This document shows, piece after piece, positions 1 to 51,095 of a stretch of DNA of 51,095 nucleotides. Where the stretch lies: contig CAZHLZ010000001.1 in the NCBI GenBank assembly GCA_964532475.1, positions 14,891 through 65,985 of the forward strand, read 5' to 3'. The translations under genes and the position numbers were made by a program. The stretch is from an uncultured Chitinophaga sp. (GTDB lineage Bacteria > Bacteroidota > Bacteroidia > Flavobacteriales_D > Crocinitomicaceae). Position 1 is the first letter of the stretch; each line of letters begins with the position of its first letter. The notes beneath the pieces are model-generated. The model was given only the letters and a program-made list of their open reading frames with translations, was not told where the DNA came from and ran no database searches.

Positions 1-1
1 G

Positions 2-883
2 ATTAAATTTTTATTTTTATTACTTTTTTCCTCAACTGCTTTTGGTGCAATGCCAATCGATTTTTCTATTGACCCTTCGATTGTAAATCAAGATGATAAA
101 ATCAATAAGAAAGATGCTTCTGGTAAAAAACAAGGGAAATGGATTTACTACGGGAAAGATAGACCTGAAGAAGGGTACCCGATGGAAGGTAAAATTGAGG
201 AAGGTCCATACAAAGACGACCGAAAAGAAGGAATTTGGATTAAATACCACAATGATGGTGTGACGCCAAAATTAAAAGGAATGTACGTTAACCACAGAGC
301 AAGTGGAGCATTTATAAAATACCACCCAAATGGTAAAATCAAAGAGGCTGGTTCATTTAGTAAAGGTCAATATGAAGATTCTCTTAAAAGATACCATGAA
401 AATGGTCAATTAGAATACGAAGCGATTTACAATGAAAGTGGAAAAGAGCAAGGGAAAGTGAAATTTTATTACCCAAACGGTCAAGTAGAATTTGAATATT
501 CCTCGGTAAATGGAGTTCCAAACGGAAAAGCAACTCGTTATTATGAAAATGGAGATGTGAAAGAAAGTATTGAGTTTGGTGCGGATGGATCTATTTCAAA
601 AAGTGTTAGCAAAGAAATGGTAAACCCAGCTGTTAAAGTGAAAGATCCAGGAGCAAATACTGAAAAAGCACCTGCTATCTCAAAACCAATTGTCAAAGGA
701 GGCAAATTCCAACCAAATGGTTACAACAAAGTGTATAATGATGAAGATGAAATATGGCAAGATGGTGATTTTAAAGATGGTAGATTGTACAACGGAAAAG
801 TTTACGTCTATGATAGAGATGGTATCTTATTGAAAGTTAAAGTATACAAAAACGGAGTGTACCATTCAGACGGTCAATTATAA
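2..883 (+). CDS. Secreted MORN-repeat-variant (YwqK-like) protein; 5' end runs off the window
   Basis: The frame is open back to nt 2. IKFLFLLLFSSTAFGA precedes the first in-window Met and looks like a signal-peptide h-region, so the true start lies upstream. The body holds tandem ~23-aa repeats (GKWIYYGKD, GIWIKYHNDG, IKYHPNGK, KRYHENGQ, KFYYPNGQ, TRYYENGD). Confidence 0.7.
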   Translation: MKFLFLLLFSSTAFGAMPIDFSIDPSIVNQDDKINKKDASGKKQGKWIYYGKDRPEEGYPMEGKIEEGPYKDDRKEGIWIKYHNDGVTPKLKGMYVNHRASGAFIKYHPNGKIKEAGSFSKGQYEDSLKRYHENGQLEYEAIYNESGKEQGKVKFYYPNGQVEFEYSSVNGVPNGKATRYYENGDVKESIEFGADGSISKSVSKEMVNPAVKVKDPGANTEKAPAISKPIVKGGKFQPNGYNKVYNDEDEIWQDGDFKDGRLYNGKVYVYDRDGILLKVKVYKNGVYHSDGQL

Positions 884-989
884 CTCCACAAAAATAAATA
901 TTTAGTGAAAGTCGGTCTTTTTGATCGACTTTTTTCATTTATTTCAACTAATCTTTGTATTTTTACGCTTAAATAGTTTATCTAAAGCC

Positions 990-2375
990 ATGATCCAACT
1001 TTTAAAAAAAGCAGACTTCAAAACCAATTTGGTTTTTATCGTAAATAAAAAATTCAAATCGGAGGAAAAACTCCCAAGTTATATTAAAGACGAAATAGAT
1101 CTTTTTATAAAATCTAAAAAAGAATTTGACTTTCTAAAACTTTCTAATCAGTATATCTTTTTTGTAAAAGAAAATGAAAATGCAGAAAAATTGCGAGTAG
1201 CAGGACATCAATTGAGAACACATTTAGATAAAAATGAAAAAACAATTTCTGTTCTTGGTGAATCAACATTCGTTTTAGCATTGATAGAAGGATTTTTGTT
1301 ATCCAACTATCAATTTTTGAAATACTTTTCAGATGCAAAAGAAAAAGCTTTTAAACTAGAGTCAGTTGGTGTTCTTTCTCCAAGCCAAAAAGAGATTAAC
1401 AAATTAGAAAACACAATAAAAGCTGTTTATTGGACAAGAGACATGGTCAACGAGCCAGTTTCCTATTTAACAGCAACTCAACTTTCTCAAGAAATCACAG
1501 ATTTATGCAAAAACCTCCCTATTGAAGTCGAAGTTTTTGGAAAAACAAAAATTGAAGCCCTAAAAATGGGTGGTTTATTAGCTGTAAATAAAGGTTCTGT
1601 AGAAGCTCCTTCATTCACCATTTTAGAATACAAACCTAAAAAAGCAAAAAATAAAAAACCAATTGTTTTGGTAGGAAAAGGGGTTGTTTATGACACTGGA
1701 GGTTTAAGTTTGAAACCAACTGCTGGTTCAATGGACTTAATGAAAAGTGACATGGCAGGCGCAGCATGTATGGCAGGCACAATTTATGCCGCAGCTTTGA
1801 ATGAATTAAATGTACATATTATTGGATTAATTCCAGCCACAGATAACCGACCAGGTTTAAATGCTTATACTCCAGGTGATGTGATTACGATGTATGATGG
1901 TACCACAGTTGAAGTGTTAAATACCGATGCAGAAGGCAGAATGATTTTAGCAGATGCCTTGGCTTATTCAAAAAAGTATGACCCAGAATTGGTAATTGAC
2001 GCCGCAACTTTAACAGGCGCAGCGGTGGTTGCAATAGGTACAAAAGCATCATGCTTGATGGGGAATGCAGATCAAAAAACAATGGATAAATTAGTTCAAG
2101 CTGGAAACAAAGTGCACGAAAGGGTTGTACAACTTCCATTTTGGGATGAATATTACGAAGAAATGAAATCTTCCATCGCTGATCTAAAAAATATTGGCGG
2201 AAAATATGCAGGAATGATTACAGCAGGAAAATTTTTAGAACATTTCGTGAAAGCACCTTACATTCATATTGATATTGCAGGACCTTCATTTTTAGAAAGT
2301 CCAGAAAATTACAAAGGAAAAGGCGGAACGGGAGTGGGTGTTCGATTATTAACGGATTTTTTAGAATCTATATAA
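990..2375 (+). CDS. pepA: Leucyl aminopeptidase, M17 family
   Basis: M17 signature NTDAEGRMILADAL and VGKGVVYDTGGLSLKP. The ATG at 990 (MIQLLKK) is preferred over the TTG-extended start at 921. Confidence 0.9.
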   Translation: MIQLLKKADFKTNLVFIVNKKFKSEEKLPSYIKDEIDLFIKSKKEFDFLKLSNQYIFFVKENENAEKLRVAGHQLRTHLDKNEKTISVLGESTFVLALIEGFLLSNYQFLKYFSDAKEKAFKLESVGVLSPSQKEINKLENTIKAVYWTRDMVNEPVSYLTATQLSQEITDLCKNLPIEVEVFGKTKIEALKMGGLLAVNKGSVEAPSFTILEYKPKKAKNKKPIVLVGKGVVYDTGGLSLKPTAGSMDLMKSDMAGAACMAGTIYAAALNELNVHIIGLIPATDNRPGLNAYTPGDVITMYDGTTVEVLNTDAEGRMILADALAYSKKYDPELVIDAATLTGAAVVAIGTKASCLMGNADQKTMDKLVQAGNKVHERVVQLPFWDEYYEEMKSSIADLKNIGGKYAGMITAGKFLEHFVKAPYIHIDIAGPSFLESPENYKGKGGTGVGVRLLTDFLESI

Positions 2376-2398
2376 CTTGATTTAAAAACAAAATTAAA

Positions 2399-3472
2399 AT
2401 GATTCGAGTAGGAATTACATTGGGTGACATGAACGGAATCGGGCCTGAAATCATAATCAAGGCACTGAGAGACAATCGAATTTTACAAGATTTTATTCCA
2501 ATTGTTTATGGCTCAACAAAAGTTTTTTCTTTTTACAAAAAAGCGCTAAACGACGATGAATTTGTATACCAGTCGTGTAAAAATGCTGGAGAAGCAGTAC
2601 AAAAGAAAATTAATATAGTAAATGTTTGGAATGAGGAACTCAAATTTGATGTTGGGAAATCAACTGAATTAGGTGGGAAATATGCATTTTTAGCTCTTGA
2701 AAAAGCTACTGAAGATTTAGCAGCTAACAAAATTGATGTACTTGTTACAGCTCCAATTTGTAAAGATGGAATAATAAAGGCAGGATTTCAATTCCCAGGT
2801 CACACCGAATATTTGGCACATTTATCAGGAGTTGATGACGCCTTGATGTTGATGATAAACGGAGATTTACGCGTTGCATTGGCTACAACTCACGTCGCTT
2901 TAAAAGATGTTGCTTCTCAATTGTCAAAAGAGAAAATTATTGTAAAAATTAAACAATTAGAAGCTAGTTTGAAAAAGGATTTTGGGATTATTCGTCCAAA
3001 GATTGCAGTTTTTGGACTCAACCCTCATGCTGGTGAGAATGGGAAAATGGGCGAAGAAGAAACCACAATAATAAATCCTGCCATTCAACAAGCAAAATCT
3101 GAAAACATATTAGCATTTGGACCTTATCCCGCTGATAGTTTTTTTGGTTCGAGCAATTTGAAAAACTTTGATGCAATCTTGGCTATGTATCACGATCAAG
3201 GATTGACAGCATTCAAGGCTTTGGCTTTTGAAGATGGAGTAAATTATACAGCTGGCCTACCAATTGTCCGCACTTCCCCGGATCACGGAACAGCATTTGA
3301 CATTGCTGGGAAAAATCAAGCATCGGAGCAATCTTTAAGAAGTGCGATCTATGCAGCGATAGACATATATAAAAATAGACAATTTATCAAAGATATTAAT
3401 GCTAATCCATTAGCAATTTCAGGTGGTGTGCAAAGCAAAAAACCACATCACAAAAAGGTAGAAATTGAATGA
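2399..3472 (+). CDS. pdxA: 4-hydroxythreonine-4-phosphate dehydrogenase
   Basis: GDMNGIGPEII, NPHAGENG and SPDHGTAFDIAGK motifs; length of 357 aa fits; stop codon is TGA. Confidence 0.9.
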   Translation: MIRVGITLGDMNGIGPEIIIKALRDNRILQDFIPIVYGSTKVFSFYKKALNDDEFVYQSCKNAGEAVQKKINIVNVWNEELKFDVGKSTELGGKYAFLALEKATEDLAANKIDVLVTAPICKDGIIKAGFQFPGHTEYLAHLSGVDDALMLMINGDLRVALATTHVALKDVASQLSKEKIIVKIKQLEASLKKDFGIIRPKIAVFGLNPHAGENGKMGEEETTIINPAIQQAKSENILAFGPYPADSFFGSSNLKNFDAILAMYHDQGLTAFKALAFEDGVNYTAGLPIVRTSPDHGTAFDIAGKNQASEQSLRSAIYAAIDIYKNRQFIKDINANPLAISGGVQSKKPHHKKVEIE

Positions 3473-3519
3473 AAAAGCAAAAAAATTAAAAGTTTTTAAC
3501 AAGGTATGTTTAATTTTCT

Positions 3520-3527
3520 TATCTTTG
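3520..3527 (+). promoter_or_regulatory. Bacteroidota-type -7 box (TAnnTTTG) for the yceD-rpmF-plsX-fabH operon
   Basis: TATCTTTG lies 42 nt upstream of the yceD ATG, in the only sizeable gap after pdxA. Confidence 0.45.
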
Positions 3528-3568
3528 CACCCGCCTTATAGATTTAAGGCACTAAATAGAGTATAAAA

Positions 3569-4189
3569 ATGTCGCGTTCTGATTCACAATATAACATTCC
3601 ATTCGTTGGCTTGAAAATCGGAAAACACGAGTTTGAATATGATATTGACGACACGTTCTTTGAAGATTTAGAGTATTCTTTAGTTCAAAAAGGGAAGCTA
3701 AAAGTGATTTTAGAGCTCGATAAAAAGGAAACAATGTTGCTTGCCAATTATAAGGTAAGTGGAACTGTAACCTCCGATTGTGATCGCTGTACTGCTCCTT
3801 TAGAACTAGAAATAATTGGTGAATACCGTTTGATATATAAATTTGGATTAGAAGAAGCTGAGGATGAAACCCTAGTTGTTTTGCATCCGGATGAATATCA
3901 AATCAATGTAAAAGCACCAATTTATGAGTTAATCATAATTTCTCTTCCAAGTCGCAAAATCCACAAAACCGGAGAATGCGATGAAGAAATGTGGAATTTG
4001 GTAAAACAATATACTGTAAATTCAGAAGATAATGAAGATGATGAATTGGATTTTAACCCAGATGATTTTGGTTTAGATGATGAGGTCCCGAAAGCTTTCG
4101 GGAGGGAAGACGATTTGGATGATGAAAATCCAGATGACGATGATGAAGACGATGAATCTCCCTGGGAGATATTGAAAAATTTAAATTAA
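3569..4189 (+). CDS. YceD/DUF177 family protein with a long acidic C-terminal tail
   Basis: Conserved position directly upstream of rpmF-plsX; CDRCTAPLE motif. The C-terminal ~55 aa are rich in D and E. Confidence 0.75.
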   Translation: MSRSDSQYNIPFVGLKIGKHEFEYDIDDTFFEDLEYSLVQKGKLKVILELDKKETMLLANYKVSGTVTSDCDRCTAPLELEIIGEYRLIYKFGLEEAEDETLVVLHPDEYQINVKAPIYELIIISLPSRKIHKTGECDEEMWNLVKQYTVNSEDNEDDELDFNPDDFGLDDEVPKAFGREDDLDDENPDDDDEDDESPWEILKNLN

Positions 4190-4209
4190 CGATTACAAAA
4201 TAAAGTAAA

Positions 4210-4401
4210 ATGGCACATCCTAAAAGAAAAACGTCGGTTACTAGACGTGACAAAAGAAGAACACACGTAAAAGCAGTTGCAGATAATATTGCAATCTGTC
4301 CAACAACTGGTCAGCCGCACTTGTTTCACCATGCACACTGGCATGAAGGAAAACTTTATTACAAAGGTAAAGTGGTTGCAGAAAAAGAATTAGCAGTATA
4401 A
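4210..4401 (+). CDS. rpmF: 50S ribosomal protein L32
   Basis: [20 protein letters not shown]-terminus; 63 aa. Confidence 0.95.
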
Positions 4402-4426
4402 GTAATTCGTAACTGATTCTTCTTTT

Positions 4427-5365
4427 ATGAAGATAGGGATAGATATTTTAGGAGGCGATTTTGCTCCTGACGCAAATGTTCAAGGAGCAATTTTAGCAAA
4501 AAGTTTACTTCCAAGTGAGGCTGAACTTGTATTGTTTGGTGACCAAGAGTTAATTTTGAGTTGCCTTTCAAAGTTTGGTGCTAATCCAGCTGATTATACA
4601 GTAGTGCACGCTCCAGACGTTATTACAATGCATGACCATCCAACGCGTGCAATTCCAAATAAACCAAATAGCTCCATTGCTGTTGGTTTTGAATATTTAG
4701 CAAAAAACGAAATTCAAGCTTTTGCTTCCACTGGAAACACTGGAGCGATGCTCGTAGGCGCAATCTATAAAATCAATACCATTCCAGGTATTATTAGACC
4801 TTGTATTACCTCTGTGTTACCAACCATCAATGGTGGGAATTCTATTTTATTGGATGTTGGTTCAAATGCAGATTGTAAAGCTGATGTCTTGTACCAATTT
4901 GGGGTTTTAGGTTCCTTGTATGCTAAAAATGTTTACGGAATTGAAAATCCAAAAATAGGATTATTAAATATCGGTGAGGAAGAAACCAAAGGAAACCTTT
5001 TGACTTTAGCTTCATACAAATTATTCAAGGAATCAGATGAAATTAATTTCATTGGTAACGTAGAAGGTAGAGACATTTTTACCGGAATGGCAGATGTCAT
5101 TGTCTGTGATGGATTTACAGGAAATGTTGTGCTAAAGGAAGCAGAAGGAATTTATACCTTAATGAAAAAGCGTGGAATCAAAGACGAATATTTTGATCGA
5201 TTTAATTACGAAAATTACGGTGGAACACCAATTTTGGGTGTGAAAGGGAATGTAATTATTGGTCATGGTATTTCCAATGATAAAGCTGTTAAAAGTATGA
5301 TTATTCACGCTTTTGAAGTAGCAAAATCAGGTTTGGCAACTAAGGTTAACGAAGCATTTAATTAA
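4427..5365 (+). CDS. plsX: Phosphate acyltransferase PlsX
   Basis: GGDFAP and [11 protein letters not shown] motifs; rpmF-plsX-fabH synteny. Confidence 0.9.
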
Positions 5366-5370
5366 AGATA

Positions 5371-6360
5371 ATGAGTAAAATTACAGCAGCAATTACAGGT
5401 GTGCAAGGTTATTTACCTGATAACATTGTTACCAATCATGATTTAGCAAAAATTGTTGATACTTCTGACGAATGGATTTTGTCACGAACAGGAATTTCTG
5501 AGAGAAGAATTATGAAAGATGGTGCTTCTTCGGATATGGCTGCCGGTGCAGTAAAAGCATTGTTAGAAAAAAAAGGCATTGATCCTTTAGAAATAGAATT
5601 AGTGATTGTTGCAACTGTAACTCCAGATTACCCATTCCCAAGTACTGCAAATGTTGTTTGCGATAAGACAGGAATGACAAATGCTTGGGGTTACGATTTA
5701 ATTGCCGCTTGTTCAGGTTTTATTTATGCGCTTCAAACGGGTGCTAAATTCATTGAATCTGGAACTCACAAAAAAGTAATCGTAATTGGTGTTGACAAAA
5801 TGAGCTCCATTTTGGATTATGAAGATAGAACAACTTGCGTTATCTTTGGTGATGGTGCAGGAGCAGTTTTATTGGAACCAAATGAAGAAGGAATGGGAGT
5901 TCAAGACGCCATCTTAAAAAGCGATGGTGCTGGAAGAAAATTCCTTATTCAACCTGCTGGTGGTTCTGCAAATCCTCCAACGCTTCAGACTGTTGAGGAA
6001 AGAATGCATTATGTAAAACAGGAAGGCAAAACTGTTTTCAAATTTGCGGTAACCAATATGGCAGAAGTTTCTGCTGAAATCATGGAAAAAAATAATTTAA
6101 CAAGTGAAGATGTTGATTGGTTAGTGCCTCATCAAGCTAACTTGCGAATTATTGATGCTACTGCAGAAAGAATGGGTTTACCTAAGGAAAAAGTAATGAT
6201 TAACATTCAAAAATACGGTAATACTACTGCTGGAACATTACCACTTTGTCTTTGGGATTGGGAAAAGCAATTGAAAAAAGGAGATAATTTAATCCTTTCT
6301 GCATTTGGAGGTGGATTTACCTGGGGTGCAGTTTATTTAAAATGGGCTTATAATTCTTAA
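5371..6360 (+). CDS. fabH: Beta-ketoacyl-ACP synthase III
   Basis: Catalytic Cys in AACSGF, His in PHQAN and Asn in GNTTAG. Confidence 0.95.
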
Positions 6361-6395
6361 AAATTATTTATATTTACTCTCGAAAACTTAAAATT

Positions 6396-6878
6396 ATGAA
6401 TTTAACGGAAATACAAGACTTAATAAAATTTGTTTCTAAATCAGGTGTAACTGAAGTAGAAATAGAGAAAAAAGACTTCAAAATTACAATAAAAGCTGAG
6501 AAAGCTAAAGAGCAAATTTTTGTTCAAGCAAGTGCACCTCAACAAATGATGCAAGCTGCACCAGCTGTTGCTCAAGCTCCTGCAGTGGCTCCAGCTACTC
6601 CTGCGGCACCAGTTTCTGCACCAGCGGAAGATTCAAAATTGATTACAATTAAATCTCCAATGATTGGAACTTTCTACCGTTCTTCATCTCCAGATAAAGA
6701 TGCTTTTGTTCAAGTAGGTGATTCAATTCAAAAAGGTTCTCCAGTTTGTATCATTGAAGCTATGAAATTATTTAACGAAATTGAATCAGAAATTTCTGGA
6801 AAAATCGTTAAAGTTTTAGTGGACGATGCTACGCCAGTAGAGTATGATCAACCATTATTCTTAGTTGACCCATCATAA
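6396..6878 (+). CDS. accB: Biotin carboxyl carrier protein of acetyl-CoA carboxylase
   Basis: Biotinyl-lysine motif [10 protein letters not shown] and an Ala/Pro-rich linker. Confidence 0.95.
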
Positions 6879-6884
6879 ATTAAA

Positions 6885-6975
6885 GTCTGATTTCGTCGTT
6901 GCTTTAAGTTTACAATTCGTCATTTACACGAGTAAACTCCAAATTCTAAACTTTTAAAGCGCCTAGAACTCAAAC
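6885..6975. repeat. About 91-nt imperfect palindrome in the accB-accC spacer
   Basis: The left arm 6885-6927 is an imperfect reverse complement (roughly 70% by eye) of the right arm 6932-6975, with a 4-nt loop. Confidence 0.5.
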
Positions 6976-7050
6976 ATTAATTAGATTTTTGATTGACAAG
7001 CAGTCTAAAAATCGAACAATCGAATAATCCAATTATCTAAATAATAAAAG

Positions 7051-8385
7051 ATGTTCAAAAAAATATTAATTGCAAACCGTGGTGAAATCGCACTTCGTAT
7101 TATTCGTACGTGTAAAGAGATGGGAATCAAAACGGTAGCTGTTTATTCAACGGCTGATAAAGACAGTTTGCCTGTACGTTTTGCAGACGAAGCTGTTTGT
7201 ATCGGACCTGCGGTAAGTTCAAAATCATATTTGTCCATTCCAAACATAATTGCCGCGGCAGAAATCACAAATGCGGATGCAATTCACCCAGGATATGGAT
7301 TTTTGTCAGAAAATGCTCGTTTTTCAGAGATTTGCCAAAAACATGGTATCAAATTTATCGGTGCATTGCCTGAGCAAATTGATTCAATGGGTGATAAAGC
7401 AACAGCAAAAGCAACAATGATTGCAGCTGGTGTTCCTTGTATTCCAGGTTCAGTTGGTTTGTTGAAAGATGTTGAAGATGCCAAAGCCCAAGCGAAAAAA
7501 ATCGTTTATCCAGTTATCATGAAAGCAACTGCTGGAGGTGGTGGAAAAGGAATGCGTATTGTTTGGAAAGAAGAGGATATTGAAAATGCATGGAATTCAA
7601 CTCGTCAAGAGGCTGCAGCAGCTTTTGGAAACGATGGAATTTACATGGAAAAATACATTGAAGAACCAAGACACATCGAAATTCAAATTGCAGGTGACCA
7701 ATACGGAAATGCTTGTCACATGTCTGAAAGAGATTGCTCTATTCAACGACGTCATCAAAAATTGGTGGAAGAAACTCCTTCTCCATTTATGACAGATGAA
7801 TTGAGAGCTCGAATGGGTGAGGCTGCAATTAAAGCTACTAAAGCTGTAAATTACGAAGGTGTTGGTACTGTAGAATTTTTAGTAGACAAAAACCGTGATT
7901 TTTATTTCATGGAAATGAATACGAGAATTCAAGTAGAGCATACGATTACAGAAGAGGTAATTGATTTTGATTTAATTAAGGAACAAATTAAAATCGCAGC
8001 TGGAATTGCAATCTCTGGAAAAAATTATACGCCACATTTACATGCAATTCAGTGCAGAATTAATGCAGAAGATCCATTCAACGATTTCAGACCAAGTCCA
8101 GGGAAAATTACTTCCTACCATTCACCTGGAGGACATGGTGTAAGAATTGATACGCACGCTTATGCTGGTTATACAATTCCGCCAAATTACGACTCAATGA
8201 TTTCTAAATTAATTGTTGTTGCACAAACACGTGAAGAAGCAATTTTAAAAATGAAACGTGCTTTGGATGAATACATCATTGAAGGTGTAAAAACAACCAT
8301 TCCTTTTCACCAAAAATTGATGAATAATGCAGATTTTAATGCAGGAAATTTCACCACAAAATTCATGGAAACATTCGAATTTTAA
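7051..8385 (+). CDS. accC: Biotin carboxylase subunit of acetyl-CoA carboxylase
   Basis: Full-length 444-aa ATP-grasp protein with [12 protein letters not shown] and [10 protein letters not shown] motifs. Confidence 0.95.
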
Positions 8386-8463
8386 GTGTTAAAAAATAAT
8401 ATTTGAAGCCACAAATTCTAAAGAGTTTGTGGCTTTTTTAATTTTTGTTCTATAAGATTTAAA
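8219..8463 (+). repeat. Direct repeat copy A (functional accC 3' end plus terminator)
   Basis: 8221-8385 matches 10891-11055 at 164 of 165 nt. The hairpin 8408-8433 is identical to 11080-11105. Confidence 0.95.
8408..8440 (+). terminator. Intrinsic terminator of accC
   Basis: GCCACAAA / TTTGTGGC stem with a 10-nt loop, followed by TTTTTT. Confidence 0.8.
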
Positions 8464-8521
8464 TAAAATACAAAATCATTTTTACTATTCAAATCGAAGA
8501 TTAAAATGCAGAAATCTATCA

Positions 8522-9754
8522 TCAAAAACTCATTCCGTATTTGTATATTCGAATAAAATTAGCGTCAAAAGCTCCTGTCCATATGACGTCAAATTCATTG
8601 TTATTAAAGAAAATATTGCCCTTGAAAGGCATTAAATCATCGTACAAACTTAGACTTTTTTCTAGATCGAAGATTTGTAAATATTGAGGGATATTATTAA
8701 TTATCTTTTTTTGAAGTACTTCTCTTTCACTACTTGCTGGACAAAAATTTGATTTCTCTTTTTCTTTAGGCATTATTTCAATTAATGATTTAGTGGTATC
8801 AATTATTTCTTTTTGATAATTTCTGAGATAAATGCCCTCATTTCTAATTTGCTTAATTTTGTAATATCCATATGATTCAATTAAACTTGAATTATATTGT
8901 TCGTTACTTAATTTTTCAGTTGCCTTAAATAATTCTTGATGATTCTTTTGAATGTGGGCACCTTTCATATTTATTTTTTCAATTTTATTAGAAGAAAGAT
9001 TAAAAATAGAAATTAATGGAATAAGTTGCTGGGTAATTAAAATCTCATCTTTATTATTGATTATAAAAGAATAGTAATCTGCATAATAATACGATGCCTT
9101 ATGGTAAAGTGTATCATATTCCCCAATTTTTTTAATTAATTTTCCATTTTTGTTAAATACACCTATTAGACCATCTCTTTTGTAATAATTTATTGCTTTT
9201 TTTATGCTTTTGTCTAGATAATTTTCATTAAACTTTTTTTGGATTGCAACGAAGAAAAGGTCGTTTTTTTCATCATATTTAAAATTATTAAAGTAACTTA
9301 CTTGGAATTTAGAAAAATTAAATTTTGGTTTTATACTTTTTATTAATTCACCATTGAATGAATATTTTCTAAGTTCCGTTCCATCAAAATTCATTGCTAT
9401 AATGAAGTTATTTGTAAAATCAAAAGTCCAAGCTTTAAAATCATCCCTCTTATTTTTAGAATTTAACTTTATCCTTTCTAATTTTTTTAATTTCAAATCG
9501 TATTTAAGAAAACAATTCTGTTCAGTGGGAAAGATATAAAGATTGCTGTTTTTAATATTTGTGCTGTAGCCATTGTCTAAAACACCATCAGTATTAAACA
9601 AGTTAATATTGAGTTCGAAGCTATCAACAAGTTGAAAATTTACATCATTTTGAGAAAATATCACTGATAAAGAACAAAAAGTAGCACCAATAAAAATAAA
9701 TACATTTTTATTGGTGCTTAAAATTTTCCTGATCTTTTTTGATGCAATTAACAT
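8522..9754 (-). CDS. Signal-anchored hypothetical protein, possibly a beta-propeller (DUF4221 / 6-bladed-propeller-like)
   Basis: Its ATG at 9754 overlaps the upstream stop (ATGTTAA). The N-terminal hydrophobic segment is VFIFIGATFCSLSVIF. Recurrent short beta-strand-like blocks suggest a propeller. The family assignment is only an impression. Confidence 0.6.
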   Translation of the reverse strand: MLIASKKIRKILSTNKNVFIFIGATFCSLSVIFSQNDVNFQLVDSFELNINLFNTDGVLDNGYSTNIKNSNLYIFPTEQNCFLKYDLKLKKLERIKLNSKNKRDDFKAWTFDFTNNFIIAMNFDGTELRKYSFNGELIKSIKPKFNFSKFQVSYFNNFKYDEKNDLFFVAIQKKFNENYLDKSIKKAINYYKRDGLIGVFNKNGKLIKKIGEYDTLYHKASYYYADYYSFIINNKDEILITQQLIPLISIFNLSSNKIEKINMKGAHIQKNHQELFKATEKLSNEQYNSSLIESYGYYKIKQIRNEGIYLRNYQKEIIDTTKSLIEIMPKEKEKSNFCPASSEREVLQKKIINNIPQYLQIFDLEKSLSLYDDLMPFKGNIFFNNNEFDVIWTGAFDANFIRIYKYGMSF

Positions 9755-10746
9755 CCAGGACAAGATTTGTCAGGGCATGTACCCCAAATATTTGATCTCC
9801 CACACTCACTACATGATCCATTTTTCGCACAAGTCCCTCTAGAGCTAACCCCTTGTGTAGGCGCATCAACAACTTTCGTGCCTCTAGTGCATTTGCATCT
9901 TTGCCATGGCAATGCAGGATAAATATCGGAAAAATTAGAATTCGAAATACTAAGGAACCAAATTTGATTTTTTTTTTCAATTCCTTGATTTATGTTCTCG
10001 GAATTAAAATTTCCACTTGAAATGAATTTAATTCCTTCAATATTTTGTTTATTTATATTATTATTAATTGTTGAAGAAATAATTGGGGTAAATTCAAAAT
10101 TCACTTCTTCACTAAATGGAATAAAAATAAAAACATCATATAATGAACCAGCGACTTCCATGCTATTAAAATTATTTTTCAATACATCAACATCTGTAAA
10201 CGATCCTCCGTTTTTAAGAAGTGATCCTACCATAAGATCCAACAAATTTATATCATACTCCTCCAACTTAGTTTTTAACTTATTCAAATATACTTTTTCA
10301 TTATTGTCTTGGACCTGAATTAACTCTTTTACAATATCTCTAATTATTTGATGATTAGTCAATTCTAAAATTGACATTTTAAGAACTTTTAACCTCTCGT
10401 TAACTAAACTTTCATCTTCAACATTAAAAATTAAATCTTCTATTATTTCTGGATCTTCACAATACTTGTTGGCATAAACTTGTTCACTCAAATTTGTTTT
10501 TACTACCTCAGCTAATTGATCATTGTCATTTATCTTTATTAATACAGATTCATTAGTTGAAAATAAATTTTTTGCGTGAGGACTTGTTTTTCTTTCGCAT
10601 AAAGTTATTTCATCAAAAACGATAGATATTTCAAAGGTCCCTAAATCATAAGTTCCAATAATTTTTCCTTGGTGGATTTCCTCATTTTGAGCGTTTAATT
10701 GAAAAGCGACAAGAAATAGAATTGAATTTAAAATTACTTTTTTCAT
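9748..10746 (-). CDS. Secreted hypothetical protein (332 aa) with a C-terminal 8-Cys module
   Basis: Signal peptide MKKVILNSILFLVAFQLNAQ starts at the ATG at 10746. The last 49 aa read C-x-C-x19-C-x5-C-x2-C-x8-C-x4-C-x2-C and then stop. Confidence 0.7.
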   Translation of the reverse strand: MKKVILNSILFLVAFQLNAQNEEIHQGKIIGTYDLGTFEISIVFDEITLCERKTSPHAKNLFSTNESVLIKINDNDQLAEVVKTNLSEQVYANKYCEDPEIIEDLIFNVEDESLVNERLKVLKMSILELTNHQIIRDIVKELIQVQDNNEKVYLNKLKTKLEEYDINLLDLMVGSLLKNGGSFTDVDVLKNNFNSMEVAGSLYDVFIFIPFSEEVNFEFTPIISSTINNNINKQNIEGIKFISSGNFNSENINQGIEKKNQIWFLSISNSNFSDIYPALPWQRCKCTRGTKVVDAPTQGVSSRGTCAKNGSCSECGRSNIWGTCPDKSCPGC

Positions 10747-10768
10747 AAAATATTTATTAAAGATTAAG

Positions 10769-10794
10769 CAACAAAACAAAACAAAACAAAACAA
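10769..10794. repeat. Pentanucleotide microsatellite (CAAAA)x4 plus partial units
   Basis: Perfect CAAAA x4 at 10772-10791 with partial units on both sides, 23-48 nt upstream of the ATG at 10746. Confidence 0.9.
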
Positions 10795-10890
10795 TTAACA
10801 TTTCCAAATAAAATAAAAAATATTTTACTCTTATTTAAAAAAGAAGTTATACTATTTTTAAAAATCATAAAACATCTTTTTACTAAAATT

Positions 10891-11055
10891 GCACAAACAC
10901 GTGAAGAAGCAATTTTAAAAATGAAACGTGCTTTGGATGAATACATCATTGAAGGTGTAAAAACAACCATTCCTTTTCACCAAAAATTGATGAATAATGC
11001 AGATTTTAATGCAGGAAATTTCACCACAAAATTCATGGAGACATTCGAATTTTAA
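10891..11055 (+). pseudogene. accC: Orphan 3' fragment of accC (last 54 codons plus stop)
   Basis: Translates to [18 protein letters not shown]...TKFMETFEF*, identical to the accC C-terminus. There is no upstream accC body or start codon. Confidence 0.9.
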
Positions 11056-11079
11056 GTGTTAAACAAATTATATCTGAAA

Positions 11080-11111
11080 GCCACAAATTCTAAAGAGTTT
11101 GTGGCTTTTTT
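11080..11111 (+). terminator. Duplicated copy of the accC terminator hairpin
   Basis: Same GCCACAAA...TTTGTGGC hairpin followed by a T-run. Confidence 0.6.
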
Positions 11112-11812
11112 AGTTTTTGTTCCACAAGTTTTAAACGTTTTCCTCCAAAAAACACATAAAATCGAATTTTTGGAATCTCATTCTTATTACTTTGCTCAAT
11201 TTTATACGAATAAGAAATAGTAGAAAAACTTGAAAATTTATTGTCACGAATAAAATCAATTTTAAGTAATTCCTTTTTTATCAATTCACTAAATTCAATT
11301 TCATTGTACAGAGGAACTGGAAATTCTTGCTGATTTTTTCTAAAAAATAAATGTATTGAGCTTCTTGAATCTTTTTCATTAAAGTAACATTTCCCTTTGA
11401 ATTTACTAATCGGTAACTGCATAGAATAAGCATTGATAAGGCCGAAATTTGTGTTAAAATATGGCAAAGCACGCTCAAAAAATCTTTTAATTTTCCAAAA
11501 TTTTTTCCAACTAAATTTTTTATTATAAAAATAGGTCTCTGTAATTAGAGCAAAATCATTTAGAATTTTACTTGAATACAAAGTATCTTTCTTTTTTTTT
11601 GCACTCACTAAAGAATTAAAAAATACATTTTCCAATTGAACATCAAAATTTGATTTGATATTTATTTCATTTGAATCAAGCGTACTTGCTTTAATTTCTG
11701 AATAAAAATCTTGACGATTGACGATATCTGCCAACCTTTTTATGCAAAATTTTCTTTGTCCAATCGAATGAAAGGATAACAATATACTGATTAATATGGA
11801 TAAAATTTTCAT
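11090..11812 (-). CDS. Secreted hypothetical protein (240 aa)
   Basis: Signal peptide MKILSILISILLSFHSIGQ. There is a 1-nt TAATG overlap with the upstream LRR gene. Its stop codon lies in the loop of the duplicated terminator. Confidence 0.6.
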   Translation of the reverse strand: MKILSILISILLSFHSIGQRKFCIKRLADIVNRQDFYSEIKASTLDSNEINIKSNFDVQLENVFFNSLVSAKKKKDTLYSSKILNDFALITETYFYNKKFSWKKFWKIKRFFERALPYFNTNFGLINAYSMQLPISKFKGKCYFNEKDSRSSIHLFFRKNQQEFPVPLYNEIEFSELIKKELLKIDFIRDNKFSSFSTISYSYKIEQSNKNEIPKIRFYVFFGGKRLKLVEQKLKKPQTL

Positions 11813-14337
11813 TAGTCCAAAATACTTTTCCTAATTTCTTCCTCAGTCAAACCTACTGTTGAAAATCGTTTCACATTTGGAACAGATTGTCCATTTTTTA
11901 ATTTTGTCCAAGATTTCACCACAGCAATTTCGAGGGAATTTAAAACATAAAAAAAGATTATTTTCTTAAACAAATATTGTGGGACACGTGAAGATTCAGA
12001 TTCTAAATAAGTGTTGTCAGATCTAATGATTAATCTGGTTGTGCTTGGAACAAAAATTTTTACATTATTTTGATCTCGCATTGAGTCAGCAGTAGCAATA
12101 TAATTTGCTGGAGGATTTCTATAAAAATAATCGCAATTTACCAAGCCGAATTTTTGAAGTCCAAATTTTGTTCGTTCATTTGATAATCGCAAAGAAGGAT
12201 TTAAAAGCTCATTTGCTCGTAAAATTCGATTTAAATCTGCGAATTTCTTTCTATTTTTTTCAAAATGAAGTTTTGCTTTATCAATTTCTGCTTGATTTTT
12301 TTCTTCATATCTTAAATACTTTCTGTAAAAATCATAATTTTCTTTTTGGTAATTTTTGAGGCTTTTCTTTGATTCAATTATTAATGGAACATCGAATTTT
12401 TTTCCTTTATAACTAAACTGAAACATAAACTTATCCTTTTCAAAGTCTGCACTCACTTTAACATCTGAATAATTTCGAGGAGTAAAATCATATAATTTTT
12501 TATTTGTAAAAATTTTAACATTAGCTGTGTCAGAAGCAATCAATTTTATTAATTCATTGTGTTCAGGATAAATTAGGCTGTCAATTATGAGATAGGAATT
12601 TTCTAAAAATTTCAGTCCCTTATCCTCCGTGTAGAAAGTGGTACTTTTGTTATTATAAAATAATTTTTTTTGATTTACATAAAATTCATGCTTGTGATGC
12701 TTTAATGTCAAATAATATTTTCTAGTTTCTTTGAACTTGTGCTTATTTCCTTTTTGATTCAAGTATTGAAGTTTCATTGGGACATGAACAAGATGCATTT
12801 GCGCAAAAAGTGAATCTGGAAGGGCATTTAGTGAATCCATAATTGAATTTTGCGAGCTCGAATTTTGGAGTGTGTTGACATTTTTTTGTAAGCGCTCCCA
12901 ATTTTTCAGTGAATCGTTGTAGGAAAATAAATCTGCTTGTGTGTTTTGTTGAGTATTCTCCATTTCAACTTGGATAATATTTTGTGGATTTGGATTTAAT
13001 TTGTTCCCTTTATCATCGTAAGCATTAAATTCAAACATTCCACTGGAAGAAAATAATTCTGGTGTCCCACTTTCATTCATAATCATTGGAACTCCCGCCA
13101 AAGCTATGCTGATTGGATCAAAATACTCCTTGATTTCAATTTTTACAGTGCCAGAATAAGGCTTCAAGTTTTGGTCTAAAAATGCATTTTTTGGAATATC
13201 AAAAATAGTGTTCTCACTCTGAATTTTACATGGAGTATCAGCTTGAATTTCATGTTTTTCAATCTTCACATCCACAACTTTTTCGACTTGATTTCTAAGC
13301 ATATTTTCACTGAGGGAGAACATTGGGTTTTGCAAATTAGTTTGCTGAATTAAAACGGAATCAAGGTTTGTTGAATTAATAATCTGCACCTTATTTCGTT
13401 TAATTAAATCTTCTTCATTCTCTATAATCGCATCGATGAAAATTAGCTCTTTTTTTGAACTCAAATCTTTTAAATCGCCTTCCAATTTGCTATTTTTAAA
13501 ACTTATTTTGGTAATTTGTTTGAGTTCATTTAAATCATTATACAAATTTTTCGCCTCTATAAAATCACAGTTGTCAAAACTAATCTCCTGAAGATTTTTT
13601 ATATTTGAAAAATTGGGATTTATGTAATTTATGGATGAATTTTTTATCTTTATTTTCCGGATGGAAAGATTATTCATCGCACCGATTGGAAGCTTGTTTT
13701 CATTTTGACTAAAGCTTAATTCTTGCAAATTTTCTTTATTTTGAAGCGAAATAAAAACATTTTCTAGGCTTAATTTTGGATTGTTTTCAAGCTGCAAATA
13801 TTCCAGATCCCACAATTGATTGAGGTAGAAGTTGTCTTCTTTAAGATTGTTAAATGAAAGATTTAGGTATTTCAATTTAACGAGATAATCAAAACTAGGT
13901 GGTAAAAAAGTAATGTTATTGTTACTTAAATCAAGTGTTTCTAAATTCTTTAGTGAACCAAAATTTTCTGGTACAAAGAATAAATTATTTTTCGCTAAAT
14001 TTAGACTTTCGATCCCACTTGAAAAGAAACTTGAAGGAAATTCAAAAAAATTGAGATTTGGATTATCACTTAAGTCAAGACGTTTTAAATGAGTTAATTT
14101 ACTCAAGTCAATTTGAAAATCCTCCAATAAATTATAAGATAAATCTAATTCTTCCAACTCCGTAAAAAGTTCGATTTCCTTTGGGACGAGCTTCAATTTT
14201 TCATGCGATAAATCCAAACTTTTCACACCTGAAGGAGCAATTAATGCTTCCTTTAAATTATCACAATCAATGCATTGCGATAAAATCTCATTTTGAAAGC
14301 TTACAAAAATTAGAATAAAAATCAAGAAATTTTTCAT
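11812..14337 (-). CDS. Secreted leucine-rich-repeat protein (841 aa)
   Basis: Signal peptide, then about 12-13 LRRs (LxxLxLSxNxL, e.g. LEELDLSYNLL, LKRLDLSDNPNL, LETLDLSNNNITFLP). The C-terminal ~500 aa have no recognisable motif. Confidence 0.75.
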   Translation of the reverse strand: MKNFLIFILIFVSFQNEILSQCIDCDNLKEALIAPSGVKSLDLSHEKLKLVPKEIELFTELEELDLSYNLLEDFQIDLSKLTHLKRLDLSDNPNLNFFEFPSSFFSSGIESLNLAKNNLFFVPENFGSLKNLETLDLSNNNITFLPPSFDYLVKLKYLNLSFNNLKEDNFYLNQLWDLEYLQLENNPKLSLENVFISLQNKENLQELSFSQNENKLPIGAMNNLSIRKIKIKNSSINYINPNFSNIKNLQEISFDNCDFIEAKNLYNDLNELKQITKISFKNSKLEGDLKDLSSKKELIFIDAIIENEEDLIKRNKVQIINSTNLDSVLIQQTNLQNPMFSLSENMLRNQVEKVVDVKIEKHEIQADTPCKIQSENTIFDIPKNAFLDQNLKPYSGTVKIEIKEYFDPISIALAGVPMIMNESGTPELFSSSGMFEFNAYDDKGNKLNPNPQNIIQVEMENTQQNTQADLFSYNDSLKNWERLQKNVNTLQNSSSQNSIMDSLNALPDSLFAQMHLVHVPMKLQYLNQKGNKHKFKETRKYYLTLKHHKHEFYVNQKKLFYNNKSTTFYTEDKGLKFLENSYLIIDSLIYPEHNELIKLIASDTANVKIFTNKKLYDFTPRNYSDVKVSADFEKDKFMFQFSYKGKKFDVPLIIESKKSLKNYQKENYDFYRKYLRYEEKNQAEIDKAKLHFEKNRKKFADLNRILRANELLNPSLRLSNERTKFGLQKFGLVNCDYFYRNPPANYIATADSMRDQNNVKIFVPSTTRLIIRSDNTYLESESSRVPQYLFKKIIFFYVLNSLEIAVVKSWTKLKNGQSVPNVKRFSTVGLTEEEIRKSILD

Positions 14338-14415
14338 GAGTAGTAAATTTAGTAATTCCTACTTCAAAAACTTCAAAAAAATATAAATATTGTGATTCGA
14401 TATAATTATTGAAGT

Positions 14416-15453
14416 CTATTTTGAAAACTGCTCGTCACGTATTTTATAGATACGTTCTATAATTTCCACAACTTTTAGTCCTTCCAAAGCATTCGTTGTT
14501 GCCGTTGTATTTCCTTTTAAAGTTTGAATCACGTTAGAAATTACATAATTATGATTTGCAGCAGAACCTTTATAGGCTCCGTAATCATTTCCAGGATTTG
14601 TAGGAGCTAATTCTGGCATTTCGTAGCCCGGAATATTGCAAACTTCTACTTCATTCATATATTGACCACCAATTTTGACGCTACCTTTGCTTCCAATGAT
14701 GGTAATTGAACTTTCAAGATTTTTATCTTGTACTGCTGTAGAATAATTGATGCAGCCCATTCCACCATTCACGAAGTCAAAACTCACAAAACCCGAATCT
14801 TCAAAATCGGTTAAGTCTTTGTGTGTAAAATCAGCAAATTTCCCTTGAATATTTTTAATATCACCAAAAAGCCAATACATGATATCAATGAAATGTGAGA
14901 ATTGTGTAAACAAGGTTCCACCATCTAAATCTTGTTTACCCTTCCAACTTCCATTTTTATAGTAACGATCATCACGGTTCCAATAACAATTTAATTGTAC
15001 CATAAAAGTTTCACCTAAAACACCATTTTCAACAATGGATTTTATCCATTCTGATGGCGGAGAATAACGATTTTGCATGACACAAAAAACTTGTTTTGAC
15101 ATTTGTAAAGATTTAAAAATCACTTTCTCACAACTGTCTTTACTTAGACCCATAGGTTTTTCACAAACGACGTGTTTTTTATGTTCTAAAGCTAAAATTG
15201 CTTGATCAGCATGCAATCCGTTAGGTGTACAAACATTAACAACATCAAATTCAATTCCTGAATTTAATAAATCATCCATTGAAGAAAAGAATGGAACATC
15301 AAAATTATCAGCACCGCATTCTTCTTTTGAACGCACATCAACTAAAGCAACTAATTCTGCCTCATTTTCACGTTTGATCATTTCTGCATGTCGTTTTCCG
15401 ATATGTCCTGCTCCAACAACAGCAAATTTAATTTTATCTGAATTAATTTTCAT
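14416..15453 (-). CDS. Gfo/Idh/MocA family oxidoreductase (WbpB-like)
   Basis: N-terminal Rossmann motif FAVVGAGHIGKRH, EKPM motif and fitting length. ATGA overlap with the upstream gene. Confidence 0.8.
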   Translation of the reverse strand: MKINSDKIKFAVVGAGHIGKRHAEMIKRENEAELVALVDVRSKEECGADNFDVPFFSSMDDLLNSGIEFDVVNVCTPNGLHADQAILALEHKKHVVCEKPMGLSKDSCEKVIFKSLQMSKQVFCVMQNRYSPPSEWIKSIVENGVLGETFMVQLNCYWNRDDRYYKNGSWKGKQDLDGGTLFTQFSHFIDIMYWLFGDIKNIQGKFADFTHKDLTDFEDSGFVSFDFVNGGMGCINYSTAVQDKNLESSITIIGSKGSVKIGGQYMNEVEVCNIPGYEMPELAPTNPGNDYGAYKGSAANHNYVISNVIQTLKGNTTATTNALEGLKVVEIIERIYKIRDEQFSK

Positions 15454-16022
15454 GAAATTTTTTGTACTAAATTATTTATTAATTGGTATTTCTCTCCAGA
15501 ATCCTTACAAGTTGCCATTCCTTCGGAATCAAATTCTAATCTGCTACCGAATTCACTCATCCACCCCATTTGTCTTGCTGGATTACCAACCATCAGCGCA
15601 TAAGCTGGAACATGTTTTGTAACGACCGCTCCCGCGCCTATGAAAGCAAATTCACCAATGTCATGTCCACACACAATAGTTGCATTTGCGCCAATACTAA
15701 CTCCTCTTTTTACAATTGTTTTAGCGTATTCATTCTTTCGATTAACCGCACTTCTTGGATTAATAACATTCGTAAAAACCATAGATGGACCCAAAAAAAC
15801 ATCGTCCTCGCAAATTACACCTGTATATATGGAAACATTGTTTTGAACTTTAACATTTTTCCCTAAAACTACCTCTGGTGAAATGACAACATTTTGTCCA
15901 ATATTACAATTTTCTCCTAAAGTACAATTTGCCATAATATGTGAAAAGTGCCAAATTTTTGTACCTCTTCCAATGGCACAGCCTTCATCGATGTAGGCTG
16001 ATTCGTGTGCGAAATATTCCAT
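15450..16022 (-). CDS. Left-handed beta-helix (hexapeptide) N-acetyltransferase, WbpD-like
   Basis: Hexapeptide repeats throughout (IGRGTKI, LGENCNIGQNVVI, IGANATIVCG). Confidence 0.75.
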   Translation of the reverse strand: MEYFAHESAYIDEGCAIGRGTKIWHFSHIMANCTLGENCNIGQNVVISPEVVLGKNVKVQNNVSIYTGVICEDDVFLGPSMVFTNVINPRSAVNRKNEYAKTIVKRGVSIGANATIVCGHDIGEFAFIGAGAVVTKHVPAYALMVGNPARQMGWMSEFGSRLEFDSEGMATCKDSGEKYQLINNLVQKIS

Positions 16023-17008
16023 TATTTAATTGTAAATTTATCAAAATCGTTATGCTCCTTTTTATTTAACTCTTCTGGGCTTAAACGCTTGAAGTATTCA
16101 TAGGTGATTTTTAATCCTTCCTCCCGAGAAACCTTTGGTTCCCAATTTAGAATTTGTTTCGCTTTTGTAATATCTGGCTGACGTTGTTTAGGATCATCAA
16201 CAGGCAAATCGTGGTATACTACCTTTTGATTTGTCCCCGTTAATGCTATAATTTCTTCAGCAAACTGACTAATAGTTATTTCATCTGGATTACCAATGTT
16301 TACAGGTGATGCATAATCACTCATTAATAATCTAAAAATACCTTCTACTAAATCATCTACATAGCAAAAAGAACGTGTTTGCGAACCATCCCCAAAAATG
16401 GTTATATCTTCACCACGCAAAGCTTGACCTATAAATGCAGGCAAAACACGTCCATCATTCAGTCTCATTCTTGGACCGTAAGTATTGAATATACGAACAA
16501 TTCTTGTTTCTAAGCCATGAAATGTATGGTAAGCCATTGTCATAGCCTCTTGAAAACGTTTGGCTTCATCGTAAACACCACGTGGTCCAACTGGATTGAC
16601 ATTTCCCCAATATTCTTCTGTTTGCGGATGAACAGTTGGGTCTCCATAAACTTCTGATGTTGAAGCTATTAAAACACGAGCGTTTTTTGCTTTTGCAAGG
16701 CCTAAACAATTGTGAATTCCTAATGAACCTACTTTTAAAGTTTGTATCGGAATTTTTAAGTAATCAATTGGACTTGCAGGAGAAGCAAAATGAAGAATAT
16801 AATCTAAATTTCCTGGTACATGAATAAATTTCGACACATCGTGGTTATAAAATTCAAAATTTTCAAGCGGAAATAAGTGTTCAATATTACTTAATCTTCC
16901 TGTAATCAAATTGTCCATTCCGATTACATGATAGCCTTCCTTAACAAAGCGATCACACAAATGCGAGCCCAAAAATCCAGCGGCACCAGTAATTAATATT
17001 CTTTTCAT
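16022..17008 (-). CDS. UDP-glucuronate decarboxylase / UXS-type SDR
   Basis: [13 protein letters not shown] Rossmann motif, YDEAKR catalytic YxxxK and UXS-like overall pattern. Confidence 0.8.
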
Positions 17009-18135
17009 TTTTTTATAAATTCTTGAATGGCACTACAAATATATTTCAATTGTTCTTCTTCTAATTCTGTGTGAATAGGCAATGAAAGCACTCTTTCTGT
17101 CAACCAATCTGTTACAGGTAATTCTTGATTTTCGCAATTAAAAGCGGCAAACATTTTCTGTTTGTGTGCAGGAATTGGATAATAAATCATCGATGGAATA
17201 TTTTTTGTTGCTAAAAATTCCGACAATTTATCCCGATCAATTCCTTCCAATTGCAACGTGTATTGATGAAATACATGACGAGAATTTTCTGCTCTGAAAG
17301 GAACTGTGATTCCATCAATTTTTGATAAAAAATTATCGTAATGATCTGCAGCCTTTCTTCTTGCATCACAATATTCATCCAAGAACCTTAGTTTTATTCG
17401 CAAAACTGCTGCTTGAATTGAATCTAATCGAGAATTACAACCAACCATTTCATGATGATATCGGATGGTTTGACCATGATTTGCAATCTGTTTCATTGCA
17501 ATGGCTAATTTCTCGTCATTGGTACAAATTGCTCCTCCATCACCATAACATCCCAAATTTTTGGAAGGAAAAAATGAGGTACAACCAATGGTTCCAATGG
17601 TTCCAGTTTTGGATTTTGAACCATCCTTATGAGTGTAATCGCAGCCAATCGCTTGGGCATTATCTTCAATGACAAATAAATTATTTTTATTAGCAATCTC
17701 CATAATTGCATCCATATCAGCAGCTTGTCCATACAAATGAACTGGAACAATTGCTTTTGTATTTGGTGTTATTGCAGCTTCAATTTTTGTGACATCAATG
17801 CAAAATGTCTTTGGTTCTACATCCACAAAAACTGGAGTTAATCCTAAAAGAGCCATAACTTCAGTAGTAGCAATGTAGGTGTAGGATGGTGTTATTATCT
17901 CATCACCAGGCTTTAATCCCAAAGCCATCATCGCAATTTGCAAAGCATCAGTTCCGTTGGCACAAGGAATTACATGTTTTACATCCAAATAGTGTTCTAA
18001 CTCTTTTTGAAAAGAACTAACTTCTGGACCATTAATAAAAGTTGCATTTTCAATTACATTCATAATTGCTGCATCCACTTCAGCCTTAATTTTTTTATAT
18101 TGCGACTTTAAGTCGACCATTTGTATTTCTTTCAT
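17005..18135 (-). CDS. DegT/DnrJ/EryC1/StrS family sugar aminotransferase (WbpE/ArnB-like)
   Basis: Family pattern with the PLP lysine region SFFPSKNLG. Confidence 0.85.
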
Positions 18136-18279
18136 TTAAAAGAGTTATTTCTATTGCAATCTACAAATTTAGTGAAAAAATTCATTTTCAATCAAATTGT
18201 CATTTATATATTGAATTCTATTTATTGAAAACAAAAAATCCCAGCTAGTTGCCAGGATTTTCATTTTATAAAAATACTA

Positions 18280-19692
18280 TCATAAAAGGGTTGAAGGACA
18301 AACATATTCTGTTCTCGGAACTCCAGTTTTTAAGATTTCTGACATTCCACCTTCAACATCCACAAAATTATTATAAGCCCTTGATTTCAAAATGGATGCA
18401 GCAATCATACTTCTGTATCCACCAGCACAATGCATGATGAATTTTTCCTCCTTTGGAATCATACTTAATTTTTCATTAAGTTGGTTTAGAGGAACATTAA
18501 TTGCATTTAATACGTGTTCAGAATCAAATTCACTTTTCTTTCTAACATCTATGACAATTGGATTTTTAGCCATTTCCGATTCAAACTCTTGAGCAGAAAT
18601 GCGATTTACCATATCAATTTCTTTTCCAGCTTCTCTCCAAGCATCAAATCCTCCTTCTAAAAAACCAATAGTGTGATCGTAACCAACTCGAGACAAGCGA
18701 ATAATGGCCTCTTCTTCCCTACCCTTTTCCGTAATTAAAAGAATTTCTTGTTTAATATCTTTAATCATTTCTCCAACCCACATCGCAAAACTTCCATCCA
18801 ATCCAATATTTAAGGAGTTGGGAATAAATCCTTTAGCGAACACAGCTGGATCGCGTGTATCAAGAATCAGGGCCTGAGTTTCATTCGCTAATACCTCAAA
18901 CGAAATTGGATTTAATGCTTTTTTCCCTCTTTCCATCACTGTATCCAAACTTTCATAACCTTGAATATTCATTAATACATTTTTTGGAAAGTATCCTGGA
19001 GGAGGTGTTAAGCCCGTTAAAAGTTCCTTTACGAATTCTTCACGAGTCATATCAGCTCGTAAGGCATAATTTGTTTTCTTTTGATTTCCGAGAGTATCAG
19101 TAGTTTCTTTACTCATTTTTTTACCACATGCACTTCCCGCCCCATGATTTGGGTAAACGATTAAATCATCAGAAAGTGGCATTATTTTATTTCTTAAAGA
19201 ATCAAAAAGGTGATTGGCGAGTTTTTCTTCTGTTAAATCTGCAATAACATGTTGTGCCAAATCTGGTCGACCTACATCCCCGATAAAAAGAGTATCACCT
19301 GAAATTATTCCATGTTCTTTTCCATTTTCGTCAATTAACAAATAAGTTGTACTTTCCATGGTATGTCCAGGAGTATGAATCACTTTTACTGTGTAATTTC
19401 CCACCTTAAATTCTTGATTATCTTCTGCAACGATTGCTTCGAAACCCGGTTTAGCAGTTGGTCCATAAACGATAGCTGCATCTGCCTTTTTTGCTAAGTC
19501 TAAATGTCCCGAAACGAAGTCTGCATGAAAATGAGTTTCAAAAACATATTTTATCTTCGCTCCATCTTGTTTGGCTTTTTGGATATACGGCTCTACCTCT
19601 CTCAAAGGGTCAAAAATTGCTGCTTCACCATTGTTTTCTAAATAATAAGCCGCGTGTGCAATACATCCTGTGTAAATCTGTTCTAATTTCAT
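18280..19692 (-). CDS. MBL-fold hydrolase fused to rhodanese domains (persulfide-dioxygenase/sulfurtransferase-like)
   Basis: HFHADFVSGH metal motif at the N-terminus and the rhodanese active-site loop CAGGYRS at the C-terminus. Confidence 0.8.
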   Translation of the reverse strand: MKLEQIYTGCIAHAAYYLENNGEAAIFDPLREVEPYIQKAKQDGAKIKYVFETHFHADFVSGHLDLAKKADAAIVYGPTAKPGFEAIVAEDNQEFKVGNYTVKVIHTPGHTMESTTYLLIDENGKEHGIISGDTLFIGDVGRPDLAQHVIADLTEEKLANHLFDSLRNKIMPLSDDLIVYPNHGAGSACGKKMSKETTDTLGNQKKTNYALRADMTREEFVKELLTGLTPPPGYFPKNVLMNIQGYESLDTVMERGKKALNPISFEVLANETQALILDTRDPAVFAKGFIPNSLNIGLDGSFAMWVGEMIKDIKQEILLITEKGREEEAIIRLSRVGYDHTIGFLEGGFDAWREAGKEIDMVNRISAQEFESEMAKNPIVIDVRKKSEFDSEHVLNAINVPLNQLNEKLSMIPKEEKFIMHCAGGYRSMIAASILKSRAYNNFVDVEGGMSEILKTGVPRTEYVCPSTLL

Positions 19693-19837
19693 GACTTTTA
19701 TGTTTTAAAAATTTTAGTCAAAGTTATTGTGTGTTTAAAGCTTTCTATGTAATTTAAGTTACACAAAACTGAGGGCTAAAATAGATCATTAATAGTTTAA
19801 AAAATAGAACATTTATCAGTTTAAAAACTGATTTGGC

Positions 19838-19868
19838 AAAAAAAATGGCTCCCATTTCTGAGAGCCAT
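19838..19868 (-). terminator. Intrinsic terminator of the M43 protease gene
   Basis: ATGGCTC / GAGCCAT stem followed by a T-run on the minus strand. Confidence 0.75.
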
Positions 19869-19891
19869 TTTTATTGATTTTTGAATGTGAA

Positions 19892-22297
19892 TTATTTTAC
19901 AAATAAAATTCTTTCAGTTACGTGAAATGCATCATTGTAAACCTTAACAATATACATTCCTTTATTTTTTTCTGATAAATCAATTGCTTCCTTCAAGAAT
20001 GTTTCACCTTTGTTGATTTCATTTTGCATTACAATTCTTCCAGCTTCATCGTAAACGATAACATTTACTTTTCCTGTGAAGTCATTTGATAAATTGAAAA
20101 CAAATTTTCCATCTACAGAAGGATTTGGCATAACAGAAAAGATTGTTTCATCTATTTTAACAGTTGAAACTAACTCTTCTTCCATTTCTTTGAAAGCAGT
20201 ACTGCTTCTATCCGCTCTTAATGTGTAACAAGAAGCATTGTTAGCCCCATTGTATCCTTTTACCAAAACAGTGTAGGTACCAACAGCAGCATTATTATAC
20301 TTTAATGTTTCTGTCGTAGTACTTCCATTTTCAGAACTTACAAGTAATGTACCTGCGGAATTGTATAAATACAAATCATAATCAGCTGGTAAATTACTTA
20401 AAGTAACCTTGATGTTCTTTAATGTAGAAGTTGTAGTAAACTTAAACCAATCCTGGTCAGTTGTAGAACTAATAATTGCTGAAATATTTGTATTTACTGC
20501 AATAGTTTTAGCAGTTGCTCTAGTGTTATTTGCTTCATAAGTATCGGTACATGTTGTTGGAGGTGTTGTAGCAGCACTAGTAGCAAAGTTTGTCCCAACA
20601 GTATATGCACTTGCACCAGAAGTACAATTTGTTCTTACTTGCCAGTTATAAGTAGTACTAGCTGTTAATCCTGTAACACTTAATGAATTTGTTGTTGCAG
20701 TATAACTTGTCCAAGTAGCTGAACTTGAAGTTTTAACTTGAACAGTGTAATTTGAAGCACCTGCTACTGCTGTCCAAGAAAGTGCTGCAGAGCTTGATGT
20801 TAAAGATCCAGCCGCTAATCCCGCTGGTACATTACAAGTTGGAGCAGGAGTTGTTCCTGTTACAAAATTAACAGTATAGTCTTCAACCTCACCATAAGTA
20901 TATGAACCACATGGACTAGTAATAGCACCATCTTTCATGACTACACGCATTCTTGTAGTTCCAGCAGTTGTGTTTGCAGGTACTGTAAATGAACCAGTTA
21001 AAGTAGATGTTCCTGATCCAGAATATACCAATTCCCCTGCATCTTCAAAATCTAAATCTTTATTGTAATCAATGTAAACAGCGAAATATTCAGTATATGC
21101 TGTTCCCACAAAACCTGGTTTTACAGAAATTGAACTTGCTGCACCAATAGTTAAGTTTGTTGATAAATTTGTAAAGTTACCATAACCAGCATTTGCGGCC
21201 GTAGTATTATTGATTGTACCTAAAGTAACATTATTAATGTATTCATAACTTACGTTAGTTCCATTTGACGCACAATAAGCTGCAACGGGAGGCGTTACAG
21301 TTCCAGTACCGCATCCATTTGAATTTTTAAGGGAAGCTCTTGCTCCACCAGTAACAAATAATGCCTGCATTCTTGCTTTTTGTCCTGTAGTAAACATATA
21401 CATTGCACCATCATCCACATAATCCATGTAGTTCATGTGCATATCACCTGAATTTGAACAAGAAACTTGTGGGAAAGTAGGAGTTCCATAATTCTCATCC
21501 GCTTGATTTGGTGTATCAGCGCACTGATCAGAACCTGTACATGCTGTTCCATCATCACCCCAAATGTGGTAAAGGTTGAACCAGTGACCAATCTCGTGAG
21601 TTGCAGTTCTTCCTTTGTTGAAAGGAGCAGTAACTGTTCCAGTCGTTCCAAAGTAGTTGTGACAAATCACTAAACCATCTGTTGCAGCAGCTCCTCCAGG
21701 AAATTGAGCATAACCTAAAATCCCTGTGTTTGTTCCAGCTTTGATACTTGGAACAACCCAAATATTTAAGTAAGACGCTGATGACCAAGCGTTGCTACCT
21801 CCAGTGGTACTAGATTTTGCATCGTCAGTATTTGCATCAAAAACTGTTTTGGTGGTACTTTTACGAATAATTCCCGTTGTAGCATTTCCGCTTGGGTCAA
21901 CTGTTGCTAAACAGAAATTAAATTCACAATCTGCTACTAAACTTGAATAAGCTGCTGGTGTGTTAGACCAATCTGTATTCAATTTTCTGAAATCTTTATT
22001 CAATACCGCAATTTGAGATTGAATTTGTGCATCAGAAATGTTTTGTGCTGTTGTATTATACAATACATGAACAACAACTGGAATTGTAATTACCGCTTTT
22101 TCTGCATTAACTTGACCACTTTCAATTGCTTGTTGTGTGAATTGATTAATCTGATCTAAATTAAATTGAACAGCTGGGTTTTGTTGAGATGTAGCATGCA
22201 AATGATCCATTGCTGCACACGTTCTTTGACCAAAGGCATTCATAGCCAATGTACTTGACAATAGGAATAGTCCTACTGCTAGTCTTAGTTTTTTCAT
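19892..22297 (-). CDS. M43 (cytophagalysin/pappalysin-like) zinc metalloprotease with GEVED, FN3, PPC-like and T9SS C-terminal domains
   Basis: HEIGHWFNLYHIWGDD zinc motif, GEVEDYTVNF, an FN3-like block (LSWTAVAGASNYTVQV) and a C-terminal sorting domain MPNPSVDGKF...GMYIVKV. Confidence 0.8.
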   Translation of the reverse strand: MKKLRLAVGLFLLSSTLAMNAFGQRTCAAMDHLHATSQQNPAVQFNLDQINQFTQQAIESGQVNAEKAVITIPVVVHVLYNTTAQNISDAQIQSQIAVLNKDFRKLNTDWSNTPAAYSSLVADCEFNFCLATVDPSGNATTGIIRKSTTKTVFDANTDDAKSSTTGGSNAWSSASYLNIWVVPSIKAGTNTGILGYAQFPGGAAATDGLVICHNYFGTTGTVTAPFNKGRTATHEIGHWFNLYHIWGDDGTACTGSDQCADTPNQADENYGTPTFPQVSCSNSGDMHMNYMDYVDDGAMYMFTTGQKARMQALFVTGGARASLKNSNGCGTGTVTPPVAAYCASNGTNVSYEYINNVTLGTINNTTAANAGYGNFTNLSTNLTIGAASSISVKPGFVGTAYTEYFAVYIDYNKDLDFEDAGELVYSGSGTSTLTGSFTVPANTTAGTTRMRVVMKDGAITSPCGSYTYGEVEDYTVNFVTGTTPAPTCNVPAGLAAGSLTSSSAALSWTAVAGASNYTVQVKTSSSATWTSYTATTNSLSVTGLTASTTYNWQVRTNCTSGASAYTVGTNFATSAATTPPTTCTDTYEANNTRATAKTIAVNTNISAIISSTTDQDWFKFTTTSTLKNIKVTLSNLPADYDLYLYNSAGTLLVSSENGSTTTETLKYNNAAVGTYTVLVKGYNGANNASCYTLRADRSSTAFKEMEEELVSTVKIDETIFSVMPNPSVDGKFVFNLSNDFTGKVNVIVYDEAGRIVMQNEINKGETFLKEAIDLSEKNKGMYIVKVYNDAFHVTERILFVK

Positions 22298-22325
22298 AAA
22301 ATTTGTTTTATTATAGTTTGCATGG

Positions 22326-22333
22326 CAAATTTA
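22326..22333 (-). promoter_or_regulatory. -7 box (TAAATTTG) for the M43 protease gene
   Basis: TAnnTTTG match about 29 nt upstream of the ATG at 22297. Confidence 0.4.
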
Positions 22334-22510
22334 TTACATTTATCGACACAAACAAACATTTTATCAAAAAAATGTTAAAAAAATCTACCAAATCGTTTAA
22401 GTGTGAAAATTTACACGTCCAAATTTAAATATGTTGCTTTAACACTAAGTTAATTATTAGCTTTTTTCTAAATAATTATTTTTTTTCTTGTTTCAATACC
22501 ATAAAAAAGG

Positions 22511-22518
22511 TATTTTTG
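22511..22518 (+). promoter_or_regulatory. -7 box (TATTTTTG) for the suf operon
   Basis: TAnnTTTG match 69 nt upstream of the sufA-like ATG. Confidence 0.4.
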
Positions 22519-22586
22519 CAAAAGATTTATTTCTTATTTAAAATTAATCTAAATAAACATTATTGTAAATTAATTGTTTTTCAAAC

Positions 22587-22910
22587 ATGATAACAGTAAC
22601 AGAAACAGCAAAAAAACAAGCAATTCGTTTGATGGAAGACGAAGGAAAAGCTGGATATTTTATACGAGTTGGAGTTGATGGTGGAGGTTGTTCAGGATTA
22701 ATGTACCAACTTACATTTGACAATGAGGAGAAAGAAGGAGACAAAGCTTTTGAGGATAACGGAATTAAAGTTGTCGTAGACAAAAAAAGTTTCTTGTACT
22801 TAATAGGTACAACTTTAGATTTTTCAGGAGGCTTAAATGGAAAAGGCTTTGTTTTTAATAATCCAAATGCAAATCGCACATGTGGGTGTGGGGAGAGCTT
22901 TTCATTATAA
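22587..22910 (+). CDS. sufA: Iron-sulfur cluster insertion protein (HesB/IscA/SufA family)
   Basis: C-terminal CGCGESF motif; 107 aa; first gene of the suf operon. Confidence 0.9.
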   Translation: MITVTETAKKQAIRLMEDEGKAGYFIRVGVDGGGCSGLMYQLTFDNEEKEGDKAFEDNGIKVVVDKKSFLYLIGTTLDFSGGLNGKGFVFNNPNANRTCGCGESFSL

Positions 22911-22975
22911 AATTGAAAATGTAGAATGAAAAATTGAAAATTATTTTACATTCTCAATTTTCAATTCTCAATTTA
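22911..22975. repeat. Heptad-phased palindromic array with no gene inside (sufA|sufB junction)
   Basis: AATTGAA AATGTAG AATGAAA AATTGAA AATTATT, then TTACATT CTCAATT TTCAATT CTCAATT, with strict 7-nt phasing. Confidence 0.8.
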
Positions 22976-22982
22976 AATAAAA

Positions 22983-24437
22983 ATGGCAAATTACACAGAA
23001 AACGAACTTGCAAAAGACTTAGAAAATCAAGAATATAAATTTGGTTTTGTAACGAATATTGATTCAGATCAAGCTCCAAAAGGTTTGAATGAGGACATTA
23101 TTCGATTTATTTCAGCAAAAAAAGAAGAACCACAGTGGATGTTGGATTTTCGTTTAAACGCTTTCAAAGTTTGGAAGGAAATGACTGAGCCTTCTTGGGC
23201 GCATGTGCATTACGAAAAACCAAATTTTCAGGATATTATTTATTATTCTGCACCTAAACAAACAAAAAAATACGAATCTTGGGACGATGTAGAGCCAGAA
23301 TTGAAAGAAACAATGAAAAAATTGGGAATTTCAATGGACGAGCAACAACGATTAACAGGAACTAATGTCGCTGTAGATTTTGTAATGGATTCTGTTTCAG
23401 TGGCAACTTCTTTCAAGGCTAAATTGGCAGAATTAGGTATTATTTTTTGTTCCTTTTCTGAAGCAGTTAAAGATCATCCTGAATTGGTCAAAAAATACAT
23501 GGGAACGGTTGTTCCTACAAGCGATAATTTCTACGCAGCATTAAATAGTGCAGTTTTTACAGATGGTTCTTTTTGTTATATTCCGAAAGGAGTGAAATGT
23601 CCAATGGAATTATCCACTTATTTCAGAATAAACGAAGGAGGAACTGGTCAATTTGAAAGAACCTTAGTTGTAGCTGATGCTGGAGCTTATGTTTCTTATT
23701 TAGAAGGTTGTACCGCACCACAACGTGATGAAAATCAGTTACACGCCGCAGTTGTAGAGCTAATTGCTTTGGATGATGCTGAAATTAAATATTCAACTGT
23801 ACAAAATTGGTATCCTGGAGATAAAGAAGGTAAAGGTGGAATTTTTAATTTCGTAACAAAAAGAGGATTGTGTGAGCGTAACGCAAAAATCTCATGGACC
23901 CAAGTAGAAACTGGTTCAGCAGTAACTTGGAAATATCCATCTTGTATTTTAAAAGGTGATAATTCTGTAGGTGAATTTTATTCTGTTGCTGTTACCAATA
24001 ACTACCAACAAGCGGATACAGGAACAAAAATGATTCACTTGGGTAAAAACACAAAAAGTACAATTATTTCAAAAGGTGTTTCAGCAGGAAAATCGAATAA
24101 TTCATACCGTGGTTTGGTTCAAATTCACAAAAATGCAGACAATGCGCGAAATTTTTCACAATGTGATTCTTTGTTAATGACAGACGAATGTGGAGCACAC
24201 ACTTTTCCCTACATTGAATGCAAAAATAGTTCAGCAAAAATCGAACACGAAGCAACAACTTCCAAAATCGGTGAAGATCAAATTTTTTATTGCAACCAAC
24301 GTGGAATCAGTACAGAAAAAGCAATTTCATTAATCGTAAACGGATATTGTAAAGAAGTATTGAATCAATTACCTATGGAGTTTGCTGTTGAAGCACAAAA
24401 ATTATTAGCCATCTCGTTAGAGGGAAGCGTCGGTTAA
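22983..24437 (+). CDS. sufB: Fe-S cluster assembly protein SufB
   Basis: Typical 484-aa SufB sequence in suf operon context. Confidence 0.95.
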
Positions 24438-24443
24438 AGCCCT

Positions 24444-24478
24444 AAATTACAAAATAGCAAATTACAGATTGCAGATTA
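24444..24478. repeat. Heptad word array upstream of four-helix-bundle gene 1
   Basis: AAATTAC AAAATAG CAAATTA CAGATTG CAGATTA. 24446-24470 matches 24855-24879 at 23 of 25 nt as a direct repeat. Confidence 0.8.
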
Positions 24479-24852
24479 TGGCAACAATTGAAAAATTTGA
24501 AGAATTAGAAGTTTGGAGAACAAGTATGGATTTATGTACTGAAATTTACAAATTGACTAATACTGAATTATTTTCTAAAGATTTTGGATTAAAAGACCAA
24601 ATTAGAAGATGTTCAGTTTCTGTTCCTTCAAATATTTCAGAAGGTTACGAAAGAGATGGAAAAAATCAATTTTTGTATTTTTTAGCGATTGCTAAAGGAT
24701 CTTGCGGAGAATTAAGAACACAATTACGAATTGCTTATAATTTGAATTACATAAGTAACGAGGAATATGAAATTTTGAATGAAAAATGTTTATCAACAAG
24801 TAAACAAATTAAAGGGTTTATTAAATATTTGAAGAGTTATAAAGGGAAATAA
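24478..24852 (+). CDS. Four-helix-bundle protein (23S rRNA intervening-sequence protein / Avd-like family)
   Basis: The pattern FEELEVW...A..L...IY.LT, SVPSNISEGY and GSCGELRTQL is characteristic of the TIGR02436/PF05635 family. The ATG at 24478 is preferred over the TTG at 24469. Confidence 0.8.
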   Translation: MATIEKFEELEVWRTSMDLCTEIYKLTNTELFSKDFGLKDQIRRCSVSVPSNISEGYERDGKNQFLYFLAIAKGSCGELRTQLRIAYNLNYISNEEYEILNEKCLSTSKQIKGFIKYLKSYKGK

Positions 24853-24918
24853 AGATTACAAATTAACAAATTACAGATTATCCTAATCTGACAATCTGCC
24901 AATTTGTAATCTGCAATT
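24853..24918. repeat. Heptad-phased hairpin downstream of four-helix-bundle gene 1
   Basis: AGATTAC AAATTAA CAAATTA CAGATTA, tcc, then TAATCTG ACAATCTG CCAATTTG TAATCTG. There are perfect 7-bp pairings at the inner and outer ends. Confidence 0.8.
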
Positions 24919-24927
24919 AAGAATAAT

Positions 24928-25686
24928 ATGTTAAAAATCACAAATTTACACGCCAATATCGATGGCAAAGAGATCTTAAAAGGTTTAAACCTTGAAGTAA
25001 AAGCAGGTGAAGTTCATGCAATCATGGGGCCAAACGGTGCAGGGAAAAGTACCTTGGCATCAGTTTTGGCTGGCCGCGAAGAATACGAAGTAACTGATGG
25101 TTCCGTTGATTTTGACGGAAAGGATTTGTTGGATTTAGCAACAGAAGATCGTGCAAGGGAAGGATTGTTTTTGGCATTCCAATATCCAGTTGAAATTCCA
25201 GGAGTTTCAAACGTAAATTTCTTGCGAACTGCAATTAACGAAATCAGAGAATATAAAGGTGAAGAAGGAATTTCTGCGAAAGATTTTATGACAATGGTCC
25301 GTGAAAAATCAAAAATAGTTGAGTTGGATGCTAAATTGGCATCACGTTCGGTGAATGAAGGTTTTTCAGGAGGTGAGAAAAAACGTAATGAAATTTTCCA
25401 AATGGCGATGTTGGATCCAAAATTGTCTATTTTAGATGAAACGGATTCTGGTTTGGATATTGACGCTTTACGTATCGTTGCAAACGGTGTAAATACGCTA
25501 AAATCAAAAGATAACGCAACAGTTGTGATTACGCACTACCAACGTTTGTTAGATTACATCGTTCCAGATTTTGTTCATGTTTTATATGACGGAAAAATTG
25601 TGAAAACTGGAGGAAAAGAGTTAGCTTTAGAATTGGAAGAAAAAGGCTACGATTGGATTAAAGAAGAATTGAAAATTGAGAATTAA
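24928..25686 (+). CDS. sufC: Fe-S cluster assembly ATPase SufC
   Basis: Walker A GPNGAGKST, ABC signature FSGGEKKR and Walker B ILDETDSGLD. Confidence 0.95.
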   Translation: MLKITNLHANIDGKEILKGLNLEVKAGEVHAIMGPNGAGKSTLASVLAGREEYEVTDGSVDFDGKDLLDLATEDRAREGLFLAFQYPVEIPGVSNVNFLRTAINEIREYKGEEGISAKDFMTMVREKSKIVELDAKLASRSVNEGFSGGEKKRNEIFQMAMLDPKLSILDETDSGLDIDALRIVANGVNTLKSKDNATVVITHYQRLLDYIVPDFVHVLYDGKIVKTGGKELALELEEKGYDWIKEELKIEN

Positions 25687-25751
25687 GAATTAAGAAGGTA
25701 GAATTGAATATGTAACATCAAATTTCATTTTCAATTCTTCACTCTGCATTC
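25666..25751. repeat. Heptad-phased palindromic array with no gene inside (sufC|sufD junction)
   Basis: GAATTGA AAATTGA GAATTAA GAATTAA GAAGGTA GAATTGA, a spacer, then TTCATTT TCAATTC TTCACTC TGCATTC. It overlaps the last 7 codons of sufC. Confidence 0.8.
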
Positions 25752-25766
25752 ACCATTATTACACAT

Positions 25767-27065
25767 ATGAACGAATTAATTTCAGAAAAATATACTATTC
25801 AAACAGAAATTTCAGCAAATTTTTTACTTCCTGAAAATCTGCGAGAAAAAGCAAATGAAATTCTTGAAACAACAGAGTTTCCAACAACAAGAACAGAGGC
25901 TTGGAAATATACACGAGTTGCGAAGATAAAAAACTCCGTTTTTAAGACATTAGACTTAAGACAGAAGACAAAAGACCTCGATATTTCCAACTTTTTGATT
26001 CCAAACTTAGAAGGTTCTGTGATGGTTTTTGTTAATGGAATTTACGCGAAAGAATTATCAAAAATTGAGGCAGAAAGTGGACTAGAACTAGTTTCATTGG
26101 CGGAAAATAATATTTTCGGAGAAGCTATTGGTCAACAAATCCCTCTAGAGAATGAAGTTTTCTCTGCAATTAATACCTATTATGCTCAAGATGGAGTGGG
26201 GATTCGAATTGCGAAAAAAACTGAATTAAAGCAAAGTATACAAGTGATTTTTATCAGTACTGGTGAAAATTCTTATTCAGGTGCAAGAAATGTCATTTCT
26301 TGTGAGGATTTTGCTTCGGCACACATTGTTTTAAATTATGTAACAGAAAACACTGGTACTTCGACTCCGCTCAGTGTCCAGCCAAATTTCACGAATTGTA
26401 TTACTGAAATTCATGTTGGAACGAATGCAAATTTATCAATTGATAAAATTCAACAAGAAGTCGATTCAAGTTTTAACATTACAAGTGAATTTGTAAATCA
26501 AGAAAAAGATTCAACTTTTACAATCAATACCATTACCTTAGACGGAGCCTTAGTTCGCAACAATTTAACGATTGCAGTAGATGGACAAAACTCAGAAACA
26601 AATCTTTCTGGTGCCTACATCTTAAAAGGAAAACAACACGTGGACAACCATACCGTTGTTGACCATAAAGTTGCTCATTGTCAGTCGAATGAATTGTACA
26701 AAGGTGTAATTGATGACCAAGCAACAGCTGTTTTCAACGGCAAAGTTTTTGTTAGAAAAGACGCACAAAAAATCAATGCTTTTCAATCAAACGGAAATGT
26801 ATTGTTAAGCGATAATGCAACGGTAAACTCTAAACCAGAATTGGAGATTTATGCAGACGATGTAAAATGTTCGCATGGTTCAACCACTGGACAACTGGAC
26901 GAAGAAGCAATTTTTTACCTTCGTGCTCGAGGAATTTCTGAAAAAGGTGCAAGAGCATTGATGGTTTCGGCTTTTATTGGAGATGTAATTGAAAAAATCG
27001 AAAACGAATCAGTTCAGGAATACGTTTACGGAAAGTTGGAAGAGAAATTTGGATGGGTGAAGTAG
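25767..27065 (+). CDS. sufD: Fe-S cluster assembly protein SufD
   Basis: 432 aa. The C-terminal region KPELEIYADDVKCSHGSTTGQLDEEAIFYLRARGI is typical of SufD. Confidence 0.9.
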   Translation: MNELISEKYTIQTEISANFLLPENLREKANEILETTEFPTTRTEAWKYTRVAKIKNSVFKTLDLRQKTKDLDISNFLIPNLEGSVMVFVNGIYAKELSKIEAESGLELVSLAENNIFGEAIGQQIPLENEVFSAINTYYAQDGVGIRIAKKTELKQSIQVIFISTGENSYSGARNVISCEDFASAHIVLNYVTENTGTSTPLSVQPNFTNCITEIHVGTNANLSIDKIQQEVDSSFNITSEFVNQEKDSTFTINTITLDGALVRNNLTIAVDGQNSETNLSGAYILKGKQHVDNHTVVDHKVAHCQSNELYKGVIDDQATAVFNGKVFVRKDAQKINAFQSNGNVLLSDNATVNSKPELEIYADDVKCSHGSTTGQLDEEAIFYLRARGISEKGARALMVSAFIGDVIEKIENESVQEYVYGKLEEKFGWVK

Positions 27066-27091
27066 ACGCAAAAATTTTAAAACACCGAATT

Positions 27092-28260
27092 TTAGAGACT
27101 AAATAAAAAAACCACTTCAAATTGAAGTGGTTTTTTGTTTATGACTAAAAGCCTTTTATTGTTTAACAAAAGTACCCGAGTGTTTGTTCCTTTTGAGGAA
27201 ATAATCGAATAAATGTACACACCTGCTTCAATTTCAGCAACATCAATTGATCCAGAAAAGGCGTTAAATGTATTTAAAGAAACTAATTTACCGTCTAATG
27301 TTCTAATTTCAACCGAAGAGACATTTTCATTTAATTTAAAATTAAATAGGTTATTGACAGGGTTTGGAAAAATCGAAAAAGCACTATTTGAATTTTCAGC
27401 AACACCTAATGTTGGTGCAAAATTTGCAACTGAATTAACACTTGCAATCGCTGGAAATGTGAAAGTTGGGTCTGTACTTACGACATTACCAGAAATGGTC
27501 CAATTTACAAATGTAAAACCTGAATTTGGAGTTGCAGTTACAGTTTGATCTTGCGAAAAAGCACCAGCTCCTGCGGTGGTACCACCATTTGAAGGTAATG
27601 ATGAACACGATACAGTATAAGGCGTAGGAGCATTAGCAAATCGTACAACTGGAAAAATAGCTAAAGAAACATTTTTTGCCCAGTTATTCGGATCCCCAAA
27701 AGTATGAAAAGTATCATTACTCCACAATTCTCCAGTGTGTGTAATTGCGTCTGTAAAATTTTCTTCAGAGGTATAAACTGCAACTGAATCTCCAAGCGTA
27801 GTGGGCAATTCAATTCCCGCCCAAAAAGAACCATTTAAAGGAACATTACAAAGTTGAATAGGAGCACTAACATTATACAAAAAATCACTACCATAAATAA
27901 AAGCAGTGCTCGCTGTATCTATCGAACCTAATGTAACATTGAATCAACCAATTATCGTTCCAGGAACACCATTGTTGTTTTCACGAATTGCTAAAACTAC
28001 TGAAGTAGCTGGAAAAGTACGATATTTGATTGGAGCTGCAATTAAAATGCCTATAATTTGACCTGGGCCATAAACACCAGATGACGCATCGAATAGTTGC
28101 ATTTTAGCTTTATCTCCATAATCATTATTTCCAGAAATATATCCCTGACCAGCAGATCTGATTAATGTTAAACCCGAAAAATGATTCGCCAAAGTATCAT
28201 AATATTGAGCATTCAGCGATAAAGAAAGTAAAAGGCTCAAAGAAAGTAATATTTTTTCAT
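27092..28260 (-). pseudogene. T9SS-secreted protein gene disrupted by an in-frame TGA and an N-terminal homopolymer frameshift
   Basis: ORFs 27944-28240 and 27092-27880 are in the same frame. The 21 codons between them are open, and a single TGA at 27944-27946 separates them. The ATG at 28260 (ATGAAAAAATATTA) is one A short of being in frame with the signal-peptide-like LLSLSLLLSLSLNAQ. A T9SS CTD (FPNPVNNLF...GVYIYSI) lies at the C-terminus. Confidence 0.7.
27104..27136. terminator. Bidirectional terminator hairpin after sufD
   Basis: CCACTTCAA / TTGAAGTGG stem flanked by an A-run and a T-run. Confidence 0.7.
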
Positions 28261-28283
28261 AAGTTATTTTCTAAAAATTAGAC

Positions 28284-28291
28284 CAAATATA
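28284..28291 (-). promoter_or_regulatory. -7 box (TATATTTG) upstream of the disrupted T9SS gene
   Basis: TAnnTTTG match about 24 nt upstream of the ATG at 28260. Confidence 0.4.
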
Positions 28292-28546
28292 CCAATGTTT
28301 TTAAAATCACGAGCTGCTATTTAAGTCAGGTTTATTTTCGTATTAAGGCACCTTAAATCCGTCTAAATAAAATTTAAATTCGAAAAGCAACTTTCAGGTA
28401 TTTTGACTTTAAGGAACCTAATGCAATAGTTGGATATAGAATATTTCTTCCAGCAAAAAAGAGATAAAACTTTTATCAATTTTTAAAAAAAATATAAAAA
28501 GAAACAAAGACAACAATAGTTCGAATCGAAGTTAAAATTTAATCTT

Positions 28547-28795
28547 CTAAGAATTCAAAAAATCACGCAAAATTGGAATTGTAGTTTTTCCAATTCCATG
28601 CAATTTCAACAATTCATCCTCTGAATAACCTGCCAATTTTTCTAATGAGTCAATTCCAGCGTTTTCAAGTGCTCGCCTTGCTGGTGCAGATAATTTTGGA
28701 ATAAAAAAATCATCTTTTCCATGCTCACAAATTGGACAAACAGGACAATCGCTGGTCTTATAAAAACTATGACCTTTTACACAATTTTTCTGCAT
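28547..28795 (-). CDS. Small zinc-ribbon plus helix-hairpin-helix protein (RpoA-CTD-like)
   Basis: C-x10-CPVCPIC motif at the N-terminus and an HhH-like LLKLHGIGKTTI at the C-terminus. Confidence 0.55.
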   Translation of the reverse strand: MQKNCVKGHSFYKTSDCPVCPICEHGKDDFFIPKLSAPARRALENAGIDSLEKLAGYSEDELLKLHGIGKTTIPILRDFLNS

Positions 28796-28848
28796 ACAAT
28801 TATGATTAAGTTTTCTCTTACAAATTTATAATAAAAATGATTTAAATG

Positions 28849-28876
28849 AAAAAAGCTGGGCAGAAACTACCCAGCT
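28849..28876 (-). terminator. Intrinsic terminator of recA
   Basis: AGCTGGG / CCCAGCT stem followed by T6 on the minus strand. Confidence 0.7.
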
Positions 28877-28895
28877 TAAACTAAACGATATGCAG

Positions 28896-29930
28896 TTAGT
28901 CTTGCAATATTAATGACTTAACATCATTTCCTGCAAGAGCGTCTTTAATCTTGTTTTCTAATTCATCCATCAATTCGATATTGTCACCAATTAAAGTCTT
29001 AACAGCGTCTCTGCCTTGCCCTAGTTTTGTTTCACCATAAGAAAACCAGGAGCCACTTTTCTTCACAATATTTAATTCAACAGCTAAATCAATAATTTCA
29101 CCGACTTTAGAAATTCCACCTCCGTACATAATATCAAATTCAGCTTTTCTAAATGGCGGCGCAACTTTGTTTTTAACAATCTTCACTTTTACATGGTTAC
29201 CCATTATTTCTTCTCCATCTTTAATTTGAGCTGCTCTTCGGATATCCACTCTTACAGAAGCATAAAATTTTAATGCATTTCCACCAGTAGTGGTTTCAGG
29301 GTTACCGAACATTACTCCAATTTTATCACGCAATTGATTGATAAAAATACAACAGCATTTTGCTTTTGAAATCGAACCAGTTAATTTTCTCAAAGCTTTT
29401 GACATCAATCTTGCTTGAAGTCCCATTTGAGAATCACCCATTTCACCTTCAATCTCAGCTTTAGGAGTTAAAGCAGCAACTGAATCAATCACAATTAAAT
29501 CAATTGCTCCGGAACGAATTAAATTATCCGCAATTTCTAAAGCTTGTTCCCCATTATCTGGTTGTGAAATAAGTAAATTATCAATATCAACTCCTAATTT
29601 TTGAGCATAAAATTGATCAAAAGCGTGCTCTGCATCAATAAAAGCTGCAATTCCACCTTGTTTTTGAACTTCCGCAATAGCATGAATTGCCAAGGTTGTT
29701 TTCCCAGATGATTCAGGACCATATATTTCAACAATTCTTCCCTTCGGATAACCGTTAACTCCTAGAGCTAAATCTAAGGTTAGCGAACCAGAAGGAATTA
29801 CTTCTAAATGTTCTACTGGTTCGTCACCTAATTTCATAACGGTACCTTTTCCGTAAGTTTTGTCAAGCTTTTCCATTGTTAGTTGAAGAGCTTTTAATTT
29901 TTCTGTGTTTACTTCTTTTTTAACTGACAT
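28896..29930 (-). CDS. recA: Recombinase RecA
   Basis: Walker [10 protein letters not shown] and an unmistakable RecA sequence throughout. Confidence 0.97.
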
Positions 29931-30053
29931 ATCTATTTGTTTTTATTTGTAAAAAGTGGTCTAATTCTTCCTCGTTTCAAAAAGTTTTAAACCTACTGTG
30001 ATTATTTATGCTACAAAGTTACGAGCACTAGTACGTAATCTATTTACGTTCTG

Positions 30054-30521
30054 CTAATTATTTTCAAAAATTTCTAAAATTTCTTCACTATGCGCCTTTG
30101 TTTTGGGTTTTTCAATGATACCAATAATGCTATTTTTCTCATTCATAATAAAGGTTGTACGGTGAATACCATCGTAAACTTTTCCCATAAATTTTTTGGT
30201 ACCCCATACTCCAAATAATTCGATTACCTTTTTATCTGTATCAGAAATAAGGGGAAAAGGCAAATCAAACTTTTCAATAAAACGTTGATGTAATCTTTCA
30301 TCATCCATACTAACACCAATAATTGAAATCCCCTTTTCTTTTAAAATGGAGTAATTATCTCTAATATTACACGCTTGAGTGGTGCATCCTGGTGTCAAAT
30401 CTTTTGGATAAAAATAAATTGCCCACTTTTTGCCTTCAAAGTCTGTTGATTTAATGATTTCACCTAATTGATTTTTTGCCTCAAATTTTGGTGCTTGATC
30501 GCCTATTTTTAAGTGTTTCAT
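30054..30521 (-). CDS. bcp: Thioredoxin-dependent peroxiredoxin Bcp
   Basis: YFYPKDLTPGCTTQAC active-site motif; 155 aa. Confidence 0.9.
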   Translation of the reverse strand: MKHLKIGDQAPKFEAKNQLGEIIKSTDFEGKKWAIYFYPKDLTPGCTTQACNIRDNYSILKEKGISIIGVSMDDERLHQRFIEKFDLPFPLISDTDKKVIELFGVWGTKKFMGKVYDGIHRTTFIMNEKNSIIGIIEKPKTKAHSEEILEIFENN

Positions 30522-30606
30522 TTGATTTTTGCTTATTTTTTAATACTAAAAATGATTATTTATTAATCAAAGATAATAATAAAAAATAAATATGCAAACA
30601 TTTTTT

Positions 30607-30636
30607 CAAAAAAAAACCTGCAAAATTTTTGCAGGT
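30607..30636 (-). terminator. Terminator after RNase P RNA
   Basis: ACCTGCA / TGCAGGT stem followed by a T9 run on the minus strand. Confidence 0.7.
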
Positions 30637-30645
30637 TAAAAAAAC

Positions 30646-31017
30646 AAATCATAAGCCGGGTTCTGTTTCAACAAATTCAAGAAGAAAGTGTTTAGCTATC
30701 ATTTCTCTAGTTCCGACTTCACAATCGGAATCAATCGACCTACCCTCTGAGTTGGACGAGCAGCCCTTTTATCCGAAAAATCGGAAATCCCCAGTTTACA
30801 TGGTCTTTCAGTTCGTAAGGTTTACCTTGCACTAATTATCACTAATTAGACGGTGAGCTCTTACCTCGCCTTTTCACCTTTTCCCCAAACAAGTTCGGGG
30901 TAGTTTTCCTTTCTGTGGCACTTTCTGTCTTCGTTTACACGAATCCTTCCCGTTAGGAAGTACGATGCTCTGCACTGCCCAGACTTTCCTCCTACCGTAG
31001 CAGGCGATAGCTGATTT
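30646..31017 (-). ncRNA. rnpB: RNase P RNA, bacterial type A
   Basis: On the minus strand, GAGGAAAGTCTGGGC lies near the 5' end (plus 30976-30990) and ACAGAACCCGGCTTA near the 3' end (plus 30652-30666). The P1 pairing is AAATCA / TGATTT. Length is about 372 nt. Confidence 0.85.
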
Positions 31018-31024
31018 GTAAAAA

Positions 31025-31032
31025 CAAAGGTA
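31025..31032 (-). promoter_or_regulatory. -7 box (TACCTTTG) for rnpB
   Basis: TAnnTTTG match ending about 7 nt upstream of the inferred RNA 5' end. Confidence 0.5.
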
Positions 31033-31063
31033 CAAAAAAAGTGCTTACCTTTCGATAAGCACT
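31033..31063 (-). terminator. Intrinsic terminator of the PKD/T9SS type-B gene
   Basis: AGTGCTTA / TAAGCACT stem followed by T7 on the minus strand. Confidence 0.75.
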
Positions 31064-31086
31064 TTACTATTATACAATTTTAAATA

Positions 31087-34000
31087 TTATTTACCTAAAG
31101 TTCCGATTAAAGTAACAAAACCATTAACATTAATTGGCTCATCATTTTTTAAGGTACCTTTCAAGGTGTAAAAATATGTCCCTTCATTGCAAAGCTTACT
31201 ACTACTTTGATCAATACCGTTCCACAAATATCTCGGTTTACTAACATCTCTTTTGCCCTCGTAAACAACATTACCCCAACGATTCACAATTGTAATATCG
31301 AAATCTTTGAATACATCTGCAAAAAGAGCTAAATCAGCATTTGGACCGTTAGAACCTAAACCTGTAAATACATTTGGCATATCAAATTTGATATCAATAT
31401 AAAACGATTTTGTAAAATCATCCGTACAACCTCTATCATCTTGAACAGTCAAAGTTACAGTAACATCTCCACCTACAAAATATTGATTAGATTGATCAAT
31501 TCCAGTTGCTACTGTGTCAATTCTACCATCGCCAAAATCCCAGATCCATTCAATGATGTTGCCTAAAGATGACTGTGAAGCATCATCAAAAATAACATTT
31601 GTCCCAAGATTAATCTCGTCCGTGTTAGTTGTAAAAAGTGCTTCCACCCCATTTGGTGCAATTTCAACAGTATCCTTGTATGGTACAGCACAACCTACAT
31701 CATCAATCAAAGTAATTGTCGTGAAATAAGTTTGCACACCAGAATATTCGTGGTTAAATAAATTATCCCCTTCTTCAGCGCTTGTCACTGAAGTTCCATC
31801 TCCTAAATCCCATGTCCAACTAGCAACTTGATCAGGATTTGTTAATGCAAAATCAAATGTTTGCCCACAAGGACCAGGAACTAAGGTAATCTGTGGATCA
31901 CCAGAAGGACCTTGAATTACTAAAAAGTCATCAGTAAATAAAGTATCGATACAACCACCAGCCGCAATAATAAACCTTAGATCGTACGTTCCAGGAGTCA
32001 AAATTTGAATACCTTGCGGATTTTGTTCATTTGTTAAACTACTTGCAACACCATTTTCTCCAAAATTTGGTTCACCAATCAAGTTCAATTGCCATGCCCA
32101 ATTTGAGACTGGAGTTCCAGTTGAAATGGAAGCATCCGTTAAGTTAAGTACAACAGGTGGACAAGTAAATTCATTATTTTGACCTGTTGAAGTTCCTAGT
32201 GCAGTATATGTAAAAGCAGCCTGAGGTGCTATAATTGTAATAGATTGTGCTGGTTGTAATGTATCTCGGCAACCTTCCACATCCTCAACAATTAGGCCAA
32301 CAGTATGAATTGCAGAAGTAATCGCAGGATCTGTAATTTCCCAAGTTGGAGGAAAAGGAATACTTGATAAACCAGAGGCTGGAAGTTGAGTACCATCGAT
32401 TATCCAAGTATAACCAGTTGCTGGGTTAATGTTTCCATTTCCAGTAAAGGTAATTAAACCATTCGCAATATCACTATTACAAACCTGACCCGCGATGTTT
32501 AAACCTGCATTTGGCTGATTAACAATCGCTGAGGCCGAGAATGGAATTGAAACACATCCAAATGCATCTTCCGCAACTAAGGTGTATGTTGTGTTTTGAT
32601 TCACGTTCGTAGGAGCTGTTTCATTGTAGTTGCCTGTTACCAAAGGAGTTCCACCGTTTATTGTCCACGTAAATCCGTCAGTAGCTGACCATCCTGTTGT
32701 ATTACTTCCAAGTGTATATCCACCGGGTGCATGAGAAGAAGCATTGGTCGCTTGAGTTGGATATGGAATTCCAACACAACCACTCACATCGGTTAAAGAG
32801 AAATTTGCAATTGGAAGAGCAAGAGCCGTCATTTGTCCAAAGGCAGTAGCTGAACACCCAACCGCATTAGTAGTTGTTAAGGTGATTGGAACAATACCTG
32901 GTGCACTAATTGAAGAACCTGTACCCGATGAACCAGAGAAAGATCCATTAGTAGAAGTAAAGTTATGTGAAACTGGCCCATGACTATTGTGTGTAAATTC
33001 GATATCTGGACTATCAAAACGAGGAATCATGTTAAATGGACTTCCAACGCAAACTGAATCTCGGTCATCAAAGAATACTTGATTCAAAGGAGCTTCGTCA
33101 AAAACATAATCAGTTGAAATCCAAGAAACGTTTATTGTTGCAGTTGTACTATCAATACATCCTGTCGTTCTGTTTTCAATTACCTGAGTAATTTGATAAG
33201 TACCGTATTGTAAGTAAGTATGAGCCACTGGCACACCGGTAGTTTGAGCATTTAAATTTACATTGGCTGGATCTACTCCACCTCCGTTATCACCACCCAA
33301 AGTTGGATTATCATCTAAAAACAAATCATTTTCTTCGACTAGATCTGTTGTTCCATCACCCCATCTGTAAATTAACACAACATCATCATCCGCTTGACTT
33401 GGAATAAGTGAATCAAGTACCTGCGTAGAAGCAGTAAAGCCATGCCCATAAATTGATTGAGAATCATCAATGTTAACAACGGCACCTGTTTGGTTTGGAA
33501 TACCTAAATTTGTTGTATCACAAAATAAACTTACTCCCGCTTGAAACTTAGAAATTGGAGCCGAAATATAAATTTGGTTTAATCTTTTTGTCGTATCTCT
33601 ACAACCTCTAAAATTTATTTCTAACCAAACATCAGTTCCAGGGAGACCGTTCCCAACACTAATGTTTTGCATGGTGTCAGTAAATTGTTTTGTATAAGTT
33701 TCAGTTGTTCCTTCTGGAGTCTCATTGAAAAACCATTGTCTTTGAATATCAGTATCATCATGAGGACACGCAATATTTGTAATATCTTCAAATTCAAAAG
33801 GTTTTTTAATACAATCATTTTTATGGTCTTGAGTGAAATCAGGAACAGTATGTGTACCATATTTTAACAACAAGTTTGGAGCACCCGTAGAAGATGTTTC
33901 ATAACCAGAAGCATTAGGAATCGCACCATCAGATAATACAACAGTATCACGACATGTACCGCTAACAATTATTAAGGTTACATCATAGATACCACACAAA

Positions 34001-35283
34001 TAGGTATGTGTTGGGTTTTGTGTATTAGAAAGTGGTGAACCATCGCCAAAATTCCAAATCCATTGATTAACTGCAGGTGATGTTGTTGAAAGGTCTGTAA
34101 ATTGAATGTTTTGGCCTTCACAACCATCTTTTAAATCCACCTTAAAATTAGCAATTGGTGAACTTAAAACTATTGGAGTTCCTGAGGCACTAGCGGTACA
34201 ACCATCTTGATTTGTTACTGTAACTGATGGTGTAAAAGTTCCATTTCCAGAGTACACTTGTGGAGTTGGATTTGCACCAGTAAAAATAGGAGTTCCATTT
34301 CCGAAATTCCAAGCAAAAGTCAATCCTGCAGGGTTAGTCGTATTTGTAAAAGGAACAATAGCAGGTGCACAATCAGCTGACTGAGCTCCCTGTGTAAAAG
34401 TTGGAACTGGAGGTAAAGCATTTATAGTAATTATACCAGTAGCTGTGCTATTACATGGAACCGCACTATTACTAGAGGATAAATTTATTGTATATACTCC
34501 TGGACCACTAAAGGATACAGAAGGATTTTGATCGTTCGCAGAACTAAATGTGGCTGCACCTATTACTGCAACACCAGGGGTAGCTGACCATGTCCAAGAA
34601 TTAACACCAACGGTTGAATTATCATTAAAAGTAACTGATTCTCCAACACAAGCTTCCGTTGGCAAAATCATTGCAGTTTCATAATTAGATACATTCATTG
34701 TTCTTGTAGCTGTTGCGGAACAACCAGTAACTGGGTCTGTTACAACTAAAGTGACATCATAATCATTTGGTGTTGTATAATTTATCATTGGTGGATTAGC
34801 ACCTGTGAAAGTTCCTGGATTTCCATTTTCGAAAGTCCAAACAAAAGTTGAACCAGGAGTAGAACTTGAAACATCATAAGTAACACCAAATGGAACATTG
34901 CAGCTATTTACTGCTGCACCGATTGCCGCATTGACACCTGGAACAACTGTTAAGACATCTTGTAAAGGAGCACCTACAGCAGAACCATTTTGATATTGAT
35001 TAATTACCCCAGCGCGATACACTCCAGGAATGGGATTGTCGATACAAAAATCTTGGCCAGGTTGAGATGTACCACTTATTGGAGTACCATTTGGATCAAA
35101 AATACTCCAAATACTATTTACCAAAGGAGAAGGACCAGGAATTGAAGTAGATGTTGAAAAGCATGCTGATTCTCCAACACAAACTAACGCATCTGGTGTT
35201 GAAATTACTGCTGTTTGGGAAAAACTAAAAAAGCTAATCAATACAACAATAAAACTTAAAATGTGTTTCATAATTATTTTCAT
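31087..35283 (-). CDS. Large multi-PKD-domain surface protein with a T9SS type-B (gliding-motility-associated) C-terminal domain
   Basis: Recurrent PKD signatures (F.D.S......W.W.FGDG....QNP.H.Y). The C-terminal MPNVFTGLGSNG...NRWGNVVYEG...WNGID...GTYFYTL matches the type-B sorting domain. Confidence 0.8.
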   Translation of the reverse strand: MKIIMKHILSFIVVLISFFSFSQTAVISTPDALVCVGESACFSTSTSIPGPSPLVNSIWSIFDPNGTPISGTSQPGQDFCIDNPIPGVYRAGVINQYQNGSAVGAPLQDVLTVVPGVNAAIGAAVNSCNVPFGVTYDVSSSTPGSTFVWTFENGNPGTFTGANPPMINYTTPNDYDVTLVVTDPVTGCSATATRTMNVSNYETAMILPTEACVGESVTFNDNSTVGVNSWTWSATPGVAVIGAATFSSANDQNPSVSFSGPGVYTINLSSSNSAVPCNSTATGIITINALPPVPTFTQGAQSADCAPAIVPFTNTTNPAGLTFAWNFGNGTPIFTGANPTPQVYSGNGTFTPSVTVTNQDGCTASASGTPIVLSSPIANFKVDLKDGCEGQNIQFTDLSTTSPAVNQWIWNFGDGSPLSNTQNPTHTYLCGIYDVTLIIVSGTCRDTVVLSDGAIPNASGYETSSTGAPNLLLKYGTHTVPDFTQDHKNDCIKKPFEFEDITNIACPHDDTDIQRQWFFNETPEGTTETYTKQFTDTMQNISVGNGLPGTDVWLEINFRGCRDTTKRLNQIYISAPISKFQAGVSLFCDTTNLGIPNQTGAVVNIDDSQSIYGHGFTASTQVLDSLIPSQADDDVVLIYRWGDGTTDLVEENDLFLDDNPTLGGDNGGGVDPANVNLNAQTTGVPVAHTYLQYGTYQITQVIENRTTGCIDSTTATINVSWISTDYVFDEAPLNQVFFDDRDSVCVGSPFNMIPRFDSPDIEFTHNSHGPVSHNFTSTNGSFSGSSGTGSSISAPGIVPITLTTTNAVGCSATAFGQMTALALPIANFSLTDVSGCVGIPYPTQATNASSHAPGGYTLGSNTTGWSATDGFTWTINGGTPLVTGNYNETAPTNVNQNTTYTLVAEDAFGCVSIPFSASAIVNQPNAGLNIAGQVCNSDIANGLITFTGNGNINPATGYTWIIDGTQLPASGLSSIPFPPTWEITDPAITSAIHTVGLIVEDVEGCRDTLQPAQSITIIAPQAAFTYTALGTSTGQNNEFTCPPVVLNLTDASISTGTPVSNWAWQLNLIGEPNFGENGVASSLTNEQNPQGIQILTPGTYDLRFIIAAGGCIDTLFTDDFLVIQGPSGDPQITLVPGPCGQTFDFALTNPDQVASWTWDLGDGTSVTSAEEGDNLFNHEYSGVQTYFTTITLIDDVGCAVPYKDTVEIAPNGVEALFTTNTDEINLGTNVIFDDASQSSLGNIIEWIWDFGDGRIDTVATGIDQSNQYFVGGDVTVTLTVQDDRGCTDDFTKSFYIDIKFDMPNVFTGLGSNGPNADLALFADVFKDFDITIVNRWGNVVYEGKRDVSKPRYLWNGIDQSSSKLCNEGTYFYTLKGTLKNDEPINVNGFVTLIGTLGK

Positions 35284-35360
35284 TTAAGATTCAAAATTAA
35301 AAACATAGACGAAACTATGCTTAACTTTGTAACGGAAATTGTTAATAAAAGTTATTATTT

Positions 35361-35396
35361 TCGACAAAAATACAAAAATTATCGACAAAAATACAA
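35361..35396. repeat. Tandem 21-bp-period duplication carrying two -7-box matches
   Basis: TCGACAAAAATACAA occurs at 35361-35375 and 35382-35396. On the minus strand each copy contains TATTTTTG. Confidence 0.8.
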
Positions 35397-35592
35397 TTTG
35401 TGTTATTTAAATTGTTAATAAACCTATTGAAACAATTTAACTCTTGGAAATTCAAGGTTACAAAAATGTGCTTATTGTGGATAAAGTTCAAATTCTAAAA
35501 ATTTAAACTATTTCTATCTTATGAAATATCTTTATAAAAACTTGAGTTTTTGAATCCTAATGATGACGCTTTTCACTATTTGCCAGTAAATC

Positions 35593-38262
35593 TTAAAGAA
35601 TCACACTTCCCAACCAGCGTTCCATTTCTTCAAACGACTTTCCTTTTCGTTCAGCAATGGATTTCACTTGCTCGTTAGTGATTTTTCCTAATCCAAAATA
35701 CTTGGCTTGTGGATGCGCAAAATACCAACCTGAAACAGAGGCTGTTGGATACATCGCTAAACTTTCAGTTAAACTTACTCCGCTCAATTTCGTTGCATCT
35801 AAGATTTCAAATAAAGTTACTTTTTCGGTGTGGTCTGGACAAGCTGGATATCCTGGTGCAGGACGAATTCCACGGTATTTTTCTTTGATTAAATCGTCGT
35901 TTTGTAAGTTTTCGTCGCTCGCGTAGCCCCAATAATCTTTACGAACCAATTCGTGCAAATGTTCCGCAAAAGCTTCTGCCAAACGATCTCCAAGTGCTTT
36001 TAGCAAAATAGAAGAATAATCATCGTGGTCTTTTTCAAATTCAGCTACTTTTTCGTCTAAGCCAAGGCCCGTTGTGACAACAAAGGCACCCAAATAATCA
36101 GCAAAATTCGTTTCTTTAGGTGCAATAAAGTCTGCTAAGGCAATATTCGGAACTCCTTGCGCTTTTGTTGTTTGTTGACGTAAACTGTATTGAACAGCTT
36201 GTATTTTTGAACGCGAATCATCGGTATAAATTTCGATATCATCTCCAATCGCATTCGCTGGAAATAAACCAAATACAGCATTCGCTTGCAACCATTTTTC
36301 ACTGACAATTTTCTGCAACATTTCTTGTGCATCAGCAAAAAGTTTTGTTGCTTCCACTCCAACCACTTCGTCTTCTAAAATATTCGGATATTTTCCGTGC
36401 AGTTCCCACGTTTGGAAAAAAGGTGTCCAATCGATGTAAGGAACTAATTTATGTAAGGGATAAGCTTTCAATTCCTTAACGCCCAATTCTTTTGGTTTCG
36501 CAATATCTTCAGCCTTCCATTCAATTTGGAATTTATTTTTTTGTGCTTGTTCTAAAGAAAGTAAATTCTTTTCTGAACGGTGCTTTTCGTGGTGTTCGCG
36601 TAGTTTTTGATAATCTGCTTTTAGCTCATTGACAAAATCGTCTTTTTTGTGTCCCAATAAACTTTCCACAACTGTAACTGCTCGAGAAGCATCTAAGACG
36701 TGAACCGTTTGTCCTTTGGTGTAATTTTGTTCAATTTTTACGGCAGTATGAACTCGTGAAGTTGTCGCACCACCAATCATCAAAGGAATCGACAAGCCAG
36801 CACGTTCCATTTCTTTAGCAACATGCACCATTTCATCCAAAGAAGGAGTAATCAAACCACTTAATCCAATCACATCCACATTTTCTTTGATGGCAGTTTC
36901 GATGATTTTTTCCGTTGGAACCATCACACCAATATCGATCACTTCATAGTTATTACAGCCTAAAACAACACCCACAATATTTTTTCCAATGTCGTGAACG
37001 TCGCCTTTTACAGTTGCCATCAAGACTTTTCCTGCTGAGGAACTTTTTCCATTTTTTTCGGCCTCAATATAAGGAAGTAAAACGGCAACAGCTTTCTTCA
37101 TTACACGAGCAGATTTTACAACTTGTGGCAAGAACATTTTTCCGCTACCGAATAAATCTCCAACCACGTTCATTCCATCCATCAATGGACCTTCAATCAC
37201 TTCAATTGGTCGCGCATATAATTTTCTGCATTCTTCCGTGTCTTCGTCAATAAATTCAACGATTCCTTTTACCAAGGCATGTTTTAATCGTTCTTGCACA
37301 GAAACATTTCTCCACGATAAATCCACTTCTTTCTTAGTGGCATCGCCTTTCACTGTTTCCGCAAATTCTAATAATCTTTCAGTAGCGTCAGGTCTGCGAT
37401 TCAACATCACATCTTCCACATGTTCCAACAAATCTTTCGGGATATCGTCGTAAATCTCAATCATCGTTGGATTCACAATTCCCATGTCCATTCCTTCTTT
37501 GATTGCATGATACAAAAACACGGAATGCATGGCTTCACGCACTTTGTTATTTCCTCTAAATGAGAAAGAAACATTTGAAACACCACCACTTACATGCGCA
37601 CCTGGCAGATTTGTACGAATCCATTTTGTCGCTCTGAAAAAATCCAAGGCATTGTTATTGTGTTCGTCCATGCCCGTTGCCACAGGGAAAATATTTGGAT
37701 CGAAAATAATATCCTGAGCTGGGAAATTTACTTTATCTACCAAAACACGGTAAGAGCGTTCGCAAATTTCAATTCTTCGTTCATACGAATCCGCTTGACC
37801 TTGTTCATCAAAAGCCATCACAATTACTGCTGCACCGTAACGTTTGATTTTTTTGGCTTGAGCAATGAAGTTTTCTTCTCCTTCTTTCAAGGAAATTGAG
37901 TTTACAATACCTTTTCCTTGAATGCATTGCAAACCAGCTTCAATGATTTCCCATTTCGAACTGTCAATCATCACTGGAATACGCGAAATATCTGGTTCAG
38001 AAGCCATCAAATTCAAAAATTTAACCATCGCTTCTTTACCGTCAATCATTCCTTCATCCATATTCACATCGATGATTTGCGCACCACCTTCAACCTGCTC
38101 CAAGGCAACAGAAAGAGCATCTTCAAAGCGATTTTCTTGAATCATGCGCAAAAAAGCACGTGAGCCAGTTACGTTGGTGCGTTCACCTATGTTGATGAAA
38201 TTTGATTCTGGCGTTACAACCAATGGCTCAAGACCGGATAATTTTAATGGGGGTAAATTCAT
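35593..38262 (-). CDS. metH: Methionine synthase, pterin-binding + B12-binding + AdoMet-activation modules
   Basis: Begins at the LKLSGLEPL linker motif. [12 protein letters not shown] is the B12 DxHxxG motif. The 889 aa are collinear with E. coli MetH from about residue 345 to the end. Confidence 0.93.
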
Positions 38263-38271
38263 AATAATTTA

Positions 38272-38321
38272 GAATGAAGAATGTAGAATTGAGAATATTG
38301 TTCCGTATTCAATCCACATCC
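38272..38321. repeat. Heptad-phased array at the 3' flank of four-helix-bundle gene 2
   Basis: GAATGAA GAATGTA GAATTGA GAATATT followed by a degenerate inverted copy (ATTCAATCCACATCC). Confidence 0.8.
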
Positions 38322-38328
38322 TTAAAAT

Positions 38329-38688
38329 TTAGATTTTATTTGTTCTTTGTTTCGTTGTTAAAATACTACTGGAAAGCATTTTATGAATTTCATTTGACTT
38401 TGAATACAAATTGTCAAATTCATTTTTATTTAAATAATTAGAATCTAATAGTAATTCTAACCAATACTGAGATTCACCACATTCTTTTAAAGAAATCGAT
38501 AATTTGTGAATGAAATCAGCTGGACTTTGAGCATTATTTGCTTCACGAATGTTAGCTCCAACTGAAGTTGCTGATCTTACTAATTGTTTACTCAAAATGA
38601 ATTCTTTTTTTTCTATCAATTGTTTGTAGAGAGAAATGGAGTCAAGAGCAAATGAATAACTTTTCGTTTTTAAAAAATTTTCTTTCAT
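38329..38688 (-). CDS. Four-helix-bundle protein (23S rRNA intervening-sequence protein / Avd-like family)
   Basis: Family pattern: SYSFALDSISLYKQL, RSATSVGANIREA, FIHKLSISLKECGESQYWLELL. Confidence 0.8.
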   Translation of the reverse strand: MKENFLKTKSYSFALDSISLYKQLIEKKEFILSKQLVRSATSVGANIREANNAQSPADFIHKLSISLKECGESQYWLELLLDSNYLNKNEFDNLYSKSNEIHKMLSSSILTTKQRTNKI

Positions 38689-38725
38689 AATGTTTAGTTT
38701 AAAAGTGAAATCTAATTTAATAATA

Positions 38726-38767
38726 AATTCTCAATTCTCCACTTTTAATTCTACATTCTCTATTTTA
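38726..38767. repeat. Heptad-phased array at the 5' flank of four-helix-bundle gene 2
   Basis: AATTCTC AATTCTC CACTTTT AATTCTA CATTCTC TATTTTA. 38747-38759 is the perfect 13-nt reverse complement of 38278-38290. Confidence 0.85.
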
Positions 38768-39747
38768 CGAGGTTCATACTTTTTCGCCAAATCCGCTATC
38801 ACTTTGATATGTGCCGGAGTTGTTCCGCAACAGCCACCGATGATGTTTACAAGGTGCTCATCCAAAAAGGTTTTGATTTGTTCACCCATGAGTTCTGCAG
38901 TTTCATCGTATTGACCGAACTCGTTTGGTAAACCTGCGTTTGGATGTGCTGAAACGGCGAAGGGAGATTCTTTATCCAAAATCTGCAAATAAGGACGCAT
39001 CATGGAAGCTCCTAAGGCACAGTTTAGACCAATACTTAGCAATGGCATGTGAGAAACTGAAATCAAAAATGCTTCAGTTGTTTGTCCAGTCAAGGTTCTT
39101 CCAGATTGATCGGTAATAGTACCAGAAACCATAATTGGCAATTTCTTATTACGTTCTTCAAAAACCTCATCTATTGCAAACAAGGCAGCCTTTGCGTTTA
39201 AGGTATCAAAAACAGTTTCAACTAACAAAATATCAACTCCACCATCCATCAAGGCATTTACTTGTTGTTTGTAAGCAGTTACCAATTCTTGGAAGGTAAT
39301 CCCTCTAAATCCAGGATCATTTACATCTGGAGAAATGCTTGCAGTTCGGTTTGTTGGACCAATTGAACCGGCAACAAAACGCGGTTTATCAGGATTGAGC
39401 GCTGTGAATTCATCTGCAACTTTTTTGGCAATTTTTGCTGAATGAAAATTAATATCATACACTGCAAATTCTAGATCATAATCCGCTTGCGCGATGGTTG
39501 TTCCAGAAAAAGTATTTGTTTCAGCGATATCTGCACCTGCCTCAAAATATTGACGGTGAATATCTTCTATGATTTCAGGACGTGTCAAGGAAAGTAAATC
39601 GTTGTTTCCTTTTAAAGGCTTGTGGTGATTTTCAAACCAGCCTTTGCGAAAATCTTCTTCTTCGAGTTTATGACGTTGAATCATCGTACCCATTGCTCCG
39701 TCTAAAACAAGAATTCTTTTTTTTAGGATTTCTTCTATTTTGCTCAT
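38731..39747 (-). CDS. metH: Methionine synthase homocysteine-binding (S-methyltransferase) module as a separate ORF
   Basis: LDGAMGT and the GGCCGTTPAHI zinc-ligand motif. It ends at ..YEPRK (E. coli ..APRK linker) plus a 10-aa tail, IENVELKVEN, encoded by the repeat array. The ATG at 39747 is preferred. Confidence 0.9.
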   Translation of the reverse strand: MSKIEEILKKRILVLDGAMGTMIQRHKLEEEDFRKGWFENHHKPLKGNNDLLSLTRPEIIEDIHRQYFEAGADIAETNTFSGTTIAQADYDLEFAVYDINFHSAKIAKKVADEFTALNPDKPRFVAGSIGPTNRTASISPDVNDPGFRGITFQELVTAYKQQVNALMDGGVDILLVETVFDTLNAKAALFAIDEVFEERNKKLPIMVSGTITDQSGRTLTGQTTEAFLISVSHMPLLSIGLNCALGASMMRPYLQILDKESPFAVSAHPNAGLPNEFGQYDETAELMGEQIKTFLDEHLVNIIGGCCGTTPAHIKVIADLAKKYEPRKIENVELKVEN

Positions 39748-39801
39748 AATATCTAATTTATACTTTAAAACATACAAATTAAGAGGGTTGATGAACAAAC
39801 A

Positions 39802-39923
39802 CTTATCTTTTCAGTCAAATTACTGATAGGATTTGGCACCGGTTTTCCAATCCCGATTAATCGGGACTTATAGTTGGTTGCCAAGGTTTCGTAGGGCCTT
39901 ATCCCTCCACCTTTCTTAATAAG
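39802..39923 (-). promoter_or_regulatory. SAM-I (S-box) riboswitch
   Basis: The minus strand reads CUUAUUAAGAAAGGUGGAGGGAUAAGGCCCUACGAAACCUUGGCAACC...GGUGCCAAAUCCUAUCAG...GAAAAGAUAAG. This matches the S-box core and the P1 pairing CUUAU/AUAAG. Confidence 0.85.
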
Positions 39924-40051
39924 TTTCGCTTAAAAAAATTGAATTTTGATAAGCTTATGATTTTAAAGAACTAAGGCAAAATTACTAAAAATTCTTAAAA
40001 AAATTGTTATATTTAAATAAATTTTGAAAACTTACGTTTTAATATACTAAA

Positions 40052-41560
40052 ATGCAAATTATGAAAAACCATATTTTAATTCCATTAACGATGATGATAT
40101 CTATTTTTGGATTTGGTCAAAATTTAGAGGGGAAGTCCAAAAACCATTTTACATTTTCATTAATAAATGGTTTGAATGCTAGTTCGTCAAAATTAATTAT
40201 TGGAGACAAATCTCCAGAAAGAGTATATGGAATTGCTCATGGATTAAATTTTCATTATACGCGAATTTTAAATTCCAAATTTTCAATTTCAGGAGGCTTT
40301 GGTTTGGGGTTTTTACCGATAAATATGAAAGTTAGAAGTTTTGATTCATTTCAAGGGACTGACAATTGGGGCTATTTTTCTAGAATAAACTATAAAGCAT
40401 TTACGAAATATGAACTTTTAGCATCTTATCACAAAACATTGAACGAAAAGTATGGCTTAAAATTTAATTTTGGAGGAGGTATAAATCACTACGGAGGTAG
40501 CAGCTATGGTTATTCTGCAGGAAATTATGACATTACAGGTGAAACGAATTCAGAATTGTATGATTTTGACATCCAATTTACGAATAGCGCCAAACCCTAT
40601 TTAACACTTGGAACAGAGATAACAAAAAACCTTAAAAACAAAGACATTTTAGCATTAAAAATGAATTTTGAATATTCTTTTAAAAATGCTTACTCGGGAA
40701 CATATTCGATTTACGATGGAAGTTCAAAGGGAGAATATTTCAATCGAGGAAATTATTTTAACCTTGCTTTGGCTTATACAATGACTGGCAACAAACGATT
40801 ATCTCGTTTAAATCAATTAAAATTGGAGAACAATTTGGATAAAAAATCTGCAAAAAGATTGATTAAAAAAGAAAATCGTTTCATCGATCCTAAAAGTACA
40901 TTCATAAGTTTCGCTGGAGGATTAGGGATTGGTATGAATTTAATTGAATCAGATCCTGGATCGACCTTAATGAAAGGTGGATTTGCTTCATTCTTGCCAA
41001 GAATTTCAATTGAAAAAGGATTAAAAAATAATTTTTACGGAGAAATTGGATTTCATTCTCAAACTTTTTGGGATGTCAGTAAATTTAATGTTTACGAATA
41101 TGGAAGTAGTGGCGGAAATGCTTTTTATGCTTATCAATTATCTGTTGGTGGACTTTACAGATGGACTTTAAAAAACAATTATAATGTATTAAACTTTCAC
41201 TCGGGTTTTTCTATTGGTTACCACAATGCCCGAAATTTGGAGAATGGTTTGTCTTCTTGGGGAAGTGGTGGTGTATCTTCGGGCACAATTGGCAATGAAG
41301 TATTTCACATAGAATACAATTCACAAAGTCGCATAAAATCAAATATTTTAGCTTCCTGCTACCTTGGCGTATCTAAAGACTTTAGAATTGTTAATAATTT
41401 CTATTTTACGATGAATTACAGACAACAATTTGGTTTAATAAAAGCGAGTGAAGCCACCTACAATTATAGTGGATTAAATGTTCCAACGACGGAAGGTGCA
41501 AGAATGAAAATAAATGGTACAAGTCGGGATTTTCAGCTCGGATTTAAAATCAAACTATAA
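40052..41560 (+). CDS. Hypothetical outer-membrane protein with two tandem beta-barrel-like halves
   Basis: Signal peptide, then two Gly/aromatic-rich alternating-strand regions (about aa 30-245 and 285-502). A basic linker, NKRLSRLNQLKLENNLDKKSAKRLIKKENR, joins them. Confidence 0.6.
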   Translation: MQIMKNHILIPLTMMISIFGFGQNLEGKSKNHFTFSLINGLNASSSKLIIGDKSPERVYGIAHGLNFHYTRILNSKFSISGGFGLGFLPINMKVRSFDSFQGTDNWGYFSRINYKAFTKYELLASYHKTLNEKYGLKFNFGGGINHYGGSSYGYSAGNYDITGETNSELYDFDIQFTNSAKPYLTLGTEITKNLKNKDILALKMNFEYSFKNAYSGTYSIYDGSSKGEYFNRGNYFNLALAYTMTGNKRLSRLNQLKLENNLDKKSAKRLIKKENRFIDPKSTFISFAGGLGIGMNLIESDPGSTLMKGGFASFLPRISIEKGLKNNFYGEIGFHSQTFWDVSKFNVYEYGSSGGNAFYAYQLSVGGLYRWTLKNNYNVLNFHSGFSIGYHNARNLENGLSSWGSGGVSSGTIGNEVFHIEYNSQSRIKSNILASCYLGVSKDFRIVNNFYFTMNYRQQFGLIKASEATYNYSGLNVPTTEGARMKINGTSRDFQLGFKIKL

Positions 41561-41636
41561 AGCTAAATTGGAGGAGAAAATTTATGATGGCTTGAAAGAT
41601 CTCTCAATTGTCAAAATCTGCCTTGTCTTTATTTTT

Positions 41637-42902
41637 TTACTTCAAACTGATTGGCATCAAACCTTCTTTTCTGTAATTTGAAACCGTAAACCAGCGGTAT
41701 TGTGCTTTGTCAATGATTTCATTTTCTTTGCCTTGCATGATTAAATCAAAACGAACTATTGCATTGTAAGCATTGAATAAATCTTTGTCCTGATTGTAAT
41801 TTACTCTTCCTTGGTAAACTGCCATTAGGAAACTTCTGTAACTTGTATAATAATCAGAGTCAAAACTAGCATCGTAGCAATCTAATTCTGCGACAGCTTT
41901 TAAATCTTCTTCTCCAAATTTTGTTCCTAATGATGTTGTTTCAATGAAATCAATATCTCCTGCCTCTTTGTCTGAAATAAATCCCAAAAAACAATGATTT
42001 GGTGTGGTTACAATTACCGGTTCAATGCCCATTTTGTATAAGACTGAAGCCATTGCAACTGTCCCATCTACGCAATTTGCCTGCGAAGAATTAAGTGATT
42101 CATCTAAGGTTCTCACAAATTGATATTTGATAAAAGGTCTAGCTTCTGTATTGATTTTTTGATTCGGTGAATTTAAACTACTGTATACAACACCTTTTGA
42201 TTTGAAATAATTCCAAACCGCAAAAACTTGCTCGTAAACATCAACCTTTGTGCCTTGATAACCAATAATGGAAGAAATGACCCCTTGCTTTAAAATTGCT
42301 GGTAAAATTTCATTCGCGATGCGTGGATTATTTTCATTGACATAAGCTGCATACATGAAATTTAGGTCTTTCAAGGAATTATCTTTTTCGATGAAGGTAA
42401 AAGGACAATCATTGATAGAGCGAAGAATGATGTTTTGTGTTTTACTACCTTCTAGTTTTCCGTTTACAAAAACTGTAAATTTTACGCTAATTGGCTTTGG
42501 TTCTTTGTTAGCTTGTAAAACATCAAACTTGTATGAAATTTCGGGAAAAATATTAAATTCAACCAAGCTTTTATCAGCAAAAGTTTCATAAATCGTTTTT
42601 TCCATGATGGCTGAAGACTCAATTTCAACCTTTATGGAATACGCCTTTGAGTTTAAATTTGTAAACTTAAAACCCAATTGACCTTCTCGATCGCCTTTTA
42701 ATTTTTTTTCAGCTTCAGAAAGGTTTTTCTCTGGGTTTTCACCAATATTTCGAGAGGCATTTGCCCAAATGTAAGAAGGGAAAAGTTGATTGTCCATAAC
42801 AACAACAGGCTCCCAAAGTAAACCAAATTCATCTTTAGCGTTGCCAAGTGTACAAACAAAAACGAATATTAAAAGTAAATTCTTTTTTAAATTGAATTTC
42901 AT
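41637..42902 (-). CDS. Secreted hypothetical protein with a transglutaminase-like Cys-His-Asp core
   Basis: Signal peptide. The stretch ANCVDGTVAMASVLYKMGIEPVIVTTPNHCFLGF...DIDFIETT resembles the C...H...D papain/transglutaminase fold. Confidence 0.6.
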   Translation of the reverse strand: MKFNLKKNLLLIFVFVCTLGNAKDEFGLLWEPVVVMDNQLFPSYIWANASRNIGENPEKNLSEAEKKLKGDREGQLGFKFTNLNSKAYSIKVEIESSAIMEKTIYETFADKSLVEFNIFPEISYKFDVLQANKEPKPISVKFTVFVNGKLEGSKTQNIILRSINDCPFTFIEKDNSLKDLNFMYAAYVNENNPRIANEILPAILKQGVISSIIGYQGTKVDVYEQVFAVWNYFKSKGVVYSSLNSPNQKINTEARPFIKYQFVRTLDESLNSSQANCVDGTVAMASVLYKMGIEPVIVTTPNHCFLGFISDKEAGDIDFIETTSLGTKFGEEDLKAVAELDCYDASFDSDYYTSYRSFLMAVYQGRVNYNQDKDLFNAYNAIVRFDLIMQGKENEIIDKAQYRWFTVSNYRKEGLMPISLK

Positions 42903-42977
42903 AGTGTTTTTTTTCTCAAAGTTAAGGGTCTTTTTTGAAAAAAGAATACGTTTAATTACTTATTTTACTTACAAAAA

Positions 42978-43000
42978 AGAGGAACATTTACCGTTCCTCT
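42978..43000 (-). terminator. Intrinsic terminator after the 349-aa barrel gene
   Basis: AGAGGAAC / GTTCCTCT stem with a T-run on the minus strand. Confidence 0.7.
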
Positions 43001-43041
43001 TTTTAAACCAATTATAAATATGAAGTTTAGTTGTGTATATT

Positions 43042-44091
43042 TTAAAAAGTAATCCCAATTCCCCATTTCATGTAAAACGGCTGGGAAAAAATGCTATTTA
43101 CAAATTTACTACTTTCAGGGTCTCCAGCTTTTCTTGGGAAAATTCCTGGGCGTAAACCTATTTCTCCATTCATGTATAAACCTGGTTTTTTGATAATTTT
43201 ATAAAACTCATTCGTGCTAACTCCTATTTTAAAGCCAAGTCTTCTTTTCTTTATATCTTCAATTTTTAATTCACTAAAGCTTGTTGAGCCAGCATTTTGA
43301 AAATAAATAAACTCGTTTTCTGAAATTGAGGGAGCAAATAATAAGTCAAAATTCACCAATTTAAATGAAGTTCTTTTTAATTTGAGTCTTGGATAATTTT
43401 TGTAGTTAAAAAATGTTTTGTAACTTGTAAAATCACCCATTGAATAAGATAATCCTATAACTGTGGAAGAAAAAGGTAAAACAAAACCTGAAGGAATGGC
43501 TGCATTATTTGCAAGACTAATAAAATCATAAGTAGAATCAGCTTTTGCAGCATCATAAAAAACATTAGAAGCCATGTTGTTTATTGTTACTCCAATACCT
43601 CTAGTTTTTCTGCTTTGTACTTCAAAATCTGTTTTAAAAGCGTAAAATGTTGTTGTAACTACATTACCAGAGGTGCTTTTATCAAGAATTTCTACTCCAA
43701 CTGTTGGTGCAACATTTGTAGAAGTTGTTTCATCTTTAAAATTAAAATACGCAGCTAAGTTTAAGTTTCTATAAGCATTAGCTTTTTCCATTAATGTACT
43801 TTTACTAATAAAATCAGAATTACTTACATCAAATGCATAAGAAGCTTTAAAAGTAAATCTTTTTGGGGAATAAGACCCTGCCACTTCACCATAAATCCCA
43901 CCAGAGAATGTAGAAATATCAACCCCGACGTTTCCAGCAACATTGTAGCTAGCTCTTCTTGGATCATCGTATTTTTTATCTATTCTTAAATCTGGGTCAG
44001 TAGGTGAAACGTAATTTCTTTTATCTTGACCAAAAGCTGACAAAGAACTTGCAACAAGTCCTGCGATTAAAAGTGTGTTTTGAATTTTCAT
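43042..44091 (-). CDS. Hypothetical outer-membrane beta-barrel protein
   Basis: Signal peptide MKIQNTLLIAGLVASSLSAFGQ, an alternating-strand pattern and a C-terminal ...WGIGITF ending in Phe. Confidence 0.6.
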   Translation of the reverse strand: MKIQNTLLIAGLVASSLSAFGQDKRNYVSPTDPDLRIDKKYDDPRRASYNVAGNVGVDISTFSGGIYGEVAGSYSPKRFTFKASYAFDVSNSDFISKSTLMEKANAYRNLNLAAYFNFKDETTSTNVAPTVGVEILDKSTSGNVVTTTFYAFKTDFEVQSRKTRGIGVTINNMASNVFYDAAKADSTYDFISLANNAAIPSGFVLPFSSTVIGLSYSMGDFTSYKTFFNYKNYPRLKLKRTSFKLVNFDLLFAPSISENEFIYFQNAGSTSFSELKIEDIKKRRLGFKIGVSTNEFYKIIKKPGLYMNGEIGLRPGIFPRKAGDPESSKFVNSIFSQPFYMKWGIGITF

Positions 44092-44152
44092 GACTGTAAT
44101 TATTAATTATGAAACAAAATTAATAGCATTTAAAAAAATGGATCTAAGTAAA

Positions 44153-44162
44153 TTTACGTAAA
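44153..44162. promoter_or_regulatory. Perfect palindrome TTTACGTAAA upstream of the 349-aa barrel gene
   Basis: Lies 62-71 nt upstream of the ATG at 44091 and about 31-40 nt upstream of a TAATTTTG -7 box (44115-44122). Confidence 0.4.
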
Positions 44163-44174
44163 ATGATTAAACTT

Positions 44175-44873
44175 TTAATAATCTATTATTTTACCAACCA
44201 ATCCAATTTTAAACCCCATGTATTTATGTAGATGCTCATTTTCAAGATAAGGTTGTTCTATAAATTTATTTTTATCAATAAAAGGACATAATGATATTTG
44301 TACTAATTTATTGATATTGTAGAAAATATATAGTTCATGTAATTTTCTTGAAATATCTTCATATTTTGCATTATATCCCATTGAACTAGAATTTATATAA
44401 AGCATTTGAAAACGATCTCCTATATCTAAAAATGAATGAAAATTAATCCCATAGGCCAAGAAAGAATTTCGATTGTCAAAAAATCGAAAGCCAAGATTTA
44501 AACCTGCACCAAAACGAAATTCCAAAGGACCAATTTTTACAGGTCTATTTTTGTTAAATGTTTTCCCAGCACTAGCGTCAAAAAGACCAACACTGTATGG
44601 CCTTGTAGGCGGAACAAGAAGTTCAACTCCTGCACCTTGAAGATCAAAGTAAAAATTTGATTTAAATGTACTAACAAAATGAATGTCTAGCCATCCAAAT
44701 TTCCTTGGTGAATCAACAGTTATTTCACCCGTATTTTGATTTTCAATTGAATTTTGCCCTTGATATATGTTCATTAATGAAAACCATTGAAAATTTTCTT
44801 GTGTAAAGGAATTAAATGATATCAAGCAAATTGAAATCGTTTTTATTATAGTTTTTTTCATTTTATTTTTCAT
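44175..44873 (-). CDS. Hypothetical outer-membrane protein (232 aa)
   Basis: Signal peptide KKTIIKTISICLISFNSFTQ, beta-strand-like alternation and an aromatic C-terminus (IIDY). Confidence 0.55.
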   Translation of the reverse strand: MKNKMKKTIIKTISICLISFNSFTQENFQWFSLMNIYQGQNSIENQNTGEITVDSPRKFGWLDIHFVSTFKSNFYFDLQGAGVELLVPPTRPYSVGLFDASAGKTFNKNRPVKIGPLEFRFGAGLNLGFRFFDNRNSFLAYGINFHSFLDIGDRFQMLYINSSSMGYNAKYEDISRKLHELYIFYNINKLVQISLCPFIDKNKFIEQPYLENEHLHKYMGFKIGLVGKIIDY

Positions 44874-44920
44874 GACTCATTAATTTCATGAGGCAAAAAT
44901 ATAGAAATTAAAAGGAACAT

Positions 44921-44950
44921 TTTTACGTAATTTTACGTAATTTTACGCAA
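44921..44950. promoter_or_regulatory. Three tandem 10-bp units TTTTACGTAA (the third is TTTTACGCAA)
   Basis: Perfect 10-bp periodicity, with the palindrome TTACGTAA in each unit. Located 48-77 nt upstream of the ATG at 44873, just upstream of a TATTTTTG -7 box (44894-44901). Confidence 0.45.
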
Positions 44951-44972
44951 ATTGCATAAAGAATCAATTTTT

Positions 44973-45998
44973 TTACCTCAATCCAAGCTGCTTGTATCTT
45001 TCTTCAATTAATTGTGAATACTTGATTTTAAAAGCATCACCAACGAAGCTTTTTTCAAGGACTTCCAACATTTCGGGCTTTGCATATTCAAACAATTCCA
45101 AAGTATTATCCAAGATTTTTTTATTCAAACCGCAAAGTTCGTAAGCAGCCAAAAAATCTGCGTATTTTAATTTCCGTTTCTTGGCATTCAAGGTCAAGGC
45201 TAATTCTTCCGTGTCTGCTTCGTTTACCAAGGCTGTAGGAACCAAATCATACGCTGGACTCAAGCTCATTCCCACCCCTTCTTTTTCCAAGAGGGAAAAG
45301 TTTTTTAGGTGCATGTCGCTGTTTCCCGTAAAGAAACTAAATAACACCAATTCGTAAAAATTGCTGACATCCAACAAGGGAGTCGCTGAATATTTCAGTA
45401 ATAATTTAGCAACTTGTTCGTGGCTACCTTTGTATTTATCTTCCGTCAAACGTTCACTCAATTGGCACATATCTTCCATGTGGAGCTTGCCTTTTCGCGT
45501 TCTATCGACACGTTTTGTGATGTAACACAAAGTTTCATCTTCCAAACGGATTAAACTATGCGGTACAGCTTGCAAGCCACAAGCAGCTGCCATGTGCATG
45601 GTAACGCTTTCTAGTTCTGGCAACTCTGGATAATATTCCGAAGGTGGTTTTAAGATGTAATCGCCATAAAGACCAACTATTGTTAGTTTTTTGGTAAGAT
45701 TTTTTTCTTCTTTTCGATATAAACTTAAGGAAACCTTTGCTTGAACACCTGTGACAGCCATTTGACTTTGGATAACTTGTGTAGCTAAGTCTTGTAAATT
45801 TTCTAGTTTGTAATTGAGTTGCGGAGTTTTGAGTTGTCCGTAAAACCGTTTGTTGCAAGCTTGATGTACTTCTGTATCTGCTTCGTGCAAAGGTTCATAA
45901 CAATGCAAGCAACGCTTTCCGAAAAAGGCAGTTGGCTCATTTACTTCGTACGTAAAATGTGCCTTTCTTGCTAAATATTTCTTTTTAAAATTTTTCAT
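44973..45998 (-). CDS. hipT: HipT-like Ser/Thr kinase toxin (HipA family lacking N-subdomain 1)
   Basis: HipT-type N-terminus CLHCYEPL...HQACNKRFYG, Gly-rich loop MAVTGVQAKVSL, catalytic GNSDMHLKNFS and PAYDLVP. The ATG at 45998 overlaps hipS by 14 nt. Confidence 0.8.
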   Translation of the reverse strand: MKNFKKKYLARKAHFTYEVNEPTAFFGKRCLHCYEPLHEADTEVHQACNKRFYGQLKTPQLNYKLENLQDLATQVIQSQMAVTGVQAKVSLSLYRKEEKNLTKKLTIVGLYGDYILKPPSEYYPELPELESVTMHMAAACGLQAVPHSLIRLEDETLCYITKRVDRTRKGKLHMEDMCQLSERLTEDKYKGSHEQVAKLLLKYSATPLLDVSNFYELVLFSFFTGNSDMHLKNFSLLEKEGVGMSLSPAYDLVPTALVNEADTEELALTLNAKKRKLKYADFLAAYELCGLNKKILDNTLELFEYAKPEMLEVLEKSFVGDAFKIKYSQLIEERYKQLGLR

Positions 45999-46311
45999 TG
46001 TTTTGTACACTTACTGCTCCAATGCAATCTTTACAACAGCTTAAAAGTAAGCCCATTCTGTCTCTGTAATTTATTTTCCAATTTCGTTCTGCAATGTCCA
46101 ATAGCCAACCTTCAGGAATTAGACCATCGAAAAACGAAAACAAGGTGTTGCTGTGAAACACTTCTTTTCGCAAGGGGAACGTTAAACTTATTGCACGTGC
46201 ATCCTTGTCGTTCAAGTAAAACTCATCGTATTGAAAAAAGTATCCTTGTTCATTTTCAGAAATGATGCCACAAAATTTCTCCTTGAAAAGCACTTTTCCG
46301 CTTCTTTCCAT
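45985..46311 (-). CDS. hipS: HipS-like protein (stand-alone HipA N-terminal subdomain)
   Basis: 108 aa. GYFFQYDEFY, FFDGLIPEGW and CCKDCIGAVSV match the HipA N-terminal/couple_hipA region. Confidence 0.8.
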   Translation of the reverse strand: MERSGKVLFKEKFCGIISENEQGYFFQYDEFYLNDKDARAISLTFPLRKEVFHSNTLFSFFDGLIPEGWLLDIAERNWKINYRDRMGLLLSCCKDCIGAVSVQNNEKF

Positions 46312-46313
46312 GC

Positions 46314-46547
46314 TTATTGTAGATTAATTAAATCATCTCTATTCATGGCAACCGGACCCAAATGTTCTCCAAACAAACGCAACACATCGTTCACTTTATC
46401 CATGCGCAAGGTGTTTTTTCCTTGTTCTAAATCTCGAATAAAACGCAAACCAACACCAGCTTTTAAAGCCAATTCAGTTTGCGTCAAACGATTTTGCTTG
46501 CGTTTTAACTTGATGTGTTTGCTTAAATCGCTGAGTTTTTCTTGCAT
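46314..46547 (-). CDS. hipB: XRE-family HTH protein, HipB-like
   Basis: HTH LTQTELALKAGVGLRFIRDLEQGK. The ATG at 46547 is preferred because the TTG-extended start at 46577 would overlap the -7 box. Confidence 0.8.
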   Translation of the reverse strand: MQEKLSDLSKHIKLKRKQNRLTQTELALKAGVGLRFIRDLEQGKNTLRMDKVNDVLRLFGEHLGPVAMNRDDLINLQ

Positions 46548-46566
46548 TTTTATACCCTTTAAAGTA

Positions 46567-46574
46567 CAAATATA
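46567..46574 (-). promoter_or_regulatory. -7 box (TATATTTG) for hipBST
   Basis: TAnnTTTG match 19 nt upstream of the ATG at 46547. Confidence 0.5.
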
Positions 46575-46592
46575 CAAAAATATTGATAATTC

Positions 46593-46608
46593 ATACCATT
46601 ATGGGTAT
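46593..46608. promoter_or_regulatory. Candidate HipB operator 1, ATACC-N6-GGTAT
   Basis: ATACCATTATGGGTAT, with perfect 5-bp half-sites. Confidence 0.5.
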
Positions 46609-46633
46609 ATTTTAATAATATTTAGTATGTTTT

Positions 46634-46649
46634 ATACCTTTTATGGTAT
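46634..46649. promoter_or_regulatory. Candidate HipB operator 2, ATACC-N6-GGTAT
   Basis: ATACCTTTTATGGTAT (extends to TATACC...GGTATA). Its centre is 41 bp from operator 1. Confidence 0.5.
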
Positions 46650-46659
46650 AAATTAAGCG

Positions 46660-47634
46660 TTACTTTATAACAATTGGAAAGCCATAACAACGGGCTTTTT
46701 CACTGTCGCGGATGATCTTTGTTTTAAGCCTATCCTTGTCTTTTATAAGCACAATGTGACCATTTCCGTAGGTTAGCCAATTTTCATCAAACCAAAACGG
46801 AGTTTCATCAGCTCCCCCTTTGTTGATGTTGTCTTTTTTGATGTACTCGGCTGTAATTTCATAACGATTTTTACCATCCAAATCACTTGTTACAATATCA
46901 CGGTATCCATCTGTGTAACGACAATATGCAACTCGTTTGAAATCCGGAGAGATAGAGGCAGTTACAGCCCCATCGCTTTCAGGAAGTTCTTGCTTGACTT
47001 TGTCAATTAAGTTGTACACACACACTTTATTGTTGGAAATGTAAACGATAAAGTTCCCGTACACAGAAAACTTACCGACACCAATATCATTTGATTCAAA
47101 TAGTACTTGACCTGTTGCAGCATCGATTTCTCTAAGTTTACCTTGTCTTGCTGCCAAAATTGAATTGTTTTTAAGGTAATAACGCACACATTGGATTCCA
47201 TTGCCAGCATCGTAAAGAATGGATGACCCCGAAGCACCTGTTCGATTAATGTACGAATCACCTGCCCATTCGATGTAATACAAATCTTGATTTGAGGTAT
47301 TGAAATCAAAGTCAACATAATTAGGAACTTCTCGAACAACGGAAGCACTTTGAATGTCGTAAATCTTTGATTTGAAATTTTCGGTTTCAAACATCAAAAA
47401 CTTGCGATCTTCGGAGATTCTTAATTGTTTATCCATGTATAATAAACCTGCGTTTAAAATATCATTAATCGGACTAAAACCTTCCTGGTCCTTTTTCCAG
47501 TGATAAACGGCACCGTAGTTAACATCTTTAGTTGTTAGAAAAATAAGGTCTAACTTTTCGCTTCTATTCACTTTCTTGCAAGAGAAGAAGCATGTTACAA
47601 GCAATATTGCTATAAAAATAAATTTCTTATTCAT
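46660..47634 (-). CDS. Hypothetical lipoprotein (beta-propeller-like)
   Basis: The lipoprotein signal MNKKFIFIAILLVTCFFSC starts at the ATG at 47634 and overlaps the upstream stop by 8 nt. Confidence 0.6.
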   Translation of the reverse strand: MNKKFIFIAILLVTCFFSCKKVNRSEKLDLIFLTTKDVNYGAVYHWKKDQEGFSPINDILNAGLLYMDKQLRISEDRKFLMFETENFKSKIYDIQSASVVREVPNYVDFDFNTSNQDLYYIEWAGDSYINRTGASGSSILYDAGNGIQCVRYYLKNNSILAARQGKLREIDAATGQVLFESNDIGVGKFSVYGNFIVYISNNKVCVYNLIDKVKQELPESDGAVTASISPDFKRVAYCRYTDGYRDIVTSDLDGKNRYEITAEYIKKDNINKGGADETPFWFDENWLTYGNGHIVLIKDKDRLKTKIIRDSEKARCYGFPIVIK

Positions 47635-49300
47635 GAGTGATAACGATTTTAAGATTTTGACCAGTTTGATTTTCTTTGATGCAATAAATACCACTTTGTA
47701 AAGTATAATTTACATGTACAGGCGAAGATTGACCATGAATGAAATCGATTTGTTTTCCCGCAGCATCATACAAGGTAAACGTTCGTTCATCAAAGCCTTC
47801 AAATGCTAAGGTGAAATTGCCCGAAGAAGGATTCGGATACACTCGAAATGCAATCATCTCCTTGATTTCATCTACTTCTAAAATGGGCATATTGGATAAA
47901 TCATACCAAACAATTCCAAGATGTCCTGCATTAGAATTTCCATTAACACACTGAATTTCAGAAGATATATAATCGTATGTATCTTCTCGTGGGATCAAGA
48001 AAAAGTCTTTATCAGAGAAAATTGTTGTGAAAATTTTACTTTTAGCTGGATTTATAAACACATGGTTTTTTACGGGCACAACATCCGACGCCCCGGCAGT
48101 GTTGAGACCAATTTTATATGAAAACAAAGGTTCACCAGAAATCCCATTAAATTTTACCAAGGATGGAGAGACCTCCAGTTGTTTATTATTAGTGAAATAA
48201 ATGGTGTTTGAAATGTTGTCGAAATTTTGAATTTTCAAATACGAAGATTTAGTGATTAACCAGATGTTCCCTTCGGAATCGACATCTATTCCTTCTGTTG
48301 CGGAAGCAAAAACATCCCATACTCTGATTTGTAAAAGTTGATTACCAGCAACATCGTATTTTAAGATGAGTTCTTTGTAGTCGCCCAATGTAGTTGTGTT
48401 GAAAAAGTAATAAAATCCATCATGTTCTACAATTTGATTAATACTTCCAAATCCAGGTGTTCCAACTTGACCTATATTCATTACTAAAGTTTGAGAAAGT
48501 TGGTTGTTTTGATTGACAACTACACGGTAAAAGTTTTGACCATTTAAGATATAATGTTCGTTGTTTTTTCTATTTCTTTTGGTCGTTGAAACACTAAATG
48601 GTGTAACAAAAGAACCATTTATTACCTCTTCATTTTCATCAAAAACGACATGATCATTGAATGCAGAAATAGTAGCATTTAATTTATCGCTGAAAAAATA
48701 ATACTTACGAATATTTCCATGAGGGAAGACTTTTTGAACTGCACCCGATGTGTTTTCAAAGACAATTAAACCATCTGTAGTCATTTGAGTGACTGGATAA
48801 TTTTCATTATTAATGCTCACCTGAAAAGGAAGAGATGGAAACGAAGCACCGTAAAAGTTTTTTACAAATGAATAGATCTTATTCTGATGTACATAAAATT
48901 CATACATTTCAAAATTCACTCGATTGATCCACAACAGTTCAGATTGAGGAGAAATTTTGGCAAGAAATGTAAATTCTGTTTGTGGATTATCATTGTTCTG
49001 CTCAATAAAAACCCCTTGAGGGTTGGATAAATTGCTAAATAGCTCTGCAGCTTGAAAATTTGCAATTTGAGAATTATGGTGTGTTTGCACATGTCCCAAT
49101 ACATATATATTTCCAAAATCATCCACTTCAAGTTGAACGATTGAAAATTGATTTAAATCTGGACAAAATTTACTCAAAATATATCCCTCTGGAACAGCGT
49201 GTTTAGAAGGGAAATATTCTGTTTGACTGTGAATTTTATTTCCTAAAAGACAGAAAACAAAAAACATTAAATGCAAGGTTAAAACTGATATTTTGCGCAT
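47627..49300 (-). CDS. Hypothetical T9SS-secreted protein (557 aa)
   Basis: Signal peptide, then a type-A C-terminal sorting domain YPNPSSGNFTLAFEG...YDAAGKQI...SGIYCIK...KIVI. Confidence 0.7.
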   Translation of the reverse strand: MRKISVLTLHLMFFVFCLLGNKIHSQTEYFPSKHAVPEGYILSKFCPDLNQFSIVQLEVDDFGNIYVLGHVQTHHNSQIANFQAAELFSNLSNPQGVFIEQNNDNPQTEFTFLAKISPQSELLWINRVNFEMYEFYVHQNKIYSFVKNFYGASFPSLPFQVSINNENYPVTQMTTDGLIVFENTSGAVQKVFPHGNIRKYYFFSDKLNATISAFNDHVVFDENEEVINGSFVTPFSVSTTKRNRKNNEHYILNGQNFYRVVVNQNNQLSQTLVMNIGQVGTPGFGSINQIVEHDGFYYFFNTTTLGDYKELILKYDVAGNQLLQIRVWDVFASATEGIDVDSEGNIWLITKSSYLKIQNFDNISNTIYFTNNKQLEVSPSLVKFNGISGEPLFSYKIGLNTAGASDVVPVKNHVFINPAKSKIFTTIFSDKDFFLIPREDTYDYISSEIQCVNGNSNAGHLGIVWYDLSNMPILEVDEIKEMIAFRVYPNPSSGNFTLAFEGFDERTFTLYDAAGKQIDFIHGQSSPVHVNYTLQSGIYCIKENQTGQNLKIVITHE

Positions 49301-49314
49301 ACTTTCAGAAGTTT

Positions 49315-50502
49315 TTAAAGTTTTCGAGCGAATAAATATCCATTACACAACATGTAAATTGTATTCGTTTCAGACTCATATTTGAAATCACCGTAACTCA
49401 TATTACCGTTTATCAACACTTTTGTGTAATCAATAAACGGAGTAGGGATGCTTTTTATACTACCATTTTCATACAAATCAATCTTATTCGTTTGAACATC
49501 CATCGCTAAAAAAGCATTGAATTTATTGGGAACCCATTGGATTTTATGATTATCAATGCTCAACCCAGTACTCGGTAAAGTGGAAATATAAGTGTGTTTC
49601 AATTGTAAGCTAAATGATTTTAAATTCAGGCTGAAATTATATACTTTCGTTGAAGTAAATATGTTAAAGTACAATTCCTCACCAAATTGATAATACGAAG
49701 GGATTGGATGGTACACGACATCAGTCGGTGAATATCCAGGAATATATTCGCTTAGATCAAAATTCAACACATTGTACGTCACTTTAGATGAATTTGTAGC
49801 ATACAAAAACAGTAGTGTTTGATTTTGATTGTTATTATAGAAAGTTTCATTTGTCAAGGTAAATAGTAGATTTTCATGTTTGCCAGTTCCAATTGGGTAT
49901 TTTGTATAAGATGTTGTTCCGTAGTCAGTAACAAAAGCACTATCCATTAAGTTTTGAGCTAAATTTTCATGAAACAAATAGAATTTGTGTAAGGTGTAGC
50001 CACCACCAATATTGCTCGAATGTTTTGTTAAATAATGACTATTTCCTGGTGAATTATACCCCATGATTCCTTTGAATCCCCATGATTTGAAATCAAAAAA
50101 ACCTTTACCATAAATTTCAGTATCCAAGGATTCAAAAACGGCATATTGTTTTTGGTTGATATCAGAAACTTGAAACCAATGGGTAGTATCAATGTTTTGT
50201 TGAATATTAAAAAGCGTTCTGAATTGGTCTAATTCAATAAAATTGAAGGGTGCAACACCTTTTTGATTCCAAGAACCATAAATAACATCCACCGTTCCAT
50301 CAGGATGTTCAACAACTTTTCCAATTTTTGATTTCCCTGTATTTGAAAAACCCATATTGTCTGCGAAAGCAACAACAGTCCATCCATTTAGATCATTTAC
50401 AAAAGCAGGCTTCAACTTATCCATTCCAAATTCGGGTGGAAATTTTTTGCATCCTGCAATTACAAGGATGGAAGCAATGAAAACAGCAACAATTTTTCTC
50501 AT
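49315..50502 (-). CDS. Hypothetical lipoprotein (395 aa)
   Basis: Lipoprotein signal MRKIVAVFIASILVIAGC. A 14-nt gap separates it from the downstream gene. Confidence 0.6.
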   Translation of the reverse strand: MRKIVAVFIASILVIAGCKKFPPEFGMDKLKPAFVNDLNGWTVVAFADNMGFSNTGKSKIGKVVEHPDGTVDVIYGSWNQKGVAPFNFIELDQFRTLFNIQQNIDTTHWFQVSDINQKQYAVFESLDTEIYGKGFFDFKSWGFKGIMGYNSPGNSHYLTKHSSNIGGGYTLHKFYLFHENLAQNLMDSAFVTDYGTTSYTKYPIGTGKHENLLFTLTNETFYNNNQNQTLLFLYATNSSKVTYNVLNFDLSEYIPGYSPTDVVYHPIPSYYQFGEELYFNIFTSTKVYNFSLNLKSFSLQLKHTYISTLPSTGLSIDNHKIQWVPNKFNAFLAMDVQTNKIDLYENGSIKSIPTPFIDYTKVLINGNMSYGDFKYESETNTIYMLCNGYLFARKL

Positions 50503-50507
50503 ATTCT

Positions 50508-50951
50508 TTACTTTTTAAAACGAGATGGAAGCACACACACCGATAAGCCCATATTGGTTGTTTGCATTGGGAAATCTTGATAAGTGGTGTAATTTCTATA
50601 ATCTTCTTTGGTACCAAACGTAATATAAGGTCTAAATTCTAGAAATTTCCAACTGCAAATCGCATATACATTTACTCCCATATATAACTTTCCTCGGTAT
50701 AATAATAAATCCATTGTTTCCACATAATCTTCCCATTTTCCAGATCTAAATTCGCTGCGTTCATAGCGTTTCTTTCTCAACCTTACTCGTCCAAAATCGT
50801 AGTTGATTCCAAAACGAAAAGGTTTGTCGTGTTTTCCAAAAATGAATCCAACCGAGCTGTTTCCATACGACATTTTGTATTGCCCATACTGGTTGTATTC
50901 TGGAAAAAAAGGGGCCCTAAACCCTTGATTCAAAAGGGCACTTATCCCCAC
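50508..50951 (-). pseudogene. Beta-barrel-like ORF with no signal peptide, probably an N-terminally truncated remnant
   Basis: It opens with GTG immediately after an in-frame TAG, and the first ATG is codon 27. There is no signal peptide, although the sequence looks like barrel strands (GFIFGK, FRFGINYDFG). Confidence 0.4.
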
Positions 50952-51095
50952 CTAATTGATAAATAACGATTTTTTAGATTTAACTTTCTTTTAAGACCTA
51001 TGCTATAATCTAAGAAATGTGCCGAAGTATCGGCGCAAATACATATAGACAATGTAACCCTAGGAAAGGAAAAACATTATGTCTTCTGATGTCGT

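Follow-up and report, generated by a model that had tools for sequence, protein, structure and literature searches.

Direct repeats of the accC 3' end around a strain-variable two-gene cassette in an uncultured Chitinophaga sp.: a possible case of homology-guided insertion-duplication

The window, the whole 51,095-nt stretch of DNA that was analysed, was from an uncultured Chitinophaga sp. (GCA_964532475.1 CAZHLZ010000001.1:14891-65985). A first-pass annotation had described near-identical direct repeats of the accC end and its terminator around a 2.4-kb segment, and the repeat finder and alignment both identified the same arrangement. The features of this region were as follows.

7051-8385, plus strand: accC, intact biotin carboxylase gene, 444 aa
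8219-8463, plus strand: direct repeat copy A (A-type)
8405-8436, plus strand: terminator hairpin A
8464-10888, minus strand: inserted segment proper, 2,425 nt
8522-9754 (or 9763), minus strand: cassette gene 2, exported and beta-rich, 410 aa from the ATG at 9754 (413 aa if the start is at 9763)
9748-10746, minus strand: cassette gene 1, 332 aa
10747-10888, minus strand: cassette leader/promoter region
10889-11135, plus strand: direct repeat copy B (B-type)
11076-11109, plus strand: terminator hairpin B
11090-11812, minus strand: convergent 240-aa gene with no function assigned

The product of accC, an essential fatty-acid gene, matched TIGR00514 (E=4.9e-217, above the curated cut-off) and the Pfam biotin carboxylase domains, and the last 167 nt of the gene lay inside copy A. 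Copy A opened with the accC 3' end (8219-8385) and a 19-nt spacer, continued with the terminator hairpin and a T-run, and closed with a 30-nt tail that shares homology with the 240-aa gene at its 3' end. Copy B was composed of an orphan accC 3' end (10889-11055), with the accC body absent upstream as previously described, followed by a 21-nt spacer, the terminator hairpin, a T-run, and a tail. The repeat finder matched 8219-8396 with 10889-11066 (178 nt, 99%) and 8406-8463 with 11078-11135 (58 nt, 93%); the start-to-start spacing was 2670 for the first pair and 2672 for the second because the spacers differed by 2 nt in length. No other direct repeats were detected in the whole 51-kb window at seed 14 and a length of at least 30. 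A four-way alignment agreed with the first-pass description of the two copies, namely one synonymous change in the coding part (GAA/GAG at 8370/11040), identical hairpins (also on reading the sequence), a diverged stop-to-hairpin spacer (two 1-nt indels plus substitutions), and similarity dropping off about 30 nt past the T-run. In total, 1 of the 167 accC coding positions and 8 of the 80 non-coding positions differed between the copies (Fisher p=6e-4), and this uneven divergence argues against simple decay after an in-situ duplication. An extra repeat abutting the inner edges had been noted and distrusted; it was indeed not significant (local-alignment p of 0.11 versus shuffles and 0.02 versus real AT-rich sequence).

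Both hairpins were terminator-like in the terminator scan, and folding gave a dG of -19.0 kcal/mol (z -6.1) for hairpin A and -19.9 kcal/mol (z about -6) for hairpin B. Since an A-run lies upstream of hairpin A and a T-run downstream, it is able to act in both directions; it ends transcription of accC and probably also that of the cassette operon, which reaches it from the other side on the minus strand. ORF calling and alignment placed the last 46 nt of the 240-aa gene (11090-11135) inside the repeat, with its stop codon (11090-11092) inside terminator B, which had previously been overlooked. Because the repeat includes the end of this gene as well, both gene ends and one terminator are retained on either side of the insert.

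Between the copies, ORF calling returned just the two minus-strand genes that had been reported there, overlapping by 7 nt. Gene 1 encoded a signal peptide, a conserved N-terminal domain, a helical/beta middle, and an 8-Cys C-terminal module with the pattern ALPWxxCxCxR...CGR...C..C.GC. Its AF2 model had a pLDDT of 85.7, and searches returned no PDB fold match, no PDB sequence match, and no Pfam, NCBIfam, or PADLOC family. The AF2 model of gene 2 was poor (pLDDT 50). Reading of the leader revealed a pentanucleotide tract, (AAAAC)n or (GTTTT)n on the other strand, at 10770-10794, and the tract was kept in the homologue on contig L003. The inserted segment had no match in plasmid or phage collections and none in Rfam. 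An exhaustive HMMER search (E<=0.001) collected 102 gene 1 relatives, some of which aligned solely to residues 1-100 and others solely to residues 106-332; two of them (P0012 and P0013) carried Gly-rich hydrophobic C-termini in place of the Cys-rich module. A homologue of gene 2 followed gene 1 in all eight contexts examined. With its conserved N-terminal region, alternative C-terminal modules, and linked partner gene, the cargo looks, by its architecture, like a polymorphic toxin with a partner. Rhs and CDI are polymorphic toxin loci with orphan modules, and the gene 1 family resembles them in combining one N-terminal domain with alternative C-terminal modules and a constant partner gene. Unlike in Rhs and CDI loci, the orphan fragment is part of an adjacent housekeeping gene rather than of the toxin gene, and the toxin role is putative.

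Neither an integrase nor a transposase was found in the two cassette proteins, their neighbours, or the further window ORFs scanned, in agreement with the first reading. The scan covered 5 ORFs at 7051-14337 (E<=0.1) and 20-25 further window ORFs (E<=1e-4), with about 14 ORFs, mostly beyond 41.6 kb, lying outside it. Terminal inverted repeats, likewise reported as missing, were not detected: the inverted alignment of the inner edges scored 7.5 versus a control mean of 8.7, and the inverted-repeat list contained no terminal pair. An IS- or MITE-like element was not supported on these two grounds, namely the lack of terminal inverted repeats and of a transposase in the scanned window ORFs.

An empty site, in which accC and its terminator would join directly onto position 11136 onward, had been named as something to look for, and it was found on contig L001 of the same species (96.9% nucleotide identity over 7 kb, AccC protein identical). 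L001 1-7033 aligned to window 1417-8462, and L001 6788-7287 aligned to window 10889-11388. The inserted segment was absent, exactly one copy of the repeat was present, and the 240-aa gene directly adjoined accC. This single copy was B-type through spacer, terminator, and tail. On a second conspecific contig, L002, accC was followed by A-type spacer and tail sequence and then by the cassette (gene 2), and the cassette-linked copy was therefore A-type in two independent assemblies. Since the empty allele was B-type throughout, the non-coding part of copy A appears to travel with the cassette, and that of copy B to be that of the recipient locus. This pattern fits the import that had been proposed earlier from the coding match and diverged spacer. 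The same mosaic would also follow from a double crossover with linear DNA of a donor in which the duplication already existed. That every relative might carry the same arrangement was ruled out, as a second accC end or a cassette at this locus was found in 0 of 80 related species. In conspecific contigs the window-type cassette was either at the accC locus or absent, and nowhere else. The region is thus a strain-variable insertion, a real polymorphism and not a local tandem quirk. The accC operon of L002 diverged by 1.9% from L001 and by 2.6% from the window. The occupied L002 is therefore nearer to the empty L001 than to the occupied window, which indicates that recombination has transferred the cassette, or the empty state, from one background to another. 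A metagenome scan for the accC end returned only two distant contigs.

The gene pair was present in eight genomic contexts. In four of them, at sites unrelated to one another, direct repeats of 33-245 nt lay on either side of the pair, and each scored far higher than shuffled controls (z=17-182).

accC 3' end, the window: 245 nt, host sequence
RND pump 3' end, L003/L004/L005: 50-85 nt, host sequence
Peptidase M1 3' end, L089: 33 nt, host sequence
Intergenic, L091/L092: 198 nt, putative host origin

Because duplicated host sequence flanks the pair at three further, unrelated loci in other lineages, the arrangement is a recurrent property of the cassette family and not a one-off at accC; since the other four contexts had no flanking repeat, it is not obligatory in that family. 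The junctions at the four sites shared no core. The nearest relative of the window cassette, L003, lies at another locus, with host repeats and no attC sites. Its orphan copy was a mosaic of 50 identical nt preceded by 35 nt of 60% identity, and the diverged part still coded for a pump-like C-terminus (IQALLLLNTKLE vs IPSLYVLITKFK), as would be expected if the element had carried a patch taken from a diverged orthologue. L003 and L004, which are independent assemblies (JGI, ENA), span both copies and continue to the left and right for 10 kb of unique flanking sequence. Since their identical block of 50 nt is below the read length, the integrated architecture is real for the closest relative.

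Two relatives of the pair in other Bacteroidota (P0011 and P0006) are, as judged from their boundaries and termini, integron-type cassettes. Integron cassettes are reviewed in PMC8618304. Both cassettes began at G|TTATGAGC. The P0011 unit recurred at 99.7-100% identity in at least three different contexts (three right and three left), with breaks at G|TTA cores, and it ended in a 76-nt attC-like imperfect palindrome (bottom-strand dG -41.6, z -6.8). L003 retained a remnant resembling an attC 3' half upstream of its leader. The window cassette had no attC-like site, as a scan for AAC...GTT-bounded palindromes gave just low-energy matches within coding sequence, and downstream of gene 2 the sequence passed straight into the accC terminator. 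CALINs are arrays of integron cassettes and attC sites without an integrase. The window cassette is similar to integron cassettes and CALINs in being a small, promoter-poor, recombinase-less unit of one or two genes. It differs in having no attC, in lying outside arrays between housekeeping genes, and in its 245-nt host repeats, which are no product of IntI recombination. The window cassette itself was accordingly rejected as an integron gene cassette: it showed no attC and no placement in different arrays with G|TT breakpoints, and the scanned window ORFs contained no recombinase domain. On the best reading of these sequences, it would descend from integron cargo and belong to a family carried elsewhere as attC cassettes. 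Overall it looks like a small mobile element that lacks its own recombinase.

We tentatively favour, at just short of even probability, a Campbell-type insertion-duplication of a horizontally acquired two-gene cassette between the convergent accC and 240-aa genes. A circular form, which we infer, would have carried a 245-bp patch of the accC/240-aa-gene 3' ends from a related strain, and would have recombined with the chromosomal copy by a single crossover of host homologous recombination within the near-identical accC coding stretch. accC would thereby have been kept whole but would now be followed by a spacer, terminator, and tail of the donor type (copy A), and the recipient's own accC end and terminator would have become the orphan copy B, which would still serve the 240-aa gene as its 3' end and terminator. 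Recombination between the repeats could delete the cassette, leaving the empty allele, or free the circle again, and the cassette would then be able to spread among strains having the same locus. Suicide plasmids integrating via a cloned gene fragment and lambda dgal lysogenising through host homology are examples of Campbell-type insertion-duplication. The accC locus is comparable to these in that the host segment is single in the empty allele but brackets the insert as two direct copies, the 3'-terminal fragment keeps the target gene whole, the element need not encode a recombinase, and the event is reversible by repeat-repeat recombination. It is unlike Campbell vectors in that the cassette is natural, its circle is inferred, and the patch varies by locus. 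The chimeric pattern of the two copies is predicted by this route (donor-type in copy A, recipient-type in copy B), and equally by a double crossover with linear DNA from a donor that had the duplication beforehand.

The Campbell route needs the patch to be already on the circle, and hence leaves the first joining of cassette and host sequence unexplained. Patches would have to be acquired separately in four lineages, each at its own locus, and a single mechanism making the duplication directly would be the more parsimonious account. Also against the Campbell route, the 33- to 50-nt patches of L089 and L003 are barely long enough for RecA-dependent exchange. A serious rival, although in our estimate an unlikely one, is that the insertion process itself makes the 33- to 245-nt duplication. 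A cassette fragment, whether linear or circular, would be taken up where breaks are staggered or a replication fork has stalled, or between sister chromatids, with the help of microhomology or template switching; alternatively, a transposase of the type that produces long, variable target duplications would act in trans. The difference between copies A and B would arise later, as ordinary homologous recombination carried the occupied allele into strains with other alleles or swapped flanks with them. One type of event would then cover all four of the unrelated loci, whose host repeats vary in length. These loci are all at or just beyond gene 3' ends or terminators, where insertion is tolerated. 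Later allelic recombination is plausible, since flank phylogeny was uncoupled from occupancy and the non-coding alleles differed by 6% even among B-type copies. Read as target-site duplications, however, the host-derived repeats have unevenly diverged copies, the inner ends lack terminal inverted repeats or conserved termini, and no transposase was present in the scanned window ORFs. The 60%-identical pump-like stretch beside the 100% block in L003 is also hard to obtain by such a mechanism without extra conversion events, and no such mechanism is known to be established in Bacteroidota for transposase-less elements. IS1634 and IS1549 are cited in PMC2266710 as making long direct repeats of variable length on insertion (Vilei et al. 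1999; Plikaytis et al. 1998). The repeats described here are similarly variable, from tens to hundreds of bp. IS1634 and IS1549 differ in moving autonomously, by means of a DDE transposase, and in having terminal inverted repeats; neither a transposase nor such repeats were found here.

The polarity of the change may also be reversed, which we likewise hold to be rather doubtful. The occupied, duplicated arrangement would be ancestral in the species, and L001 would be a secondary repeat-repeat deletion, with no recent import. The cassettes of the two occupied strains diverged by 1.1-2.2%, nearly as much as the flanks (2.6%), and the insertion is therefore not very recent. Moreover, a deletion whose crossover fell within the identical coding block would produce a lone repeat copy of precisely the B-type, and L001 is nearest to the occupied L002. 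On the other hand, the absence of the arrangement from all 80 related species places the insertion within or near this species, and the difference between A-type and B-type non-coding sequence would still require two allele lineages. Reversed polarity bears on the history of L001 alone and is compatible with either insertion mechanism.

CIMEs and islands enter a gene 3' end carrying a replacement end, as do the ICESt1/CIME family at fda and tRNA-targeting islands. Here too, the direct repeats take in the 3' end of their target without disrupting the gene, and some CIME-type derivatives also lack an integrase. The present repeats are much longer and variable, and the target differs per lineage. 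Against an integrase-dependent island or CIME, the scanned ORFs contained no integrase and the insertion sites had no common core. We regard as improbable a cis-mobilisable element moved by a recombinase coded elsewhere (an integron integrase at a secondary site, or an island tyrosine integrase), in which a replacement accC end (copy A) at 8218/8219 would have displaced the native end (copy B). The boundary is sharp at 8219/10889 and similarity fades at the other side, as in islands that restore their target 3' end; G|TTGCAC occurs at the sharp boundary; and the relatives of the pair include attC cassettes as well as the attC-half-like remnant of L003. Nevertheless, no attC-like palindrome was found in or beside the window cassette and no integrase among the scanned ORFs of the 51-kb window, the sharp boundaries lack a common core (...GTGCAA in the window vs ...TTTTAA in L003), and the strand orientation of G|TT at accC mismatches the cassette 5' end. 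Reactions of tyrosine recombinases and IntI make no target duplication, so that the 245-nt copy would have to be captured otherwise.

In an assembly artefact, the molecules present would be an empty chromosome together with a free circle of 2.67 kb, made up of the cassette and a single repeat, or would come from mixed strains, and the assembler would have threaded them through the shared 167-nt accC end. The assembly graph would be the same as for an integrated copy. The 10888/10889 junction, seen in this contig alone, is in keeping with it (a point previously overlooked, to which searches with the orphan ORF and with the 240-aa protein added nothing further), and so are the repeat-bounded, cassette-sized contigs of relatives (L005 and L092). 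An artefact is nevertheless very improbable, because the join of accC to A-type sequence is independently present in L002, a junction of the leader with the 167-nt accC end must occur in some real molecule, the integrated architecture of L003/L004 is real, and copies differing at 9 positions are not a collapsed or expanded identical repeat.

In a broader form, recombinase-less cassettes that were formerly integron cargo may colonise the 3' ends of chromosomal genes, duplicating or carrying 30-250 bp of the target, either as homology-addressed circles in which a piece of host gene replaces attC or by an undescribed long-duplication process. We consider this generalisation quite unlikely as it stands; if true, it would provide a route for integron cassettes to leave arrays and become fixed as strain-variable genes.

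The inserted segment had a foreign composition: its GC content was 25.9%, compared to 35.3% in the 5 kb to its left, and across the contexts of the gene pair the cassette was 6-16 points lower in GC than its flanks in 7 out of 8. Low GC in the window, as had been overlooked before, extended beyond copy B to about 14.3 kb.

The accC gene (7051-8385; TIGR00514, E=4.9e-217) is the last gene of the plsX-fabH-accB-accC operon. Its 3' end and terminator occur twice in the window, as copy A (8219-8463) and copy B (10889-11135). The repeat finder matched 8219-8396 with 10889-11066 (178 nt, 99%, spacing 2670 nt) and 8406-8463 with 11078-11135 (58 nt, 93%, spacing 2672 nt), and no other direct repeats of at least 30 nt were found in the whole 51 kb (14-nt seed). 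Each copy has one hairpin (8405-8436 and 11076-11109) of 14-15 bp followed by a T-run, with folding energies of -19.0 (hairpin A) and -19.9 (hairpin B) kcal/mol and z of about -6, and the accC body is absent upstream of copy B. Every coordinate and difference listed for these repeats in the first-pass annotation was borne out on reading and alignment of the sequence; the weak extra repeat at the inner edges (AAAATCA..TTTTTACTA), which it had already called too AT-rich to trust, was not significant. Between the copies lies a 2,425-nt segment (8464-10888), the cassette, with a GC content of 25.9% versus 35.3% in the flank. The genes concerned are:

Upstream of gene 1, minus strand: leader of 142 nt, which includes an (AAAAC)5 tract
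9748-10746, minus strand: gene 1, 332 aa, with a signal-peptide-like start
8522-9754, minus strand: gene 2, 410 aa, overlapping gene 1 by 7 nt, with a signal-peptide-like start
11090-11812, minus strand: gene of 240 aa, convergent with accC, ending within terminator B with its last 46 nt inside the repeat

Since the repeat includes the 3' end of the 240-aa gene, the duplicated unit is the common 3'-end and terminator region of two convergent genes. The tail of copy A would still encode a similar C-terminus (...LNLIEQKLKKPQTL versus ...LKLVEQKLKKPQTL in the 240-aa gene, as read from the sequence). The final six codons and the stop of the 240-aa gene (11090-11109) fall within the accC terminator stem-loop, so that a single hairpin ends the coding sequence of one gene and acts as terminator for its convergent neighbour. 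GC content stays low (25-29%) beyond copy B, up to about 14.3 kb, and the limits of the insert are therefore not set by composition alone.

An exact look-up of the AccC protein retrieved two metagenome contigs from other samples. In the first (L001; 96.9% identity to the window over 7 kb), accC and one repeat copy are joined directly to the 240-aa gene, which is the empty site that the first-pass annotation had asked for. Positions 6788-7033 of L001 match each of the two window copies; what L001 lacks relative to the window is therefore exactly one repeat unit together with the 2,425-nt inner segment. The second (L002; 97.3% identity) carries accC, the repeat and then cassette gene 2, and a further contig from the same sample (L006) holds the cassette interior (98.9%). 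The site between accC and the 240-aa gene is either empty or holds a foreign two-gene cassette, and in the occupied form a 245-nt convergent 3'-end region stands on either side of the cassette. Four-way alignment assigned the B-type spacer, terminator tail and downstream sequence to the empty L001, and A-type sequence adjoined the cassette in both occupied contigs; the cassette-proximal non-coding allele is unlike that of the empty locus. With an empty allele in hand, A-type sequence linked to the cassette and B-type to the empty locus, the earlier reading of the layout as insertion or import was supported.

Copies A and B differ at 1 of 167 coding and 8 of 80 non-coding positions (Fisher p=6e-4), and this unevenness makes in-situ duplication followed by uniform decay a poor fit. 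The B-type non-coding part is also fast-evolving (5/80 between the window and L001), and because B-type alleles differ among themselves, A and B may be just alleles of related strains. Over the accC operon, the occupied L002 diverged from the empty L001 by 1.9%, and divergence of the window was 2.6% to L002 and 2.8% to L001; occupancy is uncoupled from flank relatedness. Between the two occupied strains the cassette shows 1.1-2.2% divergence. Together these divergences indicated that the insert is not brand new, and that recombination has carried the cassette, or the empty state, from one background to another. A second accC end was found at none of 80 accC loci of related species (best AccC identity 93%; Crocinitomicaceae/Cryomorphaceae-like MAGs), nor were the genes downstream of accC in the window found at this locus in any of the 80, so these relatives date the event to the species level only and supply no empty site. 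A metagenome scan for the accC-end pattern gave just two contigs, which at 77-88% identity were uninformative, and exact-protein look-ups for the right junction found neither the 44-aa orphan ORF nor the 240-aa protein on record.

Neither cassette gene matched anything above noise in Pfam, NCBIfam or PADLOC; the sole Pfam line, ELP3_N, scored 17 bits versus a cut-off of 27 and was treated as noise. Word-indexed searches found one full-length homologue pair only (64% and 52% identity), and 102 relatives (E<=0.001) came up when the gene 1 pair was used in an exhaustive HMMER search; of these, some matched the N-terminal 100 residues only and others residues 106-332 only. The C-terminal 50 residues of gene 1 form an 8-cysteine module, in place of which other family members have Gly-rich hydrophobic tails. 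This modularity suggests, at the sequence level, a gene organised like typical secreted polymorphic toxins. Two relatives, P0012 and P0013, have the signal peptide and the first ~100 residues in common with gene 1 and continue into unrelated, bacteriocin-like C-terminal regions rich in Gly and hydrophobic residues. The AF2 model of gene 1 was confident (pLDDT 85.7) and the PDB gave neither a sequence nor a fold match to it; the gene 2 model was too poor for a fold search.

The (AAAAC)5/(GTTTT)n tract (10770-10794 in the window; 9944-9968 in L003, a contig with the 64%-identical pair) precedes the gene 1 start by 25-50 nt, and its position is kept between the two cassettes. It could act as a slippage-prone on/off switch for cassette expression. 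At 30 nt past the gene 1 stop, and still among the first 25 codons of gene 2, a perfect 16-bp hairpin is followed by a T-rich run (9683-9718, minus strand; dG -28.8 over a 91-nt stretch, z -6.7). It is missing from the L003 and L091 homologues, and may be an intra-operon attenuator or a recent insertion.

We further compared the window with seven relatives, giving eight contexts out of ~100 family members. The partner gene was homologous in all eight, and the cassette was 6-16 GC points below its flanks in seven. In L003, L004 and L005, which carry the 64%-identical pair, an RND efflux pump gene ends directly before the cassette, and its final 85 nt, with the stop codon, recur 13 nt past gene 2, followed by a terminator. 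This is the sole repeat of at least 30 nt in the 21-kb locus; its last 50 nt are identical, and the preceding 35 nt are 60% identical with a translation that is still a pump-like C-terminus. A read is longer than the 50-nt identical block, and L003 and L004, which are independent assemblies, both cross it; the integrated architecture is therefore real. RND pump orthologues with the C-terminus ...IQALLLLNTKLEIWIYKIGGWKMRSNF, if they exist, would identify the previous host of this patch. The repeat at L089, found again 11 nt past gene 2, consists of the final 25 nt of a peptidase M1 gene and 8 further nt. At L091 and L092 a stretch of about 198 nt from the intergenic region that follows an MFS gene reappears 7 nt past gene 2 (81-95% identity).

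When the 500 nt upstream of each pair were aligned with the 500 nt downstream and compared with shuffles, z was 182 for the window, 35 for L003, 17 for L089 and 89 for L091; flanking repeats were not found by this alignment at L090, L094, L096 and L098 (z 0.1-1.1). Repeats therefore flank four of the eight cassettes, with a different sequence in each; in three of these cases the repeat can be shown to be the 3' end of the adjacent host gene. The host-repeat architecture is recurrent in this cassette family at unrelated loci. Shared cassette termini were not supported: BLAST homology between the window and L003 runs from about 60 nt inside the left junction to within gene 2, and a TTTAGTAA match at the junction had no support in global alignment and was dropped. 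Several short-read contigs are of almost exactly cassette size (L005, 2,442 nt; L092, 2,507 nt; L093, L100 and L101). L005 and L092 start and finish inside the flanking repeat, with 18-30 nt common to both ends; since such contigs are bounded by the repeat, short-read assemblies tend to break there and the cassettes would often be missing from MAGs.

Some members of the family are integron-type cassettes. The pair of one relative, P0011, occurs on at least four contigs as a 2.34-kb unit, 99.7-100% identical, with both flanks different and neighbouring small-ORF cassettes that differ between samples. The unit breaks at ...G|TTATGAGC on the left and at ...AAAACG|TTAG or |TTATG on the right. Its 3' end is a 76-nt imperfect palindrome (TCATAAC to GTTAGAA/GTTATGT; bottom strand dG -41.6, z -6.8), a 133-nt palindrome of the same type (TGATAAC...GTTATGA) lies upstream, and the cassette of another relative, P0006, starts with the same GGCC|GTTATGAGC. 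Judged by sequence, the P0011 breaks and palindromes are hallmarks of attC-bounded integron cassettes. Integron-type arrays were seen in the Bacteroidota metagenome contigs L098 (5682-8146), L099, L100, L101 and L093. In L003, the 26 nt from the pump stop codon to the leader (ATCGCCTACTAAAACTG|TTTAG) resemble the putative 3' half of the attC beside P0011 in L101 (ATCGCCTACACGCAAACCG|TTATG), a pattern with four background matches in roughly 80 unrelated loci. In the window cassette a palindrome scan found no attC-like palindrome, Rfam gave no match and terminal inverted repeats were absent; plasmid and phage collections held no DNA or protein match to it, and none of the 25 window ORFs scanned was a recombinase. 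Literature searches on recombinase-less islands with long host repeats and on Bacteroidota integron cassettes yielded general integron and island papers only.

We tentatively prefer a homology-guided insertion-duplication of the Campbell type. A circle bearing a copy of the target region would recombine with the chromosome by a crossover inside the nearly identical accC coding block, leaving copy A with the recipient gene body and the donor non-coding part, and copy B with the donor left edge and the recipient non-coding part. The expected circle junction would read ...ACTAAAA|TTGCACAAAC...(repeat)...TTTAAA|TAAAATAC. Such an event explains the A/B mosaic and the mosaic orphan in L003, as well as the absent recombinase and element ends and reversibility through repeat-repeat recombination. 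Campbell integration of a circle, as proposed in the first-pass annotation, is plausible, but unproven. It presupposes a patch on the circle, and four patches in four lineages call for an extra capture step. In the two-gene circle the patch would sit 7-17 nt past gene 2, the position of attC in integron-type relatives; speculatively, attC breakage or aberrant recombination there might capture host DNA.

The main rival, possible but less likely, is an insertion step by which 33-245 nt of target would be copied directly, with allelic recombination later. It would be more parsimonious across loci, but a known agent is lacking here, and the window has neither inverted repeats nor a transposase. 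Long variable duplications are known for IS1634/IS1549 transposases (Vilei et al. 1999 and Plikaytis et al. 1998, as cited in PMC2266710). A site-specific recombinase acting in trans agrees with repeat boundaries of which one is sharp and one fades, but it appears improbable, as there is no attC and no core common to the sites, and DNA duplication is not among the reactions of such enzymes. An assembly artefact, confined to the right junction, is very improbable given L002 and the L003/L004 precedent.

After the insertion both neighbours stay complete: accC retains its full coding end and terminator A, and the 240-aa gene its own 3' end and terminator B. Terminator A, being symmetrical, would also terminate the minus-strand cassette operon, and because the cassette genes are co-oriented with and downstream of the 240-aa and leucine-rich-repeat (LRR) genes, read-through past terminator B could add expression. 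The 240-aa gene and an 841-aa LRR gene occupy 11090-14337 (GC 25-30%). Neither was found downstream of accC in the 80 related species, and the region downstream of accC looks like a hotspot of general variability. The cassette arrived after the 240-aa gene was in place, because the repeat contains its 3' end.

Strain-variable gene islets make up a large share of within-species differences in gene content, and to our knowledge the entry route of those without a recombinase is mostly unknown. The accC insertion is best filed as a variant of insertion-duplication islets and of escaped integron cargo. It offers a precise empty/occupied pair in one species, a cargo family traceable across lineages and a sequence-level link to integron cassettes. 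Noteworthy is the signature recurring around one cassette family: host-derived direct repeats at gene 3' ends, with both neighbours and terminators intact. If it reflects a defined mechanism, cassette exit from integron arrays, or cassette recruitment, becomes directly testable, and orphan gene 3' ends provide a simple search pattern for genomes and metagenomes, with the caveat that repeats this long break or mis-thread short-read assemblies.

Elsewhere in the window, a 127-aa ORF (24469-24852) of the '23S rRNA-intervening sequence protein' family (PF05635, E=4.5e-37), with a weak bAvd-like match, is located between sufB and sufC, within the suf Fe-S cluster operon.

Follow-up and report, generated by a model that had tools for sequence, protein, structure and literature searches.

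The locus analysed here raises the question of what is made by two overlapping genes, the first of which (gene A) encodes a secreted protein that ends in a dense cluster of cysteines and the second (gene B) an exported partner. Both lie on the minus strand of the window, by which we mean the whole 51,095-nt stretch of DNA that was analysed (uncultured Chitinophaga sp., GenBank assembly GCA_964532475.1, contig CAZHLZ010000001.1, positions 14,891 to 65,985). An earlier sequence-only reading likened the pair to a toxin or bacteriocin cassette, and its individual claims are taken up below together with the evidence that bears on them.

Anatomy of the A–B gene pair

Coordinates are collected in Table 1. 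The open reading frame of gene A (coding nucleotides 9751–10746, minus strand) reads, as first described, as a 332-residue protein with a clear signal peptide. The translation starts with the signal peptide MKKVILNSILFLVAFQLNA followed by Q, and Gln at position +1 agrees with the Bacteroidetes Q-rule (PMC5837995). Two cysteines, C50 and C96, are invariant in the N-domain. The middle domain (MID) is acidic and helical, bears NGG and IFIPFSE motifs, and has a negative net charge in 30/30 members; P210 is its only near-invariant residue, and the alignment contains no conserved catalytic-type residue. Judged from the family sequences, the actual domain junction of A is at about residue 105. A full-length homologue, P0001, is 64% identical, and the AF2 model of A has a pLDDT of 33.

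Table 1 Features of the A–B cassette and its flanks (positions within the window).
Feature	Position	Strand	Basis
Gene A, 332-aa secreted modular protein	9748..10746	-	ORF and translation; TAA stop 9748-9750
Sec/SPase I signal peptide of A, aa 1-20, ...LNA↓QNEE	10687..10746	-	direct sequence reading
N-domain of A, aa 21-105, shared carrier	10432..10686	-	alone in 46 cluster representatives
MID domain of A, aa 106-275	9922..10431	-	alignment and jackhmmer classification
Cys tail of A, aa 276-332, YPALPWQRCKCTRG...CPGC-COOH	9751..9921	-	8-Cys module within, 9751-9897
Start/stop overlap of A and B, ATGTTAA	9748..9754	-	ATG of B overlaps final TGT and TAA of A
Gene B, 410-aa exported beta-propeller-like partner (NHL-like blades)	8522..9754	-	ORF, homologues, AF2/Foldseek
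16-bp hairpin then T-run, codons 13-24 of B	9683..9718	-	terminator-like scan, folding z -5.8
Conserved 5' flank, probable promoter/leader with GTTTT-repeat tract	10747..10826	-	DNA similarity to L001
Direct repeat copy 1: accC 3' end, bidirectional terminator, remnant of neighbouring ORF 3' end	8219..8465	+	
Direct repeat copy 2: truncated accC 3' end and terminator	10889..11137	+	44-aa accC C-terminal ORF

The tail cysteines are residues 284, 286, 306, 312, 315, 324, 329 and 332, and the pattern C-x-C-x19-C-x5-C-x2-C-x8-C-x4-C-x2-C originally read from the last 49 residues is exact, with Cys as the terminal residue. Eight Cys within 49 residues is far above chance (~0.0026 such windows expected in the 15,033 coding residues of the window), and the next most Cys-rich protein of the window reaches 5 Cys per 49-residue window. 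Across 30 aligned sequences, 8/8 tail Cys and G304 are invariant, P280, R288, R317 and G322 are almost invariant, and the final residue is Cys in 28. The dN/dS of the tail is 0.08 versus 0.26–0.27 for the N-domain and MID; by this measure constraint in A is strongest in the tail. The number of tail Cys is even in 31/31 sequences (8 in 29 sequences, 10 in 2), and this even count together with Sec export points to disulfides, putatively four in the tail of A. Directly before the first tail Cys most members carry a basic pair, LPW(R/Q)(R/K)↓C, which is replaced by SW in P0009 and P0011, and a conserved YPALPW stretch lies upstream of this putative cleavage site. Tail net charge has a mean of ~0 and is negative in 15/30 sequences; it is +4 in the A protein of the window. 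The idea of a defensin-like, cationic peptide behind an anionic pro-piece was rejected: all 30 members have an acidic pre-region, but a positive tail charge is not a family trait.

The GC values that had suggested a foreign module were reproduced, with 0.469 measured for 9751–9910 (claimed ~47%) and 0.183 for 10021–10140 (claimed ~18%). The rise is located at codon positions 1 and 2 of the tail (GC2 0.6–0.8), with a GC3 of only 0.28–0.32. The GC expected for the tail peptide was estimated by drawing synonymous codons at random according to the codon usage of the window itself, which gave 0.454 ± 0.020 for an observed 0.463 (z 0.45) and, at third positions, 0.226 ± 0.056 for an observed 0.286 (z 1.1). 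The GC step thus vanishes after amino-acid correction, an outcome that the sequence-only reading had itself named as refuting, and the tail is not compositionally foreign as had been claimed. A recent fusion of the tail at about residue 283 was rejected as well, since GC fits the amino-acid composition and MID and tail form an old unit.

The start of gene B inside the stop of A was found where the sequence-only reading had placed it (ATGTTAA, 9754..9748 on the minus strand). The N-terminus of B is an apparently cleavable SPase I signal (VIFS↓QN), which renders the proposed membrane anchoring of the partner doubtful; Gln at +1 is again in agreement with the Q-rule (PMC5837995). An SPase I signal with no lipobox is present in 5/6 B members. 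S45 and Y217 are the only invariant residues of the B family, which has almost no invariant polar ones. No conserved catalytic residues were found in the family alignment and no enzyme family was matched, so a processing role for B is less likely than one as binder or immunity protein; the lack of conserved catalytic-type residues in MID as well as B fits binding proteins. The propeller-like character attributed to B is faintly favoured by structure comparison. The AF2 model has a mean pLDDT of 49.8, with strands at residues 64–262 (pLDDT 60–86), and the top Foldseek matches of this low-confidence query are all propellers at TM ~0.2–0.35, BtuG2/BT1954 and other Bacteroides surface propellers among them. 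A B profile searched against the PDB matched the NHL protein Thin at a sub-threshold E of 0.45, and no match to B was found in Pfam or NCBIfam. The strong hairpin at the start of B (z −5.8) was ruled out as a conserved attenuator, since L001 and L073 lack it.

The statement that neither family could be recognised holds for every module. A, its tail, B, and the MID-only and N-only relatives had no match in Pfam, NCBIfam, PADLOC, PHROGs or PDB sequences, and no module of A or B matched a toxin, bacteriocin, immunity, defence or phage family. The tail matched nothing in Pfam, NCBIfam or PDB sequences at E ≤ 10, and so no known toxin fold by homology. A literature search found no paper describing either family, and by these comparisons A and B are undescribed Bacteroidota families. 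Tests for specific classes were likewise negative. Near the cassette in the window, L001, L065, L073 and L075 we found no T5SS, T6SS, T7SS, Rhs or MafB-type delivery genes, and no locus examined held a RiPP maturase (radical SAM, LanM, YcaO, etc.). Class II bacteriocin features were sought in vain, as the 332-residue A with its SPase I signal has no double-glycine leader and no adjacent ABC/C39 gene; Bacteriocin_IIc matched the Gly-rich tail of one relative at E 7.2 only. No Pfam or NCBIfam match to a T9SS sorting domain (Por_Secre_tail/TIGR04183) was found on A or on the tail, a 57-residue Cys-rich region versus the ~80-residue beta-sandwich of that domain.

Modules and linked genes across the family

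An exhaustive HMMER search with A gave 100 related cluster representatives (E ≤ 1e-3). Earlier k-mer-indexed protein searches, which returned two relatives of A and one of B, had therefore under-sampled the family. The N-domain alone, with unrelated C-termini, accounts for 46 of the 100 representatives; these C-termini include glycine-zipper-like tails, PKD-containing regions and several other Cys-rich tails, with at least four kinds distinct from the 8-Cys one. MID+TAIL makes up another 30, mostly of lipoprotein type, with an N-terminus that ends in Cys followed by charged residues. The remainder comprises N+MID+TAIL (4), N+MID (4), MID with variant or other C-termini (11), and a divergent carrier plus TAIL (5). 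Judged by this distribution, MID+TAIL is an ancient conserved unit. Motif scans of GTDB genomes, NIWGTCP included, gave no genuine match with patterns that are specific to A's subfamily only, and scans of viral contigs gave no genuine match either. A metagenome scan with LPWRRCYC[TS]R returned three matches, of which one was genuine (L070).

At seven loci (the window, L001, L064, L065, L070, L073 and L075) the tail-bearing gene is directly followed by a B-family gene of 384–410 codons. The A proteins of these loci are 27–64% identical, and their downstream genes match the B-family HMM at E values of 1e-18 to 1e-170. The 7-nt A/B overlap recurs in L001 and L073/L074; the lipoprotein subfamily has gaps of 14–78 nt instead. 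Other C-termini have other neighbours. Two loci with Gly-rich hydrophobic, glycine-zipper-like tails on the N-domain have two-TM ORFs of 65 and 72 residues 5–10 nt downstream, and P0098, in which MID carries a different C-terminal domain, is followed by an unrelated 258-residue signal-peptide protein (one locus). The partial ORF downstream in L067, a short, low-coverage contig, is not B-like. Over the seven tail loci, two Gly-rich loci and one other that were compared by sequence, a change of C-terminal module goes with a change of downstream gene.

An apparently inserted cassette

From 10826 to 8675 the window is alike to L001 DNA at 70% identity, and the flanks of the two loci are unrelated. 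Near-identical 247-bp direct repeats, with one mismatch in the first ~170 nt, flank the A–B cassette, which sits in a low-GC island of the window and looks freshly inserted. The neighbours checked in the window are fatty-acid, sugar-nucleotide and rhodanese/beta-lactamase genes, and no dedicated outer-membrane route is encoded near the cassette. The genomic neighbourhood differs at every locus examined; by these comparisons the A–B pair is an isolated cassette, rare and patchy, in unrelated genomic contexts.

Possible roles of the pair

The reading that we prefer, and to which we give slightly less than an even chance, is that A–B is a new Sec-dependent polymorphic toxin or bacteriocin-like cassette in which B is the cognate binder or immunity protein. 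The pair would be a small, horizontally moving cassette of Bacteroidota that couples a Sec-dependent effector with its partner. A would leave the cytoplasm through Sec and lose its signal peptide by cleavage; the N-domain and acidic MID would serve as carrier or pro-regions, and the C-terminal ~57 residues would form a compact four-disulfide domain, the functional ‘warhead’, that works by target binding without catalysis. B would likewise be exported, its synthesis matched to that of A by the overlapping start and stop, and this non-enzymatic, beta-propeller-like protein would bind the tail, most likely neutralising it in the producer's envelope (immunity). What the sequences show directly is how A and B are built, their modularity and conservation, the linkage of their genes and the signature of insertion; the tail disulfides, the binding of B, the toxicity and the target are parts that we infer. 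A broader form of the same idea is possible but doubtful: polymorphic effectors of Bacteroidota, either Sec-exported or lipoproteins, would make up a superfamily not described before and carry swappable warheads on a new ~85-residue N-domain plus a new acidic MID. One such warhead would be a new four-disulfide 8-Cys fold with a fixed C-terminus, countered by a dedicated periplasmic propeller protein of a new immunity class, and no specialised secretion system would be needed.

The proposed organisation has several partial parallels. Polymorphic toxin systems, described by Zhang, Aravind and colleagues, reportedly join a shared N-terminal trafficking region to a variable C-terminal toxin, with an immunity gene directly downstream. 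The A family resembles them in its N-domain on many unrelated C-termini, its co-varying downstream gene, and its small cassettes in variable contexts. It differs in using a Sec signal or lipobox only, without T5/T6/T7 or Rhs/CdiA-type machinery, in matching no catalogued toxin or immunity family, and in a Cys tail that is conserved rather than diversified and has its own MID carrier. The SitA/SitI systems of Myxococcus comprise polymorphic lipoprotein toxins that rely on outer-membrane exchange for delivery; SitA proteins are mainly nucleases that act in the cytoplasm, where immunity also resides. They share with A–B a Sec or lipoprotein signal, modularity at the N-terminus, an effector at the C-terminus and a cognate gene alongside, a likeness of organisation. 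A and B, by contrast, are both exported, and the tail of A is small and Cys-rich. The ~50-residue tail, with its eight invariant Cys in even count, its export and its acidic pre-region, also resembles disulfide-stabilised antimicrobial peptides (defensin-like bacteriocins, knottins). Unlike them, the tail is attached to a 200–280-residue carrier with only a putative cleavage site, is not consistently positive in charge, and has no sequence match to solved structures.

Two further parallels concern exported pairs. Methylamine dehydrogenase MauA/MauB and the gamma and beta subunits of quinohemoprotein amine dehydrogenase also combine an exported Cys-rich polypeptide with a propeller-like protein of ~350–400 residues, but A–B has no homology to MauA or QhpC, has no maturation genes linked to it at the loci examined, is mobile and patchy in distribution, and has its Cys domain at the end of a longer protein. 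In Bacteroides, NVEALA small proteins adjoin genes for 6-bladed propellers (DUF4221/DUF5128/TolB-like), likewise a small exported peptide-like gene beside an exported propeller, and the DUF4221 structure 3s9j is a weak Foldseek match of the low-confidence B model. A and B, however, gave no match to PF14055 (NVEALA) or the DUF4221, DUF5128 and TolB_like models at E ≤ 1–10, and a literature search on the NVEALA/propeller pairing found no paper.

On comparative grounds, the toxin or bacteriocin cassette of the sequence-only reading gains from the modular C-termini, the co-varying downstream gene and the isolated, apparently freshly inserted state of the pair, with B more likely a binder or immunity protein than a processing protein. 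Several observations run against a toxin. The tail is highly conserved in the family, not hypervariable, and not consistently cationic; B is bigger than expected of an immunity protein; no known toxin or immunity family is matched, no outer-membrane route is encoded nearby and A bears no T9SS domain; informative loci are few, the partial ORF of L067 is not B-like, and the structure models are poor. Were A and B instead to form a stable, non-antagonistic extracytoplasmic complex with a redox or metal/cofactor role, the tail would dock in or on the propeller, loosely as the small Cys-rich subunits do in methylamine dehydrogenase or quinohemoprotein amine dehydrogenase. In favour, the overlapping start and stop hint at matched synthesis, both partners are exported, conservation covers the Cys, G304, R288, R317 and the position of the C-terminal carboxylate, and the terminal and internal C-x-x-C of the tail are like metal or redox motifs. 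We nonetheless consider such a complex unlikely. The genes called at the loci examined include no MauG-type or radical-SAM maturation genes, Pfam matched neither an amine dehydrogenase light chain nor a cofactor family, and B has next to no invariant polar residues. A rare, patchy, context-variable and freshly inserted pair is atypical of metabolism, and a metabolic role leaves unexplained the glycine-zipper-like tails and tiny membrane ORFs that go with the same N-domain.

It is somewhat less likely still that A is a pro-protein, cut after LPW(R/Q)(R/K) to free a disulfide-knotted peptide of ~49 residues, with B acting in maturation, folding or release. Such processing would agree with the conserved basic pair of most members, with a pre-region as uniformly acidic as a pro-piece (30/30), with the tail being the most conserved part, and with the presence of the propeller fold in some peptide-processing enzymes. 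The pair is not universal, however, given SW in P0009 and P0011; B lacks a conserved catalytic set and an enzyme-family match; and the loci examined have no linked gene for a protease, transporter or modifying enzyme. Conservation of YPALPW also extends upstream of the putative site, so the tail domain appears to begin before it. The least probable of the readings weighed, and one we would give little credence, casts the A family as surface-exposed (lipo)proteins that serve nutrient capture or adhesion and not antagonism. The Cys tail would then be a knob that binds a ligand or adheres, with B as its co-receptor, by analogy with BtuG and other Bacteroidota surface propeller lipoproteins. Most MID+TAIL members do have a lipoprotein-type N-terminus, and Bacteroides surface propellers, BtuG2/BT1954 included, are among the Foldseek matches of B. 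Those matches, however, are to generic propellers at TM ~0.2–0.35 from a low-confidence model, B has an SPase I signal and no lipobox in 5/6 members, the loci examined lack a linked TonB-dependent transporter or Sus-like gene, and the change of downstream gene with the C-terminal module is left unexplained.

To our knowledge, few secreted toxins are known in Bacteroidota (MACPF proteins, bacteroidetocins and T6SS effectors). If the preferred toxin reading is true, an uncatalogued carrier N-domain, MID pro-region, 8-Cys warhead and propeller partner would join the Bacteroidota antagonism repertoire. The N-domain would then be a practical handle for mining further warheads, and the 8-Cys tail a small, disulfide-rich scaffold of a new kind whose protein binder is defined. 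Should the exported complex prove right instead, the locus would provide a new exported Cys-rich/propeller pair. The 247-bp duplication is an unusually clean case of such a cassette landing beside a housekeeping gene.

Modular architecture and the cysteine-rich tail

Gene A encodes a secreted 332-aa protein with a typical signal peptide (MKKVILNSILFLVAFQLNA/QNEE) and the C-terminal sequence CKCTRGTKVVDAPTQGVSSRGTCAKNGSCSECGRSNIWGTCPDKSCPGC, ending in Cys. The tail cysteines, read from the translated ORF (284, 286, 306, 312, 315, 324, 329, and 332), have exactly the spacing and terminal Cys described in the sequence-only reading. At a Cys frequency of 1.25%, ~0.0026 stretches with eight Cys per 49 residues are expected across all window proteins, and the next-richest protein reaches five; the eight Cys of the A tail are not a product of chance.

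No match to A, its tail, or the product of the adjacent gene, B, was found in Pfam, NCBIfam, PADLOC, PHROGs, or PDB sequences. A word-indexed protein search with A returned only P0001 (full-length, 64% identical) and one 98%-identical fragment. Exhaustive HMMER searching from the A alignment recovered 100 cluster representatives (E<=1e-3), whose match ranges divide A into three modules: an N-domain (aa 21-105), a middle domain (MID, aa 106-275), and the tail (aa 276-332). The true domain junction of A lies at about residue 105. Sequences were read and then classified by per-module jackhmmer. The N-domain is joined to other C-termini in 46 representatives and MID to the tail in 30 (mostly 260-285 aa, with a lipoprotein-type N-terminus); all three modules occur together in four (the window, P0001, P0005, and P0007), N-domain plus MID in four, MID with variant or other C-termini in 11, and the tail on a divergent carrier retaining a Y-x-P-F-[YS]-[DE] motif in five.

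All eight tail Cys and G304 are invariant across 30 sequences (21-64% identity to A), with P280, R288, R317, and G322 nearly so (consensus LPWRRCYCTR...G.C...C..CGR..F.G.C....C.GC), and the last Cys ends the protein in 28 of the 30. When the window is compared with locus L001, the tail has a dN/dS of 0.08, against 0.26 in the N-domain and 0.27 in MID. Tails hold eight Cys in 29 sequences and ten in two, never an odd number; this even count, together with Sec export, points to four disulfides.

The earlier hand count of a GC step within A was matched by computed values (0.469 vs 0.183), with the rise falling at codon positions 1 and 2. Its reading as a compositionally foreign module did not hold: when synonymous codons were resampled from the window's own usage, the tail peptide was predicted at 0.454 +/- 0.020 GC and observed at 0.463 (z 0.45; GC3 z 1.1), so that amino-acid content predicts the step. 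The tail is unusual in amino-acid make-up, not in nucleotide origin. A recent foreign fusion was considered and rejected, the tail being part of an old MID-tail unit.

Further, unrelated Cys-rich C-termini occur on the same N-domain (P0017, P0019, P0025, P0035, P0091; P0018/P0055; P0044; P0052; P0068), one example being a duplicated C-x-G-x-C-x-C...C-S-C-x-x-C-T-M unit and another a CCGNYSGCC-type tail; no library family matched any of them. A MID subfamily (P0021, P0033, P0034, P0043, P0050, P0057) has a 6-Cys rather than 8-Cys tail and a 15-30-residue extension with a final Asn (..PPFN, ..KWN, ..PPMN, ..IFN), except that P0057 ends Asn-Leu (..KWNL).

The partner gene and its association with the tail

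The start-in-stop coupling of A and B was confirmed, the B ATG overlapping the final TGT and TAA stop of A in ATGTTAA. B-family genes (384-410 aa) lie directly 3' of tail-bearing genes in the window and at six other distinct loci (L001, also seen as L002 and L003; L064; L065, also L066; L070; L073, also L074; and L075), and a B-family HMM recovers them all (E values between 1e-18 and 1e-170); B is 52% identical to its L001 counterpart. The 7-nt ATGTTAA-type overlap is preserved in the three lineages with all three modules and is replaced by a 14-78 nt gap in the lipoprotein subfamily. Among tail-bearing loci, only L067 lacks a B-like gene downstream. Its partial downstream ORF has a high GC content and does not resemble the neighbouring gene, and the short contig has ~1.9x coverage, so the contig may be chimeric; the locus is either uninformative or a possible exception.

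The sequence-only reading had B as membrane-anchored and beta-propeller-like. Anchoring is made doubtful by an SPase I-like signal that has Gln at +1, also found in A and most relatives and in agreement with the Bacteroidetes Q-rule (PMC5837995); B is thus probably soluble and exported. The propeller assignment is weakly supported: the AF2 model is poor (pLDDT 49.8 on average, and 60-86 for the strands in residues 64-262), its top Foldseek hits are all beta-propellers (Lp49, YncE, DUF4221, BtuG, NHL domains), and the B profile matches an NHL protein below threshold (E 0.45). Invariant positions across six B sequences are limited to S45 and Y217, which argues for a binding protein rather than an enzyme. 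Within B codons 13-24, shortly past the A stop, there is a perfect 16-bp hairpin with a T-run (101-nt fold, -30 kcal/mol, z -5.8). Such a structure could keep expression of B below that of A, but it has no counterpart in the L001 or L073 homologues.

Competing readings of the pair

The reading we put foremost, at somewhat short of an even chance, is a Sec-dependent effector system: A would be exported with its disulfide-knotted tail as a binding warhead, and B would be exported as the cognate partner that neutralises it. This shares the logic of a polymorphic toxin or bacteriocin cassette, as proposed earlier, and that proposal survives in part. In its favour are the modular N-domain and a downstream gene that, in a small sample, tracks the C-terminus, the organisation of polymorphic toxin-immunity systems. 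Two N-domain proteins, P0020 and P0014, have Gly/Ala-rich, glycine-zipper-like hydrophobic C-termini (sub-threshold model matches only; Gly-zipper_Omp, E 0.01) and are followed after 5-10 nt by 72-aa and 65-aa ORFs with, by inspection, two hydrophobic helices each; these look like a pore-former with a membrane immunity protein. In P0098, MID is joined to another C-terminal domain of ~200 aa, and the next gene encodes an unrelated signal-peptide protein of 258 aa (hhalign probability 0.1%).

Against a toxin, the tail is conserved without diversification and neutral in mean charge, B is large for an immunity protein, no outer-membrane crossing route is encoded, and Pfam, NCBIfam, PADLOC, PHROGs, and PDB sequences yield no homology to known toxins. 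Of the rivals, the best placed, though unlikely, is that A and B form a stoichiometric complex, exported and serving in metal or redox chemistry; a pro-peptide precursor released at a basic pair, with B assisting maturation, is slightly less likely again, and a surface ligand-binding pair is improbable. The cassette follows an already known logic, and its function is putative, but all four protein modules are missing from curated libraries and the searched literature.

Genomic setting of the cassette

Neighbourhoods differ at every locus: in the window, accC precedes the cassette; in L001 the cassette lies downstream of an RND efflux operon; in L065 it follows DjlA and in L073 an MFS transporter; and in L075 it is flanked by CorA and bestrophin genes. 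Window and L001 DNA are 70% identical over a span that opens 80 nt upstream of A and closes near the B end, with nothing shared outside it. A 247-bp direct repeat brackets exactly the two genes (repeat unit 2670 bp) and contains the last ~167 nt of accC, a bidirectional terminator, and the final ~15 codons of the adjacent 240-aa ORF, intact in copy 2 and decayed in copy 1. The copies are near-identical, with a single mismatch over their first ~170 nt, and a 44-aa pseudo-copy of the accC C-terminus remains. The arrangement resembles the trace left when a 2.67-kb circle integrates by a single crossover (Campbell-type) or an att-like event; the bracketed unit encodes no recombinase.

Coordinates of features in the window and at related loci
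Feature	Sequence	Coordinates	Strand
Gene B (410 aa)	window	8522-9754	minus
Gene A (332 aa)	window	9751-10746	minus
Hairpin in B start	window	9683-9718	minus
Direct repeat, copy 1	window	8219-8465	
Direct repeat, copy 2	window	10889-11137	
accC pseudo-copy	window	10921-11055	
240-aa ORF	window	11090-11812	minus
841-aa protein	window	11812-14337	minus
RNase P RNA	window	30640-31019	minus
ORF below riboswitch	window	38731-39798	
SAM riboswitch	window	39800-39925	minus
Partial downstream ORF	L067	991-1290	
72-aa ORF after P0020	L076	6946-7164	
65-aa ORF after P0014	L082	993-1190	

Together with the next two genes, the cassette makes up an island of low GC (0.25-0.29 vs ~0.35) with similar GC3 throughout. 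The two genes are the signal-peptide ORF of 240 aa (GC 0.25), without a match in Pfam, NCBIfam, PADLOC, or PHROGs, and an 841-aa signal-peptide protein (GC 0.29) with N-terminal leucine-rich repeats (LRR_8, E 2e-15) and a strong match to phrog_6688, a phage-protein family of unknown function (E 1.9e-24). The window as a whole has no tRNA genes; its RNase P RNA (233 bits) and the SAM riboswitch that precedes an ORF are ordinary chromosomal features.

Follow-up and report, generated by a model that had tools for sequence, protein, structure and literature searches.

Between sufB and sufC in the window, i.e., the whole 51,095-nucleotide stretch of DNA analysed here (33.5% GC), lies a gene for a 124-residue four-helix-bundle (4HB) protein bordered on both sides by tandem seven-nucleotide words. 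The question raised by this locus is whether gene and words constitute one element and, if so, whether that element operates in RNA or in DNA. The gene is co-directional with the suf operon, and the nearest relatives of the window are Crocinitomicaceae and Flavobacteriales metagenome-assembled genomes (MAGs) with SufB identities of 86–91%. On balance, we favour the reading that the 124-aa gene and its word arrays form a single, promoter-less cassette resembling the intervening sequences (IVSs) of 23S rRNA, in which the arms would pair, loop out the ORF, and be cut by RNase III. The suf region is laid out as follows.

22587–22910: sufA
22911–22974, plus strand: ORF-less hairpin at the sufA–sufB junction, AAAATTG x4.9 / ATTCTCA x3.4 (dG −16, z −4.2)
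22983–24437, plus strand: sufB, the host gene 5' of the 4HB ORF (NF008773 SufB, E 3e-271)
24444–24478, plus strand: 5' arm L, five 7-nt words AAATTAC AAAATAG CAAATTA CAGATTG CAGATTA, pairs with 24892–24921
24478–24852, plus strand: 4HB gene (S23p/IVS-protein, Avd-like), 124 aa, ATG start (PF05635, TIGR02436)
24853–24882, plus strand: L', direct copy of the 5' arm, directly 3' of the stop codon; left side of a local hairpin
24884–24921, plus strand: 3' arm R, reverse-complement words, partner of L' (local hairpin) or L (long-range stem)
24928–25686, plus strand: sufC, the host gene 3' of the 4HB ORF (TIGR01978, E 2e-111)
25663–25751, plus strand: ORF-less inverted array at the sufC–sufD junction, AAGAATT x4.7, weaker
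25767–27065: sufD

As for the protein, the first-pass annotation proposed an IVS-protein/Avd-like four-helix bundle, and family profiles and predicted structure agree on this assignment. The ORF matches PF05635 (E 4.2e-37, 127 bits; cut-off 33.8) and TIGR02436 (E 5e-38, 129.7 bits; cut-off 24), and its AF2 model (pLDDT 93) consists of four long helices. The best structural match in Foldseek is 2gsc (XCC0516; TM 0.85/0.92, rmsd 1.4), also recovered by phmmer (E 2e-18), and 2rld (BT_0352; TM 0.77/0.88) and Avd of the Bordetella phage DGR (4dwl; TM 0.74/0.84) rank after it in this order; the 2gsc and 2rld structures have five chains each. The RxxxSxxxNxxE motif described for the family (PMC3936711) is complete in the suf protein (R44, S48, N52, and E55), and Ser48, Asn52, and Glu55 are invariant across the family alignment. 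An exact-sequence look-up with the suf protein returned no record. The ORF listing offers an upstream TTG (24469) as an additional start, and the relatives begin at MATI.

The fold is the same as that of Avd (PDB codes 4DWL and 8UB7), an RNA stem-loop-binding pentamer, but sequence identity is ~10% and no DGR parts lie beside the suf gene. The Pfam bAvd match of the suf protein is weak (E 5e-5, 24.2 bits) and falls under the cut-off of 40 bits. Beside the 4HB genes of the window, the neighbours of which are sufB and sufC or two halves of metH, reverse transcriptase, template repeat, and variable repeat are absent. Together with the bAvd score, these neighbours speak against a role as the Avd component of a DGR. 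A 23S rRNA IVS by location (helix 9, 25, or 45) is ruled out, as the element sits between sufB and sufC. An Rfam scan of the suf locus returned no family, neither for its hairpins nor for rRNA, and no rRNA match was obtained in 20 other loci that carry a 4HB gene. The ORF lists of both window loci hold no transposase or integrase near the 4HB genes. When compared with integrons, the arms bracket the 4HB ORF instead of following it, and an integrase-like ORF was not noticed in the ORF lists. In a scan for sigma-70 promoters, the consensus of which is unsuited to promoters of Bacteroidota, sites were no commoner than expected by chance.

The five heptad words upstream of the gene, the 23/25-nt direct copy downstream, and the adjoining inverted copy are all present as originally described. 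The last word of arm L shares the A of the 4HB start codon, and R ends 6 nt before the start of sufC. The direct copy relates 24446–24470 to 24855–24879 with 23 of 25 positions identical, and such matches occurred in 0/100 shuffles. The local hairpin (24853–24912) has a dG of −17.8 and a z-score of −4.3 to −5.2, and was equalled in 0/200 shuffles. In the long-range alternative, 24468–24478 pairs with 24907–24917 at 11/11 positions and 24442–24471 with 24892–24921 at 70%, and this L:R pairing is present in the minimum free energy fold of the whole unit. The proposal that the upstream and downstream direct copies can each pair with the inverted arm is borne out by duplex energies of −23.1 kcal/mol for L:R and −19.1 kcal/mol for L':R, against a mean of −8.1 for shuffled L. 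The stems of the window are AU-rich and modest, at −18 to −23 kcal/mol, which weighs against the proposed RNA pairing. Two flanking words of 12–13 nt, AGATTACAAATT and CAGATTACAAATT, are unique to the suf 4HB locus within the window, in which TRF detects period-7 arrays at 22909, 22950, 24855, 25664, and 38266.

In close relatives of the suf cassette (loci L168–L171, 98–86% protein identity), the order L–ORF–L'–R and both pairings are kept, while the sequences change. The L:R and L':R duplex energies remain comparable in these loci, and there is at least one compensatory change (A:U to U:A), from CAGATTaCAAATT/AATTTGtAATCTG to CAGATTtCAAATT/AATTTGaAATCTG. A nucleotide "empty site" comparison of junctions, by which the first-pass annotation had hoped to define the exact inserted unit, gave no boundary, as the array sequences change more quickly than the genes beside them.

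A second copy of the same build is found on the minus strand, at metH.

38271–38296, minus strand: 3' arm of the metH cassette, ATTCTCAATTCTACATTCTTCATTCT
38329–38688, minus strand: second 4HB gene, 119 aa, lying within a split metH with one half on either side (TIGR02436, E 8e-33, 112.9 bits)
38726–38760, minus strand: 5' arm of the metH cassette, GAGAATG TAGAATT ... GAGAATT GAGAATT

The 5' arm overlaps the final codons of the MetH N-fragment, and the two arms are complementary with an alignment score of 37, reached in 0/500 shuffles. Identity between the two 4HB copies of the window is 26%. The suggestion that each insertion has repeats of its own stands insofar as the words at metH (GAGAATG/TAGAATT) are unlike those at suf, but the words of different copies share a consensus and an orientation, as described below. 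That the cassette split metH was considered and rejected, since the N-fragment is already a separate gene in 120/120 of its closest homologues. Among relatives, the metH junction is occupied by a 4HB gene in L164 and L165 (97% identity in MetH-N), holds an ORF-less hairpin of other words (GTTATGA) in L166 (92%), and has a direct-only array in L167 (88%).

The association of gene and arms was evaluated in a family set of 99 ORFs from the window, the SufB loci of relatives, 3 viral contigs, the search of viral sequences having yielded only 3 relatives, and 80 metagenome loci, with a GC content of 28–64%. Both flanks were available for 89 of the 99, and 380 genes from the same loci served as controls. 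RNA duplex folding was dropped as the flank statistic, being too permissive: with large interior loops allowed, even shuffled flanks attained −14 to −20 kcal/mol. It was replaced by a local alignment of the 120 nt upstream to the reverse complement of the 120 nt downstream, combined with the control genes. Complementary flanks (z > 3) were found for 63 of the 89 4HB genes (71%) compared with 11 of the 380 controls (2.9%), and an alignment score of at least 30 for 50/89 compared with 0/380 (Fisher p 3e-45). The stem-enclosed layout is thus the rule for the 4HB family and is absent from control genes, and the "cargo-plus-stem unit" of the first-pass annotation, which had asked for a catalogue of the copies in the genome with their flanks, extends from the suf and metH loci to most of the family. 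A chance origin of the repeats, as low-complexity sequence in an AT-rich spacer unlinked to the gene, would agree with the low GC content of the window and the AT-rich words. It is refuted by these controls, by the 0/100 to 0/500 shuffles that reach the observed matches, and by the persistence of the pattern at 63% GC, where (AGTTCCAG)x4 faces (CTGGAACT)x4, and we give it practically no weight.

Of the 63 copies with complementary arms, 39 have a period of 7, 17 a period of 8, and 5 a period of 9. Besides the words already mentioned, arms of the family include (GTCCAAA)n, (GTTTCAA)n, (AGATTTAA)x6, and (ACGTTCA)x5, and rotated words fit G-T-T-[T/C]-[C/A]-A-A (GTTYMAA) or, as in the window, GATTRCA. 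In most cases, the 3' arm begins at the 4HB stop codon or overlaps it, and at high-GC loci a spacer of 30–60 nt with a GGAGG box comes after the 5' arm. Neighbours within 400 nt of the 4HB genes are co-directional in ~90% of cases, and the gaps to them have medians of 76 and 62 nt, which indicates that the cassettes are embedded in operons. Protein identity and word content of the arms are correlated (Mantel p ~0.001), mainly among close relatives.

With these properties in mind, the favoured cassette comprises a 5' array of tandem 7–8-nt words, a short spacer that carries the ribosome-binding site in phyla using Shine–Dalgarno sequences, the 4HB ORF, and a 3' reverse-complement array near or at the stop codon. 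Transcription would depend on read-through from the host operon. The arms are predicted to pair as an RNA duplex of 20–40 bp, which would loop the ORF out of the suf transcript and bury its start codon, and by analogy with rRNA IVSs, RNase III may cut this duplex. In the lineage of the window, L' would compete with L for R, and the RNA could then switch between an L':R hairpin that leaves the ORF start free and an L:R stem in which the ORF is looped out. As for Avd, a pentameric 4HB protein would probably bind an RNA stem-loop, plausibly that of its own arms. In Avd, the closest characterised homologue, each of the five protomers of the pentamer takes part in gripping an 11-bp RNA stem-loop (bioRxiv 10.1101/2023.10.23.563531), and in DGR RNA, segments upstream and downstream of the core pair with each other; binding of the 4HB protein to its own repeat stem is by this analogy a concrete hypothesis. 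Looping out of the transcript may also explain how insertion between tightly coupled cistrons can be harmless.

The parallel with ORF-bearing 23S rRNA IVSs drawn in the first-pass annotation is well founded, as judged from the published account of Coxiella. In Coxiella burnetii and Leptospira, a protein of the same family is encoded in the loop of a stem of terminal inverted repeats; its ORF runs in the same sense as the host transcript and lacks a promoter of its own, as proposed for the cassettes. The 23S IVS of Coxiella has a 28-bp terminal stem and three GACAGAT heptamers before the ORF; RNase III cleaves it at the first of these repeats, and strains differ in heptamer number (PMC4990558). 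In the window, heptamers of a similar kind (TACAGAT/TGCAGAT) directly precede the ORF. The differences concern the hosts, which for the cassettes are mRNAs (suf, metH, cas, and nrd operons) and not rRNA; the protein, which is decaying in Coxiella but under purifying selection in the cassettes; and the third arm with its alternative hairpin, which the window lineage adds. RNase III excision belongs to the rRNA IVSs, and for the cassette we infer it from this likeness.

The suf junctions of relatives were collected in a SufB scan restricted to one genome per species, which returned 80 loci, and sufC was found in 75 of these. The sufB–sufC gap is at most 67 nt in 27/75, 92–195 nt in 8/75, and at least 400 nt in 40/75, each of the long gaps holding some gene. 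The premise that sufB and sufC are normally adjacent therefore applies to the 27 short gaps but not to the 40 filled ones. The gap gene is mostly a ~135-aa lipoprotein, present in most Flavobacteriaceae, and others encode flavodoxin-like, GNAT, DUF, and GxxExxY proteins. A 4HB gene occupies sufB–sufC in L001, L003, L049 (Chitinophaga), and L071, sufC–sufD in six Flavobacteriaceae (L014, L022, and L024–L027), and sufA–sufB in L013, L017, and L026, and also in Riemerella (L174). The 80 SufB loci contain 13 copies, all of them within suf intercistronic junctions and on the strand of sufB. Upstream of every sufB–sufC copy there are period-7 words, which recur downstream as their reverse complement and vary with lineage (e.g., CAGATTG/CAAATTG and AGTTTAA). 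As a matched control, 14 lipoprotein genes and 4 other genes in the same gap are without arms, a single borderline match of 15 nt (z 3.3) aside. Arms are present, however, at the two GxxExxY (TIGR04256) genes of the sufB–sufC gap, with z-scores of 28 and 4. A link between GxxExxY proteins and rRNA IVSs was considered, but our literature search gave no confirmation of it.

Similar arrays also occur with no gene between them. In the window, the other two suf junctions each have one; that at sufC–sufD begins inside the last sufC codons and its fold alone is not significant (z −0.5). Both junctions are sites of 4HB genes in other genomes. At sufB–sufC, ORF-less hairpins or arm pairs are present in L002, L024, L057, L058, and L063. 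These observations raise the possibility that heptamer hairpins are native intercistronic elements of operons, comparable with STRR or heptamer simple-sequence repeats and acting in mRNA processing, stability, or translation control, and that the ORF is optional. The 4HB genes would then have lodged secondarily in harmless loops, or would encode a domesticated RNA-binding protein acting on the arrays. In the window, each of the three suf junctions has a word-array hairpin, and in relatives such hairpins are ORF-less at sufB–sufC or metH; this agrees with such an origin, as does the persistence of the hairpin while its words turn over fast. Heptamer arrays upstream of start codons have moreover been described in Beggiatoaceae, Cyanobacteria, and Bacteroidetes (PMC4679880) and in Xanthomonas and Nostoc (PMC4692102). 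The 4HB protein is also old at its junction and under purifying selection. On the other hand, in 686 kb scanned from 85 sources, inverted word arrays enclose a 4HB gene or nothing, with no non-4HB ORF among them; the other genes in the sufB–sufC gap are without arms. No remnants of a 4HB ORF were found in ORF-less junctions, except in the 149-nt gap of L078, where 25 encoded residues weakly match the family profile at its C-terminal end (i-E 0.004); as weak evidence, this points to loss of the ORF in place rather than to gain. Finally, the same build exists inside 23S rRNA, where operon control is not at stake. We therefore regard a native origin of the hairpins as rather doubtful, and the IVS-like cassette, from which the ORF may be lost, remains our preferred reading.

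The enclosing stem is not universal. Inverted arms are missing in 26 of the 89 copies, and 12 of these (13% of the 89) are flanked on either side by related, directly oriented arrays, so that an enclosing stem cannot form; these direct arrays are unexplained by a simple stem. Several of the 12 are three-arm copies, in which the ORF has a local hairpin to one side and the third arm to the other. Apart from the window lineage, the hairpin is downstream in L139 and L155, and upstream in L003, L146, L120, and L152.

The orientation of the words bears on whether RNA pairing or the DNA itself is the level of action. Arm words show an orientation preference of 26:1, fixed inward from each end, and in 5' arms GTT outnumbers AAC by 184 to 44 and AAG outnumbers CTT by 161 to 25. 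A shared consensus together with a shared orientation suggests recognition of the sequence, and not pairing alone. Among arm mismatches, G:U (113) is in no excess over A:C (101), a weak test as the register of tandem arrays is ambiguous, and complementarity could accordingly be maintained in the DNA itself or through arrays that evolve in concert. A DNA-level element can thus be envisaged, either foldback/MITE-like or targeting hairpin loops, in which the arms are inward-read arrays of binding sites for a recombinase or for the 4HB protein itself, and complementarity is a by-product. Such an element could accommodate the arrays in direct orientation, the patchy presence of the gene among close relatives, and the replacement of hairpin tips by 23S IVSs.

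The sufB–sufC copies from Crocinitomicaceae, the Chitinophaga MAG, and an unclassified Bacteroidetes MAG are 52–82% identical to one another, compared with 33–45% to the copies at sufC–sufD or sufA–sufB. The 4HB copies group by junction across classes of Bacteroidota, not by genome, and their dN/dS is 0.08–0.22, compared with 0.04–0.05 for SufB and MetH-N. Grouping by junction and purifying selection indicate old residents and not recent insertions; as judged from these sequence comparisons, the cassettes appear to be long established, tied to their junctions, and frequently lost. The insertion and spread implied by the first-pass annotation have consequently left no recent sign: near-identical copies, target-site duplications, and clean footprints were not seen at the examined junctions, and no recombinase is nearby. 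A MITE or foldback transposon was rejected on the basis of the two window copies, with their low identity, different words, and absence of target-site duplication. Foldback transposons and MITEs do share with the cassettes inverted ends that consist of short tandem sub-repeats, a coding core that is small or missing, and ORF-less versions, but the cassettes are without shared conserved termini or a known transposase. The predominant co-orientation with neighbours fits dependence on host transcription, phage records gave no match, and plasmid matches are ordinary operon contexts. Taken together, a DNA-level element appears unlikely, and pairing of the arms in the host transcript is the interpretation we retain.

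A broader reading, which we offer tentatively as possible, is that 4HB cassettes and ORF-less hairpins make up one widespread IVS-type class and are a major source of heptamer arrays. Elements of this class would live in hairpin loops of abundant, indispensable transcripts (rRNA, suf, metH, nrd, and cas), and the 4HB pentamer would recognise its own arm words, reading one word per protomer; arrays typically hold 4–6 words. The family is large, with 32,197 clusters (50% identity) reaching E<=1e-3 for PF05635. Published heptamer arrays such as TAACTGA (PMC4679880) and GGGAATC/GGGGAYT (PMC4692102) are of unknown function. Like the cassette arms, the cyanobacterial STRR, TAACTGA, and GGGAATC arrays are tandem 7-nt intergenic words, often located just upstream of start codons, but they have been published as direct repeats and without a link to 4HB genes or an inverted partner array. 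The 4HB copies of Nostoc have STRR-like heptamers as arms, e.g., (TAGGGAG)n, which ties the literature on IVS genes to that on heptamer arrays. The 4HB cassettes thereby bear on the origin of bacterial heptamer arrays, and if the broader reading is true, a source would have been found for the excess of such arrays, unexplained since their first description.

To our knowledge, no function is known for the PF05635 family outside DGRs, and its members have so far been read as rRNA curiosities or as partners of the operon that hosts them, e.g., cas. Our literature search found no link between non-rRNA 4HB genes and flanking inverted word arrays. The architecture described here warns against guilt-by-association annotation of 4HB genes, and 23S_rRNA_IVP genes do occur in cas loci (PMC3936711, PMC10910872). 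A plasmid of Pseudanabaena, beyond the 89-copy set, provides one such case in which the arrays are direct, with the order (CTAAAAG)x14, ORF, and (CCAAAAG)x9 between cas6 and cas4.

Within the window, tandem 7-nt words also form hairpins that enclose no ORF, and the two junctions involved are exactly those that bear four-helix-bundle genes in other genomes:

22911-22974, ORF-less hairpin of tandem 7-nt words, sufA-sufB junction
25663-25751, ORF-less hairpin of tandem 7-nt words, sufC-sufD junction

The sufB-sufC gap of the comparison locus L078 (4434-4584) is a 149-nt segment devoid of an ORF, and the four-helix-bundle profile matches 25 residues encoded there through its C-terminal end (i-E 0.004). 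Judged from this sequence match, the gap is possibly the remnant of a deleted cassette, i.e., the four-helix-bundle ORF together with its flanking arms of tandem words.

Other genes can occupy the same gap. In Weeksellaceae, it holds a GxxExxY gene (TIGR04256, PD-(D/E)XK-like; 4602-4982 in locus L042 and 2058-2462 in locus L051), with a long, non-heptad inverted repeat around it (about 100 nt with a flank-complementarity score against shuffles of z 28 in L042, and z 4 in L051), so that a second small-ORF family shares the stem-enclosed habit. Most Flavobacteriaceae (L009-L046 and others; e.g., L010 4499-4909) carry a conserved gene for a lipoprotein of ~135 amino acids in the sufB-sufC gap, around which flanking repeats are absent and whose product has no NCBIfam match.

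The metH of the window is divided into two genes, 35593-38262 and 38731-39798, that separate the homocysteine-binding part from the rest of the enzyme. Since all of the 120 closest homologues of the MetH N-fragment are likewise separate genes, the split is older than the four-helix-bundle cassette. At 38726-38760 and 25663-25690, the word arrays extend into the preceding genes at their 3' ends, so that repeats encode the C-terminal residues ...ENVELKVEN* in the MetH N-fragment and ...EELKIEN* in SufC, respectively.

Over the 63 family copies with complementary flanks, the arm consensus is GTTYMAA on the 5' side and its complement on the 3' side, which may resemble the ends that many CRISPR repeats have (GTTTCAAT...ATTGAAAC). 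Members of the family are also present on cyanobacterial plasmids:

L175 1380-2000 (Pseudanabaena plasmid NZ_CP112875.1), four-helix-bundle gene between cas6 and cas4
L173 1400-1960 (Nostoc edaphicum plasmid NZ_CP054697.1), four-helix-bundle gene, antisense, between nrdB and nrdA

The flanks of the Pseudanabaena gene are direct, not inverted, heptamer arrays, with (CTAAAAG)x14 upstream and (CCAAAAG)x9 downstream, and the Nostoc arms, (TAGGGAG)n / (CTCCCTA)n, resemble the classic cyanobacterial STRR heptamers.

Elsewhere in the window, a perfect palindromic tandem array, (TTTTACGTAA)x2.7, is found at 44921-44947; the nearer end of the minus-strand ORF 44973-46010 lies ~25 nt away.

Follow-up and report, generated by a model that had tools for sequence, protein, structure and literature searches.

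Between the two halves of a split metH, the 51,095-nt stretch of DNA analysed here (the window) carries an insert organised like the 23S rRNA intervening sequence (IVS) of Coxiella, but placed in an mRNA operon. We regard it as probable, though by no means certain, that an IVS-type cassette entered a metH that was already divided into two cistrons. Such a cassette would comprise some five heptads as its 5' array, then a conserved leader, the 119-aa PF05635 gene and a reverse-complement 3' array, and would be transcribed within the riboswitch-controlled metH mRNA. There, the arms would form an imperfect stem some 30-35 bp long, looping out the ORF and bringing the Hcy stop beside the downstream start, and the stem could serve as an RNase III substrate; it is by analogy with the rRNA IVSs that we infer RNase III-type processing. 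Since the MetH halves are made as separate polypeptides in any case, the cassette would, we propose, be tolerated by the host. Ever since the 1990s, S23p-type IVS elements have counted only as rRNA-gene curiosities, and we know of no function for their ORF and no mechanism for their mobility. The metH locus brings the IVS architecture into ordinary mRNA operons, and it ties the cassette to an unexplained excess of intergenic heptamers in several phyla. If this holds, the role of the PF05635/Avd-like fold outside DGRs, the over-representation of 7-nt repeats in bacterial spacers, and the tolerance or exploitation by operons of intercistronic RNase III-type sites all become testable.

All genes of the metH locus lie on the minus strand, and the operon is headed by a SAM-I riboswitch (39800..39925, minus strand; Rfam RF00162, full-length, 76.5 bits where the gathering score is 44.4), which stands, as the earlier note on this DNA had claimed, directly upstream of the Hcy-binding half of MetH. 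This half (38731..39747, minus strand; PF02574, E 1.5e-98) comprises 338 aa from its ATG, covers positions 7-342 of the NCBIfam metH model and ends in ..KKYEPRKIENVELKVEN*. The second half (35593..38262, minus strand; 889 aa) carries the pterin-binding, B12-binding and activation functions (Pterin_bind, PF00809; B12-binding_2, PF02607; B12-binding, PF02310; Met_synt_B12, PF02965) and matches positions 344-1228 of the same model with a score of 1556.6. Together the halves amount to 1227 aa, and 468 nt separate the two ORFs. With Hcy and pterin/B12/activation functions on adjacent, co-oriented ORFs, an arrangement conserved in relatives, this is a split two-gene MetH. Re-reading the ORFs and profile matches gave the same ORF ends, the same gap and the same 119-aa gene as had been described before.

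The 119-aa four-helix-bundle gene in the gap (38329..38688, minus strand) is read in the same direction as both MetH halves and the riboswitch, and profile and PDB matches assign it to the S23p / Avd-like family. It matches PF05635 (E 4.6e-31, 107.6 bits, cut-off 33.8, model positions 7-105 of 106) and TIGR02436 (E 8e-33, 112.9 bits, cut-off 24) above the curated cut-offs and over its full length, as well as PDB 2RLD (E 6e-34). Among relatives at the metH junction dN/dS is 0.04-0.12; the cassette gene is under purifying selection and kept functional. PADLOC models returned no family for the protein at E <= 0.01, an Rfam search of 38150-38900 gave no match at E <= 1, and Rfam found no rRNA in the window. 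Scans of the gap for terminators and for sigma-70 promoters, with a tool whose models do not extend to Bacteroidota promoters, gave no excess over shuffles. Since, in addition, PF05635 genes have a strong tendency to share the orientation of the genes beside them, co-transcription of the cassette and the MetH halves behind the riboswitch is plausible.

The earlier note had offered two readings of this arrangement, insertion into a pre-existing split or insertion that created the split. The element recurs at the metH junction, the split falls exactly in the Hcy/pterin linker, and the final 10 codons of the window's Hcy ORF (IENVELKVEN), together with its TGA stop, lie inside the 5' heptad array, so that tail and stop are array-supplied as claimed; these points speak for an element that split a once-fused metH. 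We nevertheless consider this highly improbable, because every one of the 80 related Crocinitomicaceae genomes has its metH divided at this same linker. The 81 junctions, window included, comprise 50 that are tight or overlapping, 24 intermediate ones, 6 with a four-helix-bundle gene (the window and 5 of the 80 related genomes) and 1 with a GNAT gene, and at the 50 tight junctions stop and start overlap or nearly abut, with no trace of arrays. Far more distant relatives also have stand-alone Hcy proteins (about 325-360 aa, just 45-63% identical), although the representative search, which carries no taxonomy, shows only that stand-alone and fused forms both exist at that level of identity. The metH split is ancestral in Crocinitomicaceae, which refutes creation of the split by insertion and supports the other reading. 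Tight junctions, probably translationally coupled, are the norm for split metH in this family. As grounds for refutation the earlier note had named a widespread ancestral split with a short clean spacer and identical ORF ends: the split is indeed widespread, but the ends are not identical, the residues past ..PRK being variable in all genomes and array-encoded at element-bearing loci. For metH itself the outcome is deflationary: an old, ordinary split with a passenger insert.

The heptad arrays fill the spacer from the last codons of the Hcy ORF to just short of the downstream ATG. On the sense strand, the 5' arm (38725..38770, minus strand), delimited by TRF, periodicity and folds, has five heptads, GAGAATG TAGAATT AAAAGTG GAGAATT GAGAATT, and the 3' arm (38263..38299, minus strand), delimited by repeats, TRF and folding, has four, ATTCTCA ATTCTAC ATTCTTC ATTCTAA, and ends at most 10 nt from the downstream ATG. 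TRF reports an array at 38726-38767 with a period of 21, that is three 7-nt units, and a period-7 array at 38266-38289, and both flanks have their strongest periodicity at lag 7. A leader, TTAAATTAGATTTCACTTTTAAACTAAACATT (38689..38724, minus strand), separates the 5' arm from the ATG of the 119-aa gene and is conserved in L001, L118, L120 and L122 according to alignments A1 and A2 and the flank listings. The anatomy described in the earlier note, a same-strand four-helix-bundle gene with flanking heptad arrays in inverted orientation, is borne out down to the heptads at 38272-38299 and 38726-38760. Its perfect 13-nt inverted repeat is likewise real: on each strand of the 51-kb window there is a single AGAATGTAGAATT, the forward copy at 38278 and the reverse complement at 38759. 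This 13-mer belongs to a 31-nt inverted repeat, 84% complementary, which ranks second by length among inverted repeats in the window with arms less than 800 nt apart.

Folding supports pairing of the arms. Joined by a GAAA linker, they reach -24.9 kcal/mol (z = -4.5), a value that none of 200 shuffles equalled, and the corresponding arms-only values for L001 and L120 are z = -4.2 and -6.1. When the full 536-nt RNA is folded, the long-range stem appears as well, both in the MFE and in the centroid structure. Weighing against the IVS-type explanation, the whole 536-nt element folds no better than shuffles (z = -0.9), the window stem is interrupted, with a longest perfect run of 13 bp that is marginal for RNase III, and a ribosome has to unwind the 5' arm in order to complete the Hcy ORF.

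Comparison between elements shows that the arms vary from one element to the next and stay complementary within each. In ungapped-helix scoring, the best helix averages 14.6 for cognate and 7.8 for non-cognate flanks (Mann-Whitney p = 6e-18), arm changes are compensatory among the window, L001 and L120, and array copy number changes in 7-nt steps. An RNAduplex-style version of the same comparison (-36.8 vs -29.4 kcal/mol) was dropped as noisy, because the arrays have GAAT/ATTC cores in common. Strict helices on the sense strand contain 24 G:U against 13 A:C pairs (p = 0.049), a borderline excess that we take as a mere hint of RNA pairing; permissive local alignment (147 vs 178) was discarded as noise. 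Arm complementarity could also be maintained by arm-to-arm gene conversion or by array generation instead of selection on RNA.

The closest homologues of the cassette (93, 87 and 82% identical) are all found at the metH junction, as are most metagenome relatives at 58-70% identity. Many lineages of Crocinitomicaceae carry the cassette at precisely this position. Relative to L118, the cassette gene of the window is 90.8% identical in nucleotides, with 74% for the Hcy half and 84% for the pterin half. Relative to L001, which comes from the Lake Mendota time-series metagenomes, the cassette gene is 78% identical and the flanks 90-93% in full-length comparison (flank dS about 0.5). Because those flanks are only about 90-93% identical and identity has no clear peak at the junction, we base the argument for horizontal exchange on L118. 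Between cassette dN and host dS there is no correlation (Spearman 0.14, p = 0.34). Thus, the cassette appears to have been exchanged horizontally, yet to land at the same junction, and since similarity between the window and L118 ends at the downstream ATG, the transferred unit would include the arrays. No transposase or integrase was found inside or beside the cassette, so the preferred explanation has no mechanism for arrival at the same site, which counts against it.

These observations also bear on the possibility that the cassette is a DNA-level element, whose arrays serve in recombination, as its substrates or as terminal inverted repeats, and whose RNA stem is incidental; insertion or replacement of the cassette would then proceed through a DNA hairpin or cruciform, or through slippage-prone microhomology. 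Close relatives differ in whether they have the cassette, its divergence does not follow that of the host, its transferred unit takes in the arrays and its arrays change by 7-nt steps, all of which are in line with such an element, and the ORF-less heptad hairpins at the metH junction in L003, L005 and L036 could be its scars or landing pads. We still judge this rather unlikely, as the missing transposase or integrase tells against it too, and as the arms differ even within one genome (GAGAATT vs ATTACAG type), which a sequence-specific recombinase would not tolerate. Nor would it lead one to expect the strong bias towards sense orientation in operons or the slight G:U excess.

The same window holds further heptad elements at the suf genes. 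A sister element on the plus strand between sufB and sufC (24440..24927) contains a PF05635-like ORF (24478..24852; phmmer E 5.6e-09, PHROG Avd E 6e-07) and is flanked by ATTACAA/ATTACAG/ATTGCAG arrays and their complements (inverted repeat I8); the "first" element of the earlier note is therefore genuine, with other heptads. Upstream, an ORF-less hairpin (22911..22982, plus strand; TRF period 7 at 22909-22942 and 22950-22973) fills the sufA-sufB spacer. Its GAAAATT/GAGAATG units are of the same heptad family as the metH cassette, it is the longest inverted repeat in the window with arms less than 800 nt apart, and it folds at -16.3 kcal/mol (z = -2.8). ORF-less arrays also run from the sufC stop to the sufD start (25664..25766, plus strand; TRF period 7 at 25664-25696), where they supply the sufC tail ..EELKIEN* and hold a perfect 14-nt pair, GAAGAATTGAAAAT / ATTTTCAATTCTTC; the whole-region fold is not significant here (z = -0.14). 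Apart from the metH array, TRF places period-7 arrays in the window at 22909-22973, 24855-24880 and 25664-25696, and both TRF and lag analysis identify 7-nt tandem units in intergenic spacers, as in heptamer SSR / STRR-like repeats.

ORF-less hairpins at sufA-sufB, at sufC-sufD and at the metH junctions of other species raise the question of whether heptad hairpins are host intercistronic structures with a regulatory or stabilising role (cf. REP/BIME and operon processing sites), with the four-helix-bundle pentamer, which some of them encode in the loop, as a trans-acting partner that binds the heptads. In agreement with this, the arrays always adjoin the downstream start codon and purifying selection on the protein is strong. 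For 2RLD, the PDB gives five chains, and the crystal structure of a Xanthomonas homologue is, in the citation of it, a homopentamer (Lin 2006, cited in PMC4990558). MacGregor proposed an unknown post-transcriptional factor for TAACTGA heptamers that lie just 5' of start codons (PMC4679880). However, 50 of the 81 junctions have no spacer at all, so the hairpin is dispensable for metH, the heptad units are unconserved between elements, heptad binding by the protein is only putative, and a cassette that is exchanged horizontally has the look of a selfish element more than of a regulatory one. We hold a regulatory or stabilising role for the host to be improbable, more so than a DNA-level element.

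Beyond this locus, heptamer arrays flank all 15 sampled plasmid PF05635 genes, from five other phyla, together with 19 of 27 PF05635 elements on IMG/VR viral contigs; the remaining 8 viral-contig genes have no period-7 arrays, which counts against the IVS-type cassette as main explanation. Of 35 non-redundant elements, 33 have their strongest periodicity at lag 7 in one flank or both, compared with 8.4% of random 150-nt windows. In the other phyla the flanks combine heptads with inverted symmetry, and the genes lie mostly in sense orientation inside operons. Both neighbours are co-oriented with the PF05635 gene at 10 of the 15 plasmid sites (binomial p = 8e-4) and, among chromosomal sites other than L096, at metH, sufB-sufC, L090/L091 and L099/L101; at L097 the downstream gene is co-oriented. 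Heptad arrays are a general signature of the PF05635 gene family. In the literature, subscription journals aside, we found no link between PF05635 and heptamer arrays outside the Coxiella IVS.

Tentatively, and with less than even chances, we suggest that PF05635 genes belong together with self-complementary heptamer arrays in a single pan-bacterial module, an intercistronic "mRNA intervening sequence" that spreads horizontally to the same sites and leaves ORF-less hairpins behind. If true, this module would unify the hitherto separate S23p rRNA IVSs, cyanobacterial STRR, the GGGAATC / GGGGAYT arrays and the TAACTGA arrays. The missing factor, which binds heptad arrays or propagates them, would then be the pentamer, perhaps at one subunit for each 7-nt unit.

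Several known systems invite comparison with the cassette. Avd, the accessory protein of diversity-generating retroelements (DGRs), is a pentamer-forming four-helix-bundle protein, and its similarity to the cassette protein is distant (weak PHROG matches to Avd, E 5e-4 and, for the sister element, 6e-7). Unlike a DGR, the cassette has simple heptads and neither a reverse transcriptase nor a template/variable repeat pair, the MetH halves being its immediate neighbours and the heptad arrays the only repeats of the region. Heptad hairpins share with REP/BIME and MITEs the form of short palindromic repeats in operon spacers, including dispersed ORF-less copies at sufA-sufB and sufC-sufD, but they are built of period-7 tandem units instead of a fixed palindrome, their terminal sequence is unconserved, and some enclose a conserved protein gene. 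Nor do they qualify as IS elements or MITEs, having no transposase and arm sequences that differ among the elements examined. As for the host gene, metH here is an ordinary split two-gene cobalamin-dependent methionine synthase to which the cassette is an add-on.

Cyanobacterial STRR are arrays of intergenic heptamer repeats. Published work describes GGGAATC / GGGGA(T/C)T arrays from Xanthomonas and Nostoc (PMC4692102) and, for Beggiatoaceae, Cyanobacteria and Bacteroidetes, arrays of TAACTGA (PMC4679880); term searches and sections of these two papers contain no mention of PF05635 or S23p. Like the metH arrays, the reported arrays have period 7, occupy operon spacers and often end just before a start codon; they can overlap the end of the upstream ORF, form inverted pairs in some cases and shift in length by 7 nt between close relatives. 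Their taxa overlap those that yielded plasmid PF05635 genes (Nostoc, other cyanobacteria, Bacteroidota), and the arrays of the Chondrinema element (L111) contain TAACTGA / TCAGTTA. Arrays of the metH type differ from the reported intergenic heptamers in that each element has a unit sequence of its own and its two arrays are complementary.

The closest likeness is with the helix-45 23S rRNA IVS of Coxiella burnetii, which carries an S23p ORF, as do IVSs of Leptospira, Brucella and Xanthomonas, a 28-bp terminal stem in which RNase III cuts, and 3-4 tandem GACAGAT heptamers (PMC4990558). The metH cassette stands between protein-coding cistrons of an mRNA operon and not in a 23S (or 16S) rRNA helix, it has heptad arrays on both flanks, and its ORF is under purifying selection, whereas that of Coxiella is decaying; RNase III cleavage has been shown for the Coxiella IVS, and the cassette is known here from sequence alone. 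In both, however, a PF05635 ORF lies in the sense of the host transcript within a total of about 430-470 nt, terminal inverted repeats close a stem around that ORF, 5' tandem heptamers vary in copy number between strains, and a sporadic distribution is accompanied by evidence of horizontal transfer and by ORF-less versions (PMC4990558).

In the window, the metH operon lies on the minus strand, where a SAM riboswitch (39800-39925; RF00162, 76.5 bits) is followed by three ORFs: a homocysteine-methyltransferase (Hcy) ORF of 338 aa (38731..39747; C-terminus ..KKYEPRKIENVELKVEN before the stop), a small ORF of 119 aa (38329..38688), and a second MetH ORF of 889 aa with the pterin, B12 and activation domains (35593..38262). 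As the earlier note had reported, the riboswitch heads the unit, the two MetH ORFs sum to 1227 aa (338 + 889), the 468-nt gap between them houses the 119-aa ORF, and the quoted heptads and the perfect 13-nt inverted repeat (38278-38290 and 38747-38759) are in place. Profile searches identified the 119-aa ORF as a confident member of PF05635 (E 4.6e-31) and TIGR02436 (E 8e-33), and a Bacteroides homologue of known crystal structure, 2RLD, matches it (E 6e-34). A Bacterial RNase P class A RNA is also encoded on this strand (30640-31019; RF00010, 233 bits).

The cassette could have entered a pre-existing split in metH, or its insertion could have created the split. Scanning species-representative genomes with the Hcy ORF yielded 80 loci, all from Crocinitomicaceae or related Flavobacteriales, and metH is split in all 80: the Hcy ORF ends a few codons past a conserved ..PRK, and a separate ORF begins just ahead of ..LKLSGLEPL. 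With the window included (n=81), 50 junctions are tight (stop and start overlapping or ≤25 nt apart), 24 have intermediate spacers of 26-200 nt and six contain a PF05635 gene (the window, L001, L075, L076, L078 and L079). These counts refute the idea that insertion created the split, and the census, together with stand-alone Hcy proteins among distant relatives, backs entry into an existing one; relatives at 45-63% identity include both stand-alone Hcy proteins (~325-360 aa) and fused proteins (~1170-1260 aa). The residues past PRK vary in all genomes examined, and at element-bearing loci the array codes for the Hcy tail (window, IENVELKVEN; L001, FHSEELKVKN; each followed by the stop), so that it does supply the tail and stop codon, as had been suggested. 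This tail is an outcome of insertion, and is no evidence that insertion caused the split. As metH biology, the result is ordinary.

The remaining junction, in a Crocinitomicaceae MAG (L071:1076-1695), holds an unrelated acetyltransferase-like ORF of ~200 aa (..LRPLVQSDAVHLVPFALNEPDTW..) in place of the PF05635 gene, and the spacer therefore tolerates other passengers. In two close relatives of the window (L002:5005-5108 and L004:5002-5141), the junction carries a different insert of GC-rich hairpin repeats (TTTCCCTCCTTGAGGAGGGATTAAGGGAGG ... CCCCCTCCAAAGGGGGAGAGG), which look like another small palindromic repeat family, and in L018 (4980-5149) the junction is filled by ~22-nt tandem repeats (AGCCGTCGGTTCTCGAATGA and variants) that begin within the tail of the Hcy ORF. 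The downstream MetH half of one metagenome contig (L122:2071-3357) is called as two overlapping ORFs of 420 aa and 486 aa, which could be a second split or could stem from a frameshift or misassembly.

The 13-mer, present once per strand across the 51-kb window, is part of a 31-nt inverted repeat (84% complementary) that ranks second in length among the window's inverted repeats with arms <800 nt apart. Joined by a tetraloop, the two arms of the cassette fold at -24.9 kcal/mol (z = -4.5; 0/200 shuffles as good), and arms-only folds gave z = -4.2 for L001 and z = -6.1 for L120, another compared locus. For the full 536-nt RNA, MFE and centroid folding both show the long-range stem, although the energy of the whole molecule is unexceptional (z = -0.9). 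Heptad sequences are particular to each element, whose 5' and 3' arrays are mutually reverse-complementary: GAGAATG / TAGAATT with ATTCTCA / ATTCTAC at the window's metH, AGTGAAG / AGTTAAA with TTTTAAT / TTCACTT in L001, GAGAATG / GAAAATT with AATTTTT / CATTCTT in L120, and ATTACAG / ATTGCAG with their complements at the window's sufB-sufC junction. In 35 non-redundant elements, cognate flanks gave a best ungapped helix averaging 14.6, versus 7.8 for non-cognate ones (Mann-Whitney p = 6e-18), and 16 of the 35 exceeded the non-cognate 99th percentile. G:U outnumbers A:C in the sense-strand helices (24 vs 13, p = 0.049), a weak hint that pairing matters in RNA. The leader ahead of the PF05635 ATG, at a distance of ~12-40 nt, is conserved (window 38689-38724; L075, L078, L084, L088, L089, L092 and others), reading TTTTTGA-TAA(A/C)TTAAAG and then an A-rich stretch in most junction elements and TTAAATTAGATTTCACTTTTAA in the window, L001, L118, L120 and L122; it could act as a promoter of the Bacteroidota type, as a signal for translation or as a site where a protein binds.

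The 7-nt period characterises the PF05635 gene family and is not confined to the metH locus. Of the 35 elements, 33 have lag 7 as the top periodicity in one flank or both, and 26 in both, compared with only 8.4% of random 150-nt windows; an independent IMG/VR contig set replicated it in 19 of 27 elements. The 35 include 15 plasmid genes from Bacteroidota, Cyanobacteriota, Spirochaetota, Chloroflexota and Bacillota, every one flanked by inverted heptamer arrays whose composition follows genome G+C (Bernardetia, TAGTGAT x16 vs ATCACTA; Nostoc, GGAGGTC x4 vs CGACCTC; Aulosira, AATTCAA vs TTTGAAT; Euhalothece, CTGGTCA x12). Most of these genes lie between cistrons in sense orientation (hsdS-hsdR, DUF1156-HEPN, RND adaptor-permease, csx2-cas1, hydantoinase-carbamoylase-like, acetyltransferase-DegT), with both neighbours co-oriented at 10/15 plasmid sites (p = 8e-4 vs 0.25) and at 4/6 chromosomal sites checked, L097 being scored for the downstream gene only and L096 unscored.

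Plasmid loci L108, L109, L110, L114, L115 and L116 carry the gene within defence or CRISPR operons (hsdS-hsdR, DUF1156-Swt1-HEPN twice in two phyla, helicase-N6-methylase, csx2-cas1 and cas2-cas1); these PF05635 genes themselves gave no PADLOC match. In the Pseudanabaena element, the 5' array (L116:990-1190) shows a super-period of 35 nt (5 x 7; CTTCATTTTTCCGCCTTTATTCTTCCCTCTTCAAT repeated), consistent with five heptads per unit. On a plasmid of Nostoc sp. ATCC 53789 (L112), a PF05635 gene with ~25 ACTTGCG heptads adjoins xisH/xisI. Two papers bear on such repeats: Rehm et al. describe an intergenic surplus of heptamer repeats in Xanthomonas and Nostoc (PMC4692102), and MacGregor reports arrays of TAACTGA from Beggiatoaceae, Cyanobacteria and Bacteroidetes, similar in phylogenetic distribution to XisH/XisI (PMC4679880); term searches and sections of both yielded no mention of the PF05635 family. 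TAACTGA / TCAGTTA occur in the arrays around the Chondrinema element.

For PF05635 ORFs located at the metH junction, dN/dS is 0.04-0.12 and, judged by these substitution rates, the cassette ORF is under purifying selection and functional. In the databases, its three nearest homologues, at 93, 87 and 82% identity, are each found at this junction, as are most relatives at 58-70% identity. Between the window and L118, the cassette gene is 90.8% identical in nucleotides, compared with 74% for the Hcy half and 84% for the pterin half (Hcy protein 87%), and high similarity stops at the downstream ATG; between the window and L001, the flanks are 90-93% identical and the cassette gene 78% (protein 69%). 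When every pair is considered, cassette dN shows no correlation with host dS (Spearman 0.14, p = 0.34). Cassette divergence is decoupled from host divergence, and the comparisons indicate that the arrays-plus-ORF unit has been replaced at, or transferred into, the same spacer repeatedly. The cassette thus appears to be exchanged horizontally yet site-faithful. No recombinase is present; one idea for the route is recombination through shared heptad arrays.

Heptad elements also occur as ORF-less forms. In the window, a hairpin that fills the spacer between sufA and sufB (22911-22982; fold z = -2.8) is the longest inverted repeat in the window, and the heptad hairpin filling the sufC-sufD spacer (25664-25766) includes a perfect 14-nt pair; both belong to the same GAGAATT / GAAAATT family as the metH arrays. 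Arrays encode both the sufC tail, ..EELKIEN, and the Hcy tail, ..VELKVEN, each ending at its stop. At the metH junction, lag 7 tops periodicity in 8 of the 24 intermediate spacers, and L003 (-27.1 kcal/mol, z = -6.1), L005 and L036 have clear inverted-array hairpins without an ORF. These hairpins may be cassette remnants or landing sites. The sufB-sufC PF05635 element (24440-24927) has a separate heptad family, ATTACAA / ATTACAG / ATTGCAG, and a self-folding 3' flank (inverted repeat 24853-24872 vs 24893-24912).

Beyond these observations (cassette anatomy, the ancestral split, arm covariation, period-7 dynamics, purifying selection on the ORF, same-site recurrence with phylogenetic incongruence and sense-orientation bias), we infer a mechanism by analogy with rRNA intervening sequences (IVSs). 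The cassette would be read through from the riboswitch-controlled promoter; its arms would pair into an interrupted duplex of ~30-35 bp, looping out the ORF so that the Hcy stop and the downstream start would lie side by side, and RNase III would cut the duplex. Against this mechanism, the longest unbroken run of perfect pairs in the window's stem is only 13, and the 5' arm has to be opened whenever the Hcy tail is translated. Live alternatives are that the heptad arrays act at the DNA level, or that they have a host regulatory role in which the PF05635 pentamer binds heptads.

The nearest published architecture is the S23p-type IVS of 23S rRNA. The Coxiella burnetii IVS (428 nt) carries a PF05635 ORF in sense orientation, is closed by a 28-bp stem of terminal inverted repeats within which RNase III cuts, and bears three to four GACAGAT heptamers in tandem ahead of the ORF, their copy number being strain-dependent (PMC4990558). 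Our literature search found no paper linking PF05635 genes to heptamer arrays beyond this IVS. What is new is the placement of the IVS architecture in an mRNA operon, and there is a realistic chance that the finding exposes a general module tying an orphan protein family to heptamer repeats. The metH insert resembles the Coxiella IVS in its PF05635 ORF, closing stem and heptamers, whereas it lies in an mRNA operon rather than an rRNA helix (an Rfam search found no rRNA in the window and no match in the insert), and the metH-junction ORFs are under purifying selection while the Coxiella ORF is decaying. Because the host operon is mRNA and one defining feature thereby fails, we call the insert an IVS-like cassette, built on the same plan, rather than a member of the rRNA-IVS class.

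What the first reader, a model, noticed from the sequence alone, without database searches (positions are those of the whole stretch)
44973..46547. A tripartite hipB-hipS-hipT toxin-antitoxin module (split HipA kinase) in a Bacteroidota genome
Three tightly packed minus-strand genes follow in order. The first is a 77-aa XRE HTH. After a 2-nt gap comes a 108-aa protein matching HipA N-subdomain 1 (GYFFQYDEFY, FFDGLIPEGW, DCIGAVSV). The third, overlapping it by 14 nt, is a 341-aa kinase core (GNSDMHLKNFS, PAYDLVP). Order and sizes match the HipBST system characterised in E. coli O127 (about 107, 103 and 335 aa), where HipS rather than HipB is the antitoxin. A frameshifted canonical hipA would give the same total length. 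Against that reading, the kinase ORF opens with the HipT-specific N-terminal minidomain (CLHCYEPL...HQACNKRFYG; E. coli HipT has C-x6-PL...Y-x4-LKRLSG), which canonical HipA lacks. The Gly-rich loop reads AVTGVQAK where E. coli HipT has SISGYQPK, so only the second autophosphorylation position can be phosphorylated (Thr). That predicts different autoregulation. The E. coli sequence comparisons are from my recollection.
Basis: partly seen in the sequence, partly recalled or inferred. Interest (0 to 1): 0.7.

Follow-up and report, generated by a model that had tools for sequence, protein, structure and literature searches.

The report
Ordinary HipBST split-kinase toxin-antitoxin module
This is a real three-gene HipB-HipS-HipT toxin-antitoxin operon, but it belongs to a Legionella-type subfamily already reported to be common in Bacteroidota, so it is a correct but ordinary find.

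Summary
Three packed minus-strand genes encode a 77-aa HTH protein (46314-46547), a 108-aa HipA N-subdomain-1 protein (45985-46311) and a 341-aa HipA_C kinase (44973-45998).

- **Family.** The best solved-structure matches are the HipBST proteins themselves. HipT matches Legionella HipT at E=2e-52, E. coli O127 HipT at 2e-17 and HipA at 1e-5. An AF2 model gives the same ranking.
- **The split is not a frameshift.** All 82 related loci with upstream DNA keep separate hipB, hipS and hipT. The 14-nt overlap is conserved in the window's subclade.
- **Intact residues.** The kinase catalytic residues and the HipS Glu-Gly-Trp wedge are present.
- **Operators.** Upstream lie three TATACC-N6-GGTATA palindromes 41 bp apart. 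They sit at the same positions in most relatives, so they are probably HipB operators.
- **Gly loop.** The A-V-T motif is real but common: 103 of 120 close homologues, and 35 of 120 diverse clusters have an acceptor only at that position.
- **Prior literature.** Lin et al. reported HipBST(Lp)-type systems as widespread in Bacteroidota.

Minor new points are a near-invariant CxxC...HxxC motif in the minidomain and a basic N-terminal extension. The target is unknown.

The parts
46314..46547 (-). hipB: 77-aa XRE/HTH DNA-binding protein, the predicted autorepressor of the operon
   Evidence: Pfam HTH_3 (E=1.4e-8). NCBIfam TIGR03070 couple_hipB scores 77 bits against a 71.65 cutoff. The best PDB match is HipB(Lp) 8ezt (E=5e-6). 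It lies upstream of hipS in every related locus with enough DNA.
45985..46311 (-). hipS: 108-aa homologue of HipA N-subdomain 1, the predicted antitoxin. The P66-E67-G68-W69 motif lies at 46105-46116.
   Evidence: Couple_hipA scores 86.5 bits in Pfam and 96.6 bits in TIGR03071. PDB matches are HI_0666 7czo (5e-17), HipS(Lp) (9e-13) and E. coli HipS 7ab3_B (2e-12), with EGW aligned to E. coli E63-G64-W65. PEGW is present in all related loci.
44973..45998 (-). hipT: 341-aa HipA-like Ser/Thr kinase core, the predicted toxin
   Evidence: HipA_C scores 152 bits and there is no Couple_hipA. PDB matches are HipT(Lp) at 2e-52, E. coli HipT at 2e-17 and HipA at 1e-5. The AF2 model has pLDDT 91.5. Foldseek gives TM 0.83/0.89 to HipT(Lp) 7wcf.
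45985..45998 (-). 14-nt hipS/hipT overlap (ATGAAAAATTTTAA), with hipT in the +1 frame relative to hipS
   Evidence: Read from the sequence. The -14 overlap is conserved in about 30 loci of the subclade, whereas the wider family uses a 4-nt ATGA overlap.
45735..45758 (-). Gly-rich loop A81-V82-T83-G84-V85-Q86-A87-K88. Thr83 is the only candidate autophosphorylation site. It is equivalent to E. coli HipT Ser59. The E. coli Ser57 / Legionella Ser54 position is Ala here.
   Evidence: Alignments to HipT(Lp) MSVQGVQKK and to the E. coli loop, which reads MAISG in the S57A crystal variant 7ab3 and MSIAG in the S59A variant 7ab4. The AF2 model is low-confidence only at residues 79-83.
45855..45911 (-). 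N-terminal minidomain motif C30-x2-C33...H45-x2-C48, a candidate metal-binding site
   Evidence: C30 is invariant and C33, H45 and C48 are at least 90% conserved in an 85-sequence alignment with 37% mean identity. The motif is in 114 of 120 diverse cluster representatives. pLDDT is about 93.
45915..45998 (-). Subclade-specific basic N-terminal extension of HipT (residues 1-28, MKNFKKKYLARK...)
   Evidence: MKN[YF]KKKY is conserved in relatives at 60-100% identity, including loci where hipS and hipT do not overlap. It is absent from the approximately 313-aa HipTs of wider Bacteroidota. AF2 predicts a helix at residues 4-13 with pLDDT 71-80.
45246..45326 (-). Catalytic motif G225-N-S-D228-M-H230-L-K232-N233 and the Mg-binding D251 (PAYD)
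   Evidence: These align to the HipT(Lp) and E. coli HipT catalytic motifs. They are nearly invariant in A2, together with K117, R163, D165 and R166.
46633..46650 (.). Operator-like palindrome O3 (distal): TATACCTTTTATGGTATA, a perfect TATACC-N6-GGTATA
   Evidence: It is conserved at about -102/-103 from the hipB ATG in related loci.
46592..46609 (.). Operator-like palindrome O2: CATACCATTATGGGTATA (1 mismatch), 41 bp from O3
   Evidence: It is conserved at about -62 in related loci.
46551..46568 (.). Operator-like palindrome O1 (proximal): TATACCCTTTAAAGTACA (2 mismatches), 41 bp from O2, ending 3 nt before the hipB ATG
   Evidence: It is conserved at about -21 in related loci. Its deviating TG overlaps a TAnnTTTG box.
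46567..46574 (-). TATATTTG, a match to the Bacteroidota -7 promoter consensus TAnnTTTG, overlapping operator O1
   Evidence: Read from the sequence. The same box sits at the same offset in 33 of 71 related loci. The consensus itself is from my knowledge of Bacteroides and Flavobacterium promoters and was not tested here.

Best explanation
This is a chromosomal type II toxin-antitoxin operon of the HipBST family, in the Legionella-type (HipBST-Lp) subclade that is widespread in Bacteroidota.

Shown here:
- The three proteins are homologues of HipB, HipS and HipT.
- The kinase core has all catalytic residues.
- The split into hipS and hipT is conserved across many genomes.
- An array of three 18-bp palindromes, spaced 41 bp apart and overlapping the likely promoter, is conserved upstream of hipB.

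Inferred from the characterised E. coli and Legionella systems:
[quoted passage not shown] This is probably part of the translation machinery, such as an aminoacyl-tRNA synthetase, but its identity is unknown.
- HipS binds HipT as the antitoxin. It places Glu67/Trp69 next to the Gly-rich loop, holds the loop ejected and blocks ATP binding.
- A HipB dimer binds the TATACC-N6-GGTATA operators and represses the operon. It probably joins HipS-HipT into a larger complex and does not neutralise HipT by itself.
- Autophosphorylation, if it occurs, can use only Thr83, the equivalent of E. coli Ser59. It probably modulates the HipS-HipT interplay.
For: - Domains.
- Solved-structure matches: each protein matches HipBST components. 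HipT gives 181 bits to HipT(Lp), 66 bits to E. coli HipT and 28 bits to HipA.
- Structure: the AF2 model (pLDDT 91.5, pTM 0.91) matches HipT(Lp) at TM 0.83/0.89 and rmsd 2.2 A over 317 columns. E. coli HipT follows at TM 0.76 and HipA at about 0.65.
- Catalytic residues: K117, R163-x-D165-R166, D228, H230, K232, N233 and D251 are conserved.
- HipS wedge: E67-G68-W69 aligns to E. coli HipS E63/W65, whose W65A mutant fails to neutralise.
- Architecture: all 82 related loci with upstream DNA have separate hipB, hipS and hipT, and none is fused. They come from Flavobacterium, Chitinophaga, Saprospiraceae, Hymenobacter, Bacteroides and others.
- Kinase length: 120 of the closest homologues are 325-349 aa HipA_C-only kinases.
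- Operators in the window: 4 matches against 1.06 expected, and 3 of them lie in the 100 bp upstream of hipB.
- Operators in relatives: of 72 loci, 66 have at least 2 sites and 56 at least 3. Density is 11.2 per kb in the promoter region against 0.06 per kb elsewhere. Spacing is 40 or 41 bp in 126 of 133 neighbouring pairs.
- Literature: HipB(Lp) binds the 200-bp region upstream of its operon in EMSA. HipBST(Lp) homologues are reported as widely distributed in the FCB superphylum, including Bacteroidota.
Against: - No functional data exist for this locus or any Bacteroidota member. Toxicity, the antitoxin role of HipS, the target and phosphorylation are all inferred.
- The nearest characterised relative, HipT(Lp), has an unknown target that is not TrpS or GltX, so the step from kinase to growth arrest is the weakest link.
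- Legionella HipS lacks the Trp wedge (I65/M66 instead). The wedge mechanism therefore mixes features of two subclades.
- Ala at the Ser57/Ser54-equivalent position removes the site that is phosphorylated in Legionella and was judged the more important one in E. coli.
- The sigma-70-type promoter scan is uninformative for Bacteroidota. The -33 element is poor.
Confidence: 0.9

Rival explanations
1. The locus is a canonical hipBA module whose hipA has been broken by a frameshift, either a sequencing or assembly error or a recent pseudogenising mutation in the A/T-rich junction. The apparent hipS and hipT would then be two halves of one gene of about 445 aa.
For: The junction ATGAAAAATTTTAA is rich in homopolymer runs. 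Fused relatives of 440-457 aa with Couple_hipA, minidomain and HipA_C exist in the same family. A fusion here would place the Gly loop at about residue 185, similar to its position in those relatives (181-192).
Against: None of 82 related loci is fused. The same +1-frame, 14-nt overlap recurs in about 30 independently assembled genomes at 60-98% HipT identity, while more distant ones use an ATGA overlap. A contig with a 98% identical HipT has the identical arrangement. The HipT N-terminus MKN[YF]KKKY is conserved as protein even where the genes do not overlap.
Confidence: 0.01
2. The genes are separate, but a fused HipS-HipT protein is also made by programmed +1 ribosomal frameshifting at the hipS stop. 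At UUU UAA, tRNA-Phe can re-pair on the overlapping UUU, which gives the cell a HipA-like full-length kinase at low level.
For: In the window the last hipS codon and stop read TTT TAA. A +1 slip re-pairs perfectly and enters the hipT frame at codon 5 (sequence; worked out by hand). The conserved 14-nt overlap could point to a functional junction.
Against: The slippery UUU UAA is not conserved. Most relatives with the same overlap end hipS with TTA TAA or CTA TAA (..NEEL*), where a +1 slip cannot re-pair. The overlap is explained by conservation of the HipT N-terminal peptide.
Confidence: 0.02
3. The module's main biological role is anti-phage abortive infection or defence rather than persistence or addiction. 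The same parts are used, but HipT would be released on infection.
For: There are weak PADLOC matches of HipT and HipS to the candidate defence system PDC-M03 (M03A at E=1.3e-9, M03B at E=2e-3). TA modules in general are implicated in phage defence (stated in the Gerdes 2021 abstract). The genomic context differs between genomes, as expected for accessory genes.
Against: The PADLOC hits are weak and reflect a shared fold, not membership. No other defence genes, integrases or phage genes adjoin the module. Its neighbours are T9SS-sorted and unknown surface proteins. The module's GC content (37.6%) lies within the window's ORF range of 33.8 +/- 3.4%.
Confidence: 0.1
4. HipB is the real antitoxin, as in HipBA, and HipS is only a structural lid subunit needed for kinase activity.
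For: HipS corresponds to N-subdomain 1, which is an integral part of active HipA. In fused relatives the same domain is present in a presumably active kinase.
Against: In both characterised HipBST systems HipS neutralises HipT and HipB alone does not. This HipB is only 77 aa and has no C-terminal Trp, which HipB of E. coli K-12 has been proposed to place in a pocket on HipA. The HipS Trp wedge residue is conserved.
Confidence: 0.05

Closest known systems
HipBST of Legionella pneumophila (Lpg2368-2370; PDB 7vkb, 7vkc, 7wcf, 8ezr, 8ezs, 8ezt)
   Same: It has the same three-gene order with tight or overlapping genes. HipT is the closest solved relative (E=2e-52, 37-41% identity, TM 0.83-0.89). 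HipB is short, about 76-77 aa. RxDR, the catalytic residues and the Mg-binding residues are all conserved. The published subclade is reported as widespread in the FCB superphylum, including Bacteroidota.
   Different: The Gly loop is A-V-T here and S54-V-Q in Legionella, so the phospho-acceptor sits at the other position. HipS here keeps the Trp wedge (E-G-W), where Legionella has I65/M66. The CxxC...HxxC minidomain motif did not align at sequence level to HipT(Lp): the phmmer match starts only at query residue 77. HipT here has an extra 28-residue basic N-terminal extension and overlaps hipS by 14 nt rather than 4 nt.
HipBST of enteropathogenic E. coli O127:H6 (PDB 7ab3, 7ab4, 7ab5)
   Same: It is tripartite, with HipS homologous to HipA N-subdomain 1 and HipT as the kinase core plus an N-terminal minidomain. 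HipS Glu63/Trp65 are conserved here as Glu67/Trp69. Thr83 occupies the Ser59 position.
   Different: It is a distant relative (66 bits, 22-25% identity, TM 0.76). HipB is 107 aa there and 77 aa here. The dual S-I-S acceptors become A-V-T. The E. coli minidomain lacks the Cys/His ligands in the alignment. The TrpS target shown for E. coli cannot be transferred.
Canonical HipBA (E. coli K-12, Shewanella oneidensis)
   Same: It shares the HipA-type Ser/Thr kinase fold and an HTH HipB. It is autoregulated through multiple palindromic operators, which in E. coli are TATCC-N8-GGATA and also 18 bp long (the motif appears in papers found; the details are from my own knowledge).
   Different: That kinase is a single polypeptide of about 440 aa with N-subdomain 1 fused, and HipB is the antitoxin. 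The match is only 25-28 bits to the kinase core and TM is about 0.65.
Fused Couple_hipA-minidomain-HipA_C kinases of 440-457 aa (possibly the 'HipBA-Bu' type of Lin et al.)
   Same: They have the same kinase core, the same CxxC...HxxC minidomain and similar Gly-loop variants, at 37-43% identity to this HipT.
   Different: The HipS-like domain is covalently fused to the kinase. Their operon context was not examined here, and their equivalence to HipBA-Bu was not tested.

Membership tests
HipBST tripartite toxin-antitoxin family | Three adjacent co-oriented genes in the order hipB-hipS-hipT, closely spaced or overlapping | tested here: met
   There is a 2-nt gap and a 14-nt overlap, and all three genes are on the minus strand. 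The same order is found in all related loci with upstream DNA.
HipBST tripartite toxin-antitoxin family | HipT is a HipA-like kinase core that lacks N-subdomain 1 | tested here: met
   HipA_C scores 152 bits and there is no Couple_hipA hit. The protein is 341 aa, within the published HipT range of 291-346 aa.
HipBST tripartite toxin-antitoxin family | HipS is a protein of about 100 aa homologous to HipA N-subdomain 1 | tested here: met
   Couple_hipA scores 86.5 and 96.6 bits. PDB matches include HI_0666, HipS(Lp), E. coli HipS and residues 23-103 of HipA.
HipBST tripartite toxin-antitoxin family | HipB is a small HTH protein encoded first in the operon | tested here: met
   HTH_3 and TIGR03070 couple_hipB, the latter above its cutoff. 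The best PDB match is HipB(Lp).
HipBST tripartite toxin-antitoxin family | The four Hip kinase motifs are intact (Gly-rich loop, activation loop/RxDR, catalytic motif, Mg-binding motif) | tested here: met
   G84-x-Q86-x-K88, K117, R163-x-D165-R166, D228-x-H230-x-K232-N233 and D251 align to HipT(Lp) and E. coli HipT. They are at least 90% conserved in A2.
HipBST tripartite toxin-antitoxin family | The hipS/hipT split is genuine and evolutionarily maintained | tested here: met
   None of 82 loci is fused, and the junctions were inspected.
HipBST tripartite toxin-antitoxin family | HipT is toxic, and HipS rather than HipB neutralises it | not testable with these tools
   This needs co-expression and rescue experiments. 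Only the conserved HipS E-G-W wedge motif supports it indirectly.
HipBST tripartite toxin-antitoxin family | HipB binds the operon's promoter region | tested here: inconclusive
   A conserved array of palindromes spaced 40-41 bp apart lies upstream of hipB in 66 of 72 loci. Binding itself was not tested.
HipBST-Ec subclade (E. coli O127 type) | S-Psi-S dual phosphoserine motif in the Gly-rich loop, with TrpS as target | tested here: not met
   The loop is A-V-T. HipT scores only 66 bits to E. coli HipT against 181 bits to HipT(Lp). The target was not testable.
HipBST-Lp subclade (Legionella/FCB type) | HipT is closer to Lpg2370 than to E. coli HipT or HipA, and the taxonomic range includes Bacteroidota | tested here: met
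   Searches give the ranking. Lin et al. describe the distribution. No tree with the published sequences was built.
Canonical HipBA | A single HipA polypeptide of about 440 aa with N-subdomain 1 fused to the kinase core | tested here: not met
   There are two ORFs in different frames, and this arrangement is conserved.

The most novel reading that the evidence does not exclude
The Bacteroidota-type HipT may be regulated differently from both characterised systems, for three reasons.

- Its N-terminal minidomain, described as 'of unknown significance' in E. coli, would here be a C2HC zinc-binding module. The motif is near-invariant across the family and absent from E. coli HipT; the HipT(Lp) minidomain did not align at sequence level.
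- The only Gly-loop phospho-acceptor is Thr83, the Ser59-equivalent.
- This subclade adds a lysine-rich N-terminal helix.

Together these could couple kinase activity or HipS release to metal or redox state or to nucleic-acid binding. They could also direct the kinase to a target other than TrpS or GltX.
Probability: 0.25. Interest if true: 0.45.

Novelty: new member of a known kind. Interest (0 to 1): 0.2.

Why it matters
The module adds no new principle. HipBST is structurally and genetically characterised in E. coli and Legionella, and the Legionella-type subclade was already reported as common in Bacteroidota.

It has modest value as a reference example for three things the literature read here does not describe for this subclade:

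- A sharply conserved operator array, three or four TATACC-N6-GGTATA sites at a 40-41 bp period. It gives a ready test of HipB autoregulation.
- A near-invariant CxxC...HxxC motif in the minidomain of unknown function.
- The spread of phospho-acceptor states in the Gly loop. Among 120 diverse clusters, 37 have both acceptors, 35 only the second, 27 only the first and 21 neither. Autophosphorylation control is therefore not uniform in the family.

Tried and rejected
- **Frameshifted hipA.** Rejected, because none of 82 related loci is fused and the overlap is conserved.
- **Programmed +1 frameshift at UUU UAA.** Considered because the window's junction would allow perfect re-pairing. Rejected because most relatives end hipS with UUA UAA or CUA UAA.
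- **AF2 with a shallow alignment.** An alignment of 23 sequences at 79% identity or more failed (mean pLDDT 39) and was not used. A second run with 85 diverse sequences succeeded.
- **Minidomain alone against PDB sequences.** Nothing significant was found.
- **Sigma-70 promoter and terminator scan.** Not above shuffled expectation, and not suited to Bacteroidota.
- **Gerdes 2021 Table S1.** I searched it for Bacteroidota entries, but the stored file is truncated and uses coded labels, so nothing could be concluded.
- **PADLOC.** Only weak fold-level hits to the candidate system PDC-M03.
- **Horizontal transfer signal.** GC content gives no clear signal.
- **Second hip locus.** None is present in the window.
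Full report
**Observation**

The ORF list and sequence show three co-oriented minus-strand genes.

- hipB: 46314-46547, 77 aa from the ATG.
- hipS: 45985-46311, 108 aa, after a 2-nt gap.
- hipT: 44973-45998, 341 aa, overlapping hipS by 14 nt in the +1 frame.

- hipB matches HTH_3 and TIGR03070 couple_hipB (77 bits, above the curated cutoff).
- hipS matches Couple_hipA (86.5 and 96.6 bits).
- hipT matches HipA_C (152 bits), with no N-subdomain-1 match.

The E. coli values it recalled (107/103/335 aa; an S-I-S loop) match the papers.

**What it is**

Searching solved structures by sequence returns HipBST components for all three proteins.

- HipT matches Legionella HipT at E=2e-52 (181 bits), E. 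coli O127 HipT at 2e-17 (66 bits) and canonical HipA at about 1e-5.
- HipS matches H. influenzae HI_0666 (5e-17), HipS(Lp) (9e-13) and E. coli HipS (2e-12).
- HipB's best match is HipB(Lp) (5e-6).

An AF2 model built on a diverse 85-sequence alignment is confident (pLDDT 91.5, pTM 0.91). Only the Gly-rich loop, residues 79-83, is uncertain. Foldseek ranks the hits the same way.

- HipT(Lp) first: TM 0.83/0.89, rmsd 2.2 A over 317 columns, so the minidomain is included.
- E. coli HipT next: TM about 0.76.
- HipA last: about 0.65.

The module therefore belongs to the HipBST family, in the Legionella-type subclade.

**Is the split real?**

The kinase has thousands of homologues. The 120 closest are all HipA_C-only proteins of 325-349 aa, mostly from Flavobacterium.

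I fetched 84 related loci, 4 by protein identity and 80 species genomes. I located all three genes by tblastn and ORF tracing. Every locus with enough upstream DNA has hipB, hipS and hipT in that order, and none of 82 is fused.

The taxa include Flavobacterium, Crocinitomicaceae, Chitinophaga, Ferruginibacter, Saprospiraceae, Hymenobacter, Pontibacter, Paludibacter, Bacteroides and Ignavibacteria. The 14-nt overlap recurs in about 30 loci of the window's subclade. The wider family uses an ATGA overlap. A frameshift artefact is excluded.

This is not discriminating.

- Thirteen of the 150 listed 50%-identity representatives are proteins of 408-457 aa.
- Most of these carry the same CxxC...HxxC minidomain ahead of the Gly loop.
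- The four I scanned have Couple_hipA at the N-terminus and HipA_C after it.
- The minidomain alone has no significant PDB sequence match.

I also considered programmed +1 frameshifting at the window's UUU UAA junction. I rejected it because most relatives have UUA UAA.

**Functional residues**

The catalytic set is intact and at least 90% conserved across the family: K117, R163-x-D165-R166, D228-x-H230-x-K232-N233 and D251.

HipS carries P66-E67-G68-W69, aligned to E. coli HipS Glu63/Trp65. In E. coli, Trp65 wedges next to the ejected Gly loop, and W65A abolishes neutralisation. PEGW is present in every related locus. Legionella HipS instead has I65/M66.

**Gly-rich loop**

The loop reads A81-V82-T83-G-V-Q-A-K.

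- Legionella has S54-V-Q56, with Ser54 phosphorylated.
- E. coli has S57-I-S59.

This is not unusual, however.

- A-V-T is found in 103 of 120 close homologues.
- T-V-T predominates in more distant Bacteroidota loci.
- Among 120 diverse cluster representatives, 37 have both acceptors, 35 only the second, 27 only the first and 21 neither.

**Regulation**

The 113-bp region upstream of hipB holds three 18-bp palindromes matching TATACC-N6-GGTATA. They lie at 46633-46650 (perfect), 46592-46609 (1 mismatch) and 46551-46568 (2 mismatches), exactly 41 bp apart. The whole window has 4 matches against 1.06 expected, and no shuffle reached 4.

The array is conserved in relatives.

- Sites sit at about -21, -62 and -102 from the hipB ATG, and often also at -143.
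- Of 72 loci, 66 have at least 2 sites and 56 have at least 3.
- Density is 11.2 per kb in the promoter region against 0.06 per kb elsewhere.
- Spacing is 40 or 41 bp in 126 of 133 neighbouring pairs.

The proximal site overlaps TATATTTG, a match to the Bacteroidota -7 box TAnnTTTG (consensus from my own knowledge). This box recurs at the same offset in 33 of 71 loci. It also explains why the left arm of the proximal site consistently deviates (TG instead of TA).

I take these sites to be HipB operators. HipB(Lp) binds the upstream region of its own operon in EMSA. E. coli hipBA uses repeated TATCC-N8-GGATA operators of the same 18-bp length (the motif is found in papers; the details are from my own knowledge). 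Binding at this locus is inferred, not shown.

**Mechanism proposed**

- HipT is a Ser/Thr kinase toxin.
- HipS binds it and keeps the Gly loop ejected, which blocks ATP binding.
- HipB dimers repress the operon at the three operators and probably bridge HipS-HipT pairs.
- Thr83 is the only candidate autophosphorylation site.
- The target is unknown. E. coli HipT hits TrpS, but neither TrpS nor GltX rescues HipT(Lp) toxicity, and its target is unresolved.

**Context**

The window is chromosomal. It carries RNase P RNA, a SAM riboswitch, metH and sufBD. It is from Bacteroidota, because T9SS sorting domains occur in neighbouring proteins.

The module's GC content is 37.6%, within the window's ORF range of 33.8 +/- 3.4%. 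Neighbouring genes differ between genomes, which is typical for accessory TA modules. PADLOC gives only weak fold-level hits to candidate system PDC-M03.

**Comparison with the literature and novelty**

Lin et al. state that HipBST(Lp) homologues form a subclade distinct from HipBST(Ec). They report these homologues as widely distributed in the FCB superphylum, including Bacteroidota. The finding is therefore a new member of a known kind.

Three details are not described in the papers I read.

- The conserved operator array.
- A near-invariant C30-x2-C33...H45-x2-C48 motif in the minidomain. C30 is invariant and the other three residues are at least 90% conserved. The motif occurs in 114 of 120 representatives. 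The ligands are absent from E. coli HipT in the alignment. The word 'zinc' is absent from the relevant text of the structural papers.
- A subclade-specific basic N-terminal extension, MKN[YF]KKKY.

These are leads, not results.

**Verdict**

The locus is ordinary.

Noticed in passing
window 45855-45911 (minus), HipT residues 30-48: A C-x2-C...H-x2-C motif lies in the N-terminal minidomain. It is near-invariant across the family, in both split and fused forms. In the alignment it is missing from E. coli HipT. It is a candidate zinc site that the HipBST structural papers I read do not mention.
   Followed up: partly
window 45915-45998 (minus), HipT residues 1-28: The window's subclade (HipT 60-100% identical) has a lysine-rich N-terminal extension, MKN[YF]KKKY.., that is absent from the approximately 313-aa HipTs of other Bacteroidota. 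It is conserved even where hipS and hipT do not overlap. AF2 predicts a helix at residues 4-13.
   Followed up: partly
window 44921-44947: A perfect tandem repeat TTTTACGTAA x2.7, containing the palindrome TTACGTAA twice, lies between the hipT stop and the start of the next minus-strand gene (44873). It is not seen as a repeat in the more distant related loci.
   Followed up: partly
window 35593-39925 (minus): A SAM riboswitch (39800-39925) precedes a methionine synthase that is split into two ORFs. One is a 355-aa homocysteine-binding part (38731-39798) and the other an 889-aa remainder (35593-38262). About 470 nt separate them.
   Followed up: no
window 30640-31019 (minus): A bacterial class A RNase P RNA (233 bits) confirms that the window is chromosomal.
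   Followed up: no
P0247, P0256, P0260, P0264 (representative proteins, 620-632 aa): These relatives have the minidomain and HipA_C kinase at the N-terminus, followed by a C-terminal extension of about 300 aa with no Pfam hit in the one scanned (P0256). They may be related to the long HipL-type kinases.
   Followed up: no
L010 (CALRRY020000017.1), L067, L056, L077: An 82%-identical module lies on a contig labelled Variovorax paradoxus MAG. Others lie on contigs labelled Caenarcaniphilales and Ignavibacteria. The first is probably a binning error. The Ignavibacteria loci fit the FCB-wide distribution.
   Followed up: no
window 11812-14337 (minus): An 841-aa protein has weak leucine-rich-repeat matches to Xanthomonas type III effectors (XopAE, XopAC, XopL). 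This is probably just an LRR protein.
   Followed up: no
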